Positions 1 to 64,000 of a DNA stretch of 64,000 nucleotides are shown here, one piece after another. The notes under the pieces were generated by a model. It had not been told where the DNA came from. It ran no database searches and saw only the letters and a list, made by a program, of their open reading frames with translations. How positions within the stretch are numbered: the stretch's first letter is position 1; every line of letters starts with the position of its first letter. This stretch comes from Carpediemonas membranifera BICM (taxonomy: Eukaryota > Protista > Fornicata). A program made the translations under genes and the position numbers. Where the stretch lies: assembly GCA_019828565.1 (NCBI GenBank), contig JAHDYR010000017.1, positions 185,360-249,359 of the forward strand, in the 5' to 3' direction.

Positions 1-106
1 CGTGTCCGTGGATTGTTGTCGTCGAGCTAATCCCTTGCGTGAGGGTTGCATTGTCGATCACAATAACTTCCCCCTCGTCTTCTCTCTCGGGAACCAACGT
101 ATCCAT
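1..106 (-). CDS. Possible 5' end of a gene running off the left window edge (MDTLVPEREDEGEVIVIDNATL...)
   Basis: ATG at 106 with an open frame to base 1, and a TTTTCGC motif upstream like other gene starts here; too short to identify. Confidence 0.35.
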   Translation of the reverse strand, partial: MDTLVPEREDEGEVIVIDNATLTQGISSTTTIHGH

Positions 107-495
107 TGGAATCGATCTGTAGTGTTTTCTGCTGTCTGCGAAAAGTTTTCGTGCAACGCGAGAACTCTCCAAATAGACGTAGTAGATCGGCACGGGGTGG
201 AGAACTACGCCGAGCAAGGCCATGGAGTATCATAGGACTGGACTTTAAATTGCCGAGTTTGACTAATGCGCAGCCTTCTGCTGACCGAGCAAAGCAGGGC
301 GGGATGATTCGGGAAGAATGTTTATGGCGCAGATGCCGTCTCTGATTGCAAGATTGAGCCCACCCGCATCATCGCCAGCTCGGACTGGGTGACCACAGCG
401 GGGCCGTCATGCGTGTCGCCGGGCATCCCACGCTCATCATAGCAAGCTGACCCGCGCTTTTCCAGGCCGCGTGGACCCGCACAGAAAAACAGACT

Positions 496-3300
496 TTACG
501 CAAACTCATCGTTGGTCGGCTCCTTGACGACGGCCTCCTCGGAGACCTTGATGAAGACCTCCTCGAGGCTGGGCGAGGCGACGCCCCACTCGACGTAGCC
601 GTGCTTGCCTCGCCCTCCCGCAGGATGCGGGACATCTCGGAGAGCGACGGCTTGCCGGGCTCGTTGGCGCCAGGGGGCGCGGCGATGAACGTGAAGCTGA
701 GGGAGCCGGCGACGTTCTTCTCGACCTTGAGCGAGTCGCAGTGCTCGTTCAAGAAGGCCATGCAATCCTCGACGTTGGCTGTGACAAAGCGCTCGTGCTC
801 GGAGACGGAGACGCCGGCGGCGCGGGGAGGGTTGCAGTTCATGACGAGGGAGTAGGTCGTGGCGCCGAGCTCCTTCTTGAGGGCCGTGGGGGAGCCGAGG
901 ACGGCGACGCGGCCGTCCTTCATGATGGAGAGCCTGTTGCAGAGGGCGTCGGCCTCTTCCATGGAGTGGGTCGTCAGCAGGATCGTGCGGCCGGCCTTCT
1001 TCGCGCGGATGATCTCCCAGAGGCCGCGGCGGGTCTCGGGGTCGAGGCCGGTGGTGGGCTCGTCGAGCAGGACGACCTCGGGGTCGCCCATAAAGGCGAT
1101 GGCCACGCACAGGCGGCGGCGCATGCCGCCGGAGTAGGCCGAGACGTGCTTGGGCAGGTCGCAGGGGCGCTCGAGGCGGACGGAGGCGAGGCCCTCGTAG
1201 ACCCTCCTTGCCGAGGCGGATCGAGGGCACACCCTTGATGCGGCCGAAGAAGTTGAGGTGCTCGGCGCCGGTGAGTTCGGGCCAGACGATGTCGTCCTGG
1301 GGGCAGACGCCGCAGATCTTGCGGACGTTGCCCATCTGCGTCTTGATGTCGAAGCCGTGAACGTAGGCGATGCCGGAGGTCGGGTTGACAGTGCCCGCGA
1401 GGATGTTGACCGCGGTCGTCTTCCCCGCGCCGTTGTGGCCGAGCAGGCCGAAGCACTCGTTGCGGCGGATGGCGTAGTTGATGCCGGCGACGGCCTTGAC
1501 CTCGTGGCGCTTGAAGAGGCCAAACGACTTGAACGACTTGCGCAGGTCGGCGATGACAATGCCGTAGTTGGAGGCGAGCACCTTGCGGCCCTCCTTGCGC
1601 ATCTCGATGGCGTCGCAGACGGTCTTGCCCTCGTGCTGGACGCGGCGCTCAGACAGCGAGAGGTTCTTCTCGATCTTCTCGCGGCTGGGCACCTTGGAGC
1701 GGACGGGCATCCAGGTGCGGGGCAGGAAGGGGAAGTAGAAGGGCTCGACCGTGTCGGGGGTCGTGGGCATGATGCGGTCGAGGTAGACGCCCAGGCCGCC
1801 GAGGATGAAGCCAGAGGCCAAGAGCGACCACGACATCCGTCCGTAGAAGCCGGTGGGGTCGATAGCGCTCTCGGTGGTCATCGGGTGGCCCGTCGAGGAC
1901 GTCGAGAAGCCCCAGCCGAGGACGGTCTCGCAGATGCCGATCGGGGGAATCCACCAGATGTTCCAGCCCTGCTGGCCGGCCATGGTGGCCTCGAGGGCGA
2001 CGACGACGTAGGCCATGATCGAGACGATGAGCGTGTACGCCCATGCGAGGATGGTGCACTGGCGCTCGGACGAGAACAGCGTCGACATGAGGATGGTCTG
2101 GCCGGCAGCGGAGACGGACCAGCAGAAGAGGATGAACTCCATGCCCCAGACGGACTGGGACGTGAACATGGCGAGGTCGAGGAGGTAGCCGGTGGCGATG
2201 AAGACGTTGTTCATCACGAGCGACAGCACGAGGAAGAAGACGACCTCGACGAACCAGTACTCGGCGCCCTTGAGGCCGAGCATGCGCATGATCAGGCGCA
2301 GCTTGTGCTCCTTCTCGTACACGAGCGACGTCGCCGTGAAGGGCAGCAGGAAGTGGAAGAGGGGGGTGAAGAAGTAGCCGGCGATGATCGCGACGATGTC
2401 GATCGAGTCCGTCCCGTCCTTCGGGTAGTACGCGGTCGACGCGGTGATATCCACGGTCGTATCAGATTTGTCGTGCCTGACGAATGCCGTCTTGATCAGG
2501 TTCAGCGCTTGGGCGATCGATCTGTACTCGGTGGCGTCCTCGGCGTAGGTGAAGTTGGAGACGAGGTTCAGCTCGAACACGGCGTCGGTCGCGTTCACGT
2601 CCGCCTTGGTGAAGACCATGGAGCCCATCGGCGGGTTGATGGTTCTCTGGTTGTTCATGATCAGGAGAGTGGCACGCTTGTCCCACGCGTAGAGGAGATA
2701 CGCGGCAAGGTCGGTCTCGCTATCGAACGACGTTACGTTGGGGAGCTGCATCGTGTTGTAGGGTGCCTTGAGCATCGGCGAGGACGATACAGCTTTGGGC
2801 ATGTCAGCGGCGTATTCGCTGCCGACGCTGTTCAGGACGTCCCAGTTGCCGAAGTCCCAGGTGGCGGTGTCGGCGTTGGCGATGTAGAAAGCGGGGCCGT
2901 CGAAATCAAGCGTCGAATCGTGAAAGAAGTAGTTATCGACGTTGCCTGTGCGGAAAGAGGTGTAGTTCTTGAGGGCAAAAATGTCCATGTCGCCGATCTT
3001 ACTCTGGATGAAGAGGTCGAGGCCCTTGATCACACACATCGCGGCAATCGGCAGGGCAAACATGCAAATCAGGGTAAAGGTGCTGCGGCGCCAGCGGATG
3101 AACTGCTTGATGAAAAGGGCGCGCGAGTTGTTAAAGAAGGAGCTGCTGTGCGAGAACACGGCATTAAAAAGCGCCTTAAACGGAAGGAAGACCATCGCGA
3201 GGCGGTGGAGAAGCAGGCGCAAGCGACGTAAAAGCGTCGATGCAAAATTCTTCCCAGGAGGATCTTCTGGAAGCTCAATAACGTGCTCCAGGGCGTTCAT
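496..3300 (-). CDS. ABC transporter subfamily A (half-size: TM domain + one NBD), with two compensating single-base frameshifts (~1203, ~612)
   Basis: Walker [10 protein letters not shown] and CPQDD in ORF 496-3300; signature YSGGMRRRL, Walker [13 protein letters not shown] and [10 protein letters not shown] in the overlapping frame of ORF 369-1559; C-terminal SLEEVF back in the first frame. Confidence 0.92.
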
Positions 3301-3711
3301 TTGCTTTCACACTTTTTTTCGTGCAAATCCAGAGATTTTGGATTCTATCTCGAAATACGATCCGCGCTGGCACTTCTTGGGCGCGTCATTGTAAGCCGGG
3401 AACACTACAGACTATTCTGCCACAAGCTTGCTTTATCTTTGGCCCCAGCGAAGTCGCACTGCCGTGTGCAGGTTAAAGCAACCAAAGATTGCGACGCAAT
3501 CTTTTCACCCTGCCCAGCTAAGAATCACTTTCACACTCCGCTACAGTCCCGTGTGGAATATGTCACCACATATCTTTCCCCAGTGTGCTATCTACAATCG
3601 ATCTGTCTGTTCCGGATTAGCAGACTCACCCAACCCATCTCCCGCGGCACTCATCTCTCGCACCAATCCCAATCATCCCCCACGTTTGAATTAATCATTT
3701 ACACACTGCCC

Positions 3712-4830
3712 TCACTGCCTTAGCAGCTTGAACCAAAACTTGACCTCAGCGGCCGCCTCAGTGGGCAAGTCGGTCACGTGGACCGCGTTCTTGGCCACGG
3801 ACTTGCCGTACTTCCCTCTGAGGCTGTCTGGTGCGACTGTCCTTGCAATGGCAGGGTCAGAAGGGCCCGCGAGCTCCCTTAGCTCCGCCTGGGCGTTCTC
3901 GCCGGTCACCTCCAAGGCAACAACGGGTCCCGAGCTGAGCTCGTCGACCAGACCCTGATAGTCCTGGTGGACACCACGGTAAATCTCATAGAAGTCGGCG
4001 GCGTCCGACTTATCGACGATAAACATCTCCATGGCTGTTACATTAAACCCTTCCTCCAGGATTTTGGAGATGATCTCGCCGAGGTTGGGGAGGGAGTGCC
4101 GCGGGATAAGGACGAGAGAGGACTTCTCGAACGTGGCGGTGGTGGGGAAGTACCCGGGTCGGCCGAAGAAGAACGCGATCTCTCGCTCAGCAGACGCGGG
4201 TGAGTCGGAGCCGTGTACTGCGTTGTATGTGTTGTTGCGGGCGAACTTCGCTCTGATGCTGTTGGGGGCTTCCATACGGGCGCGGTCCTTCTCCGTTGGA
4301 CCCATCAAACGGCGCCAGGCAGAGATTGCAGAGGGACCCATGAGCTCCATGGCGACAATGGGCTCAGAGATCATCATCTCCACGAGGTTATCGAAGAATG
4401 GCTTTCCTTGGTGCTCTGCATAGAACTCCATGGCGTCTTCACGAGAGAGGACGAGCATCTGGAGGCGGATGATCTTCAGACCTGCTCTGGCGATCTCAGT
4501 CATCACTTGGCCGATGTGATCGTACATTCCGGGCTTGATGAGAGCCAGTGTCTTCTCGGACTGAGCCTCAAAATGACGGGCAGTGAAATCGTTTGTGTAA
4601 GACACAATCTTGAGCTGGCGGGAATGCACAGTGACGCAGTTACCAACAAAAAGATCAGCCAACTGGAGAGAAGGATAGGGTGAGCGTTTGAGGAAGGGGC
4701 GGCGGTTCTTGACGTCGAGCATCTCGATGTCGTTGTTGGAGAGGAAATATGACAGAACATATGGCCTCTCAAGGTCAGCAACGTCATCATACCAGGTCAC
4801 ATTAAAGCTATACTTCTCGTTCAAATCCAT
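3712..4830 (-). CDS. NME7: Nucleoside diphosphate kinase 7 (DM10 domain + two NDK domains), axonemal
   Basis: N-terminal DM10 (WYD...DVKNRRPFLKR), EKTLALIKP, NAVHGSDS, second NDK repeat NAVHVTDL. Confidence 0.93.
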   Translation of the reverse strand: MDLNEKYSFNVTWYDDVADLERPYVLSYFLSNNDIEMLDVKNRRPFLKRSPYPSLQLADLFVGNCVTVHSRQLKIVSYTNDFTARHFEAQSEKTLALIKPGMYDHIGQVMTEIARAGLKIIRLQMLVLSREDAMEFYAEHQGKPFFDNLVEMMISEPIVAMELMGPSAISAWRRLMGPTEKDRARMEAPNSIRAKFARNNTYNAVHGSDSPASAEREIAFFFGRPGYFPTTATFEKSSLVLIPRHSLPNLGEIISKILEEGFNVTAMEMFIVDKSDAADFYEIYRGVHQDYQGLVDELSSGPVVALEVTGENAQAELRELAGPSDPAIARTVAPDSLRGKYGKSVAKNAVHVTDLPTEAAAEVKFWFKLLRQ

Positions 4831-5146
4831 GACGAGTGTTTTGCGGAAATTTCTGGTGCAGATTTAGGAACGTGACGAATCGATTCATACATGGCCGCTC
4901 TCCAAGGCTGACGGGCACACGCCCATGCAGTGGTAATGTCATGAAGACTGGCAAGTTTTCCAGATATCCGGAGAGGGTTAAATCGTCAATAGGAGTCATG
5001 ATGCTGTTCACATTGGTCAGGTACTGCAATTATCAACCCATCCAACAGACTTTCCTGCCATTATAACAGAGCTTGCGCCTTTCCACCATTTCGCGCACTT
5101 TTCCTTAAATTTCTCGCAAAATTCCTTAGAGCAGAAGGAACGAATT

Positions 5147-6500
5147 ATGGCGCGCAAGACGGCAAAGGTTCAAGAAACCACCGAGGAAGAAGAAGAAGAA
5201 CTCCTCCTCGACTACGACGAGAACGCTGAAGAGATCGGTGAGGCTGGAGAACAGGCCGAAGCCGACAAAGTGAAGGGAAACTATGCCGGTGTCCAATCTA
5301 GCGGCTTTTCCGATTTCTTCCTGAAGCCCGAGCTTCTCAACGCCATTTCTGACTGTGGTTTCGAGCACCCATCCGAGGTACAGCAGGAATGCATCCCCAA
5401 CGCCCTCCTCGGCCTCGATATCCTCTGCCAGGCCAAGTCCGGCATGGGCAAAGTACGTTACTCCCACACGCCTAACACATACCGCGGTATTTACTCTCGC
5501 CACGCTGCAGCAGCTCCCCGTTTACGACGGTAACGTCACCGTCCTCGTTGTCTGCCACACTAGAGAGCTCGCTTTCCAGATCGCCTCCGAATACAGCCGT
5601 TTCTCGAAATACATGACGCCAGAGAAGGGCTGCGAGACCGAGGCACGCACCGTTGTTGTCTTCGGTGGTGTCCCCAAGGAACGCCAGAAGCAACTCCTAC
5701 TCACCAAGCGCCCCAACATCATTGTTGGCACCCCCGGCCGTCTCAAGGACCTTATCGACGACGGCACGATCTCTCTCGACCACATCAAGCACTTTGTCGT
5801 CGATGAGTGCGACTCTGTCCTTGACTCGTCTAAGATGCGGTCAGATATCTCCGGATTCTTCGTCAAGTGCCCCCGCAAGAAGCAAGTGATGATGTTTACC
5901 GCCACACTCTCTCAGGAGATGAGGGAGATGGCCATGAAGTACATGGAAAGCCCCCAGCTTGTCCTCGTCGACGATGAAAGCCGTCTTACCCTCCACGGCC
6001 TCCAACAGTACTACATCGACATCAAGGACGATGAGGAGAAGGAGAAGCGCCTCATCGGCCTGCTCGACGCTCTTGAGTACAACCAGATCGTGATCTTCGT
6101 GCGGTCTAAGCATCGCGCCATCAAGCTCAACCAGGCCCTGCAGAAGCACAAGTACCCCTCGACCGCGGTACACGGCGCCATGGCCCAGGAGGATCGGCTG
6201 TCTGAGTACCATAGCTTCAAGACGTTCAAGAGCCGTATTCTCATCTCCACGGACGTTTTTGGCCGCGGCGTCGACTTTGAGAGAGTCAACATCGTTGTCA
6301 ACTATGACATGCCGCGTGACGCTGACTCCTACCTCCACCGTGTTGGGCGTGCAGGGAGGTTTGGTACCAAGGGCCTTGCCATCAGCTACGTCACCTCCTC
6401 AGAGGACAAGGAGGTGCTCGCCAAGGTGCAGGATAGGTTCGAGGTCAAGGTGGAGACCCTGCCCGAGGAGATCGACCCCAGTACTTACATGAATGCGTAA
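5147..6500 (+). CDS. DDX39B: DECD-box RNA helicase UAP56/Sub2, 2 exons (intron 5453-5480)
   Basis: [16 protein letters not shown]|[33 protein letters not shown]; removing 28 nt joins ORFs 5147 and 5355 in frame. Confidence 0.95.
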
Positions 6501-6677
6501 ACCACTTATAAACGGTATTGAAGGAACGGGTAGGATGGATGGCGAAGAATGACCTGGAGTGGCGGACTGTTTGGGTTGAAGAACGGCGTGTTAGTCGACT
6601 GGGTAGATGCCCTCGGCGTACTCGCGGGTTGAGTGGGAAATGATCGTGTCATCTCCACTCCTGGATTGCGCAACGCA

Positions 6678-7082
6678 ATGAGCTTTTTGGGGAGTGCTTC
6701 GAGTGTTCTTCTGGAGAGTGTTAACACGCTGGATCTTGGAGCTCTTGTGTCTTCATACACGCACGCGAAGAAGCTCGAGGATGAGGGCAAGCTTGATCAG
6801 CTTACGCATTCAAATGTCTCAAACAAGCTTGGTAATGCCGATAGTGAGGAGTTTGACTTCTTCCCAGAAGAAGACAGTGCTAAACCATCTGGAAGTGCGC
6901 CAGCTAAGCCCAAGGTTAAGCGTGCGTCGAAACCGAAGGCTGCCGTGAGGACGACCAAGTCTCATCGCGGCGTGAAGCTGAACTTGAAGCGCCGCTACGG
7001 TAGTACGCAGCGTACAGCAACACGTCGGGCTAGGAAGGATCATTTCAAGAAGGTCGTTGCTTCCGAGCGTGGCAGGTCGTGA
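6678..7082 (+). CDS. Small basic hypothetical protein
   Basis: Open frame from ATG 6678, Lys/Arg-rich C-terminus; no recognised motif. Confidence 0.5.
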   Translation: MSFLGSASSVLLESVNTLDLGALVSSYTHAKKLEDEGKLDQLTHSNVSNKLGNADSEEFDFFPEEDSAKPSGSAPAKPKVKRASKPKAAVRTTKSHRGVKLNLKRRYGSTQRTATRRARKDHFKKVVASERGRS

Positions 7083-7246
7083 ATACACGTTTCCTGTGAG
7101 CCCCCAAAAGAGAAAAACAAAGGGCACGGGGACTGAAATGACACAGGAAGACACCACGAGAACTGGTAGACACCCGAAACCATCTCAATATCGTGTCTTA
7201 GTTTTTTCATAAAAAAAAGCTGCACAACACAAAACTCGACATTACA

Positions 7247-7912
7247 ATGCCTCCGCCGCCGCCTCCGCCTGCTCCGTCTGGAGCTGATTCTGAACGCGGC
7301 GCTGCTGTTAGACCTGCCATTCGAGCCAGCTTCTTGGACCAAATTAAGCAGGGAACGAATCTCACACAGCGTGATGACGATTCCGCTGGCTCTGGTGCAA
7401 AGAAGAGTGCTCCTAAGAGTGCCCCAAAGAAGAAGACAGCACCTGCGCCCCCCAAACCTTCTTCTCGTGCTGCTCCTCCGCCTCCTCCCGCCGCCAAACG
7501 GGCACCGCCCCCTCCGCTTCCCACCAAGAAGCCGAGTGCCCCTCCGCCTCCCCTGCCTGCTCGCAAGGCCGCGCCCCCGCCCCCTCCCCCGAGCAAGCCT
7601 GCCATGGGTCGTGCCCCTCCGCCCCCGCCCAAGGGCAAGACACCTCCGCCCCCAGCCCCAGCTGCTAAGAAGAGCGGCGAGTTCACATTCCTTGACGACA
7701 GCGAGCTTCCCGACGTTCCCAAGTGGTTCCTGAAGAAAATCGCGAAGTCTGCCTCGAAGACCACGTCTTCTGGCCCCGAGGACACAGCCTTGGCCCAGAA
7801 GATGATCATAGACCTTGAAGCTCGCGTCAGCCAGCTTAAGAACGCCGTGGCGAGTGGTGATCCGGGCAAGGTTACTTCCGCCGTTAACGCGAATCGTTCA
7901 ATTAGTTTTTGA
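7247..7912 (+). CDS. Proline-rich WH2-domain protein (WIP/verprolin-like actin regulator)
   Basis: MPPPPPPP start, RASFLDQIKQGTNLTQ matching the WH2 pattern, repeated PPPP tracts. Confidence 0.75.
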   Translation: MPPPPPPPAPSGADSERGAAVRPAIRASFLDQIKQGTNLTQRDDDSAGSGAKKSAPKSAPKKKTAPAPPKPSSRAAPPPPPAAKRAPPPPLPTKKPSAPPPPLPARKAAPPPPPPSKPAMGRAPPPPPKGKTPPPPAPAAKKSGEFTFLDDSELPDVPKWFLKKIAKSASKTTSSGPEDTALAQKMIIDLEARVSQLKNAVASGDPGKVTSAVNANRSISF

Positions 7913-8347
7913 AGGTCTGATGGTGATGTAAAGATGATTTTTTGATGTCATTTGCCGTCAATGATGTGTTTCGGGGGTCGGGTTATAAATTCTTTACACC
8001 CTCGCCCAAGCAGTGGAGAAGGCTGGTCTTGGAGTGACAGAGTGGTTCGGGCAGCAGCAGAGCTATGCTCAGTAAAGGGTGACAAACACGTAACATGGGA
8101 GAGGTTGACTTGACTGATATGGAAATGCTGCTGGCTCTCTCATGGTCTGCATCAGTATTAAACATACCGGCTGACCGCTGCACTGGTTGCAAGGGCGCCT
8201 CACTGCCAAAACAGACAATGTCAAGGCCGTAATCTGTTTCCATCTATTTTCGGACGCTCCATATTTCGTGGAAAATTGAACGTCTGACCTCATTAGCGGG
8301 TCAACCCCACTCCCACAATGATGTCGATTGGCATACCAACTGTATGA

Positions 8348-9913
8348 TTGGATCGTGTCAGATCTATCAGGAAATCCTTGAATCTCACTGTTACTGCGAA
8401 AAAGGGCCCGAGCGACGATCGGAGAATGTGTGCCAAAAGCCGCAACGTCGTGAGGGTGATATCAGACCTTCACCTTGGAGCTCATTGGCATACAAAGGCG
8501 AACTCGAATGCTCTTACCGTCTGTCTAGAGGAGTGCGCGATGCCCGAGACTCATATTCATTCTCTGGTCATCGCAGGAGACGTCTTCGAGCAATGGCTTG
8601 TTCCCTATAACGAAGCACCTCCAAGCTGCCTCTCTGTTATGCAACAGGCTGCTGTGCTCCCCTTTGTTGACCTAGTCAAGAAAGTCATCGCCAACGACGT
8701 CAAAGTCTACTTCATCAGGGGCAACCACGACGACGAGCTCGATACAGCCTCCCTCCGCGAGGTGTTTGGCGAGTCCCTCATCATTGTCGAGGGCGAGGAA
8801 GTCTGCTTCAACGGGATCCGTTTCCAACACGGCCATGCCTACGACATTCTCTCACAGCCGTACGAGGGGGCCAAGAAACAGCGGCCAGTGTCGTACTACC
8901 TCTCTAGACTCGCAGCCCATAGCGGTAACATGCTGGATCGGCCGACAGTCAGCTGGCTCACACTTTCCTTGCTCATCGGGAACAGGATCAGCTCAACTCT
9001 CATGCCGCTCTTCTACTTCAAGCCAGTGCCTCTGTTCTTCCTCAGAGGAGTTATGTCTATCGCGTTCAAGGCCAGCTGGTCCCAGATCAAGGATGAGCAA
9101 ATCGTGCTTAGGAATGGAGAGTCAGTAGTTTTGTCAGAAATAGTCTCAGATTACGCCGATATGCTTTACTACGCCAAGGAACGCTACGGCATGCTCCGGG
9201 CAGCCGCCATGTTCCGCATGTCGATGTCTGGAAACGTCGGGCACTGGATGCGCCGCTCGCCGTATCTTCTCGAGGTCGCCGGCCACTCGCACATCCCCGT
9301 GTTGAGGTCATACATGCGGTACAAGAGCCTGCTGTCGGACGGGACCAAGGCGCCGCGGACCCTGCCGACCAAGGTCATTTATGCCAACTCGGGTTCATTT
9401 ACTGGGGGCGAGTCGACCTATGTAGACATCCTCCTTGCCCGCACGTCGCATGAGGTCGGCTGGCGGTCCTACCTCCCGCCCTACCTCTTCGGCCTCGAGC
9501 ACCCCCACGACAACCGCTCCTTTTACGATAACTACAAGGGCGAGGCCCTCCCCGTCGGCCTGGCTCCCCATACTTGGGATCGATCCGGCTCGATCAATGA
9601 CCCTGCCCGGCTGACCCAGCAGGAGTCGGGTGTGGCAGCTGGCACTGTGGTCCCATACGAGGTCCGCATGGTCGAGTGGCGTGACGGAGGCTTCTACATC
9701 AGGAAGGCCAAGCGGGTGCCCTACAGGTTCGACCCCACCTCGTTTAACCGACGTGTCAACAAGATCAATGCGTACGACGTCGCAAAGAAGGCCGCGACTC
9801 AGTTTGACGAGGACAGCGGGCACTACGTCGGCGTGCCCGTGACGGGACCAATGGACGAGAGCATGTGGGAGCGGCCCAGTGTGGATCGACAAAGTGCAGA
9901 GAACCGGATGTAA
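8348..9913 (+). CDS. Calcineurin-like metallophosphoesterase (LpxH/YbbF-like); start uncertain (first in-frame ATG 8426)
   Basis: All five motifs: ISDLHLG, GDVFE, RGNHD, QHGH, GHSH. Confidence 0.85.
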   Translation: MDRVRSIRKSLNLTVTAKKGPSDDRRMCAKSRNVVRVISDLHLGAHWHTKANSNALTVCLEECAMPETHIHSLVIAGDVFEQWLVPYNEAPPSCLSVMQQAAVLPFVDLVKKVIANDVKVYFIRGNHDDELDTASLREVFGESLIIVEGEEVCFNGIRFQHGHAYDILSQPYEGAKKQRPVSYYLSRLAAHSGNMLDRPTVSWLTLSLLIGNRISSTLMPLFYFKPVPLFFLRGVMSIAFKASWSQIKDEQIVLRNGESVVLSEIVSDYADMLYYAKERYGMLRAAAMFRMSMSGNVGHWMRRSPYLLEVAGHSHIPVLRSYMRYKSLLSDGTKAPRTLPTKVIYANSGSFTGGESTYVDILLARTSHEVGWRSYLPPYLFGLEHPHDNRSFYDNYKGEALPVGLAPHTWDRSGSINDPARLTQQESGVAAGTVVPYEVRMVEWRDGGFYIRKAKRVPYRFDPTSFNRRVNKINAYDVAKKAATQFDEDSGHYVGVPVTGPMDESMWERPSVDRQSAENRM

Positions 9914-10072
9914 CATAGCGATGATTGGTGGAATAGATCACTGGGGTGTAAATAGATTAGGATTATGCGAGTGTTGACGTATTGGCGAGGGTATCAGATC
10001 GCAGCTTTAGGTTAGGCCGCAAAAATCCGGAGTGGTGAAATTCACATAGTTGGCGAAAAATTCAGTGAAGCG

Positions 10073-11929
10073 ATGTCAGCCTCTAACGTCGTAATTGCTG
10101 TTCGTATACGGCCAGAGAGCAAGATCGAGCGTGAGAAAAAGCATCCCAGGATCATTAGTCGCGTAAGCGAAGACATGCTCTTTTTTGACCCCGAGCCCTC
10201 GTCATACCACGGAGCGAACAACGTCGTGGCTATGGTACAGAGCAAGCGGTGTCCTGTAAGACGTAGATACAAGAATCTCTCTTTCCAGTTCGATTCCGTG
10301 CTTGAGAATGCCACAAACGAGCATGTCTTCAAGGCCACAGCCGAGAAGATGCTCGACCCCGTATTCGACGGCATCAACGCCACTGTGTTCGCCTACGGTG
10401 CCACTGGTGCAGGGAAGACCTTCACGATGATGGGCGAACCCAACCACAACATTCAGGGCGTCATGATGCTGACAATGCGTGATGTCTTCAGAAGAAAGCA
10501 GGAAGCCACCGACAAACGCATCAAGGTCGTCGTGAGCTACATTGAGATTTATAACGAGCAGATCCACGATCTCCTGGCTCCTCCCGTGAAGGGCAAGGCC
10601 CGCGTCCTCGACCTCCGCGAAGACCGCACCCGGGGCATGGTCATCGCCGGTCTGTCAGAGGAGGTTCTTGATTCGGCCGACGACGCGCTCAGCATCATTG
10701 CCCGCGGCACTGCCAACCGCACCCAGTTTGCAACCGCCGCCAACATGCAATCTTCCAGGTCACACGCGGTCTTCCAGGTCAGGATCGAGCAATGTGACAG
10801 CACCGCAGCGATCACAGAGCCTATGCTGGTGTCTAAGCTGTCTCTCATTGACCTGGCAGGGTCTGAAAGGGCCTGCCGCACCCAGAACAAAGGCACAAGA
10901 CTTGTCGAAGGCGCCGCGATCAACAAGAGCCTGCTCGCCTTAGGCAACTGCATCAACGCGCTCTGCCACCCTCCTGCCAACGGCAGGCGCCAGTTTGTAC
11001 CCTACCGCAACAGCAAGCTGACCCGGCTTCTCAAGGATTCCCTCGGTGGCTCGTGCCGGACTTGCATGATCGCCAACATCTCCCCTTCCGGCTACAACTA
11101 CGAGGATACGCTTAACACGCTCAACTATGCCAACAGAGCCAAGGAGATCAAGACGACGGCGACGAGAAATATTGTAACAGTCAAGCACAGTGCCGTTGAG
11201 CATCAGCGCATCATCAAGGACCTCCAGCTCGAGGTTATGCGGCTGAAGGGTACCATTGCCGAGCTTAGAGAGGAGAACGCCAGACTTCGCGCCGCACCTC
11301 CCGTACCCCTGGAGACAAAGCGGGTCTGCATGGACGAGACCGAGGTCGAGGAGGACGCGGACGTCAGTATGTTCAGTCACACCAGCGAGCTCAAGGAGGA
11401 CACCCCCGCCCGGGGTCCCATGCCGGCCATGAGGCGGCAAGTGCCTCACACTCGCCCCGTTACGGTCGGAGCAGTCCTGCCCAGTGTAGTCTCGAAGACT
11501 GAGACTCCCGCCATGGCGGTTAGAGCGAGGGTAGGCGCGGCTAGACCGTCGACCTCTGTTGCTATGGCGTCCCAACCAGGGACAGAAGCGCCTAAGTCTG
11601 CCGGTAGAGGTCACCGCGGTAACCAGACCGAGCTCGATGCCAGAAAGAAGAAGCTCGCCGAGTACCTCGAGCGGAAGAAGCAGGCCAAGAAGCAGGCCCA
11701 GAACGGTGGCCAAGGGACTCTCAGATCATCGCGCACAGCTCTCGGTGAGAACACCCGCAGAGCAGGGTCAACCCGCAGCGCCAAGAGTGTCAGATTTACC
11801 GATAATTCGAAGGAGAATGCGGTCAATGGAACCACTCGGGCTGTTAAGCTGGATTTGAAGTTGGACGAGCTGAGTAAGAATGTTGCTGGCCTGAGGCCGA
11901 GGGCCCTGCCGCGGCGCATGGGGCTTTAG
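10073..11929 (+). CDS. Kinesin-8 family motor (KIF18/KIF19-like)
   Basis: NATVFAYGATGAGKTFTM, SSRSHAVF, LIDLAGSER, INKSLLALGNCINAL, PYRNSKLTRLLKDSLGG, MIANISPS, YANRAKEIK. Confidence 0.92.
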   Translation: MSASNVVIAVRIRPESKIEREKKHPRIISRVSEDMLFFDPEPSSYHGANNVVAMVQSKRCPVRRRYKNLSFQFDSVLENATNEHVFKATAEKMLDPVFDGINATVFAYGATGAGKTFTMMGEPNHNIQGVMMLTMRDVFRRKQEATDKRIKVVVSYIEIYNEQIHDLLAPPVKGKARVLDLREDRTRGMVIAGLSEEVLDSADDALSIIARGTANRTQFATAANMQSSRSHAVFQVRIEQCDSTAAITEPMLVSKLSLIDLAGSERACRTQNKGTRLVEGAAINKSLLALGNCINALCHPPANGRRQFVPYRNSKLTRLLKDSLGGSCRTCMIANISPSGYNYEDTLNTLNYANRAKEIKTTATRNIVTVKHSAVEHQRIIKDLQLEVMRLKGTIAELREENARLRAAPPVPLETKRVCMDETEVEEDADVSMFSHTSELKEDTPARGPMPAMRRQVPHTRPVTVGAVLPSVVSKTETPAMAVRARVGAARPSTSVAMASQPGTEAPKSAGRGHRGNQTELDARKKKLAEYLERKKQAKKQAQNGGQGTLRSSRTALGENTRRAGSTRSAKSVRFTDNSKENAVNGTTRAVKLDLKLDELSKNVAGLRPRALPRRMGL

Positions 11930-12483
11930 ATGCTGATGGGTTGACTGAGAAATAGCTTGGAGTGTCGATAGGTTATAATAATATTCTCAAAATTGTTTGT
12001 TTTAACGACTGGGGTGAAGTTTCTGCCAAGATTGTGGACAATGGCCCAACCGTCGTCTCTGGCGATGGTCACGAGCGGACTCTCAGGCTGACCATGGCCT
12101 GGCACATCCGTCGTAGGACCGTCCCGAGATGTAAGGTATAATATAACGCTGACCCGCGGTGATATTGGGCGATGTTTTTTTCGTTTACCACCGTTCAATG
12201 GGCAATTTTGCAGCTTGGCGTCCAAAAGCTGAAGAACCTCTGCAAAGAATTGAACTGGCCAGAATGCTCTCCGAAAGTCAACGGGAGCCGAGTCGTCGAA
12301 GTCAGTCGCTAACCCCCCCCCCGCTTGCACTGCCTCATTAATGTGCCCTCATGCGATGATCATTGAAGCACCTCTACCATGCCCTGGTGCATCTTTATGA
12401 TCCGAAACAGCTTTATACATACAAGTCGACCAAGTCTGGATTAAAAACGTAAAAATAGTAACCATATAACTCAAATCCTCGCA

Positions 12484-13572
12484 TCATATCATATCCAAAA
12501 CAGATCCGTTCACCCTAGGAGTGTCCGAGTCATCTGACTCCTCCGTAGAGCACTCGCTCTCAACCTGTTCAAACACAGGACCGAGCATTGAATGAATCAT
12601 AATCTCGGGGCTAAAACTGCCGTCCTTCAGACTCGCGCCGTCCATGATATAACTTGATTGCTCCCCACCAGCCCCAAAGCCATCGACCAGGGCAGTGGAA
12701 GAGGTCACAGTGCTGACAGAGTTGTCGTCCAGCGGCTGACGCGGAGAAGAGGCACCCGAGATGGAGAGCTTGATGCCACTCTTTGACTGTTCAATCTGGC
12801 CTGGATGAGGCCCGCAGGTTCTGCGACTTTTGATTAGATATTTGATCGTTGACTTTTCAGGAATGGCCGTGGATATGAGCATGAGGCAGATCCCTACGAC
12901 GGGACCCCAGCCGGGGCCGTCGGCAATTATAGCGGCCACAGGTGTAACAATGACGCTGAGACACGTCCTCCTGAACGGCGCGGCCGCTGCAAGGAACACC
13001 ACCGCTGTTGTGCTTAGGGGGGGCATACCAACATGGGTGGCGAGGGCGAGGGCGGCGATCGAACAGCCCATGGGTGTAAGAATGCGGTTGTAGGTGCAGG
13101 CGATAGCCAACCCGAGTGTGCCGGCGACGATAGAGCCAAGGATGGACGATGTGGCCACTGGGACTAGCAGCGGGCATCCTGTGACGGCAGCGAACGCCAC
13201 CATGACTCTGGCCCAAGCACTAATGGCGCGAGGGAGGATGCGGGGTATCGCATCCCTGGAGAGGTACCATATGACGGCTATGAGCGTCGTGAGAGCCGCT
13301 GTGAAGAGTACTGTGAGGCTAGCGGCGAGTAGCAGCAGGATCAGCGAAGAGTGAGGGAAGGAAGCATAGACGACGTTGGGGACGGAGATATTGACGAGGA
13401 AACGAGTAATCTCTGTCTCACGACCGGTTTGCACAAGAAGAGCGATCCAAAAGAGGGGCGTGGATGAATCCACGAGTGGTTTGTATAAAAGAACCACGAG
13501 TGGGACGAGAAACTGTACAATCTCTAGCGAGAGGCACACTATCAGAGCCTTCAACATGCTAGAACTGTCCAT
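12484..13572 (-). CDS. Hypothetical multi-pass membrane protein
   Basis: 362-aa ATG-initiated ORF with several hydrophobic segments and an acidic/Ser-rich tail. Confidence 0.6.
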   Translation of the reverse strand: MDSSSMLKALIVCLSLEIVQFLVPLVVLLYKPLVDSSTPLFWIALLVQTGRETEITRFLVNISVPNVVYASFPHSSLILLLLAASLTVLFTAALTTLIAVIWYLSRDAIPRILPRAISAWARVMVAFAAVTGCPLLVPVATSSILGSIVAGTLGLAIACTYNRILTPMGCSIAALALATHVGMPPLSTTAVVFLAAAAPFRRTCLSVIVTPVAAIIADGPGWGPVVGICLMLISTAIPEKSTIKYLIKSRRTCGPHPGQIEQSKSGIKLSISGASSPRQPLDDNSVSTVTSSTALVDGFGAGGEQSSYIMDGASLKDGSFSPEIMIHSMLGPVFEQVESECSTEESDDSDTPRVNGSVLDMI

Positions 13573-14002
13573 GTGTGTCGAAGAAGCTCAGTGTCTTGGT
13601 TTTGATCTACTGCCCCTTTTGGCAACAACGACTGACGATGTCAAGGGCCAAATCTGGAGAGAATCGACGATATCGTCGTCGCCAGACTGGATCAGCCACT
13701 CTCACTGGCGCTTTCTGGCCCGGCGCTGAGGTCCATCTGCCCGAGACTGCCTTGAGCTCATCAAAGCTGACTCTGTCATGCAAGTCAGGAGGGTCAGCCC
13801 CAAACGCCCAGGTTGGGCCGTAGGACGGTGCTATGGCTCGCAGTCTCGCATTTTTTTCCACAATTTGTTTTCCAAAATATCAACGTCGAATACAGCCACT
13901 CGAACCAATTCCCGGTCAACTCGCCCGTTTGTTACCCGACCCATCGTACTGCTACACGACTCCAGCCCCGACCCACGCCTGTCTATTTACCGCATCATCT
14001 CA

Positions 14003-15270
14003 TTACAAGAACTTCGTGTTGGCAACGCCCTTGCCGTGTTCCAAGAACTCTGCCCGGTCAAGCCACAGCTGGTGGAACGTGCCCAAGGAGGAGAGGATCG
14101 ACCCGCCAGTCCATGCTGCCTGGCCTCTCTCGGCAGGGTTGTACGAGTGGACCTTGGTCTTAAAGACGGGCAGTTTCATCGTATCAATCTCGCTAGTGAG
14201 CCTCCGCACAAACTGCGGGAAAGCAGTTGACCCGCCAACAGGCAGGATGTTCTGGAACAAGTCGCGTTGGATGGATTCATCGCATGAGGCGATCGAACTG
14301 ACCACCATGCCCTGTACTGCGGGGTTGTTGTTCCTCCCCGCTGTAGTGTCGAGCATCGTAGGGTTGAAAAGCACCTCAGGCACCGTCAGACGCTCAGTGC
14401 CGAGTGTCACGGTGCTTCCGTCGGGCAGACTGTATGATTCTGGGGGCGTGGGGTCGGTGCTGTCGTCCATAGGCACGTCGGGGACGTCGCAGATCGACTC
14501 CTTGATATCCTCTACAAGCATAGCGCGGCGGAAGGCGTGGTATGAGTCGGTGATGCCGGGGAGGTGGCGGTGAGTGACGCTGGAGCCGCGCTTGAAGTAT
14601 TGATATGGGGATAAGAGGTCGACGTGCTTGTCATTGAGCTTACTATCGAGAATACCGGTGATCACATCGCCCGCAATAGGGCTTGAGACGACGTGGTTGT
14701 GTAGAGCGTATCCCTCGTGGATGGGTACGGCAGCAGTGTAGCCGGCCCCGCTCTCAAGCACCAGGCCCGTGTAGCGGGCACTAGCATAGCACGCTGTCAC
14801 TGCGCTGTGGGCGAAGTAGACGGCAGGGCAGTCTAGCGTCTCGAATAGATACTCAACAAGCTCGGCGCGGACGGCGGAGGGGCATACGATAGGATCGATC
14901 ATGAGAATGGGATGGGAGACGCGGAGCTCGGAGAGGTCCGCATTGCGGCGACCTGTGAGCCTGTTGAGGCCGTATGAGTAGATCTCGCACACCTTTTCGA
15001 CGTTTTGGATGACGCCGTTGGTGACGGGGCGCTCAATGTCCATGTGTTTGTGGGGGTATAGAAGCTCGGTGTCTCCAACAAAGTTGGAGGTCTCAGTTCC
15101 GGAAGACTGGGCGCCAACTACCTGAATAAGAGCGAGGAAGAGGCACATACGGAAGGGATCGTCAGAGTAGGCGTGTCATTGCCAGAGAAGCCGAATCTAA
15201 CATTCCTACTGCCAGTGTCGATCACTAGCGCTGATATATCGTCACCACCGGATATCTGGCCAGCACTCAT
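14003..15270 (-). CDS. Nuclear actin-related protein (Arp4/ACTL6-like), intron 15122-15150
   Basis: GGDDISALVIDTGS...GFSGNDTP (Arp4-type N-terminus), YSLPDG, WTGGSILSSLGTFHQLW; 29-nt GTATGT..TTCAG intron joins IPS|VVG. Confidence 0.9.
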
Positions 15271-15553
15271 CGTCTTGTTGCACGTTGCGCGCAGTTTTGC
15301 CATTTGGCTGAGGCTGCACAACTAGACAAAATGGAGTGTTCTAGACAGCCGGGTACATCTCATATGAGTATTGACACAATCTCAATCCCTGACGTTCTTT
15401 GAATTACTCAAATTGATTTCCGGTGATTGAGACGACAAAAACACAGTAGTGCATGCGTCTACCCTCATACTGCATGGCTGCAGCTTACAAGGCCTGGCTG
15501 TCACAACATACAGTGGTCAATGCCAGTCCGCAGCAAATTTAGCCACGAACGAA

Positions 15554-16654
15554 ATGCGTACAAAGGTTCTGCTCCTTTTTGCAATCTTCGCCCTTGTGCT
15601 CTGTAAGCCTAAGGTTTATGTGATCTACACTGGTGGGACAATCGGTATGAAGAAGACCTCCAAGGGCTATGAACCAGCTGCTGGCTACCTTTCTAGTGTT
15701 GTGAAGGCTCTTCCCAACTTCCACACCGACGACATGCCCGATTTCACCATCGTGGAGTACAACCCCCTTCTTGATTCCTCCAATATGTCTCCCGCTGACT
15801 GGCTCAAGGTCGCCAACGACGTCTACGCGCACTACAACGAGTATGACGGCTTCGTCGTCATCCACGGCACGGACACCATGGCCTACACCGCCTCTGCCCT
15901 CTCCTTCCTCCTCCAGAACACCAACAAGATGATTGTCGTCACCGGCTCACAGATTCCTCTCGTAGAGTCCGTCAACGACGGTGTGTTCAACCTTGCTGGC
16001 GCCATCAAGCTTGCTGGCACCCTTAGCATCCCCGAGGTCTGCGTCTACTTCGACCACAAGCTATTCCGCGGCAACCGTGTCTCCAAGCTCTCTGCCTGGT
16101 CTCTCAACGGCTTTGATTCTGGCGACTTCCCGCCTCTTGCCACGTACGGCGTCACAGTCGCCGTTGAGTCCGACCACGTCCTGCCCAAGACCAAATCTCC
16201 TCTCACTCGCCCCACGGCGCCTTCGGATGACGTCGTCATGCTCCACTTGTACCCTGGCATCACTGGCGCTACTGTCCGCGCCATGACCAAGGGGGCGAAG
16301 GGGCTGGTCATGCTCGCTTTCGGTACAGGCAACGGCCCCGACGCGAACACTGATTTCCTCGCTGCTCTCAAAGAGGCTCACGACGCCGGCTGTGTGATTG
16401 TCGACGTGACCCAGTGCCACCAGGGCATTGTCAACATGGGCGAATATGCCACCGGCAACGCCTTCCTCGCTGTTGGTGCTGTCTCTGGCTACGACCTCAC
16501 GCCCGAGGCCGCCTACACCAAGCTCTCTTGGCTTATTGGCCGTGGCATGAGTCAGAAGGACATTGAGTGGTGGATGGCTAACGACATCCGCGGTGAAATG
16601 AGCTTGCCTGCCAATGACATCCACCACGAGATCGTCTACGTCAGAGATATTTAA
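15554..16654 (+). CDS. L-asparaginase, type I (AnsA-like), with N-terminal signal-peptide-like segment
   Basis: YTGGTIGM, PLLDSSNM, HGTDTMAYTASALSF, TGSQIP, DLTPEAAYTKL, RGEM; N-terminus MRTKVLLLFAIFALVLC. Confidence 0.92.
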   Translation: MRTKVLLLFAIFALVLCKPKVYVIYTGGTIGMKKTSKGYEPAAGYLSSVVKALPNFHTDDMPDFTIVEYNPLLDSSNMSPADWLKVANDVYAHYNEYDGFVVIHGTDTMAYTASALSFLLQNTNKMIVVTGSQIPLVESVNDGVFNLAGAIKLAGTLSIPEVCVYFDHKLFRGNRVSKLSAWSLNGFDSGDFPPLATYGVTVAVESDHVLPKTKSPLTRPTAPSDDVVMLHLYPGITGATVRAMTKGAKGLVMLAFGTGNGPDANTDFLAALKEAHDAGCVIVDVTQCHQGIVNMGEYATGNAFLAVGAVSGYDLTPEAAYTKLSWLIGRGMSQKDIEWWMANDIRGEMSLPANDIHHEIVYVRDI

Positions 16655-17062
16655 GCAGCGCGTGCTGGTTCTGTTCCTTTAAATGTTGCTGTTTGGGTGT
16701 ACTTGAGGGTAGTCTTGGCAGGAGTGCAGCCGAGGTCTGCAAGAATCGCTTCACGCGTGACGTTTATGCCTTCATGCTCGGGAAGACGGGAAGACGGGTA
16801 AAAACGGTGAGAGTTGCACACCGCCCATACCATGAATGCTACCCCCTCATCTGCACAAGCCAAGGTCTGTGCAGCAAGCTGTGTCCGGTGGGGGAGCTGT
16901 TCGTCGGGCAATGTCAGGAAGCTCAACACGCCCTGCGGACTCCCCTGCTTCAGGCGGCGATGATGTGGCCCTCGTGTCATCCGCTGGTCAGTTCTGGTCG
17001 TGCTGACTTGGTCTCCTGGGAAGCGTTTGAAGGTGGAAGTGTCTCGATTCGAAGACCAAGCG

Positions 17063-18619
17063 ATGCCTGTGCAAGATGCCCCTACGTTGAACGCAAAAGA
17101 CTCTCTTATTGCGGCATATCGTCTTTCTGTGGCCAACACCGCGCATGTCGCTGGAGACGTCCCCAATCTTCTGAGGCACGCATACTCCAGGCACTTTCAA
17201 GCAAATATGCCAGTGATACACGATGTAGAGAGTAATTCTACGGTATCAAGCGCTGATTCTCTTGAATCACTCCTCCCCTTGCTCGCCGAGATTTCCCCTC
17301 TCGAACCAACAGCGCAAGCTCTCATAGACCGCGCCCGCTCGATCCTCACCAGCGGCCCTCCGCTGTCCATGAACGTCGAGCTCGCAGATGGCGAGGAGCT
17401 CCCGGTCGCCATGCACACCCTGCTCCAGGGCACACTATGGGCCTCCATCATCTCCAGCGGCGCCGATCCAGACCTCGTCGACAGAGGCATGGACAAATCT
17501 GCAGAGTACACACACGCAGACAAGCTCCCATGGTTCTTGTGTAAGAAATTCTTCTTCACTTGGAACGTGGCCGAGAAAGACTGCGAGACTCGCTCCTATA
17601 GGACTGTCAGACAAAGGCTGTATTGCGGTAGGCTCTTTATACAACAGGTATGGCCAACAGCAGCGATCAAACTCGACTGCTGCAAGTTCTGTCGCGTGAG
17701 ATGCCCTCCCATTGTTGGTAGGCATTGCACATCTGACGGTTTGTCACTGATTGCGGTCACACCCATGGGTCTTTGGGGATTTGGAGCTAATCATTGCCTC
17801 CAGCTGGGCATGGGCGGCCGAGTGGTCGTATCTTCTGGTCGAATTAGATTTGATGCTTGTCCTGCGATATCTGAGTACGAAGCAAATCTTCCAGCCTGGC
17901 ACAAAGATCGCTTGGTCGAGTGGATATCAATCAATCGCAGTAGAACTCTCCTCATGACAAAAGTCGGCCTTGCGGTCGCATCCAATTCCGCGATTATGTA
18001 CTGCGGCGCCGATCTAGATGATTCCCGAATCTTCAACCCCGTTCCACTTCCACCCAACTTTGTCCCAGATCACATCATGACCGACAACCTAACCGCCATC
18101 CTCACTGACACTGAGCGCCAACTGATCGCGGGCGGCAACATGCACGGGCAGCTCGGTCTTGGCCATCGCGAGACCGTCTGCCGCTTCACTCAGCTTCCAT
18201 TCAGAGTTGATCGAATTCTTCATTCCATGTTCTTCTCCGTCTTCCTGCGTGGTAGCGAGCTCTTGTTTGCAGGCTCAGTGACGCCATTCATCGCCCAGTG
18301 GCTGCCCCCGACCTTCATTGGCGAGCGGGCTGTGTCGCGTGCCATTACTTTGAACACGCCTGGTGACCTTACTGGAATCATCGTCGCGTACGACGGCGTT
18401 TGCTGGACTACGAGCAGTACGACAACGATCAAGGAGGCTTCATTCAACGCTACTGTGTGCTTCAGGGCGACTGGGCGATTGAAGCATTGTCTGAGGGATG
18501 GGGAGGGCCGATGGTGGGAGATTAAGGTCGACCGCAGGCCGTTTTGTCAGACAGAAATGTTGGTTGAAGAGAATCTTGACGGTCGGGTGGATATTGAGAG
18601 ATTCATTCCGATCGAATAA
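17063..18619 (+). CDS. RCC1-like repeat protein
   Basis: LWGFGANHCLQLGMG and AGGNMHGQLGLGH repeats. Confidence 0.7.
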   Translation: MPVQDAPTLNAKDSLIAAYRLSVANTAHVAGDVPNLLRHAYSRHFQANMPVIHDVESNSTVSSADSLESLLPLLAEISPLEPTAQALIDRARSILTSGPPLSMNVELADGEELPVAMHTLLQGTLWASIISSGADPDLVDRGMDKSAEYTHADKLPWFLCKKFFFTWNVAEKDCETRSYRTVRQRLYCGRLFIQQVWPTAAIKLDCCKFCRVRCPPIVGRHCTSDGLSLIAVTPMGLWGFGANHCLQLGMGGRVVVSSGRIRFDACPAISEYEANLPAWHKDRLVEWISINRSRTLLMTKVGLAVASNSAIMYCGADLDDSRIFNPVPLPPNFVPDHIMTDNLTAILTDTERQLIAGGNMHGQLGLGHRETVCRFTQLPFRVDRILHSMFFSVFLRGSELLFAGSVTPFIAQWLPPTFIGERAVSRAITLNTPGDLTGIIVAYDGVCWTTSSTTTIKEASFNATVCFRATGRLKHCLRDGEGRWWEIKVDRRPFCQTEMLVEENLDGRVDIERFIPIE

Positions 18620-18698
18620 TAATAAACTCGGAAAATTGATTGGTTATATCAATCAAAAGTCAGCTACAGTACACTAAGCACCACCTCCACCACCACCT

Positions 18699-20040
18699 CT
18701 ACCTCGGCGTGGGGGGCAGGCCCGGGAGGGGTCGGGCCGGTCTCCGGCGGACTTCTGCTCTGAGCCTCAGTTTGAGCAGTTTAAGGCCAGTGATGTCGCC
18801 CTCGACGAGACAACCACCGACTCCAGCCATGACGGCCGAGTTCTCGAGGCCAGACGCCTTTGATATGTCGATGCGCTCCAGGGATTGAGTATAATGCACT
18901 GAATCAGCCAGCATCCTCGCTGAATCCTCATCGATTGCCGCCCCAGCCAACCCGATCACCTTCAGCGTCGAGGACAAGGGTAGGGTGCCAGCGAGGTACG
19001 CTAGGCCGGCCTCGGTCATCCCTGTATACGACACCTCGACGTGGGTGACCTTGGCGTTGCAGGAGAGGGCATCCGCGAGGGCAATGGCGCCGTCGTCCCC
19101 GATGTCGTTATAACTGAGGTCTAGCACGCGGAGGGTCGAGTTCTGGCCCAAGGCAGTGACAATATGAGCGCCATCGTGGCCTATCTTGTTGTGGGCGGCG
19201 CTGAGTGTGACCAGGCACGGGTCAGCCTGCAGCACGTCGCCAAGGACCCGGGCGGCTCGGTTTGTCAGGTTGTTGTGGTCGAGAAAGAGCTTACGCAGGC
19301 CTAGGGAGCACATGACACCGCAGCCGAGCTGCTCCATGCCGTCGTCTTCGAGACTACAGCCAATCAAAGAGAGCTTTTTGATCGAGTCTGAAGCACAAAG
19401 TACGTCTGCCAAGAGCTTGCAGTGGTTCGTACCCAGCTCAATATCGTCGAGTATCAGGTCGCTAACAACAGAGCTCTGCACAATCTGCCTTGCGACCAAG
19501 TGAAGCTGCGCCAGAGTCGTGCTCGGGTCGAGGACCAACTCTCGGCTGTCCGTCGCATCCTTGGTCACCGTATGGACCCGAAGCATGTCTAGGACGCTTG
19601 CTAGAGCTGTCACGCCGAGTCTGGAGCAGTCTGCGCGGTAGTTCTCGACCCTGATGCTCGCCCCGATGTGTTCAAGGAGCTCGGCCCGGGCGTCGGCGGA
19701 TTCTACGGACATGACCATCGTCCTGGTCGCAGTGACAACCTTGAAGAACGAGTTGAACGTCTCGTAGCCCTTCATGGGCATCTCGGTGTCTGTCTCCACC
19801 TTGGAGTTGCAAAGGGGGAGGTATCCTTTCAAATCGGCGATGCTGGAGTTTGCAAAGTAGAAGATGGAGCCTGTGTAATGAATAGATCGGGAACATACCT
19901 TCAACAAGGATCATCCAGCGCTTCTTCCAGTTCTTGATGCGACCGCCTTGCTTAATGATCCATCCTTCCCATAAAATCGTCTTCCCAGATCCATTGAGAG
20001 TCCATCTATCATGTATACTATCTTTGGACTCCTTTCCCAT
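18699..20040 (-). CDS. PH domain + ribonuclease-inhibitor-like LRR protein, intron 19871-19898
   Basis: EGWIIKQGGRIKNWKKRW (PH beta1-2); 28-nt GTATGT..ACACAG intron; LRRs such as LRVLDLSYNDIGDDGAIALADAL. Confidence 0.88.
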
Positions 20041-20166
20041 GCGGTAAGAACGCTTGGTCTCTGGGAGATGGTCGCCTTCTAGTTGTGGGCGGATTTATGG
20101 TTAACGTAAATGACCCCTGATACAACTCTGACATGACCCGGTGTCCTGATGGGATCATTTACCATC

Positions 20167-21414
20167 CTAAACTGCACTAAACCCTCCAATCCCGACTCCA
20201 CTCGAAGTCGGCCGTTGGAAGTCCATCTGCCGAACAAACGAGGGCGACGGCATAGGCGAGGGCGACCAAACATCCTTCTCAAAGCTAGTGGCCAGTGCAC
20301 GATGCATCTCTGCAAGCCTGTTGCCCCTCGCGTTGCCCTGGACCATCATGATAGGCACGCTGCTCGTCCGCTGTGGCCCGATCTTCTTGCTTCTACTCGA
20401 TTCAGTAGCAGATGCAGTAGCCTTAAGAGATCTGTGTGTGTATGGATCTAGGCTGTCAACGCTGGGGGTTCTACTGATTGTCTCCGGCATCGAATCGAGG
20501 AAGAAGTCAAGATTTGCACCGCGTGGCGGTCGAGTCATTTTTGGAGTCACACGGGTCTTTGCACGCCGGGCTGACGCACTTGCTGAACGACGCATCGTCC
20601 GTGCCGGCGTGGGTCTGGGTGGCGTCATCGGCACTCTGGGCGATGGCAGGATCCTAGGATTGAGCATGAATGGAGTCGCCCGCACGCCTTCGATCTTAGC
20701 ACTATGGGCTAGCGGGTGGACCCTGCTGGCTGTGGAAATCCGGGTCGGCGTCTTGGTGCGGGGCGGGTGGTTGTTCCTTGGAGAGGGGACGGGCTTGGGG
20801 CTGGATGGGGGCTTAGGCTTCGTCTTGCGGCGGCGTGAGTCGAACAGTTGCCGCGGCTGAATAGTGGAGGGTGCGCTCTGGGGCCGGCCGCTCGACGTGG
20901 AGGGGCGATTGCGGATCCCAGAAGTGGGTCTAGACCTCGGGGTGCGTGGTCTGGCCGTCGATGGCCGGGGATTGGTCGCTTCTATTGGGAGAGTGGGCAC
21001 CATTCGAGAGTATTCGAATTTGAGGCGGCGACGATAGTTCTCCACGTGAGTTTCAGCGGCGATATGTGGGTTCCGGTATTGAAATGTTCTATACTTGCCA
21101 CCACTGAGGAATGCGTGGATTTCCTGTGCCGTGGGCGCTTGTGGCGGAGGTTTCGTGTCAAACTCCGCTCCAGTGAGAAAAGTATCTGGATCGTTGCTAG
21201 TGTCGTCATAATACGACTGTTCATCACCGAATCCGTTCATAAACTTGTCGGTAGGTAGCGCTTTCGCGAGTTTTCGTCGAACTCTTCGCTTCTTCCGATT
21301 GGGTCGAGATTGAGCAGGAAGATTCGACTGCATAACTCGACCACAGGTGACCCCGCGATAGCACATACAAGCTACTGGCACCCATTTTTCGAAAGAAGCC
21401 AGTCTTTCCACCAT
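20167..21414 (-). CDS. Hypothetical low-complexity Pro/Arg/Ser/Thr-rich protein
   Basis: Long ORF filling the gap downstream of MCM2; no recognised domain. Confidence 0.55.
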   Translation of the reverse strand: MVERLASFEKWVPVACMCYRGVTCGRVMQSNLPAQSRPNRKKRRVRRKLAKALPTDKFMNGFGDEQSYYDDTSNDPDTFLTGAEFDTKPPPQAPTAQEIHAFLSGGKYRTFQYRNPHIAAETHVENYRRRLKFEYSRMVPTLPIEATNPRPSTARPRTPRSRPTSGIRNRPSTSSGRPQSAPSTIQPRQLFDSRRRKTKPKPPSSPKPVPSPRNNHPPRTKTPTRISTASRVHPLAHSAKIEGVRATPFMLNPRILPSPRVPMTPPRPTPARTMRRSASASARRAKTRVTPKMTRPPRGANLDFFLDSMPETISRTPSVDSLDPYTHRSLKATASATESSRSKKIGPQRTSSVPIMMVQGNARGNRLAEMHRALATSFEKDVWSPSPMPSPSFVRQMDFQRPTSSGVGIGGFSAV

Positions 21415-21476
21415 TGCTTCTCTGATCTCGCTCAGGCAGGGTTGGCACGACACAATCGACTGAAACTGCACAGATT

Positions 21477-24298
21477 TTACACAACGAAGCGACGGACGAG
21501 GACTGCGCTCTTGTCGACGTACTCTCGCACGTACCCGGTACCGTGAAGGTTCCCCGTCTTCAGCACCTTGGTCACGGCCTGCTCGCGGTTCGTAACGAGC
21601 GGCGGGTTATGCCTCCGCAGCGTCTCGAGGCTGATGCGGACGGTGAAGTCCGTCTTGCCTTGCCTCAGCTGCACGGCGTAGAGCTGCTGGGTGCAGGCGC
21701 GGATCTCGCGCCAGACCTCCATCTCGACGTTGCGCTCGTCAACGATGTACTCCTTCAGCCTATCCCGCAACCCACGCTGGTCGCTGAGACGCTGCTGGCT
21801 GATGTAGCTGTTGAGGAAGACTCGCCAGGCGAAATCGGAGTCTTCGCGGTTGACAACAGCGGAGAGGCGCATGCGGGCGTGGGCCTTGGCAATGCGGATG
21901 ACGGCCTCCATGTGGCGGGCGTTGAGGTTGCGGCTGTTCTGGGTCCCGCCGAGCTTCGAGCGGATCTCAGAGTACTTGGCCTCAAATCTGTGAAGGTCCT
22001 CGTTGCTCGCGATCTTGGGATCGATCGTGCGGGCCCTCGCGATATACTCCCGGAGTAGGTCTGCTGGGATGAAGTCGTTGTCCTCGGCCTCGGCATCTTC
22101 CTCCTCCTCGACGGGCAGCGCCGCGCCAACTACGCCGGCCTTGGCAATTCTGTTCGCGACGAAGCGGACGAGCCGCGCATCCTCGTCAGGGTCGATTGTG
22201 TCACGCATGACGATGATGAGATCGAATCTAGACAAGATCGGATCCGACAGCTCAACATTCGCGGCCAAAGGCAGGTTAACATCGTACTTGCCGAAGCGGG
22301 GGTTTCCAGCAGCAACAACGGTCGACCTCGCGTTGAGCTCGGCGTTGATGCCGGCCTTGTTGATGGAGATGCGCTGCTGCTCCATGCCCTCATGAAGGGC
22401 AGACCGATCCTGCTCGGACATCTTGTCGAACTCGTCGATGATGCAAACACCGCGGTCAGAGAGTACGAGGGCGCCCGCCTGCAGCGTCATTTCACCGCTA
22501 ATCGGGTCTCGCCGCACAGCAGCGGTCAGACCAACTGCGCTAGCGCCCTTGCCGGTGGTGTAGATAGGGCGTGGCGCGACCTTCTTGGTGAACATCAGCA
22601 TCTGCGACTTGGCCAGGCCCGGGTCGCCGATGAGGAGCACATGCGAGTCGCCCCTCTTCGTGGCGCTCGAGCCCTCGACGTTTCCGCCGCTGAACAGGGC
22701 GCATGCGATGGCGGTCTTGGCGTCCTCGTGGCCGTGGATGGTGTGCGCGATACTGTTGCACACGCGCTGCTCGATGTTCGGCTCGTTCTTGAGGCGCTCG
22801 AGCTCGGCATCCAGACCGGCGATATGGGGCTCGGTTTCTGGGGAGATGACGTTGTTGGCCTCGATCACGGTGCGAGTCACTGGGAAGCCCGTCATGCGGG
22901 CAATGGCTGGGTCGATGCTGTCCGTGAAGACGCCGATGACAGTGATGAGCTCGCCGGGCCGGCCGAGGTCTACTAGATCGTCTGTCAAGACCACGTCCAC
23001 GCTGAGCGGCATGCGGCCGGGTTCGACGCTCGTTGGAGGCTCGGTGAGGGTGATGCGGCGGAAGTTCTCGTAGCGGGACTCGACCTGCTCCAGACGGAAC
23101 TTGTTGCGGGCGGAGCAGTGTGGGCAATCTCGGGGTGGGGTGACCCTATTGCGGTCAGTGACCTTGACTGGGGCCGCGTCACCGCCACAGGCTTGGCACC
23201 TGAACGTGGCCTCAACAAGGCAGGGCACAAGCTCAGACCTGCGACTGATGACACCATCGAGGGCCACCAGCGTGTTGACGGTGTCTTGGCAGAGGTCACC
23301 CATGCGGTTGACATTCTCGGGCTGGGTGAAGCGGACCTTGAATGGCCGCGGCTCTTCCAGGCTTGCATACAGCGGGAAGTTGCGCTTGATAAAGTCCGTG
23401 GCCGCCTGGTCGAGCACTGGAATGAGGGCGGGCGCCGCAGTCAGGATTAGCTTGCGCATCGACTCACAGGCGTCAACGACGGCAATCCCAGGAAGCAGCT
23501 CGTGCATCGCCGTCATGTGGGAAAGGTCGACCTCCAGACTGGGGGACTTGCTCGATGGGTCGGCCTGGTTGAAGAGGCTTTGCGCAGCGTCGCGGTAGAA
23601 GGCAGACTCCCGCTTCTCCTCGTGGTAAAAGGTCAAGAAGATCAGGAAGAGATTGTACACGCTCTGCTGCGTCTCGGGGTTCTCTGAGAATGCAATAGGC
23701 ATGCCCTTGATGTCAGCGAGGGACTGTGCCAGACGGATGATGTGGTCGGGCGAGATCTGCCCGCCGTCGAGCGGATCCGTCGCGATCGTTGTCTCCTCGG
23801 CCTGCGATGGCTCGGGAAGATCGTGTTCCTGCAGCGCGCGGTTGGCGCGGCTGACGAGCCGGAGGCGGTTGACGCCCTCGGGCTGCTCCATGTCGTCCTC
23901 GTCGTTGTCGAGCCAGGCCATGTGGAGAAGCGCTGCTGGGGTCCGTCTGTTATGTTCTATGTCGCGGCGTGCACGTTCGTGGATGACACGTGTGGCCTCA
24001 GCGACCTGCGCGGCCGTGATCCGCTCCTGAACTTCATCGTCGAGGCCTTCGGACTCGTAGTTGTCGAGCTCGGGATTCTCGGCGTAATCAGCAGCGAAGA
24101 ACTCATCAAGATTATCGCCAGCGATCCTTTCATCCTCGTCCTGCCCGTAGTCGCCCATAATACGAGCACGCTCGCGTGCCATCTCATCCTCATCGAGAGG
24201 AACCTCCTCATCCGATTCCTCTTCTCCAAATGCTTCAATGAAGCGTCTACGGCGTGGCTATGTGAGCAGGAAGCGGCGTTACTAACATCGTCACTCAT
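21477..24298 (-). CDS. MCM2: DNA replication licensing factor MCM2, intron 24258-24286
   Basis: Histone-binding motif DYAENPELDNYESEGLDD, C4 zinc finger, GDPGLAKSQ, GASAVGLTAAV, IDEFDKM, LSRFD; 29-nt GTTAGT..CATAG intron after MSDD. Confidence 0.95.
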
Positions 24299-25022
24299 TG
24301 TCGAACAATTGCCGAAATTTCGCCACAGTTGGTCGACTTGTCTCTCGGCTGTGAGTGGGCCTTCCTCGGGCATCAGCCAGTCGGGCATCGGCGGCAGTTG
24401 TCCAGGCTGAAAAATTGCTGCGTGGCTTGATCAGACGATTCGTTGCGTGTCAGACAGGCCATGTATCACTCAGCGGTAACGTTCGTCACTGCCGCATAGT
24501 CAAGGCAAGCTATGCAGCATAGTTGGGGAGAGTGCATGGTCACTCAGCCTTGTCCCAACCCTCTTGTTGATGTGCATCCCGGCCATTCCGTCGCTAATAA
24601 CAGCTGAACCCTCGAGTCGAGTAATAACTCGTCAAGCATGGCATGATGACTGAAAGAAGCCCGTTCAACTGTGCCCTACGGGTGGTCCAGGGTGGCAATG
24701 CTGAAGAGAGCAGAGAACGAAGACCGATTGACCTGGTCTGGATCTGCGGCCGTACTATCAGATCCCCCCAGTAGACGTCGACCCGTGGCTCGAGCAGTTA
24801 ATTAGATTCATCCCCCAGTCAGTGCATGAGTGAGTCGACTCTGCCCGGTCCTGTCCTGGGCCGACGATAAACTTGTCGCAGAGCAGTGTTGTCTGCCTCG
24901 GGCGAGTCACCCGCAAAATCAGATCCGTAGCATCATGGTCTGCCGATCGCCCAAGATGTAGCATTGATCTGGTGGGCCAAGAACCCTTCCAGTGGTGAGC
25001 CTTGACCAATAATAGTCCGTAT

Positions 25023-26377
25023 TTACCACTCGCCCTTAGCTGTCTCCCCAATCATTCCGGCCATCCGGTCGAGAACCACATCAGTAAGCTCGTCCTTCAG
25101 CCCGTAGCTCTCGCGGGTAGTAGTGTTCCTCAAAGCCTCGACAAACTCGCGCAGGTCGACCCGCTCGCCCCTTTCCCACGCCACCTCGGGTGCCCCGAAG
25201 CAGTCGGGGTTGAAGTCACGTTGGGCGATCTTGGCATCCAAAGAATCTTGGGACCCGCCACCCTTGAGAACTGCATGACCGACAGCCTCGATGGCCTTCT
25301 TGAGCTCGGCATCATCGTCCGGGCAGGCCTCGGCTAAGAGCTGAAGCTCGTGGGCGGCGACCATGAAGTAGTGGAGGGCCAAAGCTGCCTTGAGGCCTGC
25401 ATGGGCAAACGGGGTGCCATCGTAGTAAGCGAAGAAGTCGGCGGCATCACCTGGCTTGGGGCAGTACAACTTTCCCCCAGACTCGCGCCCAGCATCGGCA
25501 AGTTCCATGAGCTGTTCAGGGGTCCTCTCGCCGACGAGCATGGGCTCCTGGTCCAGGGCTGCAAGAAGCCAGTTGCTGACGATGTCCTGGGTGCCGTAGA
25601 ACAAACGGCGCAGGGACAGCGACCGGAAGATGGCCAGGGAGTAGGGCGCTTGGGCAATCGAGGCGGGCAGACCGCACACCGACATCAGTAGCAGGAAGAA
25701 GATCCGGGAGGCGCGGCCGTTGCCGTCGGGGTATGGGTGGACGTGGGCGAACTGGAAGCCGGCCACGCTGGCGAAGGCGACGGCCTCGGGTCTACCGCTG
25801 TCGCCAACGACTGAGCGAACCGAAGTCAACATGTCAATGAACGACCTCATGAGATCTTCCTTCTCTTCATCCTTGACCGTCGGACTGGGGGCACCAATGT
25901 GTCTCATCACGCCTGGAGAACATTGAATGCTCTTCGGGCAATGGAATCCCGTTGGCTCAAGGATTCACACTGGCCAAGCGGCGCCAACTCCGGCACCGAG
26001 AAGCTAGGCTGGGTATCCCAGATGGACTTTGCAGTGGTAAGATATTCGTTCATGTACGCAGGGACGAGGCACATTGGGCGAGGGAAGACGCGGAGGCGAT
26101 GCTTGGCGATGAGAGCAGAAAGGCCGTGAAGAACGGAGTAACGAAGAGGAATCGCAGGATCAATCTCATCCGATGGCGGATGAATGAATGCGCCAGGAGG
26201 AACAACGTAGGAGAGATACCGAACTTTTAGCTCTTTCTCCCTCACTTCTTGCTGCGTTGTGACCAATTGTGCTCGCATCTCTGTCGTTTCGTTCTGCGAT
26301 TGAGCTAATTGCGCATCTTTCTCAGGCAATAAAGCTTTGAGACGTTCTATTTCACGCCGTAGAGCTGTGTTGCCCAT
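25023..26377 (-). CDS. Fic/Doc-domain protein with N-terminal coiled coil; one frameshift near 25910
   Basis: Complete Fic motif HPYPDGNGRASR in ORF 25023-25910; upstream ORF 25907-26377 overlaps by 4 nt and would fuse if one G were added (CAG GGC GTG). Confidence 0.75.
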
Positions 26378-26661
26378 ATAACCAAGTATCTGAGCTGTAT
26401 TGCAGTGAACGCAAAATCATCGCCCAAAAACATTTGATGAAACAACTTAACGACTGTGCATATACCGTGATAACAAGTCTAATGGACATCTAAATAATCT
26501 GAGTTCAAGCAAGCATCTGTGAAGAACACGAGCTTCCTCCCTATGGCAAATGTCAGCGACGCCTTCAGAAGCAGCCAAGGCCAGTAGTTCTTCTTTATGA
26601 CATCACGAAAGCAACGCATGGAGCCTGTCAATGGCAGTGGCGGGATCATGTTGTGTTGGGA

Positions 26662-26951
26662 TCATTGCATGGGAATGGGGGCGGCGGATGGAGCGTCCTG
26701 ATTAAACACAGTTACCGCATCCACATCAGCATGCCAATGCGTATGATAGCCCGCACTTTGCTGTGCAACAGCAAACAGAGCCTTGCCATACGGTTTTCCT
26801 GTTCTTTCGACAAAAGCTGTGAAATAGTTGTTACAGAGCTTCTTTTCAGAATCGATCTGGATGAGAAAACAGATAAATAGACTAAACAAACACTATAGTT
26901 TCCCTTCAAAGTTGGGGCCTTCTTGCCTACCGACTTTGACTTCTTTCCCAT
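26662..26951 (-). CDS. Small hypothetical protein (84 aa), putative intron 26857-26891
   Basis: MGKKSKSVGKKAP exon plus a 35-nt T-rich GTTTGT..TCCAG segment whose removal joins ORF 26662-26889 in frame. Confidence 0.45.
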
Positions 26952-27032
26952 TCGTTTGGAGGTCCATTTATGATTTACGAGGGCACACGTATATGAGAAT
27001 CAGTTCCTCGTCCAGTGTCCTATTTCTCGGCT

Positions 27033-27749
27033 ATGGAGGTGATTGATCGCACTGTTGATCTCGTGAACAAGCGTATTCGCGCCTATAACAAAAAGCTTCG
27101 CCGTATTACCGATATCGAAGATAAGAAAGGCGAATCTCTCGAAGAGGAGCAGAAGCGCTTGATTTCTGAGAAGCCCAAGTTCGAAACTGCGAAGAATGAG
27201 CTTGTTCAGATCGGAGAGCACGTTGAGGAGATCAAACTCGTCACCCAGTCCAAGCTTGATGAAATCGAGGCCCTGAAAGCAACCGTTGCTCAGCTTGAGG
27301 AGCGTAACGCCGCCCTTCCCGCCGCCTCATACCGCGAATTGAATCACTTCTACTCGATTTACTGGCACCGCCACTATTCTACCATCGAGGAGAGTCCCGT
27401 CAAGACTGCCTACGAGTCTCTTGTTGCTCGTGTCGGTCAGGGAGAGCTCGACCTCTATGCCCGTATCCAGGCCCGCGACGAGTCTGCCATCAGCGAGGAG
27501 TGCGAGCTGTCTTTTGCCGAGATCGCTCTGTGGATGCTCGAGTGCGAGGAGAAGTACGAGGAGATCCGCCAAGAGGAGCTTCGTATCGAGGAGGAGAAGA
27601 GACGCGAGGAGGAGGAACGCCTCCGCCGTGAGGAGGAAGCCCGCCGGCCGAAGTTCGAGGACATCCACCGCCAGAGGATGGCCCAGTCACCCTATTTCAA
27701 CCCTACGCTGGCCGGTCTGTCGTTCCTGGGCCCTAAGCCTCAGCAGTGA
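27033..27749 (+). CDS. Coiled-coil protein with caprin-like N-terminus
   Basis: [19 protein letters not shown]...[12 protein letters not shown] resembles the caprin HR1 pattern; charged EEERLRR tail. Confidence 0.6.
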
Positions 27750-28099
27750 GCATTTTTCAACGTAAAATGAGAGGGAAGGCAGTTGTGTCACGCGTTGGGA
27801 GTTGCGCTGGAAGCTTGAGGGTTGTCAGCGAGAAACTTGCGTTGGCGAAGTGAGACTCTGACAGGGGGGTACACTTCAAAAGGTCAGCGTATTTACCCTT
27901 GTCAGCGTCACTCTTGATTTTTAAAGGATGATACGGCAATATTGAGATCTTTGCATAGTTGGTCCGGCTGGGCTTTGTATTACCCTGTGGAACGTGTGTT
28001 ACCTCAAATCAATGGCCCATAATTCCGGATTCGCCTCTGATATGGAATTATCTCGCGAAGTCGGGAGTCGAGTCGCAACGTGTCGCCTGGTATCTCGGA

Positions 28100-28759
28100 A
28101 TGAAGACGGCGGATGTATCTGCTGCAAAGCCCGACCCCGCACAATTAGAGCAGAAAGTGCTTCGTCTGAAGAAAGAGGGCTTCACGGTGGCGGAAATTGG
28201 CCATGTTTTAGATGTTTCTCCAAGTATGGTGCTCAACAGCGTTCCTTCGCCTCAGAAACGCAGTCGGCATATTAGCAGGAGTAGAGGAGGAGCAAAGGAA
28301 CGAGCTGTTCAGGAGGGGAAGCACTCGTACAAGAATTCCTACGCCGTCAGTATTTCCTCCTTGGGATCCTCGTGCCAGGGGACGGAGACAGAGTCCCTAG
28401 ACGAGTCACTCGTGTCCATAGGCCAAGATGTAGAGTCCTCGAACTCCACGGGCATCAGCTTGGACTCCGACACCCTTAACTCTGTCGGCCAGGCCTTCCT
28501 GGAAGAAGTTGAGGAGGTAGACATCCCCTCGGCTGAGGCCACCATCGAGACCATCTCTGACGCCTCCCTCTCTGCCTGCCGTGCTGAGAGCGATGTCTCC
28601 ATGTTTAACGTTCCCTTTGGTATTGCTTCAGATTCTGAATATGAAGAGGAGACGATACGAAAGCAAGAGTATGAGAGATACCAGGGAAGGCGGGCATTGA
28701 AGCTGTTCAAGACAGTGCAGCACTTCATAGAGTACCTCATTGCCATCCTCACGTTTTAA
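28100..28759 (+). CDS. Hypothetical protein, possible N-terminal helix-turn-helix
   Basis: LKKEGFTVAEIGHVLDVSPSMV is HTH-like; acidic/Ser-rich remainder. Confidence 0.55.
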   Translation: MKTADVSAAKPDPAQLEQKVLRLKKEGFTVAEIGHVLDVSPSMVLNSVPSPQKRSRHISRSRGGAKERAVQEGKHSYKNSYAVSISSLGSSCQGTETESLDESLVSIGQDVESSNSTGISLDSDTLNSVGQAFLEEVEEVDIPSAEATIETISDASLSACRAESDVSMFNVPFGIASDSEYEEETIRKQEYERYQGRRALKLFKTVQHFIEYLIAILTF

Positions 28760-28901
28760 GTCTTGGGTTTGTATTCTAATTGTGATCGCTAAAATTTCTT
28801 GAAGAATATTCACAACGACCTTTCAACAGCTACTGTCACAAGTCATTTCACCCTACCATCACCAATACTGCCGAGATGTACCCTTTACCGTCTTCCATCG
28901 C

Positions 28902-30318
28902 TCACCCCTTCACCTTATGTGCCGCCATGGGCAGCTCGACCTTGTCATGATCGCTGTAATAAACTGCGTGCAGCGCCCCCTTGAACGAGTACTCTATGTA
29001 AAGGCCTTTCTCCACCCCAAAGCAGGGGTCATAGAAGCCAGGCAGGGTCGCCTTGGTTGTCCCTCCAGTCAAAAAGAGGCACGGTGAGGACTGCTTCGAG
29101 CTCTTGCTCAAGCGGACTTCGCTTACATGGCTCTGGAGCTGGATGCTCACCTCAGCATACTCATCCCCATCCATCCCATCAAGAAGACGGCCATGACTAG
29201 GCCCCCGGCGGCCTCGGGGGCCGTAAACTGCACGTGTGACCACCAACCAGCCAACAGAGATCAGGGCTTGGCGGCGGGAGGGCCAGTTGATGCGGTGACC
29301 CTCTTTGTGGGACATCATCTTCACTTCCCGTTCAGCGGCAGCCTTGGTTTGATCGAGAGAATCCATACCGCGGGCCTTGATTCGGGTAATCGCCTGATTG
29401 TATCTACGCCGGCGATCGAGATTCTCGAGATAGTCAAATGGATTGTATACAGCGTATAACTTGGCCGATACTGCGGAAAGAACGGCAGCGGTGAAGAAAA
29501 GCGCTGCCGACTTGAGTGTGGGTCGCCTAGCAAACACTACCGGGACCATAAAAACACTGCCGTTATGTGTCATGTCTACCATAAAGCTCATACCTGCCGC
29601 GGATGCTTTCGTCAGGAGGCGGATAACAGTGTTGCCAGTCTGGCCCTGGTATGAGGTTCCCACGGCCACGTCTGGGCCAATAGCAGCGTGGGCGCCTACA
29701 GTGTGGTTTGGCAGGAGCTCCACGGCGTATTTGAGGTAGGCTCCAAGGAAGCTTGTGGGTCGCGAGGTTACTGTGACACCAGCCTCGGCCCTCGCAAACC
29801 GGCCCTCAGCAGAAACGGACAGGCCTGCTGACGGACTCTGGAGGTACCCATGGGCGTCTAGTGTGATCTTGCCCCATGTAGCGGACGTGGCGAGGGCAGG
29901 GGCGATGGGCAGGGGCGTGAGGTTCTTCGCAGCGAGACCAAACGATACTTTTGGACGACGAAAAAGACTCAGGATACTGTCTGTGCCTCTAGAAGCAGGG
30001 AGCAGCGTTGAGGGCGGCGGATTGTGGAGTACTTGGGAGATGCACTGCGCGCTGTTGATAACACCGGCCCCGAACTCGTCATATATCGCTCTCCGTAGCG
30101 GATCAGAGAGAACTTTGTACGCCTCATTGAGCTTGGCCGAAAGCTTGGTTGCTTCCTCTCTCTCGTCCGATGATTTGCGATCAGGGTCGTGTTTTCGCGC
30201 AAGCTTGAAGTATGCCAGCCGAAGCTGTCGTTGATCAACCTATATGAGCCGTAGAACCACTGAATGAGCTACATACGCTTGGATCCACGCCTAGAACCGT
30301 GTACAGCGATTCAGACAT
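28902..30318 (-). CDS. DNAJC11: DNAJC11-like J-domain protein, intron 30240-30276
   Basis: MSESLYTVLGVDPS|VDQRQLRLAYFKLARKHDPDR...LNEAYKVLSDPLRRAIYDEFG (frame read manually as open from 30239 to 28902); C-terminal KATLPGFYDPCFGVEKGLYIEYSFKGALH matches the DNAJC11 DUF3395 motif. Confidence 0.85.
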
Positions 30319-30605
30319 TGTGTGAGTGTCATGGAAATTCCCAGACTGCCCCCGTGACCTCCTCCCCACGCCATGGAGATGGCTGGGTATGTGTGCACAG
30401 GCTGCAGCGGTTTGGTCGGCTGGCGGGCGGGGCGAGTGCCGCATCAATTGATGTGGGGAAAAGGATGAAGTTCCAAGCCCAGCAACACGGATGTTGACAA
30501 TCAGCACCTCAACGGCAGAACTACTTCTACTCCAACGGCTGTGTCTCCGCCATGGCCGCCGCACTTTAAGACACAAGGATCGTTTCTTCAAATTCCGGTG
30601 CTAGA

Positions 30606-31803
30606 ATGCCAGGACCAGGCGATATTGGGCCACCATATCCCGTAGGAAGCCATGCAGATGGTGTTCTGACCGAGGGATCGAAGCGTCACTGGCAAGAAGT
30701 ACGAATTCTTAACAAACGCATCCTTGCCGACGGAACTGAGGAGTTCTATGTCACATACGTCCTTTGTTCGTTTAAACCAGCCTCATTACACAGTTAACAA
30801 GCGTCTAGATACCTGGCTACGCCGTGAAAGCCTGGCCCCCCTACACACCCACACGGAGGGTAGCTCAGAGGCGATGAGGTCCAAAAGAGCTGAAGGAGCA
30901 CACGCCAAGTCCTCTGTGAAGTACAAGAAGTCACAAGATGACCACCACGGCCATGACGTCAAGGAGATTCACTGGATCATCATGGGCGACTACCACGTGA
31001 AGACGTGGTACGCCAGCCCCTTCCCCGACCTGCCTCAGGGGGTGCACACACTGTATATATGCCCGATATGCTTCAAGTATCATGTATCTGAAGCACCGTA
31101 TAAGCGGCATATGCTGAAGTGCACGCCCCGACACCCCCCCGGCCCCGAGATTTACCGGTGCGGCAACCTGTCGTTCTTTGAAGTGGACGGACGTCGCCAA
31201 AAGGAGTTCTGTCGCCACTTGTGTCTGTTCTGCAAGCTGTTCCTTGATCACAAGCAGGTTGAGTTTGACACTGACCTATTCTTGTTCTATATGCTTTGCG
31301 AGCATACGCCAATGGGATTCAGGACGGTGGGGTACTTTTCCAAGGAACTGGCGGGCAGTACGAACATCCTTGCCTGCATCCTGACGCTCCCGCAGCACCA
31401 GAAGAAGGGCTTCGGCAAGGTCCTTATCGACTTCGCCTACGCCCTTGCAAGGAAAGAAGGGCGTTTCGGTGGGCCCGAGGAGCCACTATCTGATCTGGGC
31501 AAGATCTCATTCCAATCGTACTGGAAGAGCGCCATCCTCGGCTACCTCTACGACCCCGCCAGCCCAGTGACACAGTGTACCATCAAGGACATCAGCAACG
31601 CCACGATGATACAAGAGAAAGATGTGGTCAATACCCTATCCTTGCTCAATATTTGCAAGAGACGGGCCGGTGGAGACGAGGGCGGAGTCATAACATGCCC
31701 ACCCAGGAAAGTACGGTATCTGCAGCACAAGACAGAGATGGCACGGCTGCACTGGGCGCCGTTTCCTCTGATGATGCTCAGTACCGAAGCTGAAGTCGGT
31801 TGA
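30606..31803 (+). CDS. MYST histone acetyltransferase (Esa1/Tip60/MOF-type), intron 30766-30793
   Basis: Tudor-knot FYVTYVLF NKRLDTW after splicing, TWYASPFP, C2HC finger, FFEVDG, LACILTLPQHQKKGFG, GGPEEPLSDLG. Confidence 0.93.
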
Positions 31804-31928
31804 GTCGGTTGACTCTCACTATTGTTGACTGGAGTTGAGTCATTGAGTTGTTGGAATGTGTAAAGCTTGCTCTATTTATGTGATATACACCACTATGTAT
31901 ACACAGCTCATGTAACATGTAACACCGT

Positions 31929-34868
31929 TCACATCTTTGTCACCTGTACCTGCATTCCAGGGTTAAGTCCGTGTCTGGAGATCAAATACCGCCGCCGATT
32001 GCAGGTGTGGATCATTATATACCACAACAACAGCAGCGGCCCCACAATAATGGCCAGATACGTCGCCGCCCGCTCACCCTCGCTCATGCCCGCGGGACCA
32101 TCGTCTGTGGCCTTGTACTGGGCCTCAAAAGCGGCGTGAAGCTGTGCTTTTGACAAGAATATTGAGTCCTCAGGGCCGGCGATGGGTGTGCACTGGATAA
32201 GAGACGTTGCTGAAAGAGAGGGGTAACCCTCGGCGACGATTAGAATGACGTTGGTGAATATATTGCCGATCATCAGCTTGCCGGACCAGTCGGATATCGC
32301 GTATGCTCGTAGGCTGTCGGATTCAGGGAACATCTCGCTGTTGACTACAGGAACCTTGCAGATCTCAAGTGAATTAGTAGATACGAAGCTCTCGTAAACC
32401 ATATATTCGTAATCTAATAAAGCAGCAGATATAGTCGGCTCTAGATCTGAGATATGAACGTTATGTGAGAAGTGATATACACTACTTGCCACACTAGACA
32501 TTGTCTCGTGCTGAGTTATATACCCTGTGTCATCAATCAACATAAATCTCGATGTTGCCGGCATATATTGGTCAGCGATGGTCTTGAGCGTCGTATAGAG
32601 CTGGGTCGTCTCATACTCTATGAATAGAGTCCCCCAGACAGTCTCAGAGTCCTTGTGGTTCACAGTTCGAGCGAGGAATGTGGAGAGGCTGGAGTTTCTA
32701 TGGATGTATACGACTGTTGGCGTGCTGAGCGAACCGCCCGAGATCTGCGAGGCTCTAGAGTAAAAGGTCCTGGCTCTTACATCATAACCCGGGGGATAGG
32801 TAAATCCCGGGAGGGTGGCAGACGCGCCCGACCTGTCGCTGGCCAGCCCGACGAGAAGGATGTTCTCACTCGCACCATAGACAAAGTCCCGCCATATTGG
32901 GACAACCTCGCCTGCAATGCGGGCCGCACTCACGACGTCCTCGGTGGTGACTGCTTGTGGAAGCGGGTCTGTGAGGGGCAGGCCGAGTGTCTGGTTAGTG
33001 ATGGTTTCAATAAAGCTCGTGGTGCATGAGGTCGCGTAGAGCAGCGCGGGCGGACAGTTCTCGAAAGATGACGCCGGGATGACGAAAGATGACGAGTTCA
33101 AACTGACATAGTACCGTGGCGCGATCTCGATGGGAGCAGTGACATTGTACACCGTGGGCCTGAAGAATGTCGTGTGGAACAAGGAGGTGGACTCCGGGAT
33201 GGCCTCGTGAACACAGGCGGGCTTGACATAGGCGGGGTCGACTGCCACAGTGGCTACAGTCAGCGGGAGGCTTGAGTTGGATATGATTCGACGCCATCTG
33301 ATCGTGCCAGATACGCTGGTCGAGTGGGATCCGTAATAATCCGAGTCTGGAGCTGGCAGAGGGTAATTCATGGTAAATTCTACATAATTAGACGTAAATG
33401 TGGCCATGGATAATGTAAGGAGTGATCCAGTGTCGTCCGACAGCTCCATTAGTGACAGAGTGGCGTCTATCGGGTCCCCGTCATCATAGTCGGCCAGCCT
33501 CGGGTGAGACAGCACCCTGCCGTCCAGTGTAAGGAGGACGGGGTAGGTGTCGCCCGTGTAGTTGGCCGCTATGTGTCGCGTGCACATTTGCACCGCGACG
33601 ACGCTATGGACGGAGTCTTCGACGAACACGGGGCGGGTTATGGAGGAGCAGATGTCAGACTCGGGGCGGGAAAATGGGCCCCCGAATGGGGTTTGGGCTG
33701 GGGCGGCGAATCTGAAGTGCGTGGACATCCCAGTCATGTAGTCGAGCGGCTTGTGGAGGATGTTTCGTATCTTCGACTCCGATGACTGTGTAGCGATGGA
33801 CGCGACATTGAAGAAGGGAACCCCGATATTTGTAGCCCAAATGGACGTCTGCTGGTTGAGTAACCCGTCGCTGTCGGCCACAGAGAGGATGACGAGCTTC
33901 GTATCGCCCACACCAGCGCCAGTAAGCACAGACCGAACGGGAACGAAGCCCGTGGTAATGAGGTAGACGATAGTGGGTGAGTCGCCGCTGTCTATGTTTC
34001 TTATCGCGTTGGTAATGTGCTCTGCGGTCTGAGTGGCCTCCTTGCCTGTCGCATCGATCACTCGGATTAGTGTGTTGATACAAGCGGCCGACAGCCGGCA
34101 TTGTGTCAGATCTAGATCCCCGTATCCGATCCAGCCGACCGCAGCATTGACCGTGGGTGACATAGACTTGACAAGCACACGCGCTGCCGCCTGAACCACA
34201 CCCACTGAAGCCGCGTTACTTTGAAGCAGCAGATATACATCAGCCGAGTCATAAATGGACCTGTATTGGGGGCCGAACATGGCGTTACTGCTCTCAATCA
34301 TATCTGCTCCAGGGAACAGCCTGGTCCACCCGTTCTGGTCGATCACCGAGACGTGGGAGAAAAGTCCAGAGCTGTCAGAGAGCGATACTGCCTCTAGCTC
34401 ATCCTGTATGTCCAGCAGGCGGGGTTTGGGGGCTATTCGGTAGTGTGGAGGTGGGTGGAAAATGGTGCAGTTTGTGCATACACGGTGGGGGATGCCTGGG
34501 ACAGAGGTGTTGAACGTGAAGAAGTCTGAGCGCCAGCTGTTGTCTGTGAGGACCGGGGGGTACGGATCGAGGGCGATCTTGGCCGCGATTACGTCCAGGG
34601 CGGCCTGTTTCTCGGCCAAGAGGGTGGTGATGTTGGTGTAGGTCTCCTCAAAGAGCGCGTTGACGTCTATATCATCTTGTGAGCATGAGAGGTTCTCAAC
34701 AACCTCTGAAAGAGCGTCGTAGCCAATCTCATCGAGCTGCCCTGACAGATAGCTGTGTGTCTCCATGCGCAGGCTCACGAAATCAGACCATGTGATGTCA
34801 GCAGTGCAGTATGATACTAGTAAAAGCACCACGTATGATATAATGGCCAGCCTGGCGCACCTTTGCAT
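31929..34868 (-). CDS. Large type I membrane protein with Cache/vWA-like extracellular region (calcium channel alpha2-delta-like)
   Basis: Signal peptide, GWTRLFPG, LLTLDGRVLSHP, YDVRARTFY, FMLIDDTGYITQH (Cache-like), C-terminal TM. Confidence 0.65.
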   Translation of the reverse strand: MQRCARLAIISYVVLLLVSYCTADITWSDFVSLRMETHSYLSGQLDEIGYDALSEVVENLSCSQDDIDVNALFEETYTNITTLLAEKQAALDVIAAKIALDPYPPVLTDNSWRSDFFTFNTSVPGIPHRVCTNCTIFHPPPHYRIAPKPRLLDIQDELEAVSLSDSSGLFSHVSVIDQNGWTRLFPGADMIESSNAMFGPQYRSIYDSADVYLLLQSNAASVGVVQAAARVLVKSMSPTVNAAVGWIGYGDLDLTQCRLSAACINTLIRVIDATGKEATQTAEHITNAIRNIDSGDSPTIVYLITTGFVPVRSVLTGAGVGDTKLVILSVADSDGLLNQQTSIWATNIGVPFFNVASIATQSSESKIRNILHKPLDYMTGMSTHFRFAAPAQTPFGGPFSRPESDICSSITRPVFVEDSVHSVVAVQMCTRHIAANYTGDTYPVLLTLDGRVLSHPRLADYDDGDPIDATLSLMELSDDTGSLLTLSMATFTSNYVEFTMNYPLPAPDSDYYGSHSTSVSGTIRWRRIISNSSLPLTVATVAVDPAYVKPACVHEAIPESTSLFHTTFFRPTVYNVTAPIEIAPRYYVSLNSSSFVIPASSFENCPPALLYATSCTTSFIETITNQTLGLPLTDPLPQAVTTEDVVSAARIAGEVVPIWRDFVYGASENILLVGLASDRSGASATLPGFTYPPGYDVRARTFYSRASQISGGSLSTPTVVYIHRNSSLSTFLARTVNHKDSETVWGTLFIEYETTQLYTTLKTIADQYMPATSRFMLIDDTGYITQHETMSSVASSVYHFSHNVHISDLEPTISAALLDYEYMVYESFVSTNSLEICKVPVVNSEMFPESDSLRAYAISDWSGKLMIGNIFTNVILIVAEGYPSLSATSLIQCTPIAGPEDSIFLSKAQLHAAFEAQYKATDDGPAGMSEGERAATYLAIIVGPLLLLWYIMIHTCNRRRYLISRHGLNPGMQVQVTKM

Positions 34869-35033
34869 GCTTTGAATTCTTGCACAGCTGTCGACTGGAG
34901 GGGCAGTTGTCCGCCAGGATCAGGAGCAAGACGGCCAGAATACCCACCTACTGCATCCATAACAGCACTCATCGCCACTTATCCCTCTCTCTCGCGCCAA
35001 ATTTAGCAATAACCACAAACACAACCCTTCCAC

Positions 35034-35699
35034 TCACCAGGCCAGCTTGTAAATGAGCAGTCCGCTAATGAGCAACGCGATGACCACCCCCACTATAAGG
35101 TTGTCTCTATTCTCCCGCCTCGAGATCCTACTGAGAATTCCCCGCAGCCCGGGCATCCTCGCCTCCACCGCCCGGATCCGGGACTGCATCCCCTTCAGCT
35201 GCGCGGCTTGGGTGTCCAGCCCCTCCTTGCCCATGCGTGCTTGGCCAATGAGCTGTTCAGTGAGTTGGTTGTTCATAGCCAGGCTCTCTTTCTCCCTCAT
35301 ATAGCCGTCCGAATGGGATGTAGTGCGGCCACGGACCATGCTCATGAGGGTTACTCGGTCAATCTCGTCCTGGATGTTGTCCCGGGCTACTTGGAACTCC
35401 TGTTTGTCGCACTCGATGCTTCTACGAAGGATCGAGCGCGTCTCGACATCCTCGACGGTGTACAAGGCTCGCTCAGCTTCTTCGAAAAGGCTAATGATCT
35501 CTTTTGATATGCTGTTGAAGTCTGTTGTATGTGTTTCAACGGCCAAGCTGTGCGCGTTGCCGCTGTTGTCCTGAAAAGTGCTGGGCGCGATGGCTTTTGA
35601 AAGCTGTGAAAGTGCAATCAAGCGAGCTCGTATTTGGCGCTCAATGTTACGAATAGAGGTGTCGCTGTCCTCGTAGCTGTGGCTGGAGGGCGGGTTCAT
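35034..35699 (-). CDS. Golgi Qb-SNARE (Gos1/GOSR1-like)
   Basis: RNIERQIRARL start, SNARE heptads, MPGLRGILSRISRRENRDNLIVGVVI then C-terminal TM. Confidence 0.82.
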   Translation of the reverse strand: MNPPSSHSYEDSDTSIRNIERQIRARLIALSQLSKAIAPSTFQDNSGNAHSLAVETHTTDFNSISKEIISLFEEAERALYTVEDVETRSILRRSIECDKQEFQVARDNIQDEIDRVTLMSMVRGRTTSHSDGYMREKESLAMNNQLTEQLIGQARMGKEGLDTQAAQLKGMQSRIRAVEARMPGLRGILSRISRRENRDNLIVGVVIALLISGLLIYKLAW

Positions 35700-35992
35700 A
35701 TTGAGTTGTCGTCGTGCTTGAATTAATCAACTAAAAACAGCAGAAAATGGGTAGACAAGGCTGGCTATGTTTGACTCGTGGATATACAGATACCCTGAAC
35801 CCAGGTTTATATTTTTACTCGCCAAGCCTCCATTCAGAGCGAGACAGCCGTTATTACTCGCATACAGGAGAAGTATAAGCGCACTACTACCCAAAGCTAT
35901 TCAGATCCAAACCTAATGCTTGAATGCTCGAGATTACGCCTCGCGATCGGGTGCAGTTTAAGTTTTCTGGCAATTGAGCGACTCGACCGAGT

Positions 35993-38900
35993 ATGGACGT
36001 AGTGAAGCTTAAGAAGCGCGCGGCGCAGAAGAAGGGTGGTTTGTTTCGTTAATTTGGTCTTATGCAGGCGTTGAGAAGAAGGAAGCTGTGAACGTCAAGT
36101 CGATTAAGAAGACTTCCGTCGAGTTCACTGGCGGTGTCGATGAGAACGGCAAGAAGAACATCATCCCCATCCCCACCAAGGAGGGCTCCACTTCCACTAT
36201 CCAGTACTCCCCCAAGTGGGTCGAGGCCCATTGGTACGATTGGTGGAACAAGCAAGGTTTCTTCCAGCCCGACTCAGAGATCAGCAACAAGTTTGTTGAC
36301 CCAGCCCTTCCTCCCTATACGATGGTGATCCCTCCCCCCAACATCACTGGCCGTCTCCACATCGGCCATGCCCTCACCATCGCCATTGAAGACTCTCTCG
36401 TTAGGTACCAGCGCATGTGCGGCCGCAAGACCCTGTACGTCCCCGGCACGGACCACGCCGGTATTGCTACCCAGGTTGTCGTCGAGAAGGAGCTCGCCAA
36501 GGAGATCCCCGGCTTCAATCGCAACAACTACCCCCGCGACTTCTTCATCGAGCGTGCTACCGCCTGGAAAAACCAGTACGGCGGGGACATCGAGGGCCAG
36601 CTCATGACCATCGGCGCCTCCCTCGACTGGTCCCGCAAGGTGTTTACCCTCGACGACACGCGCAGGGACGCCGTCATCGCGGCCTTCGTAGATATGTATG
36701 ACAGAAACCTCATCTCCCGCTCCAACCGCCTCGTCAACTGGGACTGCCACCTTCAAACTGCCATCTCGGACGTTGAGATTGACTATGTGGACACCAAGGC
36801 TGAGCCCAACGGCCAGCAGCTCCTCTCCCTCCTCGACCCGACCGACGGGAAGCGCAAGGAGTACTCCTTTGGCTGGATGACGTATTTCCAGTACCCCGTC
36901 TATGAGAAGACTGCCGAGGGCTTCAAGCCCTACCTCGATGAGGCCGGCAAGCCCGTCATGGTCGACATCGCCACCACCAGGCTCGAAACCATGCTCGGTG
37001 ATGTCGCCGTTGCCATCAACTCCACCAACCCCGCCACCGCCCACCTGAACAAGCCGAACCTCTTCGCCTACCACCCCTTCCGTGACGGCCTCACTGAAGA
37101 CTCACCCTATGGCGAATACGTCCACTACATGCCCATCGTCATCGATGACGACCTTGTCAAAGTGGGCCTGGGCACCGGCTGTGTCAAGATCACGCCCGCC
37201 CATGACCCCCATGACTTTGCTTGTGGTGAGAAACATAACCTCCCCGTGGTCAACCTGCTCACTGATAACGGCTGCATGAACCAGCTCTGCGGCCAGTTCA
37301 CCGGCCAGTACAGGTACGAAGCTCGTATCAACATCGAGAAGGAGCTCGAGCGGCTCGGGTACTACAAGCCTGCCTCCACCGCCGCCACGGAGGGCAAGAA
37401 GCCCCACGCCATGAACTTCGGCCTCTCCCAGCGCTCTAAGGACGTCGTAGAGTACATGGCCAAGCCCCAATGGTACGTTGACATCAAGGAGATGGCCGAC
37501 GCCGCTCTCATGGCCGTCGACATCCCCCAGGCTATGCGGAAGAGCGACGCTGCGCACCCTGAGAACAAGGACACCCCCACTGCTGTCCAGGACCGTCTGA
37601 TCGCCCAGTACGTCGCTGAGCACGGTGCTGAGCCCTCTTACGCCCGCAAACTGACAATCTCTCCAGCCAACCACGTCAACACCTGGTTCAACTGGCTGGT
37701 ACAAGGCCGGCCATGGTGTGTTTCCCGCCAGCTGTGGTGGGGCCACCAGATTCCCGCCTGGCGCAAGGCCGGCGACCTCTCTGACCGCAACTGGATCGTC
37801 GCCCGCACCGAGGAAGAAGCCCATGCCAAGGCCCGCGCCCTGTTCGGCGAGGACGTGGAGCTTGTGCAGGACCCCGATGTCCTCGATACGTGGTTCTCCT
37901 CAGGTCTCTTCCCCTTCTCCGTCTTCTCATGGCCTGAAAAAAACCCGGACCTCGAGACTTTCTACCCCACGTCAGTCCTCGAGACAGGCTCTGACATCCT
38001 CTTCTTCTGGGTTGCTCGGATGGTTATGATGGGCATTGACCTCACGCACCAGCTGCCCTTTACTGAAGTGCTGCTTCACTCGCTAGTGAGAGATGCATCA
38101 GGCCGGAAGATGTCCAAGTCTCTTGGCAACGTTATCAACCCTAACGACGTCATCTACGGCATCACTAACGAGGAGATGAAGGCCCAGATCACGAGCTCCA
38201 CGCTCCCGGAGTACGAGAAGGCCAACGCCACTGCAGGCATCGACGCGTCGTACCCCAACGGCATCGAGGAGTGTGGCACCGACGCCCTCCGGTTCACCCT
38301 GGCCCATGTCTCGAGCGGGACGGACGACGTCAACCTGCAGCTCAAGGATCTCTACTCTTCCTCTGGGTTCTGCACCAAGATCTGGAACGCTGTCCTCTTC
38401 CTCATCAATCCCCGCAAGGACGGCGAGGGCAACCTCATCGAGTCCGCCCTATCTAAGCTGACTCCAGCCGAGTCACTCGACGCTATCCTCGCCGACCCAG
38501 GCCTGGAGCCGCACCACAAGTGGATCCTTGCCCATCTCGGACAGACAGCTGCTTCAGTGAAGGAGCACATGGCCGAGTTCAGACTCAAGGATGCTACTAC
38601 GGCCATCAGAGCCTGGTGGAAGAACCTCTTCTGCGATGTCTTCCTCGAACTCTGCAAGCCCCTCGAGACTGCCTCCCAGCTGACTCTCCAGGTCATCCAC
38701 GCCTGCCTCGATTACGGCCTCCGTCTGCTGCACCCATTCATGCCGTTCCTCAGTGAGGAGATGTGGCAACGCCTCCCCAGGCTCGGTGCGGACGCCAAGG
38801 CGGGTCTGCCCACCATCATGCTCGCCCGCTACCCCGACTTCACCGTCTCTGACGCTGATGAGCTCCTTGCCGAGTTCGAGCGCATGCTTAAGATCAAGAC

Positions 38901-39624
38901 CTCTGTCTCTGGTCCTGCAAAGAAGGTGCTCACCGTCCGTCTCGTCGGTTCAATCCCCCAGTGGTCTTGCGAGTACATCAAGGCCCTCTGCCGCGTCAAG
39001 GAGGGCGTGTCGATCGTGGAGGCTGCCGCTGTAGCAGATGTGGCTGATGCTAACAAGGCTACGGTCGCCGACGTTCTCGTTGCTGTCGGCTACAAGGAGG
39101 CTGCTGCCCAGTCCGACAAGGCCGTTAAGGAAGAGGCCGTCCGCAAGCAGAACGCCCAGCTGAAGATGCTCAACAAGTCCGTCCAGCGTGTTACCGGCTC
39201 CATCTTGTGCCCCGAGGACCTCGAGGGCCTCGACGATGCTCTTGTCACCGTACTCAACGCCAAGATCGATGCCATGGTCGTCGCTGCTGAGAAGAAGCTC
39301 GAGACTGCCACTGCCGCGCTTGCTTCCCTCGAGATCAAGGAAGGCGAGGAAGACGCCGCCTTTGAGAAGCGCAAGACCGCCGCTACCACTGCTGTCACCA
39401 AGGCGCAGAACAACGTCGCCAAGGAGAAGATGCGCCGTGTTCCCAAGGCCGACCAGCCTGCTGACACGAACCCCATGGATGAGAAGAAGAAGGCTATGAT
39501 TGAGGAGAAGCGCCAGAAGACACTTGCATCAAACTTTAAGAACCTCACCGATAACTGCACAGCGCTCAATGAGCTTGACGCCGTCATTGGAGAGGGCTCG
39601 TGGACTTCGAAGGTCAAGATTTGA
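35993..39624 (+). CDS. VARS: Valyl-tRNA synthetase, intron 36039-36067
   Basis: PPPNITGRLHIGHA, GTDHAGIATQ, WCVSRQLWWGHQIP, DVLDTWFSS, KMSKSLGN; 29-nt GTTTGT..TGCAG intron links ATG 35993 in frame. Confidence 0.97.
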
Positions 39625-40155
39625 GGATCTTTAAATGAGGATTATGCGATAGTTTGGTGGAGTTGCGATTTTGAGTCAAACGATCGCTTGAGGTGGAGTT
39701 GAGGGCAGTAGGATCGTGAACTGCCCAGTTATGTGCTCTGATACACCCTGATCCTGCGTTGAGAAAATTCTGGAAATCTGATTTGGTTGGTCGAAATTCA
39801 ATACGCCCAAAACTGCTCGATCAGGCCTTTGGAAACAGATTTGTGGATGGCAATGCTATCACCATCGTCCTAACATAACTACAGATCATAACCACCAAAT
39901 CTGCTACCCGAATGCGTGCTGCTAACATTTCGCCCAACGGTCACGATTTGTCCGCGATCATATGTGAATAAATATAGCTGTTGACTCTTTCAAGGCCTGT
40001 CAAGTCCTGGCCCATGCGTCCTGTCGCGCTGACCTGACTGCTTGATGATGAGTCCTCTTCTTTCTCGGATCGATTGCTCACTTCAATATTCGATCTCAGG
40101 AAGATCGGCTACGAAAACTTTTAATTCTGCTGCTAAATTTGGTCAGGATGGCCGC

Positions 40156-40649
40156 CTACATCATGCGGTCAGGGTCTCTGACGATAACGGTGGGCTCACG
40201 CACGTGGCCGAGCCTGAATGAGGGGGCATGAGATGGTTCGGCTATTTTCTGCTGGGCGCGGAACTGATTGCGCACTGGGGCCGGAGCGGGCGTCACGCCA
40301 ATGGAATCGAAGTATGCCTGGCCGTGCGCGTCTGTGAGCTCGTTTGTGGACTTCAGCCCGTTGATTTCCATGACCTAGGTGAGTGTCTTTCATCGAAACA
40401 TACTTTGTGGCGGAGCTTCTGAAGCTTTGAGGCAATGTTTGATCTAGTTAGCTCAGGATAGTCCATATCAATGAGAACTTGCCGAGGAACAGCGCTTCTA
40501 ATGCCACTGCGGCAGACAATGGCATAGAAAGATGCAGACATGCGACTGTTCCAGACCAATCGCCGCTTTGTCTCCTTTGTACGAGGCTTACGGATCTTTA
40601 GCGTCTTTCCACTGCTCGAAGAAGGCGAGGAAGTCACTGTTGAGCACAT
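40156..40649 (-). CDS. GARP (ARR-B/Golden2-type Myb) transcription factor, intron 40375-40403
   Basis: KRRLVWN...F...GIRSAVPRQVLIDMDYPELTRSNIASKLQKLR matches the GARP domain; 29-nt GTATGT..CCTAG intron joins ORF 40156-40371. Confidence 0.85.
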
Positions 40650-40995
40650 TGGTGTCTTTTCGTTGGTAATCAGCCGAAGATCGAGGCGAATCTTCAGTCC
40701 TCCGAGTTCAATTCTCGATTCGCAAAATAAGACGCACCAGATTCAGGTGTCGGCGTGGCATCTGGCGGCAATCAACCTTAGCTAACTGGTGATGGTTTCG
40801 TGGAATGGTCAGCGACCTCAGGCTGCTCGTTGTTGCGGCAAAACTGACACAGCGGTCATGCTGCCTGACTTCGCGAGACTTTTAAGATCACAAGATATAC
40901 TACCGAATAAACGAATGGAGATCTCGGTCTGGTCATCACACCGCACTTGCATCCGCTGAGGAACAAACGATGGAGGTTTATCACGTATTGGCGCA

Positions 40996-41769
40996 TCAGT
41001 TCTTCTGGAGGACGAAATACGTATATCCACAGCACTCAGGGTGCCTCTCCACCATGTCCATCTCTCTTTCCATCTTCTCCACCTCTCGCCTGGCAACATC
41101 TCCCGTGACAAGCGCGCGACTCTTGAGCTTCTCTATGTTTCCCCGGAGACAGTGGTGGTAGGCCGCCCACTCGTCAGGACTGACCCTAAACTCGGATATG
41201 ACGGTGTAGCCGGAACACACTGCTACCTGACGAAGTTGGCGCTCGGTCGTGATGTCTTCCTTCGCCTCCGTCCAGTATTCGAACGCCTCCTCGGGCATCT
41301 TCGACTTACTCCCGTACATGCACAGTTCTGACACTATAGCCACACCTCCAGCCCTCAGAATCTGCGACCATGCAGTGAGAGCTGAACCAAAGCCTACGTT
41401 GTCAACGGAAGCTTCGCACAGAATGAGGTCGAGAGTCTCAGGTTGAAAGAAGGCGTCTAAGTGCGCCATATCCATGCTTGCAACGCATACGTTCGGATTC
41501 TGAGCGAATCTGTCGCGAACACGCTGGACGAAGTCGGGCTCAATGTCTCCCGCGAAGACAGTCGCAAGAGGGAACATATCTGCTATAATAGCAGTACTAT
41601 TTCCTGTTCCACAGCCAATATCAAGAACATCTGACGGAAGGGCACACTCTGCTACTGAATTTGCGCTAAGAAGAGCTCGTTTGGTCAAACTATCGCTTCC
41701 TGGCGCAAAACGACAATTTCGATGCATCTCAAGGAAGATTTTAAGAGTGCTATTCTCTTCTTCGGACAT
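40996..41769 (-). CDS. Class I SAM-dependent methyltransferase, prokaryote-like
   Basis: RFAPGSDSLTKRAL, VLDIGCGTG, DLILCEASVDNVGF, GYTYFVLQK. Confidence 0.85.
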   Translation of the reverse strand: MSEEENSTLKIFLEMHRNCRFAPGSDSLTKRALLSANSVAECALPSDVLDIGCGTGNSTAIIADMFPLATVFAGDIEPDFVQRVRDRFAQNPNVCVASMDMAHLDAFFQPETLDLILCEASVDNVGFGSALTAWSQILRAGGVAIVSELCMYGSKSKMPEEAFEYWTEAKEDITTERQLRQVAVCSGYTVISEFRVSPDEWAAYHHCLRGNIEKLKSRALVTGDVARREVEKMEREMDMVERHPECCGYTYFVLQKN

Positions 41770-41939
41770 AAGGTTGATTAATGAAGCGGCAACGAGCCGT
41801 GAGATTTTTTTGAGCAAATCTGACAAAATAGAACTAGCCAATAGTCCCGACATATGGCCAGTATGGTCGTTGTATAGACCCTCTGTCGGTGTGGGTGAAT
41901 TTCGCAGGCTGTCTAACCAGAAACCACACACGAGACAAA

Positions 41940-42509
41940 ATGTCTAGCAAGAGGATCTTTGGACTTGTTGGGCTGAACGGCGCTGGTAAGTCGTACATCT
42001 GTGCTCATCTCAAGTCTGAATTTGAGTACGACACCTGTTCTCTGTCCGACGCCATTCGTGACGAGCTTCGCGCCAACAATATGCCCATTACTCGTGAGAA
42101 TCTCATTCAAATGGGCAACCAGATGCGTGAACAATACGGCCCCGATGTTCTTGCCGAGCGAGTTGCCGCCAAAGTGAAGCAGAACCGCCTTGGCTTTGCC
42201 ATTGATAGTATCCGCAATCCTGCCGAGGTAGAGGCCCTCCGTCGCCACATCCCAGGCTTTACACTGCTGTACATCTCAGCGAGCGAGGCCACGCGCTACG
42301 ACCGCCTCTGCCTCCGCAGCCGGCCCGGTGATGAGGAGCTTATGGCATCGATTGATACATTCCGGGCGTACGAGGCTAGGGAGCGCGAGGGATCTGAGAC
42401 GATGCAGCAGTTGGACAAGGTCATCGCGATGGCGGATGCTGAGGTCGACAACGAGATCGACTCAAACCTTTCCGCATTGCTCGAGAGGCTGGTCCTCGAT
42501 GGCAGGTAG
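41940..42509 (+). CDS. P-loop nucleotide kinase (dephospho-CoA/NMP-kinase-like, prokaryote-type)
   Basis: GLVGLNGAGKS, SLSDAIRDEL, TRENLIQMGNQMREQYG, IDSIRNPAEV. Confidence 0.8.
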   Translation: MSSKRIFGLVGLNGAGKSYICAHLKSEFEYDTCSLSDAIRDELRANNMPITRENLIQMGNQMREQYGPDVLAERVAAKVKQNRLGFAIDSIRNPAEVEALRRHIPGFTLLYISASEATRYDRLCLRSRPGDEELMASIDTFRAYEAREREGSETMQQLDKVIAMADAEVDNEIDSNLSALLERLVLDGR

Positions 42510-42726
42510 GGCCTGTGAGTGATAGTAAAGCTGTAGTAATGGGTGGCAATGATGCGATGAGTGTGATTCAAGAGGTGGGCTGCTGGATAATGGGGCTCCA
42601 CCGGGGGCGTCTAATGGGAACTGCAGTGCAAGTAGCACCTAGTACTGAGCATCCTGCCCCTGTTTGTTGAGTTCTGACTCGGCGACTGCGACAACGACAA
42701 GCTGACTGAAGCAACAACTGGCCAGA

Positions 42727-43470
42727 ATGGTTTCATTCAAGTTAATATGGCCAGAAATTGATACTCACTTCAAGAAACGCTACATATTCTCACAGAGAAC
42801 GGACCTCAACGATGAATACGCCCGTGTCCTCGAAACATACGACGGCCTGCAAGAACACCTGAAGAAGGTATCTGGCAAGGCCGTGATCTTCATCAACCAA
42901 GACCCTCACACCACTGCAATCACTTTCCGCATTGATGTGCTTGATCCGTTCGACACAGTGCGAATCACCGATGAAGTCTCGATCAATGCCCCCATAGATG
43001 CCAACGGGGCCCTCAAAATGACGGACTTCCGACCCATGCTGAAGAGTGTGACGAACCGACTCGACGACTACCTGCAGGTTCGCCGGGACCCCCGTCAACA
43101 GCGCGCCCAGCAGCAGTTCAGCGAGCTATACACATATCCGTGCGAACTGCCGGAGCCCCAGACGCAGCAGGCGAGGAGGAACCCCTTTGAAGTCGGCCGG
43201 GCAGACCGTCTGCCCGTGGGTGGGTCCACAGTGATCCAGCAGCCTTCGCCATCCTTCGGCCCGAGTGGTAACCTCGTCGGACGGGACCACGCATTGTTTA
43301 ACGCCAGGGGGCAGGCCGCAAGGATCTTAGACCCGGATGCACCAAACCCACTGGGGCTTGAGCCACCGGGCCCGCATATGTTTGGACGAGGGCTGCCTAA
43401 CGGCGAAAGGCCGCTGCCCAGAGGCGCTGTACCCACAGGGGCCAGGTTTGACCCCTTTGGCCCTGTCTGA
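42727..43470 (+). CDS. PSMF1: Proteasome regulator PI31-like protein
   Basis: Pro-rich C-terminus with VGRADRLP, GNLVGRDHALF and VPTGARFDPFGP. Confidence 0.75.
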   Translation: MVSFKLIWPEIDTHFKKRYIFSQRTDLNDEYARVLETYDGLQEHLKKVSGKAVIFINQDPHTTAITFRIDVLDPFDTVRITDEVSINAPIDANGALKMTDFRPMLKSVTNRLDDYLQVRRDPRQQRAQQQFSELYTYPCELPEPQTQQARRNPFEVGRADRLPVGGSTVIQQPSPSFGPSGNLVGRDHALFNARGQAARILDPDAPNPLGLEPPGPHMFGRGLPNGERPLPRGAVPTGARFDPFGPV

Positions 43471-43519
43471 GCGCTCTCATGCTATCATAAACTGGCCAGC
43501 AAATCCTTAAATTCTTGAA

Positions 43520-46458
43520 TTAATTTTTAGCGACACCCGCGCCAGCATTGACTAGCGCCTTCACAACCGCGGAATGATCCGATACATCAAGGGACCCGAT
43601 CTTCCGCTCGCCCATGGTGATGCCACACCAGCATTGCACGGCAGGCACGAGCGCCCGACGCACACCGAGGGCTTTCCCGCTCGACCCGAGATTATCAGCG
43701 GGGGCGCCTCTCATCCCGTCAGCAAGCATGTTAAGGATGACGTCGATGTGCTTGACGACCTCCTGCGGCACGACGTCAGTGCCAAGCAGTGCGGCGTGGG
43801 TCGTGGTCCTAATTCTCTCAATCAGCACTGACGGGTCGACCACCCCCGTGTTCCACTGACTCTTGGCCGAGTATGACGTGGCGAACATCGTGTCGTAAAC
43901 AGGCACACCCTCAGGCGACTCCAGCTTCTTTGTAACGAGGATGAAACCGACGAGCTGGGTCGAGTGGCCCATTCCAAGGGTGGGTGCATTGATGCGGTAC
44001 AACGTCGGCTGTTCCCTTATTTGGTTACCCAAGGGGGTGTAGCTCGAGGCCTGCACTTCGCCCAAGTACTGCCGCGCCTGCTCATAAATGGACTCTGGCA
44101 CTGTCCGGGGTCTCTCCCACCGGTTGTTGAACATTGTCTCCCGAGACTGGGTCAAGGGGATCATGTCACCGTAGTCAAACCGCGGCATAGCTGGGGGCGA
44201 CATGGCGCGGTTGGCCGTGATGGTGAGAGAGTGCTTCTTCGTGCTAATGACGCCCTTCACGGTCGTCTGGTCGACAGGATAGGGCAGTACCGCGTTCAGC
44301 GTGTGCTTGTACTTATCTGCGCCAGTCAACTCGACGGAAATCCGGTTAACTGCACCCCCACCCCGCTGGTCGACTTTGAACCCAGTCACTTGCGGCTGGA
44401 GTGACACTGCTAGAGTCAGCCGAGTCTCGTGCTCGGTACACACTGCCTGGTGCGTCCGACTGAACGAAAGAACTGACGGGACAAGGTCTTGGGCAGCCTC
44501 GGTCTCTGGGCCGGGGCCGCGCCAGTTGTCGATAATCAGAGCATTGCCCTCGCTTCCAGTGAAGCCCACTGTGAATGTCAGACTCGGCTCGGCATTGAAA
44601 CACTCCTTGCCGATGGGAACAAGCATGGTCAGAGAGATGTGATCATCATCCTTAAACTGCGAATCGAGGGAAATCAAATCACTCATCAAATATGGGGTCT
44701 GGTCCATCATGTCGATCTGCCTCAGGGGCTGGGTGAAACCTGTCACTACGCCAAGCATGGGCCTCTCTGCAGCCAGCAGAGGCAGCCTGTCGGCGTCCGG
44801 TATTCTTATCATAACGGGAGTGAGTGGTGGGTGAAGCCCAGGCATGAACACCGCCGCCACGAGTCTAGCAGCATCGACTGCTCCCGCTGCTCTAAGCTGC
44901 GCGACGAGTCTCCCGTCCGGCATGGTAAGTCTCCCCATGGCGACTCCGTTGGCCAGGATATGAGCGAGACAGCCCAGCCCAGGGCCGTCAGTGGGGAGCA
45001 TGCGCTCGTCAGCGTCGACCACGGCCAGTCTGACGCATGCCTGTGCGAGGGAGCAGACTTCGCGAGAGAGGGGCTCGGCTCCGACATCGAAGGGGACGGT
45101 GGTCTTCCGGGTGGGGCGCATAAACAGCGCGATCTGGTGACCGTCCTCGAGCTTTGGTGTCGCGTCCATGCATACGGCGGTATATGCCTGCTCATGGGGG
45201 AAATGGACGCCGAGCAGCGTGTGGTGGTGCTCCGGCTTAACACCAAGCGAGTCTCGACCAGTGAGCATGTCCACATCGGCCAAACACTCTGGCACAATGG
45301 CTCTGGCGAACCCAGCGGATCTGTTCATGAGTCTGGCAACAATGAGGGTAGCTGGGAGCAGACCGTGGCACTCGACGAACCCGCCCAGCTCTACGTAATC
45401 AAACTTCTCACGGAACGGCTGCTTGTAGAATGTCAGCGCGTCTGAGCAGTGTATTGTGACTGAGACCGCCTTCCGCATTGCCGCAATGGAGAAAGAGATG
45501 AGTCTCTTTCTAAACGTCGCGACCATCCGCTTGACGAGGGCCGTGGCCGACGTGTACTCGCCCCAGGTCACCCCTGCGAAGGAGAAGGACCTGGTTGGTT
45601 GGGCATTCGGTGCTACGAAGTGGCCCTCGGGGACGTAGGCTGGGTTCGTCATCTCCCACTCGGGAAGAGCGATGGGCAGGGCCACCTCGGGCGGCACAGT
45701 CTGCGAGGCGGTGTTGTCGTGGATGAATGCGACCAGGGCGCCCTGGTATGGCTCGGCATAGTGGTCTGTGGCGAACTCTTCTTCAATGCGGCCGACTTCT
45801 TCGTAAACTTCATGGACGTCGATGGCCTCGTACATGTCCGGCGGGATGCACTCAGCCTGCTCATCAGCGATGTCGTTGAGCCCGTCCTCGGCGTCCACTG
45901 AGGCGTCAACCTCGGCCCAGCGTGTCCAGTGGGCCTGGAGCTCGGACCAGAGCGAGTCTGACCCGAAGTGAACGAGGGTTCCTGCTTCCTTCTGTCTGAA
46001 CTGGTCGAGCTTCATCTTACTGAGCTCCGTGCACGTGTCCCGAAGCCGTATGAGATGCTCGTGGGAGATTAGACGGCAGTACCAGAGTCTGAAGAAGAAT
46101 GCAACGTCCTCCGTGGACTGCTTGCCCTTTTGTTCACTCAGCATGTACAGGATAAGCACAGACTTAGCGGCATGGAAGGTGTCATCGAACTGCATGTGCG
46201 CGTCAAGTTCCCGGATCGTGCGGCTGCGCATGCTGCTAATCGTGTGGAATATAGTGGACAAATCGAGCGATAGCATCTGTAGGACAGAGGCCTTCTGCTC
46301 CTTCTCGATCTTCGGGGTGATATAGGCCAGCATGTTGGACGGCGGGCAATTGGCATATGGGAAGAAGAACTTTGGCCGGTGCTGTGTTCCAAACTGTATG
46401 AATAGTGTGAAAATGGACGAACTGGAACTGTATACCGGCTCACGGGTATGGTGGCCAT
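43520..46458 (-). CDS. Large hypothetical protein, DUF4470-like N-terminus, intron 46394-46422
   Basis: 29-nt GTTCGT..TACAG intron joins MATIPVSRYTVP|FGTQ to the long ORF; FFPYANCPPSNML...HAAKSVLILYML resembles DUF4470 proteins (tentative). Confidence 0.65.
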
Positions 46459-46694
46459 CTCGTCGTATTGAAGAGACGCAGTTTAACCCAAGCTGCAGTG
46501 GATGGAGTAGGACGGCCAAGACAGGCTCCTTGCCAGTATGTATGAGACTTTTAACGCAATGCTTGGAGTTCAACGTGCGAACGAATCGGAACGCCCGTCT
46601 GTTCGAGGAAATGAACAAAAGGCCTGGAAGCGAATGAATTCGATGCGCCGAGTACTGTGAACGTTCTACATCAACGCAGAGTCACTTTTTAATC

Positions 46695-46730
46695 TGTTGC
46701 GCAGTATAAACAGATTGTTCGAAGCCTCCA
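46695..46730 (+). repeat. Direct repeat copy 1 (3' side of Fanzor B); overlaps hairpin 46691-46716
   Basis: TGTTGCGCAGTATAAACAGATTGTTCGAAGCCTCCA; 30/36 identical to 47781-47816. Confidence 0.85.
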
Positions 46731-46774
46731 GACAGGGCCTGAAAGGAACGATCAAAGTGCCAAACTGCACAACA

Positions 46775-47630
46775 TCATCCGTCCGTAGATGAATGTTGGC
46801 GGTTAACCAATTGATGATACTGGAATGATGTTGGAAGGCGCGGGATCGAGGTGCGACTGAATGGAGAGCCACCGAGCTCATCTTCCGTGGCAAGAGAACG
46901 CCACAGGATGTTCTCTGCAGCACTCTTGTCCCGATGATCAACATTCAGAGCATCAGGAACTGTTGCGCGCCACTGAGCACCACGGCACTGTGGATTTTCG
47001 CAGAGCATCACACGTTGTGGGTGAACGTGCTGGTCATCACGCGGACGAACTCGCTTGTAGGGGGCGTGGCAGTGAGGGCAGACGACGGTGGTGCGGTCCT
47101 CGTTAACCATGTTAAGATCGACGACAATGTTATACCCCTTGAGAAGGGGTACTATCTCTCTCGCGAACTTTCGATATGGCGCGCAAGGAATGAACATACC
47201 AGCAGGCGTGGTGAATCCCGAGCTCCCGTAGAAGACTTTCAGGCGAATGGGGGTGGCGATGGGATGGTGGCGACCGAACTCCCGAGCCAACTGTTGGCCG
47301 CAGCGGGCGAAGTGCTTCTGGCGAAGGATGTGGTTCGCAAAGCGCACTAGGCGGAAAGACTTACGCATTCCAGCCTCGAAAATGTCGTTCGCGTTGTCCA
47401 GCACAAACCTAATAGTTGTTGATACTCACTAGTCTTGTGCTCTTGAACGACGCGGCCGTCATATCGAAGCCGAAACTTGGCGTCTTAGTGTATCCGCACT
47501 TTGGAAGGACGCCGGAGCTGGTGGTGCCATCGGGGTGCCTGATGTAATACCCTCCGATGGACCTCGCGCCCGGGTCGAACCCCATGAGGTGGGCATCAGG
47601 ATCCGGCGCGGGCGGAGCCTCGGCATTATT
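46775..47630 (-). pseudogene. N-terminally truncated Fanzor (TnpB-like RuvC nuclease) with a frameshift at ~47415
   Basis: Reads AEAPPAPDPDAHLMGFDPGARSIGGYYIRHPDG...KCGYTKTPSF...AASFKST, then shifts to IRFVLDN...FANHILRQKHFARCG...VFYG...CAPYRKFAR...VNEDRTTVVCPHC...MLCENPQC...HRDKSAAENILW; collinear with 52301-54229. Confidence 0.85.
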
Positions 47631-47780
47631 GGATGTGGAATAGAAGACAATGAGACGACGTGTGAGCGATTGTGATGTTTGCAGCTGTGCTGACGTCCAC
47701 GAAGAAGACGCTTTGTGGAAGCCCTGGAGAAGACGATCTCCCTACCGACTTAAGACGTGAGTAGGAGGGAGACAGGGCAG

Positions 47781-47816
47781 TGTTGCGCAGTATAAACACA
47801 TTGTTGGACCCTTCAA
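47781..47816 (+). repeat. Direct repeat copy 2 (5' side of Fanzor B)
   Basis: TGTTGCGCAGTATAAACACATTGTTGGACCCTTCAA; first 25 nt match copy 1 at 24 positions. Confidence 0.85.
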
Positions 47817-47895
47817 TAGCACATAATCGCCCATCCAAACCTGCTCGAAAGCAGATCGCTGCTCATCTGAAAGGACCATCCAAGTCGGAATAGAA

Positions 47896-48843
47896 ATGGC
47901 CGAACAACAGTCCCAGCAGTCTCGTATTCTCAAACTGATGAAATATGTCCCTCCTTTAACCCAGTTACTGATCATTCTGAACGTTGTTGGCTATCTCCTC
48001 TCCTGGATTCCAGGATGCACCTATGTGTTCGCCCTTATTCCAGCAAATACCACTAGGAACTTCATGCCGTGGAATGTGATCACAGGGCCAATGTATGAGA
48101 CCCATTTCATCGAGCTCGTAGTGAACGTCGTCGCCGTGGGAGTGGCTGGCTCGATCCTCGAGCGGCTATGGGGTTCCTTTGAGTTCCTCCGCTACTTTGT
48201 CTCTATATGGCTTGCCTGCGGCATTGGTGGGTTCATTCTCGCGGTCATTTTCTTCATTCTCACAATGGACGAGGAGATCCTCACTCGCGCCTACTTAGGG
48301 TCAACGGGCATCACCATGGGCATGCTAGTAGCACTCAAGACTACTCCCATTGCGAATAACACGTATACCCTCGGCAAGCTGACCCTCAGGGTTGAGATCC
48401 TTCCCCTGACATTCCTCGCCGTCTACACTGTGGTCGGGCTGACCTTCATGCGCCATATCCCCATCTTCGTATGGATCGGTGCGGTATACTCGCTAGTCCA
48501 CCTCCAGTTCTTCCACGGGAAGACTGGGGCTGGAGCGGGGCTGTCGATACTCCCGGAGACGCTTCAGCCTCACGCCGACAGGATTAGAGACTCACTCCAC
48601 GGGCCGGTTGACCGGGCGGCTGGTGTCTTCGCCCGCTGGGGTCGAATGGATGAGGACACCCGTGGGGGTAGGTTTATGAAGAGCATTATTACATACGACG
48701 TCCCACCCTCACCCAGCGCCCACGGCGAGTTGTATTTGAACGACGGGGAGGAGACTGACGCGGAGACCAGGCGGCAGCGGGCGTTGGCCAGGGTCCAAGA
48801 AAGGGTCAGGCAGCGGACGGGGGAGGTCGAGTCGATCGTTTGA
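47896..48843 (+). CDS. TMEM115/DUF1751 rhomboid-like membrane protein
   Basis: ALIPANT...PWNVITG, GSILERLWGSFEFLRYF, MLVALK, C-terminal AETRRQRALARVQERV. Confidence 0.78.
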   Translation: MAEQQSQQSRILKLMKYVPPLTQLLIILNVVGYLLSWIPGCTYVFALIPANTTRNFMPWNVITGPMYETHFIELVVNVVAVGVAGSILERLWGSFEFLRYFVSIWLACGIGGFILAVIFFILTMDEEILTRAYLGSTGITMGMLVALKTTPIANNTYTLGKLTLRVEILPLTFLAVYTVVGLTFMRHIPIFVWIGAVYSLVHLQFFHGKTGAGAGLSILPETLQPHADRIRDSLHGPVDRAAGVFARWGRMDEDTRGGRFMKSIITYDVPPSPSAHGELYLNDGEETDAETRRQRALARVQERVRQRTGEVESIV

Positions 48844-49017
48844 TAAATATGAGGCAGGGTAGTGGGGGTGGTGTTGGCCAGCGCCGTGGCCGGTAGGGGG
48901 CCTGTTATGCCCACTATGATACGCTTCACACCCATCAGTCGATCTAGAAGACCGAAGGAATGACGTCAAAATGACTCGCAGTTTAACCCCTCGAAATCTT
49001 CACTAGCACCAAAACAG

Positions 49018-51105
49018 ATGTTTCACCGGGTGCTCCCATCCGTGGGCAACGCCCCTAACACACATATAGTAGATATCCTTCATGGGATTTCCCAACGGAA
49101 GAACTTTGGCTTCAGTCAAATGAAAGTGCTTGTAGAACTCCTCAACTTGGCAGAATCGATCAAAATTGGCCATAACTACAAGACAAATGCACAGAGACGC
49201 ACTAGAGACCCACTGCTCGATCTCCCCAAGAAGACGATCGAACGCCTCGGCGAAGCAGCACTGAGCTGTCCACAGACTCTCGCACGCACTGGACTTGACA
49301 GAGTTGTTGTTGGCATCCTCTCTGAGCACTTCGTGGCCCTGGGCAAGGCTGCCATGGAGAGCATGTACGGCTCTGACTTGAACTCTTTCATTGACGCTGT
49401 CCAGCGTATTTGTCTCGCCACTCCTGGTCGACACCTTGATATTTTCTCAATATACTCCTGGAACCTCCTAGTCACGCGTCTGTTTGTCCATCCCGTTTCC
49501 TTCCAGTACGCTACGATCATTATCGCGAATATCTCTTCTCTCGACAAGACCCGCGTCCTCCCCGAATGTGACTCAAGCCTCCAGTCTGCCTTCCACGGGG
49601 TGACCTTCAGACTAGACCTATTCCCAGCCACAATGCTCGCTCTCCTCTCCGGGGCTCGACCCACGCCACTATCCCGACTCTCTTACGTCCTATACAGCGC
49701 ATGTTGCGAGGACGGCGTGCTCTACTCTTCCTCGGGGAATATACAGAACGTGCGGAGGGCAAGGCCCCCCAGGAGAATCGGGGTACACCAGTATTCTCGG
49801 AACACCGCAGTGCTGATTCCAGTAATACCCCTGCTTGCCCATAGAATGACCGCTATCGTCAAGGCACTCGCGATACCAGTGCCACAGGTGCTAAGAGATG
49901 ATGTAAGCAAGGCAACACCGAGATCCGGGCAAATCTTAGATATGATTCACGGTTACCAAGATTGGGAAGATCTTGTTAAGCCCGATTCTTCCGCCGCCCT
50001 CCTCCTTGCCCTCTCGCACTCGACACAGGACCGCGTGAACATCGTCCAGTGCATCTCCGTGATGCTCTTTGCCACGGGTCCCGTTCGTTGGATCCACCCC
50101 TATTTTGTCAGATCTGGTCTGATTCCATCATTGCATATGACGCTGCTCCATGCTGACTGGAGTGAGTTCAAGCTCTCGAACGACTCTTATTCTAATAACT
50201 TTGGCGTTGTAATGACTTCACTTCGATGTCTATTCTTTTTATGCGAGAAAACAGCTCCGGGAAGCTTAGACACGCGCCCATTTTTCACACCAGGCGAGCT
50301 GACCAAGCTTAGAAGAGTAGTTGCACCAGATCACACTGCGACAGGCTGTGTGGATGGCCCAATGGGACTCTTACGACTCGCCGTGTATCATTATATTCGT
50401 CTTGACGGTGGCACTATCGCCATGCATCTTGGAAACTTCTTGACCATGATTTTACGATCGACCGCTTTTAATGACAATTTAGTATGCTGCAGACTTGGGC
50501 TATCGGCCCATCTAGTAGCCTCCCTCCAGTCCTTCGAGGTCGAGGAGGGTGGGCTGCCGTCCAACGATGTTCAGTCAAAGTTTGACCTCCTCTCATGTCT
50601 CGTGTGGATGTCACCAGAGTGTATCGATTACATCAGTAGATCTCATGACCGCTCTGTCTTGACAAGAGTGATGGCAAATGCCATGGAACACACCCTGGCG
50701 GGCACAGTGCTGCTCAGGAACCTACTGATGACGATGCGGCACTTCTCTCGTGTGGCGGGGCCGATGGTTGAATTCATCAATGATCATTTGATTGAAATCA
50801 CCCGCCGGATGTTTACGACGGTCCCTATCACGTGTTTGAAGCGGGACTCTGTGTGCATCCTCAACAGCGCAGCCATTTTCATTCACCACTTGACAACAAT
50901 TGGACTATTTGACGACTTCATTTCTTCTGCCCCGACCGACTTGGTCTATCAGACCCTGGATGTCTGGTCTCGGTACCTGCCCACTGACTGGAAAGACATG
51001 GCTTCTTTCCATGGTGCGATGATTACTGAGGGCGGGGTCCAACGTCTGGTGGAGTGCGTGCTTGGTGTCAAGGGCCGTGTAGCGGAGGTTATCAGGCGGG
51101 TGTGA
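49018..51105 (+). CDS. Helical protein, probable TRPC4AP/TRUSS homolog
   Basis: 695-aa ORF; LIPSLHMTLLHADW, CRLGLSAHLV and QSKFDLLSCLV recall TRPC4AP motifs (divergent, tentative). Confidence 0.55.
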   Translation: MFHRVLPSVGNAPNTHIVDILHGISQRKNFGFSQMKVLVELLNLAESIKIGHNYKTNAQRRTRDPLLDLPKKTIERLGEAALSCPQTLARTGLDRVVVGILSEHFVALGKAAMESMYGSDLNSFIDAVQRICLATPGRHLDIFSIYSWNLLVTRLFVHPVSFQYATIIIANISSLDKTRVLPECDSSLQSAFHGVTFRLDLFPATMLALLSGARPTPLSRLSYVLYSACCEDGVLYSSSGNIQNVRRARPPRRIGVHQYSRNTAVLIPVIPLLAHRMTAIVKALAIPVPQVLRDDVSKATPRSGQILDMIHGYQDWEDLVKPDSSAALLLALSHSTQDRVNIVQCISVMLFATGPVRWIHPYFVRSGLIPSLHMTLLHADWSEFKLSNDSYSNNFGVVMTSLRCLFFLCEKTAPGSLDTRPFFTPGELTKLRRVVAPDHTATGCVDGPMGLLRLAVYHYIRLDGGTIAMHLGNFLTMILRSTAFNDNLVCCRLGLSAHLVASLQSFEVEEGGLPSNDVQSKFDLLSCLVWMSPECIDYISRSHDRSVLTRVMANAMEHTLAGTVLLRNLLMTMRHFSRVAGPMVEFINDHLIEITRRMFTTVPITCLKRDSVCILNSAAIFIHHLTTIGLFDDFISSAPTDLVYQTLDVWSRYLPTDWKDMASFHGAMITEGGVQRLVECVLGVKGRVAEVIRRV

Positions 51106-51203
51106 GGGTTGGGTGTTTGAATAGTGAGGGGTGGTTCTTGTTTTAAAGCAGTCTCTTGTTTGTTTAAAGGGTGTTTGCGATTTGGACTTTAAAGAGATAT
51201 TTA

Positions 51204-52124
51204 TTACACGATGTCACCCTCTATGCGCTTAATCTGCACGGCCATGCCCCTGCCGACCAGTTCCATGGTCTTTCTCACCACACCATCGTACTGCCTCCAT
51301 GTGGCGAGGGTACCCCAGAACACCAGTGAAGCGCACGCAGCCCCCAGTAAAGAGCCGGAAAGCACGTCTGTCGGGAAGTGGTGGTTGTCTAGGGTCCGCG
51401 TGATACCGACCCACGCAGGGAAGAGCAAGGGTGTTGTCAGCAGTGAGGCTGTTACCACCACGGGGATGGAATGAATGGCGATGAAGATCGCTCGGCGGGT
51501 GTTGAGAACCACTGTGGCCAGATGAGGGTGGCCTTTTGATGTCGGTCTGCAGTGCGTCTTTGCGAGGTAGAGGAGGAAGAACCAGAGGAAGCAAGTGAGG
51601 CTGAGGCCGACAGACCAGGAGAGGGAAGAGTGGCCGCTCGGCCAAGACAGCCGGCCCTCGAAGATGGTGGTGGCATAGCCGGTGCAGACTCCGTCGACCG
51701 GCTGACAGCGGTCGAGGAAGTCGGGACGGAGGCGGCCGGCGGCGAGCTTCAGGGCATTCGTGAGGAACATTGTGAGGGTGAAAGAGATGTCGGGGGCTAC
51801 TGCGAAGAGTGGTGCGGCAGGACCAACGGCAGGGGAGGCGTAGCCGAGCAGGGCGATGCCGAGCATGCCGTAGTTCTTGACCTTTCGATACAAAGAGCCG
51901 TTAACGATGCTTGGCTGGTGTTCTTTGGATATTGAAGAGTCTTTGACGTCGAAAGGGCGTTCAACAAGCCATTCGGCGTGGTCTTGAGGGAATGAGTTGG
52001 CTGGAGAGTACAATAGCTGTGATATCACAAGGAGAAAGATGCTGAGGATCAAGAAGCTAATATATGGCAACAATATGATGAGTAGTGCCTTCGATCGCTG
52101 TTTGTATTCGTCTTTCACGCTCAT
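51204..52124 (-). CDS. PAP2 lipid phosphate phosphatase (DPP1-like)
   Basis: KLAAGRLRPDFLDRC, SWPSGHSS, TRTLDNHHFPTDVLSG; first ATG at 52124. Confidence 0.92.
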   Translation of the reverse strand: MSVKDEYKQRSKALLIILLPYISFLILSIFLLVISQLLYSPANSFPQDHAEWLVERPFDVKDSSISKEHQPSIVNGSLYRKVKNYGMLGIALLGYASPAVGPAAPLFAVAPDISFTLTMFLTNALKLAAGRLRPDFLDRCQPVDGVCTGYATTIFEGRLSWPSGHSSLSWSVGLSLTCFLWFFLLYLAKTHCRPTSKGHPHLATVVLNTRRAIFIAIHSIPVVVTASLLTTPLLFPAWVGITRTLDNHHFPTDVLSGSLLGAACASLVFWGTLATWRQYDGVVRKTMELVGRGMAVQIKRIEGDIV

Positions 52125-52149
52125 TGCAAATAAGGGGTCCGGCGACGCA

Positions 52150-52320
52150 GGGTAAGTGTGCCACGCAGGATAAGAATACTTGAGTCCAAAACACACAGTG
52201 ATCCGAGCAGCATCAGGATCGCAGTGTGGTTCATCATACTCTATCAATCGTGCGCTGCATATCACGCGCGCTGCAGCGCGTGCTTGCTCAACTTAGCAAG
52301 TTAATGATAGCGAGGAAGAG
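52150..52320 (-). ncRNA. Candidate Fanzor omega-RNA (scaffold + 3' guide); boundaries unknown
   Basis: Immediately 3' of the Fanzor stop, with consecutive stem-loops at 52283-52300, 52263-52282 and 52192-52228; position is as expected for an omega-RNA, expression is unproven. Confidence 0.5.
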
Positions 52321-54229
52321 CACCTCTCTGGGAGTCGTAGTGGAAAGGAGATTGCTCTATCTGATCTGAAGTTGCATCGAAGGTGCACCAAAGGATGTTC
52401 TCGCTGGCGCTCTTATCTCGGTGAGAGAGATTGAGAAGTATGTCTCTCTGCTCGGGATGCCGACGTAGCCGTTCAACGCGCCATGGAGCTCCCTCGCACG
52501 CGGGATTCTGGCAGAGCATGGTGCGGTATGTGTGCACCACACGTCTGAAGTGTGCTTTGCAGTATGGGCACACGATGGAAGTGCGGAATTCCGAGACCAT
52601 CGTGACACTCACGACGACGTTGTGCCAGAGCATGATGCCAGGGAGAGCTCGAGCAAAGTGTCGGTACGGAGCACAGGAGGGAGTGCCGGCGGAACCGAAT
52701 AGTGCAGCCCCATACGCGACTTCGAGGTGAATGGGCTCCGGGGGGCGCCCGCCGAGATCATCCAGGAGTTGACGTCCAGCCCGGGCGAAGTGCTTCAGGC
52801 GCAGACAGTGATTGGCAAAAGTCGCACGGCGGAAACACTTTCTCGTCCCCTCGTTAATGATCTGAACGATGTTCTCATGGACAAACCTAATCGACTGTTT
52901 GAGAGCCTCTAGACTTGTCGTTTTGAACGATGCTGCGCTCACATTCACGCGGAAAGAGGGGGTGGCAGTGTAGCCACACTTAGCGAGCACGCCAGATACA
53001 CTCTGCCCGTCTGGGCGGCGGATCGTGTAGCCGCCCAGCGACCGAGCACCAGGGTCGAAGCCCATGAGAGCTTGAATGTCCGGGGCAGGAGTAGCCTCGG
53101 CGTCATCCTGACCGAGCCGAGCCCGCTTGTTATTGCTACCCTTTTTGTACGTGGGCCGGTCAGCCACCCGACCGCCACGGTATTTCTCGCGACCCACCCA
53201 AACCGTCACAACAGCAGAGACCCCGTCAGTCCTCACAGAGAGCACTCTGCGGAGCTTGGTGATGTCGCCGTGATCACGCTCGTATTCAGCCACCTGCTCG
53301 TCGGTCAAATTCTTGGTTGCTGACCAATTCACGTGCACACGCAGGCGCCTCTTCATCGCTGGGGTGAGCGCTGTTACTCCGCGATCGATGGTCATGAACC
53401 CAGGCCTGACCGGTGCCATCGGCACGAACGGAACGAGCTTCGGCTCTGGCAGGGCCTGACTGAGCTCGAGGTTCACGGCACGAGTGAGTGTGACCAGCTT
53501 GGTCACTGCAGCACTCATGCGCGTGACGCACGACAGCACGCCGACGAGGGCCTCGGCCACGGTACCAGTGTGACCCACCCGTTGCCCCTCGGGCGATGCA
53601 TGTATTTGAGGATGATACCTGTCATGATCGGCGGCTATGGCGGCAACCTCAGTGTCGAGCTCGCCTCTGGTGTCGAGAAAATCCTGTCGAACACCCGGCT
53701 GATCATGGAGGAGCGGACGCACCCGTTCTAATCCAGCACGAAGACGGGTCAGGTACCCGGGTGACGCGCGCGAGAGCCAGACCCGGGTGGATGTGGAGTA
53801 CTCGCCCAACCAGGTGTCAAATTGCTTGCACAAGCCAATGTAGCTATAAGCCGTGACGAAGTCCTGGACGAGTGGGGTTATGTCAGGGTCCCTCCACATC
53901 GCCAGGTCGCCAATCCACCTGCACCGATCCGCTGCCTTTGCCTTCGACACCTTTTGCTGAGCAATGCTGACGATCTGCTTGAGGACCTCCTGGTCGAACA
54001 GGTTGACCGTCCTCGGTGGGGTCAACGCGTGCGCAGATGCAGAGACGCACGCAAGCAGGCAAGTGAATGTGTCCTTAGCCTGCGCGAAAGAACGCATGCC
54101 GGGTTCAAGATTTCCTCGCCGCGGCGCGTTGTTATCGCCTCCACCGTTAATCTCGCCAATGGCCTTGTTAACGGAAGCCTTCACCGTGTATATCTTGGAA
54201 GGCATCGGAGTATATTGAGCTGCCTGCAT
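52301..54229 (-). CDS. Fanzor (Fanzor1-like eukaryotic TnpB/Cas12-related RNA-guided endonuclease), intact, copy A
   Basis: SVRTDGVSAVV, RuvC-I MGFDPG, VAYG, RuvC-II VSEFRTS, zinc finger CPYC...CQNPAC, RuvC-III HRDKSASENI; 642 aa, uninterrupted ORF. Confidence 0.88.
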   Translation of the reverse strand: MQAAQYTPMPSKIYTVKASVNKAIGEINGGGDNNAPRRGNLEPGMRSFAQAKDTFTCLLACVSASAHALTPPRTVNLFDQEVLKQIVSIAQQKVSKAKAADRCRWIGDLAMWRDPDITPLVQDFVTAYSYIGLCKQFDTWLGEYSTSTRVWLSRASPGYLTRLRAGLERVRPLLHDQPGVRQDFLDTRGELDTEVAAIAADHDRYHPQIHASPEGQRVGHTGTVAEALVGVLSCVTRMSAAVTKLVTLTRAVNLELSQALPEPKLVPFVPMAPVRPGFMTIDRGVTALTPAMKRRLRVHVNWSATKNLTDEQVAEYERDHGDITKLRRVLSVRTDGVSAVVTVWVGREKYRGGRVADRPTYKKGSNNKRARLGQDDAEATPAPDIQALMGFDPGARSLGGYTIRRPDGQSVSGVLAKCGYTATPSFRVNVSAASFKTTSLEALKQSIRFVHENIVQIINEGTRKCFRRATFANHCLRLKHFARAGRQLLDDLGGRPPEPIHLEVAYGAALFGSAGTPSCAPYRHFARALPGIMLWHNVVVSVTMVSEFRTSIVCPYCKAHFRRVVHTYRTMLCQNPACEGAPWRVERLRRHPEQRDILLNLSHRDKSASENILWCTFDATSDQIEQSPFHYDSQRGALPRYH

Positions 54230-54371
54230 CGATCATTTCTTTTCAGAGTTCATCAGCTAGCAGCATCCCTCAAAATACAAGAAACCAGCATCATACAACA
54301 CAAAGCGTCTTTACTACCAGCTACAACCGCTTTCCACCACTAGTGTCTCTCACAACAGACTAAGATGACGA

Positions 54372-54641
54372 AGACGACGACGACATGAGCTTCAGACGCC
54401 GGCAATGGACGACAGATGAGCGTGTAACAGACGAGCACAGACGCGAAAGAAGACAGCAGCGTTCGACACAGACGATGGACGACGCATCTTTTCGTGCAGA
54501 TCGACGACTGAAAGCACGAAAGCCTGATGGTGCAGACGAGGGCTGAAGTGGGTGGAGGTAGTGTGCTGCGCAGGATTAGAATTGTTGAGTCTAAAGTTCT
54601 GGTGTACGACAGGTGGGCCGTCAGACTGAACCTGTTCAGTC
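54372..54641 (-). repeat. Putative left-end region of Fanzor A: six AGACG direct repeats, end motif 54561-54587, palindrome 54624-54641
   Basis: AGACG at 54372, 54394, 54429, 54439, 54470, 54534; TGCTGCGCAG..ATTGTTG resembles the copy-B repeat; GACTGAAC-CT-GTTCAGTC. Confidence 0.55.
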
Positions 54642-54883
54642 CTCTGGAGTTCATCCCAGGGGGGTCGACAGCTTAAGTCACCTTTACATGAATCCTCCAC
54701 ATAAACCTCTAAATACCACAGTAAGTAGACATAAACTGCGCTGCGGACCACAGGACACGCACCCATGACACACTGCTCCAGGTAGTCCCATACTGCCACT
54801 GTATCACCATCCATTCGAGCCCGATGCTGTTCATTGCACCTGCCACCATATCTCCCTCACCATTCAACCTGTCTTTAAATACA

Positions 54884-55661
54884 TTACAATGATCTCGCCT
54901 CATTCACCTTAAAGCACGTCGCCTCGAGCAGGTCGATGAGGATCGCTTCGCCTTCCTGCCGAGCCTTGGCCTCATCAGCTAAAAGCCCGTTCAGCTTGTC
55001 CGTCACCGTTTCAAACTTATCCATGAGATTCTGGTGGACGTTCTGGCCCTTGATCCGATCAGCCTCGAGGTTAGACCGCAGTTTCTTGAGCTCAACGTCG
55101 ATCGCCTGCTCGAGCTCTTCATCTGCCTCCTGGCCTAGCTCAATCACCTCGTTGAGCTCTTCTTGCAGGCGGGAGACGTCAGTAGTCGCGGCGTTCTCAC
55201 GCTGGGAGCGCATGTTCTCGGCCTGGGTCGAGTCCTGCTCGAACTCACGAACGACGGCATCGAGGCGGGACTGTAGGGCGCTAATCAGGCGAGCCTCGCT
55301 AGACTCACGCTCCTTGACAAGAGAAGAGAGATTGAGGCGGAGCGTAGCGTCTACATCGGCTGTTGCGTTGCCGTCATCCTTGTGCTCCTCGGGGCTGGAA
55401 GGAATAGCCTCCTTCAACTGCGCAAGGTTATCCTCCAGGAATGCAATGCGCTCATTTCTAAGGCGCTCCAGGTCATGATACTTATCATTGAGCTCGGAGT
55501 TGAGCTGCTCGTAGCGGTGCGTTGTCTGGCGCCTCTCATTCTGAGTAATCGGGTAAATGGTGACGTACAGTGAGCGTCTGTGAGAGAGATTCAAGCTTGC
55601 TGTTGAATTGCATGAGACGGCTCTGCTTGTGGTCGCCGGGAGCGTAGTTCTCGAAATTCAT
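54884..55661 (-). CDS. SF-assemblin/beta-giardin family striated-fibre protein, intron 55541-55568
   Basis: Short head plus long coiled coil ending EAKARQEGEAILIDLLEATC; 28-nt GTACGT..CTCAG intron links ATG 55661. Confidence 0.78.
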
Positions 55662-55946
55662 TTCAATTCACTCGGCTCGTTGAGTTAAAGTGCGGCGCCA
55701 AATTTCCTCAATCAGAGCCCCCCACCAATGTGTCAGCCTGCTACAACTCCCTACCTCCAATAGGTCAACAGAAACCTGCAATGGCTTCTGGGAATTTGAA
55801 CAAAATTACAAACTCAACCAGAGAAATATTAAAAAGACAGCCGTCGCTACCGGTAGTATGCGGGTAGTGGCACACGGTCAGACGGAGGCCAGGGTCGGGA
55901 ATGCTCAGTGGAAATTGCAGAAGCACGTTTAGACTCACGGCGCGAT

Positions 55947-56891
55947 ATGTCGTTTGACGAGGATTCAGCCTTTCTGCTGGCCTCAATCAAGGACAGAACT
56001 GCAAATATACAACAAAGCGCATTAGAGGCGAAGAAAGCTGCGTTGCGAGCCGCACGACGTCGAATGGCATTGCCCATGGAGTTTCGGGTCAAAGCGGCAG
56101 CGTCACCGCTAAACGCCAGCACAAAGCTAGTCAGTAACAAGGCAGATGCACCTGTTCCCTCCAAATTCGCCTCGAGCGAGCTCTTTCAAACGAGACGGAC
56201 GCCCCTCGCAACCCCCAAGACGCTACGGCGAAAGGAGGAGCTAGTGCCTCTAGGTATCCAGCGGTTCACAAGCACGCTGCAACGTACCAAGCCGCAACCG
56301 ACCCCAGTTACCCCCACGGCCAGTGGTCTCTACGGGGCTGTCCCTCCACGGCCCAAACTAACCTCTGAGCGGAGGCCATACACACCACAGCTGTACAAGC
56401 CGAAGCAATGGAAGCATGTGGAGCCAAGGTACGTGTCAGAAGCTGCGCCGATGCTTCTTTCCCCCAAGAAGGCGCCCCGGACAGTGAAATTTGCCGAAAC
56501 CGTGGCCAGCACGGTGTTATCAGGGCCAATGGGCATCCCCTCCCCAAGCCCCAACCCCTCGCCTCTCAGCCAGTCTATCAAGCGAACGGAGCATGCTGAG
56601 ACAATTGAGCGTGTCGAGGGCGAGCGTGTCTCCGAGGCGGATCGCCTGGACGATGCTGTCCGGGAGTCGACCGTGCGGGAGATCACAAGGCTCGCAGCGG
56701 CGTGGGACGAGACTATCCACGGCCCCCAGCCCAGCAAGAATGACACTGACGCTGAAGTGCGGCTTGAGCGAATGCTTTTCGTCGGCCATGACGTTCGTTC
56801 GATACTGGAGCAGGCGCGGGAGGTCGGGAAGAGGCCCATGCCTGTAGCACGGAGGTCTGCCCTAGCTGTGAGAAAGCGGGTAGGGTCCTGA
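55947..56891 (+). CDS. Hypothetical basic Pro-rich protein
   Basis: Long ATG-initiated ORF; no recognised domain. Confidence 0.55.
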   Translation: MSFDEDSAFLLASIKDRTANIQQSALEAKKAALRAARRRMALPMEFRVKAAASPLNASTKLVSNKADAPVPSKFASSELFQTRRTPLATPKTLRRKEELVPLGIQRFTSTLQRTKPQPTPVTPTASGLYGAVPPRPKLTSERRPYTPQLYKPKQWKHVEPRYVSEAAPMLLSPKKAPRTVKFAETVASTVLSGPMGIPSPSPNPSPLSQSIKRTEHAETIERVEGERVSEADRLDDAVRESTVREITRLAAAWDETIHGPQPSKNDTDAEVRLERMLFVGHDVRSILEQAREVGKRPMPVARRSALAVRKRVGS

Positions 56892-57001
56892 GCGTCCCTT
56901 TGTAATTTATGATGCGATATTTTGCAAATCACCTCCGTGGATAACACACATAAATTCTCTAGTTCAAGTGAGCATGCAGCTTTATAATAACAAGAATGGG
57001 G

Positions 57002-58267
57002 CTAGGCGAGGGTGACAGTCGTCTCGAGCGGGTCTCCCTCGTCTCCGGCATGACTGCCACCAGAGTCAGAGTCGGAGTCAGAGTCGCGGTCGGTACCAGC
57101 GGGCTCAGGATCGTCTACGTCTGGGACAACCACGTCTGCCGGGTAATCAACGATGGGCACCGTCGCTGCCACGAATGGGGGCGAGTGGCGTTCAACCCTT
57201 GGGTCTGCCGGGTCGATAGCTCCGTCATCCGCGCCGTCTATAGAGCCCTCCTGACCCTCGTCTTCAGCAGACTCCTCTTCAGTCTGAACTCCTGAGCGAC
57301 TCAAGTCCGAGTCAGCCTCGGGGATCGGTTCGAGGTCGCTGTCGATGACTACACTAGGATCCGACTGCTCCTCGGGGGTGTGGTTGAGTGTGAAGTCGGG
57401 CGGGGTCTTCAGCTCAATGGCATCAGTCGGCACCTCGATTTGACCCCCCTTCTTTCCACGACGAAGCACCTTCGGCACCAGAATGTTGAAATAGACTATC
57501 TGCAGGATGATTGTAAAATCAAATAGGAAGGTCCCGGCGGAGCCCAAGATCCAGGGCGTCTGGGCCCAATAAAACTTCCCAACAGCTGAAGCATCATCTT
57601 CATAGGGGGCGGCGAAGATGATCGAGAGCACGTAAGAGCCGTTGCCCCAGACAGCCATGACGAACATCATGGGGGCAATGCCCTCGACGCTGCGGATACG
57701 GAAATTGCGCCAGACCTGGGGGGCGCGGGAGGCGAGGTAACAAATGGCACTAAGATAGCCGAGGGCGGCCCCGAAGTAGCCCCAAAGCATGCCAAGAGTG
57801 CCTTCACCAGCTTGAAGACTGGATAGACTCACGGAGGCGAGTGCGAACGGGGCGAGTGCGACGAGCTCCTCGGGTCCGACTGCACCCGCCCTGACTCGCT
57901 TGTTCTGCGGCTCTGGCAGCTTGATTGCGTCCTTGAGTGTGCCCTCTGGGGCGCTAGTATCCGTGAAGTAGCGACAAACATATGGCCAGATACGGTGATG
58001 GAACGTGAACCACTGGGCAACAAGGATGAAGTCCACAACGATGAAATACGTCGCTTGAGCGATCTGGGTCCATGTAGTACCTGCGATAAGGCCACCGCAG
58101 AGGTTTGTTACGTCACCAATGAACCAATAGATGATGAACCACATTGAAAGCCCGAGGGTTGAACGACGACGGAAGTTCTTAATGATCTGCGGGGCCTGTG
58201 CGAATAGCCAGGTGAATATAGACAGTGTGCCGAAAATGCTGGCAATCGTGCGGAGAACTGTTGCCAT
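57002..58267 (-). CDS. PQ-loop lysosomal/vacuolar amino-acid transporter (PQLC2/Ypq-like)
   Basis: WLFAQAPQIIKNFRRRSTLGLS and YLASRAPQVWRNFRIRSVEGI, WFIGDVTNLCG, PWILGSAGTFLFDFTI; acidic tail. Confidence 0.9.
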   Translation of the reverse strand: MATVLRTIASIFGTLSIFTWLFAQAPQIIKNFRRRSTLGLSMWFIIYWFIGDVTNLCGGLIAGTTWTQIAQATYFIVVDFILVAQWFTFHHRIWPYVCRYFTDTSAPEGTLKDAIKLPEPQNKRVRAGAVGPEELVALAPFALASVSLSSLQAGEGTLGMLWGYFGAALGYLSAICYLASRAPQVWRNFRIRSVEGIAPMMFVMAVWGNGSYVLSIIFAAPYEDDASAVGKFYWAQTPWILGSAGTFLFDFTIILQIVYFNILVPKVLRRGKKGGQIEVPTDAIELKTPPDFTLNHTPEEQSDPSVVIDSDLEPIPEADSDLSRSGVQTEEESAEDEGQEGSIDGADDGAIDPADPRVERHSPPFVAATVPIVDYPADVVVPDVDDPEPAGTDRDSDSDSDSGGSHAGDEGDPLETTVTLA

Positions 58268-58384
58268 CCTCTTCTTTCTGGGAACGGAGACAAAGAAAAG
58301 AAAAGACTGTGCAAATTCTAGCCCCCATACGGGCTGAAACTCGCCTAAAGTCATCAGCATGACATGTCAAGGCTCATCTCCAAG

Positions 58385-58723
58385 TGTTTTCTGGCCGAAA
58401 TCCGTCATGCCTGGCACAAACGGGCAATTGCTTCGTTTGCTGCCGGAGGTCGGCGACGCTCCCACTCACACCACCAGCACATTAGAGTCTTCTAAAATCG
58501 CCCCGGATGCAATGACCGCGTCTTATTGTCTTTTTAGCTGTGAAAGACTTGCAGTCCCGGATGCCTTCTGAAAGCTGTTCAGAACCCTGTGTGCAGCTCT
58601 CACAAGGAAGGGAGTGCAGTATTTCGGTCACGAACCTGTGGGTGGCATCTGTGGTGAGCCACAGAACCGAAAGAATGGTGATCCAACTTTACATAAACTG
58701 CACCCTGTGCCTGGAACGCCACA
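58385..58723 (-). repeat. LTR copy 1 (339 bp, TGT...ACA), preceded by PPT GAGGGCAGGA (58724-58733)
   Basis: On the minus strand the purine tract is followed by TGTGGCG... and ends ...CAGAAAACA exactly where identity with copy 2 stops. Confidence 0.75.
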
Positions 58724-59260
58724 TCCTGCCCTCATGAGTTCCCGACATCCACCGTTGCACGGGTAGTGAGTGGATGACGGACTCATTGTCTGAGCCCTCC
58801 TCTGAGAGCTCGTCGTAAGACAGCCACTTGATGAGAAGCTTGTCGTCCGCGGTGACACCGATGACGGACTCGACATAGAACTCCTCGGTATCTCCAGCCT
58901 GCAGGGCTGCGAGATCCTCAGGTGTCTCGTCTGTGGGTTCCACGCGTATGAGCTGGTCCGCATGGACGGTCTTCTGCTCGCTGCCCCGAGGAGGGGCGCG
59001 ATGGTGACGGCGTTTAAGTCGCCGAGCCCTACCACCTTGTATGGTCCTAGGTGGCCGTGGAGCTTTGTCGGGTGCTGGTTCTTCATGAGTACCATGTCGC
59101 CGAGCTGTAAGGGGTCGTCTGGAACAATTGCCCGCTTCTTGACGTGGTCGCTCTGCGACTCGACCGCGATAGCAGTCATCTGGCTCAAGTGTCCTTCTAG
59201 AGCCGTAATGTACTCACGGACTGAGTGGATAGGTTCATCCACCTCGTCCGCTGCCTCTTC
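58689..59260 (-). pseudogene. Integrase C-terminal fragment (GPY/F motif + chromodomain), inverted relative to gag-pol; frameshift at ~58985
   Basis: EYITALEGHL...LQLGDMVLMK...LGPYKVV, then TVHADQLIRV...EEFYVESVIGV...LLIKWLSYDE. Confidence 0.8.
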
Positions 59261-59433
59261 TCCCTGGACCGTGTATGGTTTAATGAAAGCAACGAACTTC
59301 CGCAGTTTAGGGTCACACTGTAGCTTATAGCTATCAGTATATATATAATACTGACCATATTCACCACAGAAGGTTTACTCATAAATTCATTCTCGCTTAG
59401 CCCGGCTTAGGCATCAGTAATTACTGGCCCTTA

Positions 59434-62400
59434 ATGAACGAGAATACGCCTCTCCTGAAAATCCTGACATTCCAGTCTCTGTTCAAATTCCTATCGTCGT
59501 ATGACGATTACAGCTTGAGAACTGGCAAGAAGCGTTCCCCGCTGCACGAACTCATATCCTCTCCGGTTTACCTCGAGCTCGAGGCACAAGAGACGCCATT
59601 CAGACTCTCTGACGTCCCCGAGCTTGTCATCAACGACGAGACGCTATCAAAGAAAGACAAGACGAGAAATGAGAATGATCACATCGACAAGCATGTCCGA
59701 GATGCCTTGACGAAGTTCGTCCGCCCCACTGACCCGTTCACCATGTCCCAAGTGTTCGATCGTAAGGCTCCTGGCCGAAAGCCCGGCCAGGTCGCTCAGT
59801 ACATCAATCAAAACAAGCTCATCTCGACAATCTTTCCCCCATCCTCCGTCGGTATTGACTACGTGCGTGAGTCCTTCATCAACGGCTTTGAAGACAAGAT
59901 CTTCAAGCAACAGCTAACCTCAATGACTCACAACCTCACTATCGACGACCTCTACAAGGTCACATTGGACCACGCTCGGAACGTCGAAGAAGCCCTTAAG
60001 ATCGCTACTCCATTCTTCCGCCCAGCTCCCCCATCAGCTCTCCACGAAACAAAGCGACCTCCACTCAAACCCGATGACAAGAGAACGACGAAGGAAGGCC
60101 GCCGAGAACCCCCGAAACCATCTAACCTCAACTGCTCATACTGCGGCAAGCATGGTCACTCTGAGGACATATGCTTCGCCAAGAAAAAGGGCATCCCCAA
60201 GTGTAACTACTGCTCACGCCTTGGACACCTCGAAGTTGATTGCCGCAAGAAGCTGAACCAGGGGCCTGTAAATCCCCTCAAGTATGCTTTCCTTAACGTG
60301 ATCAGAGAGTCCTCCCCAGGTGAAGTTCTTGGATGCGACGGTCTCCTTGAACATGCTATTGTCAGAATTCTACTCGATACAGGTGCCTCCACAAACTACA
60401 TCAAAGAGGAGCTTGCCACCAATATACAGATCGATCCCCTCATTGTTAGTTTCGCAAATGGCAAAGAAACGATGTCCAAGGGGTTTACAACAGTTCCACT
60501 GATGATCAAGGCCAACGAGCTCAACAGGTACGATCTCTCCACTACTATAGAGGCTCATGTCCTCCCAGACATGCCCTTTGACATCATTATCGGGTTCCCC
60601 ACCATGAAGAGCCTTGGTCTCCTGAGACTGATGGCCCCGGATGAGCCCAGCAACGAACTCACTGACGAAGAACAGCAGTTAGACAGGAGCTACGCCTGCA
60701 GCTCGGTCAACACTGAGATTGAGGCTCCGTACAAGGAAGTTATCGACAAACACGCCGCTGCCTTCGGAGACCTCACCCAAGAACCATCCACTCTCTCTCC
60801 TTTCTCCCTCAAACTGAAACAAGGGGTTCACTCCACATCACAACGCCCCTACCCGGTCCCTGAATGGAAGCTAGAGGAGATCAAGTCCCACGTCGAAAAG
60901 CTGAAAGGCCTAGGGGTTATCGAACCGTCACAGAGCCCATGGGGGTCACCCGTGGTGCTCACCGCCAAAAAGAACACGCAGAAGACCAGAATGTGCGTGA
61001 ACTATCAGAAGATTAACACCGTCACGGAAGAATTTGACTACCCCCTACCTAGGATCGATGAAACGATCGACTTCCTCGCGAAGGGGAGATATTTCGCGAC
61101 AATCGACATGGCCAGTGGCTACCACCAAATACCACTCGCTGATGAAACTTCGATGGACCTCACGACGTTCGTGACGCATCTAGGCCGCTACAGATATAGA
61201 CGGATGCCATTTGGCCTTAAGCAAGCTGGTGCTCACTTCCAGTACGCTATGGAAGTCGCGTTTGGAGACCTCCTGTACGAGAAGTGCCTCATATACCAGG
61301 ATGATGTCGTCATCTTCGGCAGTACCCCGGACCAGTTAGCTCAAAATCTCGACTTGGTCCTTACCAGATGTGAGGAAAAGGGCATCCGCCTCAATCTCGA
61401 CAAATCCCAGTTTGGTCTCGAGCAGTTTGAGTACCTCGGTTGGCTAATCACGAAGGACGGCAAGCAGATCGACCCAGACAGAGTCTCGGCTATTACGCGC
61501 ATGACGAGACCCCAGACAACGTCAAGTACAAGACAGTTCCTAGGACTCGTTAACTTCTTCCACGATTACCTTGGCGCTGACTTCGCCGACGTGTCAAAGC
61601 CTCTGTACGACGCCATGAACAGTCGTCCCTTCACTTGGACCGATGAGTGCGACGTAGCCTTCAAGACCATACAATCTAGGATGACGTCAGCCCCTACCCT
61701 AGTACACTTCGACCCACGTAAGAAGCTGACCTTAATCACAGATGCATCAGATGTCGGAGTCGGGGGCGTGCTCCTACAAGACGGACAACCTCTTCTTTAC
61801 ATGTCTAAGGCCCTTGACAGAGTGAAACAGAAGTGGCCCACGATTGAGAAGGAGTGCTTCGGTATAATCCACTGCCTCAAGAAGGCCGAGCGCTACCTCC
61901 GGTGGAGCCCATTTGAAATCCTCACTGATCACAACAACCTGGTTCATCTCCATCGTTCCACCAACGCCAAGGTCGGCAGGTGGAGACTGCTCATGGAGCA
62001 GTTCGCCTATAGTATCAAACACGTCGCTGGTGTTGACAATGGGGCCGCTGGTGGTCTCTCGCGCCTCTTCACCATTGACGGTGACGATCGGACAACACTC
62101 ATCCTCCGACACCACAAGGCCGCGGGCTGTCACCTCTCTACGAACCGCACAGTCAAGTCCCTTCGCGACCACGGCCATTCGTGGGCCAACCAGCGCCAGC
62201 ATGTCGCCGACCTGATCAAGTCCTGCCCGGTCTGCCAGAAGACCGTCCCCGGCCGCCCAATTGAGGCCGCGGAGCTCACCCTCTCATCGCCGGCTCCATG
62301 GCACACCCTCTGCGTGGACACTATGGGTCCATACCCTGAGTCACACGGATTCAAACACATCCTCGTCATGGTCGACCTATTCTCACGGTACGTGGAGATG

Positions 62401-62565
62401 GTTCCTATCAAATCGACTGGCGCCCAAGAAGCTGCAGATGTTATCTATAAGTGCTGTTTTCTGGCCGAAATCCGTCATGCCTGGCACAAACGGGCAATTG
62501 CTTCGTTTGCTGCCGGAGGTCGGCGACGCTCCCACTCACACCACCAGCACATTAGAGTCTTCTAA
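59434..62565 (+). CDS. Gag-Pol polyprotein (2 CCHC knuckles, protease, RT, RNase H, integrase N-part); integrase broken at 62454
   Basis: CSYCGKHGHSEDIC, CNYCSRLGHLEVDC, LLDTGAS, MPFGL, YQDD, TDASDVGVGGVL, TDH, HHCC, CVDTMGP; the last ~36 codons derive from the inverted LTR. Confidence 0.95.
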   Translation: MNENTPLLKILTFQSLFKFLSSYDDYSLRTGKKRSPLHELISSPVYLELEAQETPFRLSDVPELVINDETLSKKDKTRNENDHIDKHVRDALTKFVRPTDPFTMSQVFDRKAPGRKPGQVAQYINQNKLISTIFPPSSVGIDYVRESFINGFEDKIFKQQLTSMTHNLTIDDLYKVTLDHARNVEEALKIATPFFRPAPPSALHETKRPPLKPDDKRTTKEGRREPPKPSNLNCSYCGKHGHSEDICFAKKKGIPKCNYCSRLGHLEVDCRKKLNQGPVNPLKYAFLNVIRESSPGEVLGCDGLLEHAIVRILLDTGASTNYIKEELATNIQIDPLIVSFANGKETMSKGFTTVPLMIKANELNRYDLSTTIEAHVLPDMPFDIIIGFPTMKSLGLLRLMAPDEPSNELTDEEQQLDRSYACSSVNTEIEAPYKEVIDKHAAAFGDLTQEPSTLSPFSLKLKQGVHSTSQRPYPVPEWKLEEIKSHVEKLKGLGVIEPSQSPWGSPVVLTAKKNTQKTRMCVNYQKINTVTEEFDYPLPRIDETIDFLAKGRYFATIDMASGYHQIPLADETSMDLTTFVTHLGRYRYRRMPFGLKQAGAHFQYAMEVAFGDLLYEKCLIYQDDVVIFGSTPDQLAQNLDLVLTRCEEKGIRLNLDKSQFGLEQFEYLGWLITKDGKQIDPDRVSAITRMTRPQTTSSTRQFLGLVNFFHDYLGADFADVSKPLYDAMNSRPFTWTDECDVAFKTIQSRMTSAPTLVHFDPRKKLTLITDASDVGVGGVLLQDGQPLLYMSKALDRVKQKWPTIEKECFGIIHCLKKAERYLRWSPFEILTDHNNLVHLHRSTNAKVGRWRLLMEQFAYSIKHVAGVDNGAAGGLSRLFTIDGDDRTTLILRHHKAAGCHLSTNRTVKSLRDHGHSWANQRQHVADLIKSCPVCQKTVPGRPIEAAELTLSSPAPWHTLCVDTMGPYPESHGFKHILVMVDLFSRYVEMVPIKSTGAQEAADVIYKCCFLAEIRHAWHKRAIASFAAGGRRRSHSHHQHIRVF

Positions 62566-62793
62566 AATCGCCCCGGATGCAATGACCGCGTCTTATTGTC
62601 TTTTTAGCTGTGAAAGACTTGCAGTCCCGGATGCCTTCTGAAAGCTGTTCAGAACCCTGTGTGCAGCTCTCACAAGGAAGGGAGTGCAGTATTTCGGTCA
62701 CGAACCTGTGGGTGGCATCTGTGGTGAGCCACAGAACCGAAAGAATGGTGATCCAACTTTACATAAACTGCACCCTGTGCCTGGAACGCCACA
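62455..62793 (-). repeat. LTR copy 2, PPT at 62794-62803
   Basis: Matches 58385-58723 with no difference seen by eye. Confidence 0.75.
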
Positions 62794-63330
62794 TCCTGCC
62801 CTCATGAGTTCCCGACATCCACCGTTGCACGGGTAGTGAGTGGATGACGGACTCATTGTCTGAGCCCTCCTCTGAGAGCTCGTCGTAAGACAGCCACTTG
62901 ATGAGAAGCTTGTCGTCCGCGGTGACACCGATGACGGACTCGACATAGAACTCCTCGGTATCTCCAGCCTGCAGGGCTGCGAGATCCTCAGGTGTCTCGT
63001 CTGTGGGTTCCACGCGTATGAGCTGGTCCGCATGGACGGTCTTCTGCTCGCTGCCCCGAGGAGGGGCGCGATGGTGACGGCGTTTAAGTCGCCGAGCCCT
63101 ACCACCTTGTATGGTCCTAGGTGGCCGTGGAGCTTTGTCGGGTGCTGGTTCTTCATGAGTACCATGTCGCCGAGCTGTAAGGGGTCGTCTGGAACAATTG
63201 CCCGCTTCTTGACGTGGTCGCTCTGCGACTCGACCGCGATAGCAGTCATCTGGCTCAAGTGTCCTTCTAGAGCCGTAATGTACTCACGGACTGAGTGGAT
63301 AGGTTCATCCACCTCGTCCGCTGCCTCTTC
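62759..63330 (-). pseudogene. Second inverted integrase C-terminus/chromodomain fragment
   Basis: Identical translation to 58689-59260, including the frameshift. Confidence 0.8.
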
Positions 63331-63503
63331 TCCCTGGACCGTGTATGGTTTAATGAAAGCAACGAACTTCCGCAGTTTAGGGTCACACTGTAGCTTATAG
63401 CTATCAGTATATATATAATACTGACCATATTCACCACAGAAGGTTTACTCATAAATTCATTCTCGCTTAGCCCGGCTTAGGCATCAGTAATTACTGGCCC
63501 TTA

Positions 63504-64000
63504 ATGAACGAGAATACGCCTCTCCTGAAAATCCTGACATTCCAGTCTCTGTTCAAATTCCTATCGTCGTATGACGATTACAGCTTGAGAACTGGCAAGA
63601 AGCGTTCCCCGCTGCACGAACTCATATCCTCTCCGGTTTACCTCGAGCTCGAGGCACAAGAGACGCCATTCAGACTCTCTGACGTCCCCGAGCTTGTCAT
63701 CAACGACGAGACGCTATCAAAAGAAAGACAAGACGAGAAATGAGAATGATCACATCGACAAGCATGTCCGAGATGCCTTGACGAAGTTCGTCCGCCCCAC
63801 TGACCCGTTCACCATGTCCCAAGTGTTCGATCGTAAGGCTCCTGGCCGAAAGCCCGGCCAGGTCGCTCAGTACATCAATCAAAACAAGCTCATCTCGACA
63901 ATCTTTCCCCCATCCTCCGTCGGTATTGACTACGTGCGTGAGTCCTTCATCAACGGCTTTGAAGACAAGATCTTCAAGCAACAGCTAACCTCAATGACTC
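63504..64000 (+). pseudogene. Start of second gag-pol copy, with an extra A at ~63721
   Basis: Same sequence as 59434 onward except TCAAAAG versus TCAAAG. Confidence 0.8.

Follow-up and report, generated by a model that had tools for sequence, protein, structure and literature searches.

Fanzor1 nucleases such as SpuFz1 and the Fz1 of Guillardia theta (Bao and Jurka 2013, PMC3627910) are proteins of about 630 residues that display a TDG…DPG arrangement, an RD motif and a glutamate located six residues before a C4 zinc finger. They are carried by multi-copy elements that lack a transposase of their own, and their genes are followed by a 3′ non-coding tail that reaches the element end, the position at which the omega-RNA of known Fanzors is found (PMC13565253). 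The same 2026 review knows of no retrotransposon that encodes a Fanzor, and our literature search found no paper naming Fanzor together with Carpediemonas. Here we describe a gene that shares these protein and element features, located in a 64,000-nucleotide stretch of DNA (the window) from Carpediemonas membranifera, an organism that a first-pass annotation of the sequence had correctly placed among the metamonads. In contrast to the known Fanzor1 systems, the window protein has no sequence homologue beyond Carpediemonas membranifera, its carrier is bounded by direct repeats rather than by TIRs or Helitron ends, and its insertion point has no fixed adjoining TAM. The gene is almost certainly a real, mobile Fanzor1.

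The Fanzor1-type ORF lies on the minus strand (52301–54229) and spans 642 residues. Inspection of the reading frame confirmed that it is uninterrupted and that it contains every motif quoted in the first-pass annotation: TDG at residue 334, GFDPG at 390, VAYG at 504, SEFRTS at 546, CPYC at 554, CQNPAC at 573 and HRDKS at 603. The catalytic residues are Asp392 (53054–56), Glu547 (52589–91) and Asp605 (52415–17), and the C4 finger is formed by Cys554, Cys557, Cys573 and Cys578. Because codon 6 is a stop (TAG) in 14 of 29 other copies of the gene, translation probably starts at Met9 (position 54205), which would yield a protein of 634 residues. Asp392 is retained in 29/29 copies, and a rough dN/dS of 0.56 was obtained from variants common to at least three family copies. 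Among the 30 best loci of the genome, the window gene is the sole complete ORF.

The published regular expressions for Fanzor1 and Fanzor2 (bioRxiv 10.1101/2023.08.09.552727) were used to classify the protein. The Fanzor1 expression matched residues 392–611, comprising the DPG, the glutamate six residues before the zinc finger and the RD, and was found in 0 of 20,000 shuffled sequences; the Fanzor2 expression gave no match in the window protein. Single-sequence searches of the protein against Pfam, NCBIfam and the PDB were without a match, and sequence searches for outside homologues returned only Carpediemonas proteins. When a profile of the C-terminal half was compared with the PDB, the top match was Guillardia theta Fanzor1 (9cer), which was weak (E 0.1) and had the motifs in order. 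An Atlas model (feature score 0.98) aligned over residues 9–635 with giant-virus PF07282/DUF8286 clusters at TM values of 0.59–0.64, a comparison of one predicted structure with another at a pLDDT of 0.60. This agrees with the Fanzor1 architecture, a fold of about 600–700 residues whose REC/WED half is expanded. Our own AlphaFold models were poor (pLDDT 37 and 34), and fold searches with them gave no significant match. The signature, the Atlas matches and the weak 9cer profile match back the earlier reading of the gene as a Fanzor1 whose catalytic triad is intact; by signature and predicted fold the protein is a Fanzor1, a probably RNA-guided nuclease related to CRISPR-Cas12. The first-pass annotation had also called the N-terminal half unrecognisable, which holds for sequence, there being no homologue outside the species, but not for structure, since this half alone maps on the DUF8286 Fanzor-like family in the Atlas with a TM of 0.58 over 266 residues. 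One further copy of the same family (P0001) is labelled “cytosine deaminase” in public databases, apparently wrongly.

A genome copy-number check did away with the picture of a single-copy gene: we found at least 82 Fanzor protein matches, the full-length ones being 79–97% identical; nearly all copies are broken. The 41-nt repeat found at the element end (see below) had 204 matches in the genome, compared with 0 for the control. Many internally deleted derivatives keep both element ends; introns were rejected as the cause of these deletions, whose boundaries are not GT-AG. Besides this family, denoted A, the window holds an internally deleted and broken copy of a sister family B on the minus strand (46695–47823; 46% amino-acid identity), about 5 kb from the window Fanzor; the first-pass annotation had overlooked this copy, together with the element boundaries and the copy number. 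Its layout is the same as that of the family-A element, with repeats at 46695–46719 and 47781–47823, a GATTA duplication and a target motif at 47835–47844. The family-B repeat had 230 genome matches, and the target motif precedes 66 family-B left ends in a genome pattern search. A third Fanzor family (P0013/P0014, ∼47% identical) with intact signature was seen at L052:367–1497 and in the L008 and L016 flanks, and family-A elements are inserted into it. The Fanzor1 signature is present in all three Carpediemonas families, which are ∼45–50% identical to each other.

The family-A element in the window extends from 52157 to 54720, with its TGTGG end at 54720, its GCACA end at 52157 and the 5-bp target-site duplication CTTAC on both sides (52152–52156 on the right and 54721–54725 on the left, minus strand). 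The first-pass annotation had noted no adjacent transposase, and none lies inside the element. At the Fanzor 3′ end the element is closed by a 41-nt terminal repeat (52157–52197), which ends in …GCACA, begins with TGTG when read on the plus strand and contains a promoter-like motif at 52165–52174; nearly all copies share the sharp end at 52157. The left terminal repeat is split into an inner part of 34 nt (54562–54595) and an outer part of 13 nt (54708–54720; TGTGG… on the minus strand) by an inserted arm described below. Directly before it, and antisense to Fanzor, lies a polypurine-tract-like run on the plus strand (54542–54561) ending GGAGGTAG. In families A and B alike, GGTAG or GGCAG closes the purine tract that precedes the full repeat; with 15–17 purines in 20 positions, such tracts are only modestly rare, occurring in 0.4–4% of windows. 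The terminal repeats are of the TG…CA type and direct, not inverted, the only inverted repeat in the element ends being one of 4 nt (TGTG/CACA).

The two repeats of the window copy differ at 6 of 36 nt, and a systematic difference at the outer-left part is seen across copies. A terminal variant was concordant between both repeats of the same copy in 17 of 25 cases (null expectation 10.0, p 0.002), and an inner repeat variant was not (p 0.17); copying of U3 would be expected to give concordance of the terminal but not the inner variant. At two loci (L013 and L018) a solo repeat is flanked by a duplication. No tRNA primer site was found, as no TGG start follows position 52197, a result that leaves room for priming by something other than a tRNA. 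Three copies (L002, L007 and L024) are left-truncated, lack the TGT end and have duplications of 8–11 bp that start at the usual place, which possibly arose when a break made at the empty site was repaired. The terminal repeats are themselves hot spots for further insertions: inserts of 68–110 nt with 6–14-bp duplications lie inside the terminal repeat in the right repeats of L025 and L028 and in L045. Comparison of L045:1438–1520 with the left flank of L020 showed a new insertion that carries ∼60 nt of another copy’s flank and yet a longer LINE arm than that copy.

Four sequencing runs, all of a single sample, have the character of RNA data, with a spliced intron and a poly-T end. RNA-like contigs tile the element and stop at 52157 without crossing into the window flank, and their joints match deleted derivatives such as L060. 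The 144 nt between the Fanzor stop codon and the element end (52157–52300, minus strand) are conserved and covered by these contigs; this tail gave a fold z-score of −0.86, no covariation and no Rfam match. By analogy with known Fanzors the omega-RNA would be expected here, and we regard the tail as the putative scaffold, for which the flank beyond 52157 would serve as guide. Adapter-like tails near 52172–52183 hint at an antisense RNA start, in contigs that cannot show strand or level.

Insertions of the element have a preferred target. In the window, the motif GCAGTTTATG (GCA-N3-TA) lies at 54730–54739 on the minus strand and is the probable core promoter of a PAP2 gene with its ATG at 52124. 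Genome-wide, the duplication was recovered 14–16 nt after the left GCA-N3-TA motif at 27 of 40 right ends (one locus counted twice), compared with a duplication of at least 5 nt in 1 of 380 mismatched flank pairs. Insertion takes place in one orientation relative to the motif, and the element usually sits just before a host ATG: in 19/37 copies an ORF of at least 60 codons begins no more than 40 nt from the right end, versus ∼15% of random window positions evaluated with a similar threshold. The related pattern GCASTTTAWG occurs 26 times in the window, with 8.9 occurrences expected, and the GCA-N3-TA motif is probably a host core promoter. Two further instances of the pattern, at 55684–55693 and 48978–48987, lie 12 nt before the end of a neighbour’s cDNA contig and 40 nt before a 695-residue ORF, respectively. 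The motif occupies positions −20 to −11 relative to the insertion point and is bipartite with a variable centre, and positions −10 to −1 have no consensus save a C bias at −9. As no consensus is found in the ten bases beside the insertion, the usual adjacent TAM is missing, which leaves homing unexplained.

The neighbours of the element had been described in the first-pass annotation as PAP2 and SF-assemblin. The former is supported by PF01569; the latter found no Pfam support (one exon searched), and the gene concerned is spliced and expressed, with a product that looks coiled-coil. A 28-nt intron is present at 55541 in this expressed gene. Over the PAP2 gene (51128–52111), which the insertion separates from the motif, no RNA-like contig was found, a gap that proves nothing.

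Resident Ty3/Gypsy elements share several of these features. One family (L054) has rve, H2C2 and Chromo domains and 92-nt LTRs, about a dozen pairs of which lie 4553 bp apart. Over the final 31 nt of this LTR, 30–31 positions agree with the family-B repeat, and the family-A and family-B repeats align with each other. The LTR of a second Gypsy family (L052) is identical in its first 11 nt to the family-A left end, that is, to the start of the outer 13 nt in the window. In each of the two Gypsy families the LTR is preceded by a purine tract that ends in GGTAG, and the GGTAG|TG junction of the window purine tract recurs in both. At the spacing seen for family B, the target motif precedes five Gypsy 5′-LTR starts, four of them within the 4553-bp LTR pairs. 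The L054 Gypsy has a 5-bp duplication and is nested 1 nt into a family-A end. The polarity of the ends differs, in that the Gypsy-U5-like end of the Fanzor element faces the motif, as opposed to the U3 end of Gypsy itself. A genome pattern search for a helper LTR that ends like family A and is followed by TGG found none. The window also contains a rearranged Ty3/Gypsy element in tandem (58385–64000; period 4070–4071), with gag-pol on the plus strand up to half of the integrase, an inverted piece resembling the integrase end and chromodomain on the minus strand, and a promoter-like motif at 58692 and 62762.

The arm that splits the left repeat (54596–54707, plus strand) is the 5′-truncated, 112-nt 3′ tail of an RLE-type non-LTR element, flanked by a TTTAGA duplication. 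Such an arm, 26–462 nt long elsewhere, is present in the left repeat of most copies; TTTAGA stands on both sides of it in 22 of 27 copies and its junctions carry untemplated bases. The left repeat is also found uninterrupted (L007 and L025), different LINE tails are stacked at one site in four copies (L010, L021, L025 and L042), and a long LINE copy lacks the element’s outer 13 nt. By eye, the arm’s family shows a C-terminal, PD-(D/E)xK-like endonuclease motif (EP…R-x-AD…D-VT…K…Y), although this stretch had no Pfam or PDB match. Like the target-specific RLE non-LTR retrotransposons (PMC4640811), the arm combines an RLE end, 5′ truncation and a single target site; unlike them, it has as its target the terminal repeat of another mobile element. 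Elsewhere in the genome (G000), a candidate long LINE copy lies at C1:1440917, a tandem array with a period of ∼1670 that holds a diverged LINE tail at C8:148066–156688, and open frames of 1391–1505 residues with a 39% identical endonuclease-like stretch at C10:333809, C26:444537 and C3:179090; these frames are candidates for an intact RLE LINE family. P0060 was rejected as the autonomous LINE, since it joins a host gene to a second LINE tail.

The carrier resembles the described types of mobile element to different degrees. Elements of the Crypton and Replitron type (PMC10288648, PMC3627910) likewise have direct rather than inverted termini, but their repeats measure a few bases and duplications are generally absent, and such a carrier is ruled out by the repeat length of 41 nt, the constant 5-bp duplication and the identity with LTR ends. 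Another likeness is to TRIM, Cassandra and LARD elements. These are non-autonomous LTR retrotransposons with short TG…CA direct repeats, a purine tract, a 5-bp duplication, solo repeats and no gag-pol, all of which the Fanzor carrier shares. Its repeats are, however, only 41–43 nt long and not identical, a tRNA primer site is missing and a gene coding for a nuclease lies within it in antisense; its likeness to a TRIM stops short of two defining features, identical LTRs and a tRNA primer site. Ty3 and Tf1 are promoter-targeting Ty3/Gypsy elements that also insert at a constant position with respect to a promoter, on or close to the start of transcription. The target here differs in being a short GCA-N3-TA motif common to helper and Fanzor units, which use it with opposite end polarity.

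On balance we favour the view that the element is non-autonomous and LTR-derived, carries nothing but the Fanzor1 gene and is mobilised in trans by a resident promoter-targeting Ty3/Gypsy, in agreement with the mobilisation in trans that the first-pass annotation had offered as one of two options. Insertion by a Gypsy-type integrase is very probable, and movement through an RNA intermediate somewhat likelier than a DNA route. The purine tracts, the LTR identity, the shared motif and the concordance of terminal variants favour Gypsy copying through an RNA antisense to Fanzor. With differing repeats, no tRNA primer site, no matching helper and reversed polarity, the element is not a canonical LTR element. 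The absence of a fixed TAM, the only modest rarity of the purine tracts and the three copies with 8–11-bp duplications and no TGT end also count against the favoured view. A rival reading is a cut-and-paste DNA element whose ends were once borrowed from Gypsy LTRs and which a DDE integrase, either Ginger-like or a free one of Gypsy type, moves as DNA, while Fanzor acts in restorative homing as in known OMEGA transposons. The TGT…ACA ends, the fixed 5-bp duplication, the many internal-deletion derivatives with both ends kept, the non-identical repeats and the missing primer site all suit such an element, which would also account for the retained active nuclease (dN/dS of shared variants about 0.56). 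We nevertheless regard it as rather unlikely, given an inverted repeat of no more than 4 nt, purine tracts correctly placed in two families and a terminal variant concordant within copies; no such transposase was seen either in the loci read.

The inverted, variable arm could alternatively be read as the signature of an RLE LINE retrocopy made by two-ended (twin) priming, with one nick primed on LINE RNA and the other on Fanzor RNA, a reading that had been prompted by the inverted ends of Giardia Genie 2. It agrees with an arm that consists of a LINE 3′ end, truncated to varying degrees and joined through untemplated bases, with the longer duplications of 5′-truncated copies (L002 and L024) and with the foreign flank carried by L045. 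The existence of the arm-bearing repeat in uninterrupted form largely refutes it, and the TTTAGA duplicated around the arm in 22 of 27 copies, the stacking of different tails at one site, the long LINE copy without the outer 13 nt, a readable family-B left end that has no arm (and whose offset looks fixed in the lists) and the use of the same target by family B and Gypsy also speak against it. Targeting of the element end by a LINE fits better, and we consider twin priming improbable. Tn7 and CAST elements have TGT…ACA ends, duplicate 5 bp and insert in a set orientation at a set distance from a motif, and by this resemblance Fanzor itself might guide insertion in a CAST-like manner. The motif, however, is bipartite with a variable centre and does not look like a guide match, it probably marks host promoters, and it is also used by Gypsy, which has no Fanzor in the part read, so that this possibility appears very faint. 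Domestication as a single-copy host nuclease, the other option of the first-pass annotation, would suit an intact ORF between host genes; for the family it is refuted by at least 82 copies that are nearly all broken and by target duplications, including a fresh one around the window copy, and we give it next to no credence.

Under the favoured view of a Gypsy-mobilised, LTR-derived element, the following cycle can be envisaged. Transcription of the element would start from the motif in the right repeat and run antisense to Fanzor, and Gypsy enzymes would reverse-transcribe this RNA, with the plus strand primed at the element’s own purine tract. As the element has no tRNA primer site, its outer left end would probably be borrowed from the helper’s strong-stop DNA; borrowing of this kind would explain both the difference in the outer-left repeat and the missing primer site. 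The cDNA would then be inserted by the Gypsy integrase, after which the captured host promoter would drive Fanzor mRNA and omega-RNA in the opposite direction. A flank-guided nuclease would putatively cut the empty allele, and repair would help the insertion spread. Separately, an RLE LINE would parasitise the left repeat at TTTAGA. The complete picture, in which an active Fanzor1 replicates via RNA on a primer-site-less mini-LTR with Gypsy enzymes and strong-stop DNA, lands in core promoters for its expression, is kept by driving its insertions into empty alleles with no fixed adjoining TAM and is parasitised by an end-specific LINE, is a tentative proposal.

Taken together, the window gene appears to travel on a mobile element as OMEGA passengers do, and the carrier, which the first-pass annotation had not recognised, is a more unusual feature than the Fanzor itself. 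What the window contributes is an intact copy, a test of concordance between repeats and a LINE that inserts at a specific site. The window copy is the one to assay, because its ORF is intact, alone among the 30 best loci, its 3′ tail is the native one and its empty site can be reconstructed. Since the insertion sites have no common adjoining motif, the TAM of the enzyme may be relaxed or displaced, which, if true, would be relevant to genome editing. The catalytic residues are retained in three Fanzor families, two of them on carriers with Gypsy insertion marks, and this offers a direct test of the restorative-homing theory. For the organism itself, the data suggest that this free-living fornicate has a core-promoter motif and a Gypsy integrase that targets promoters.
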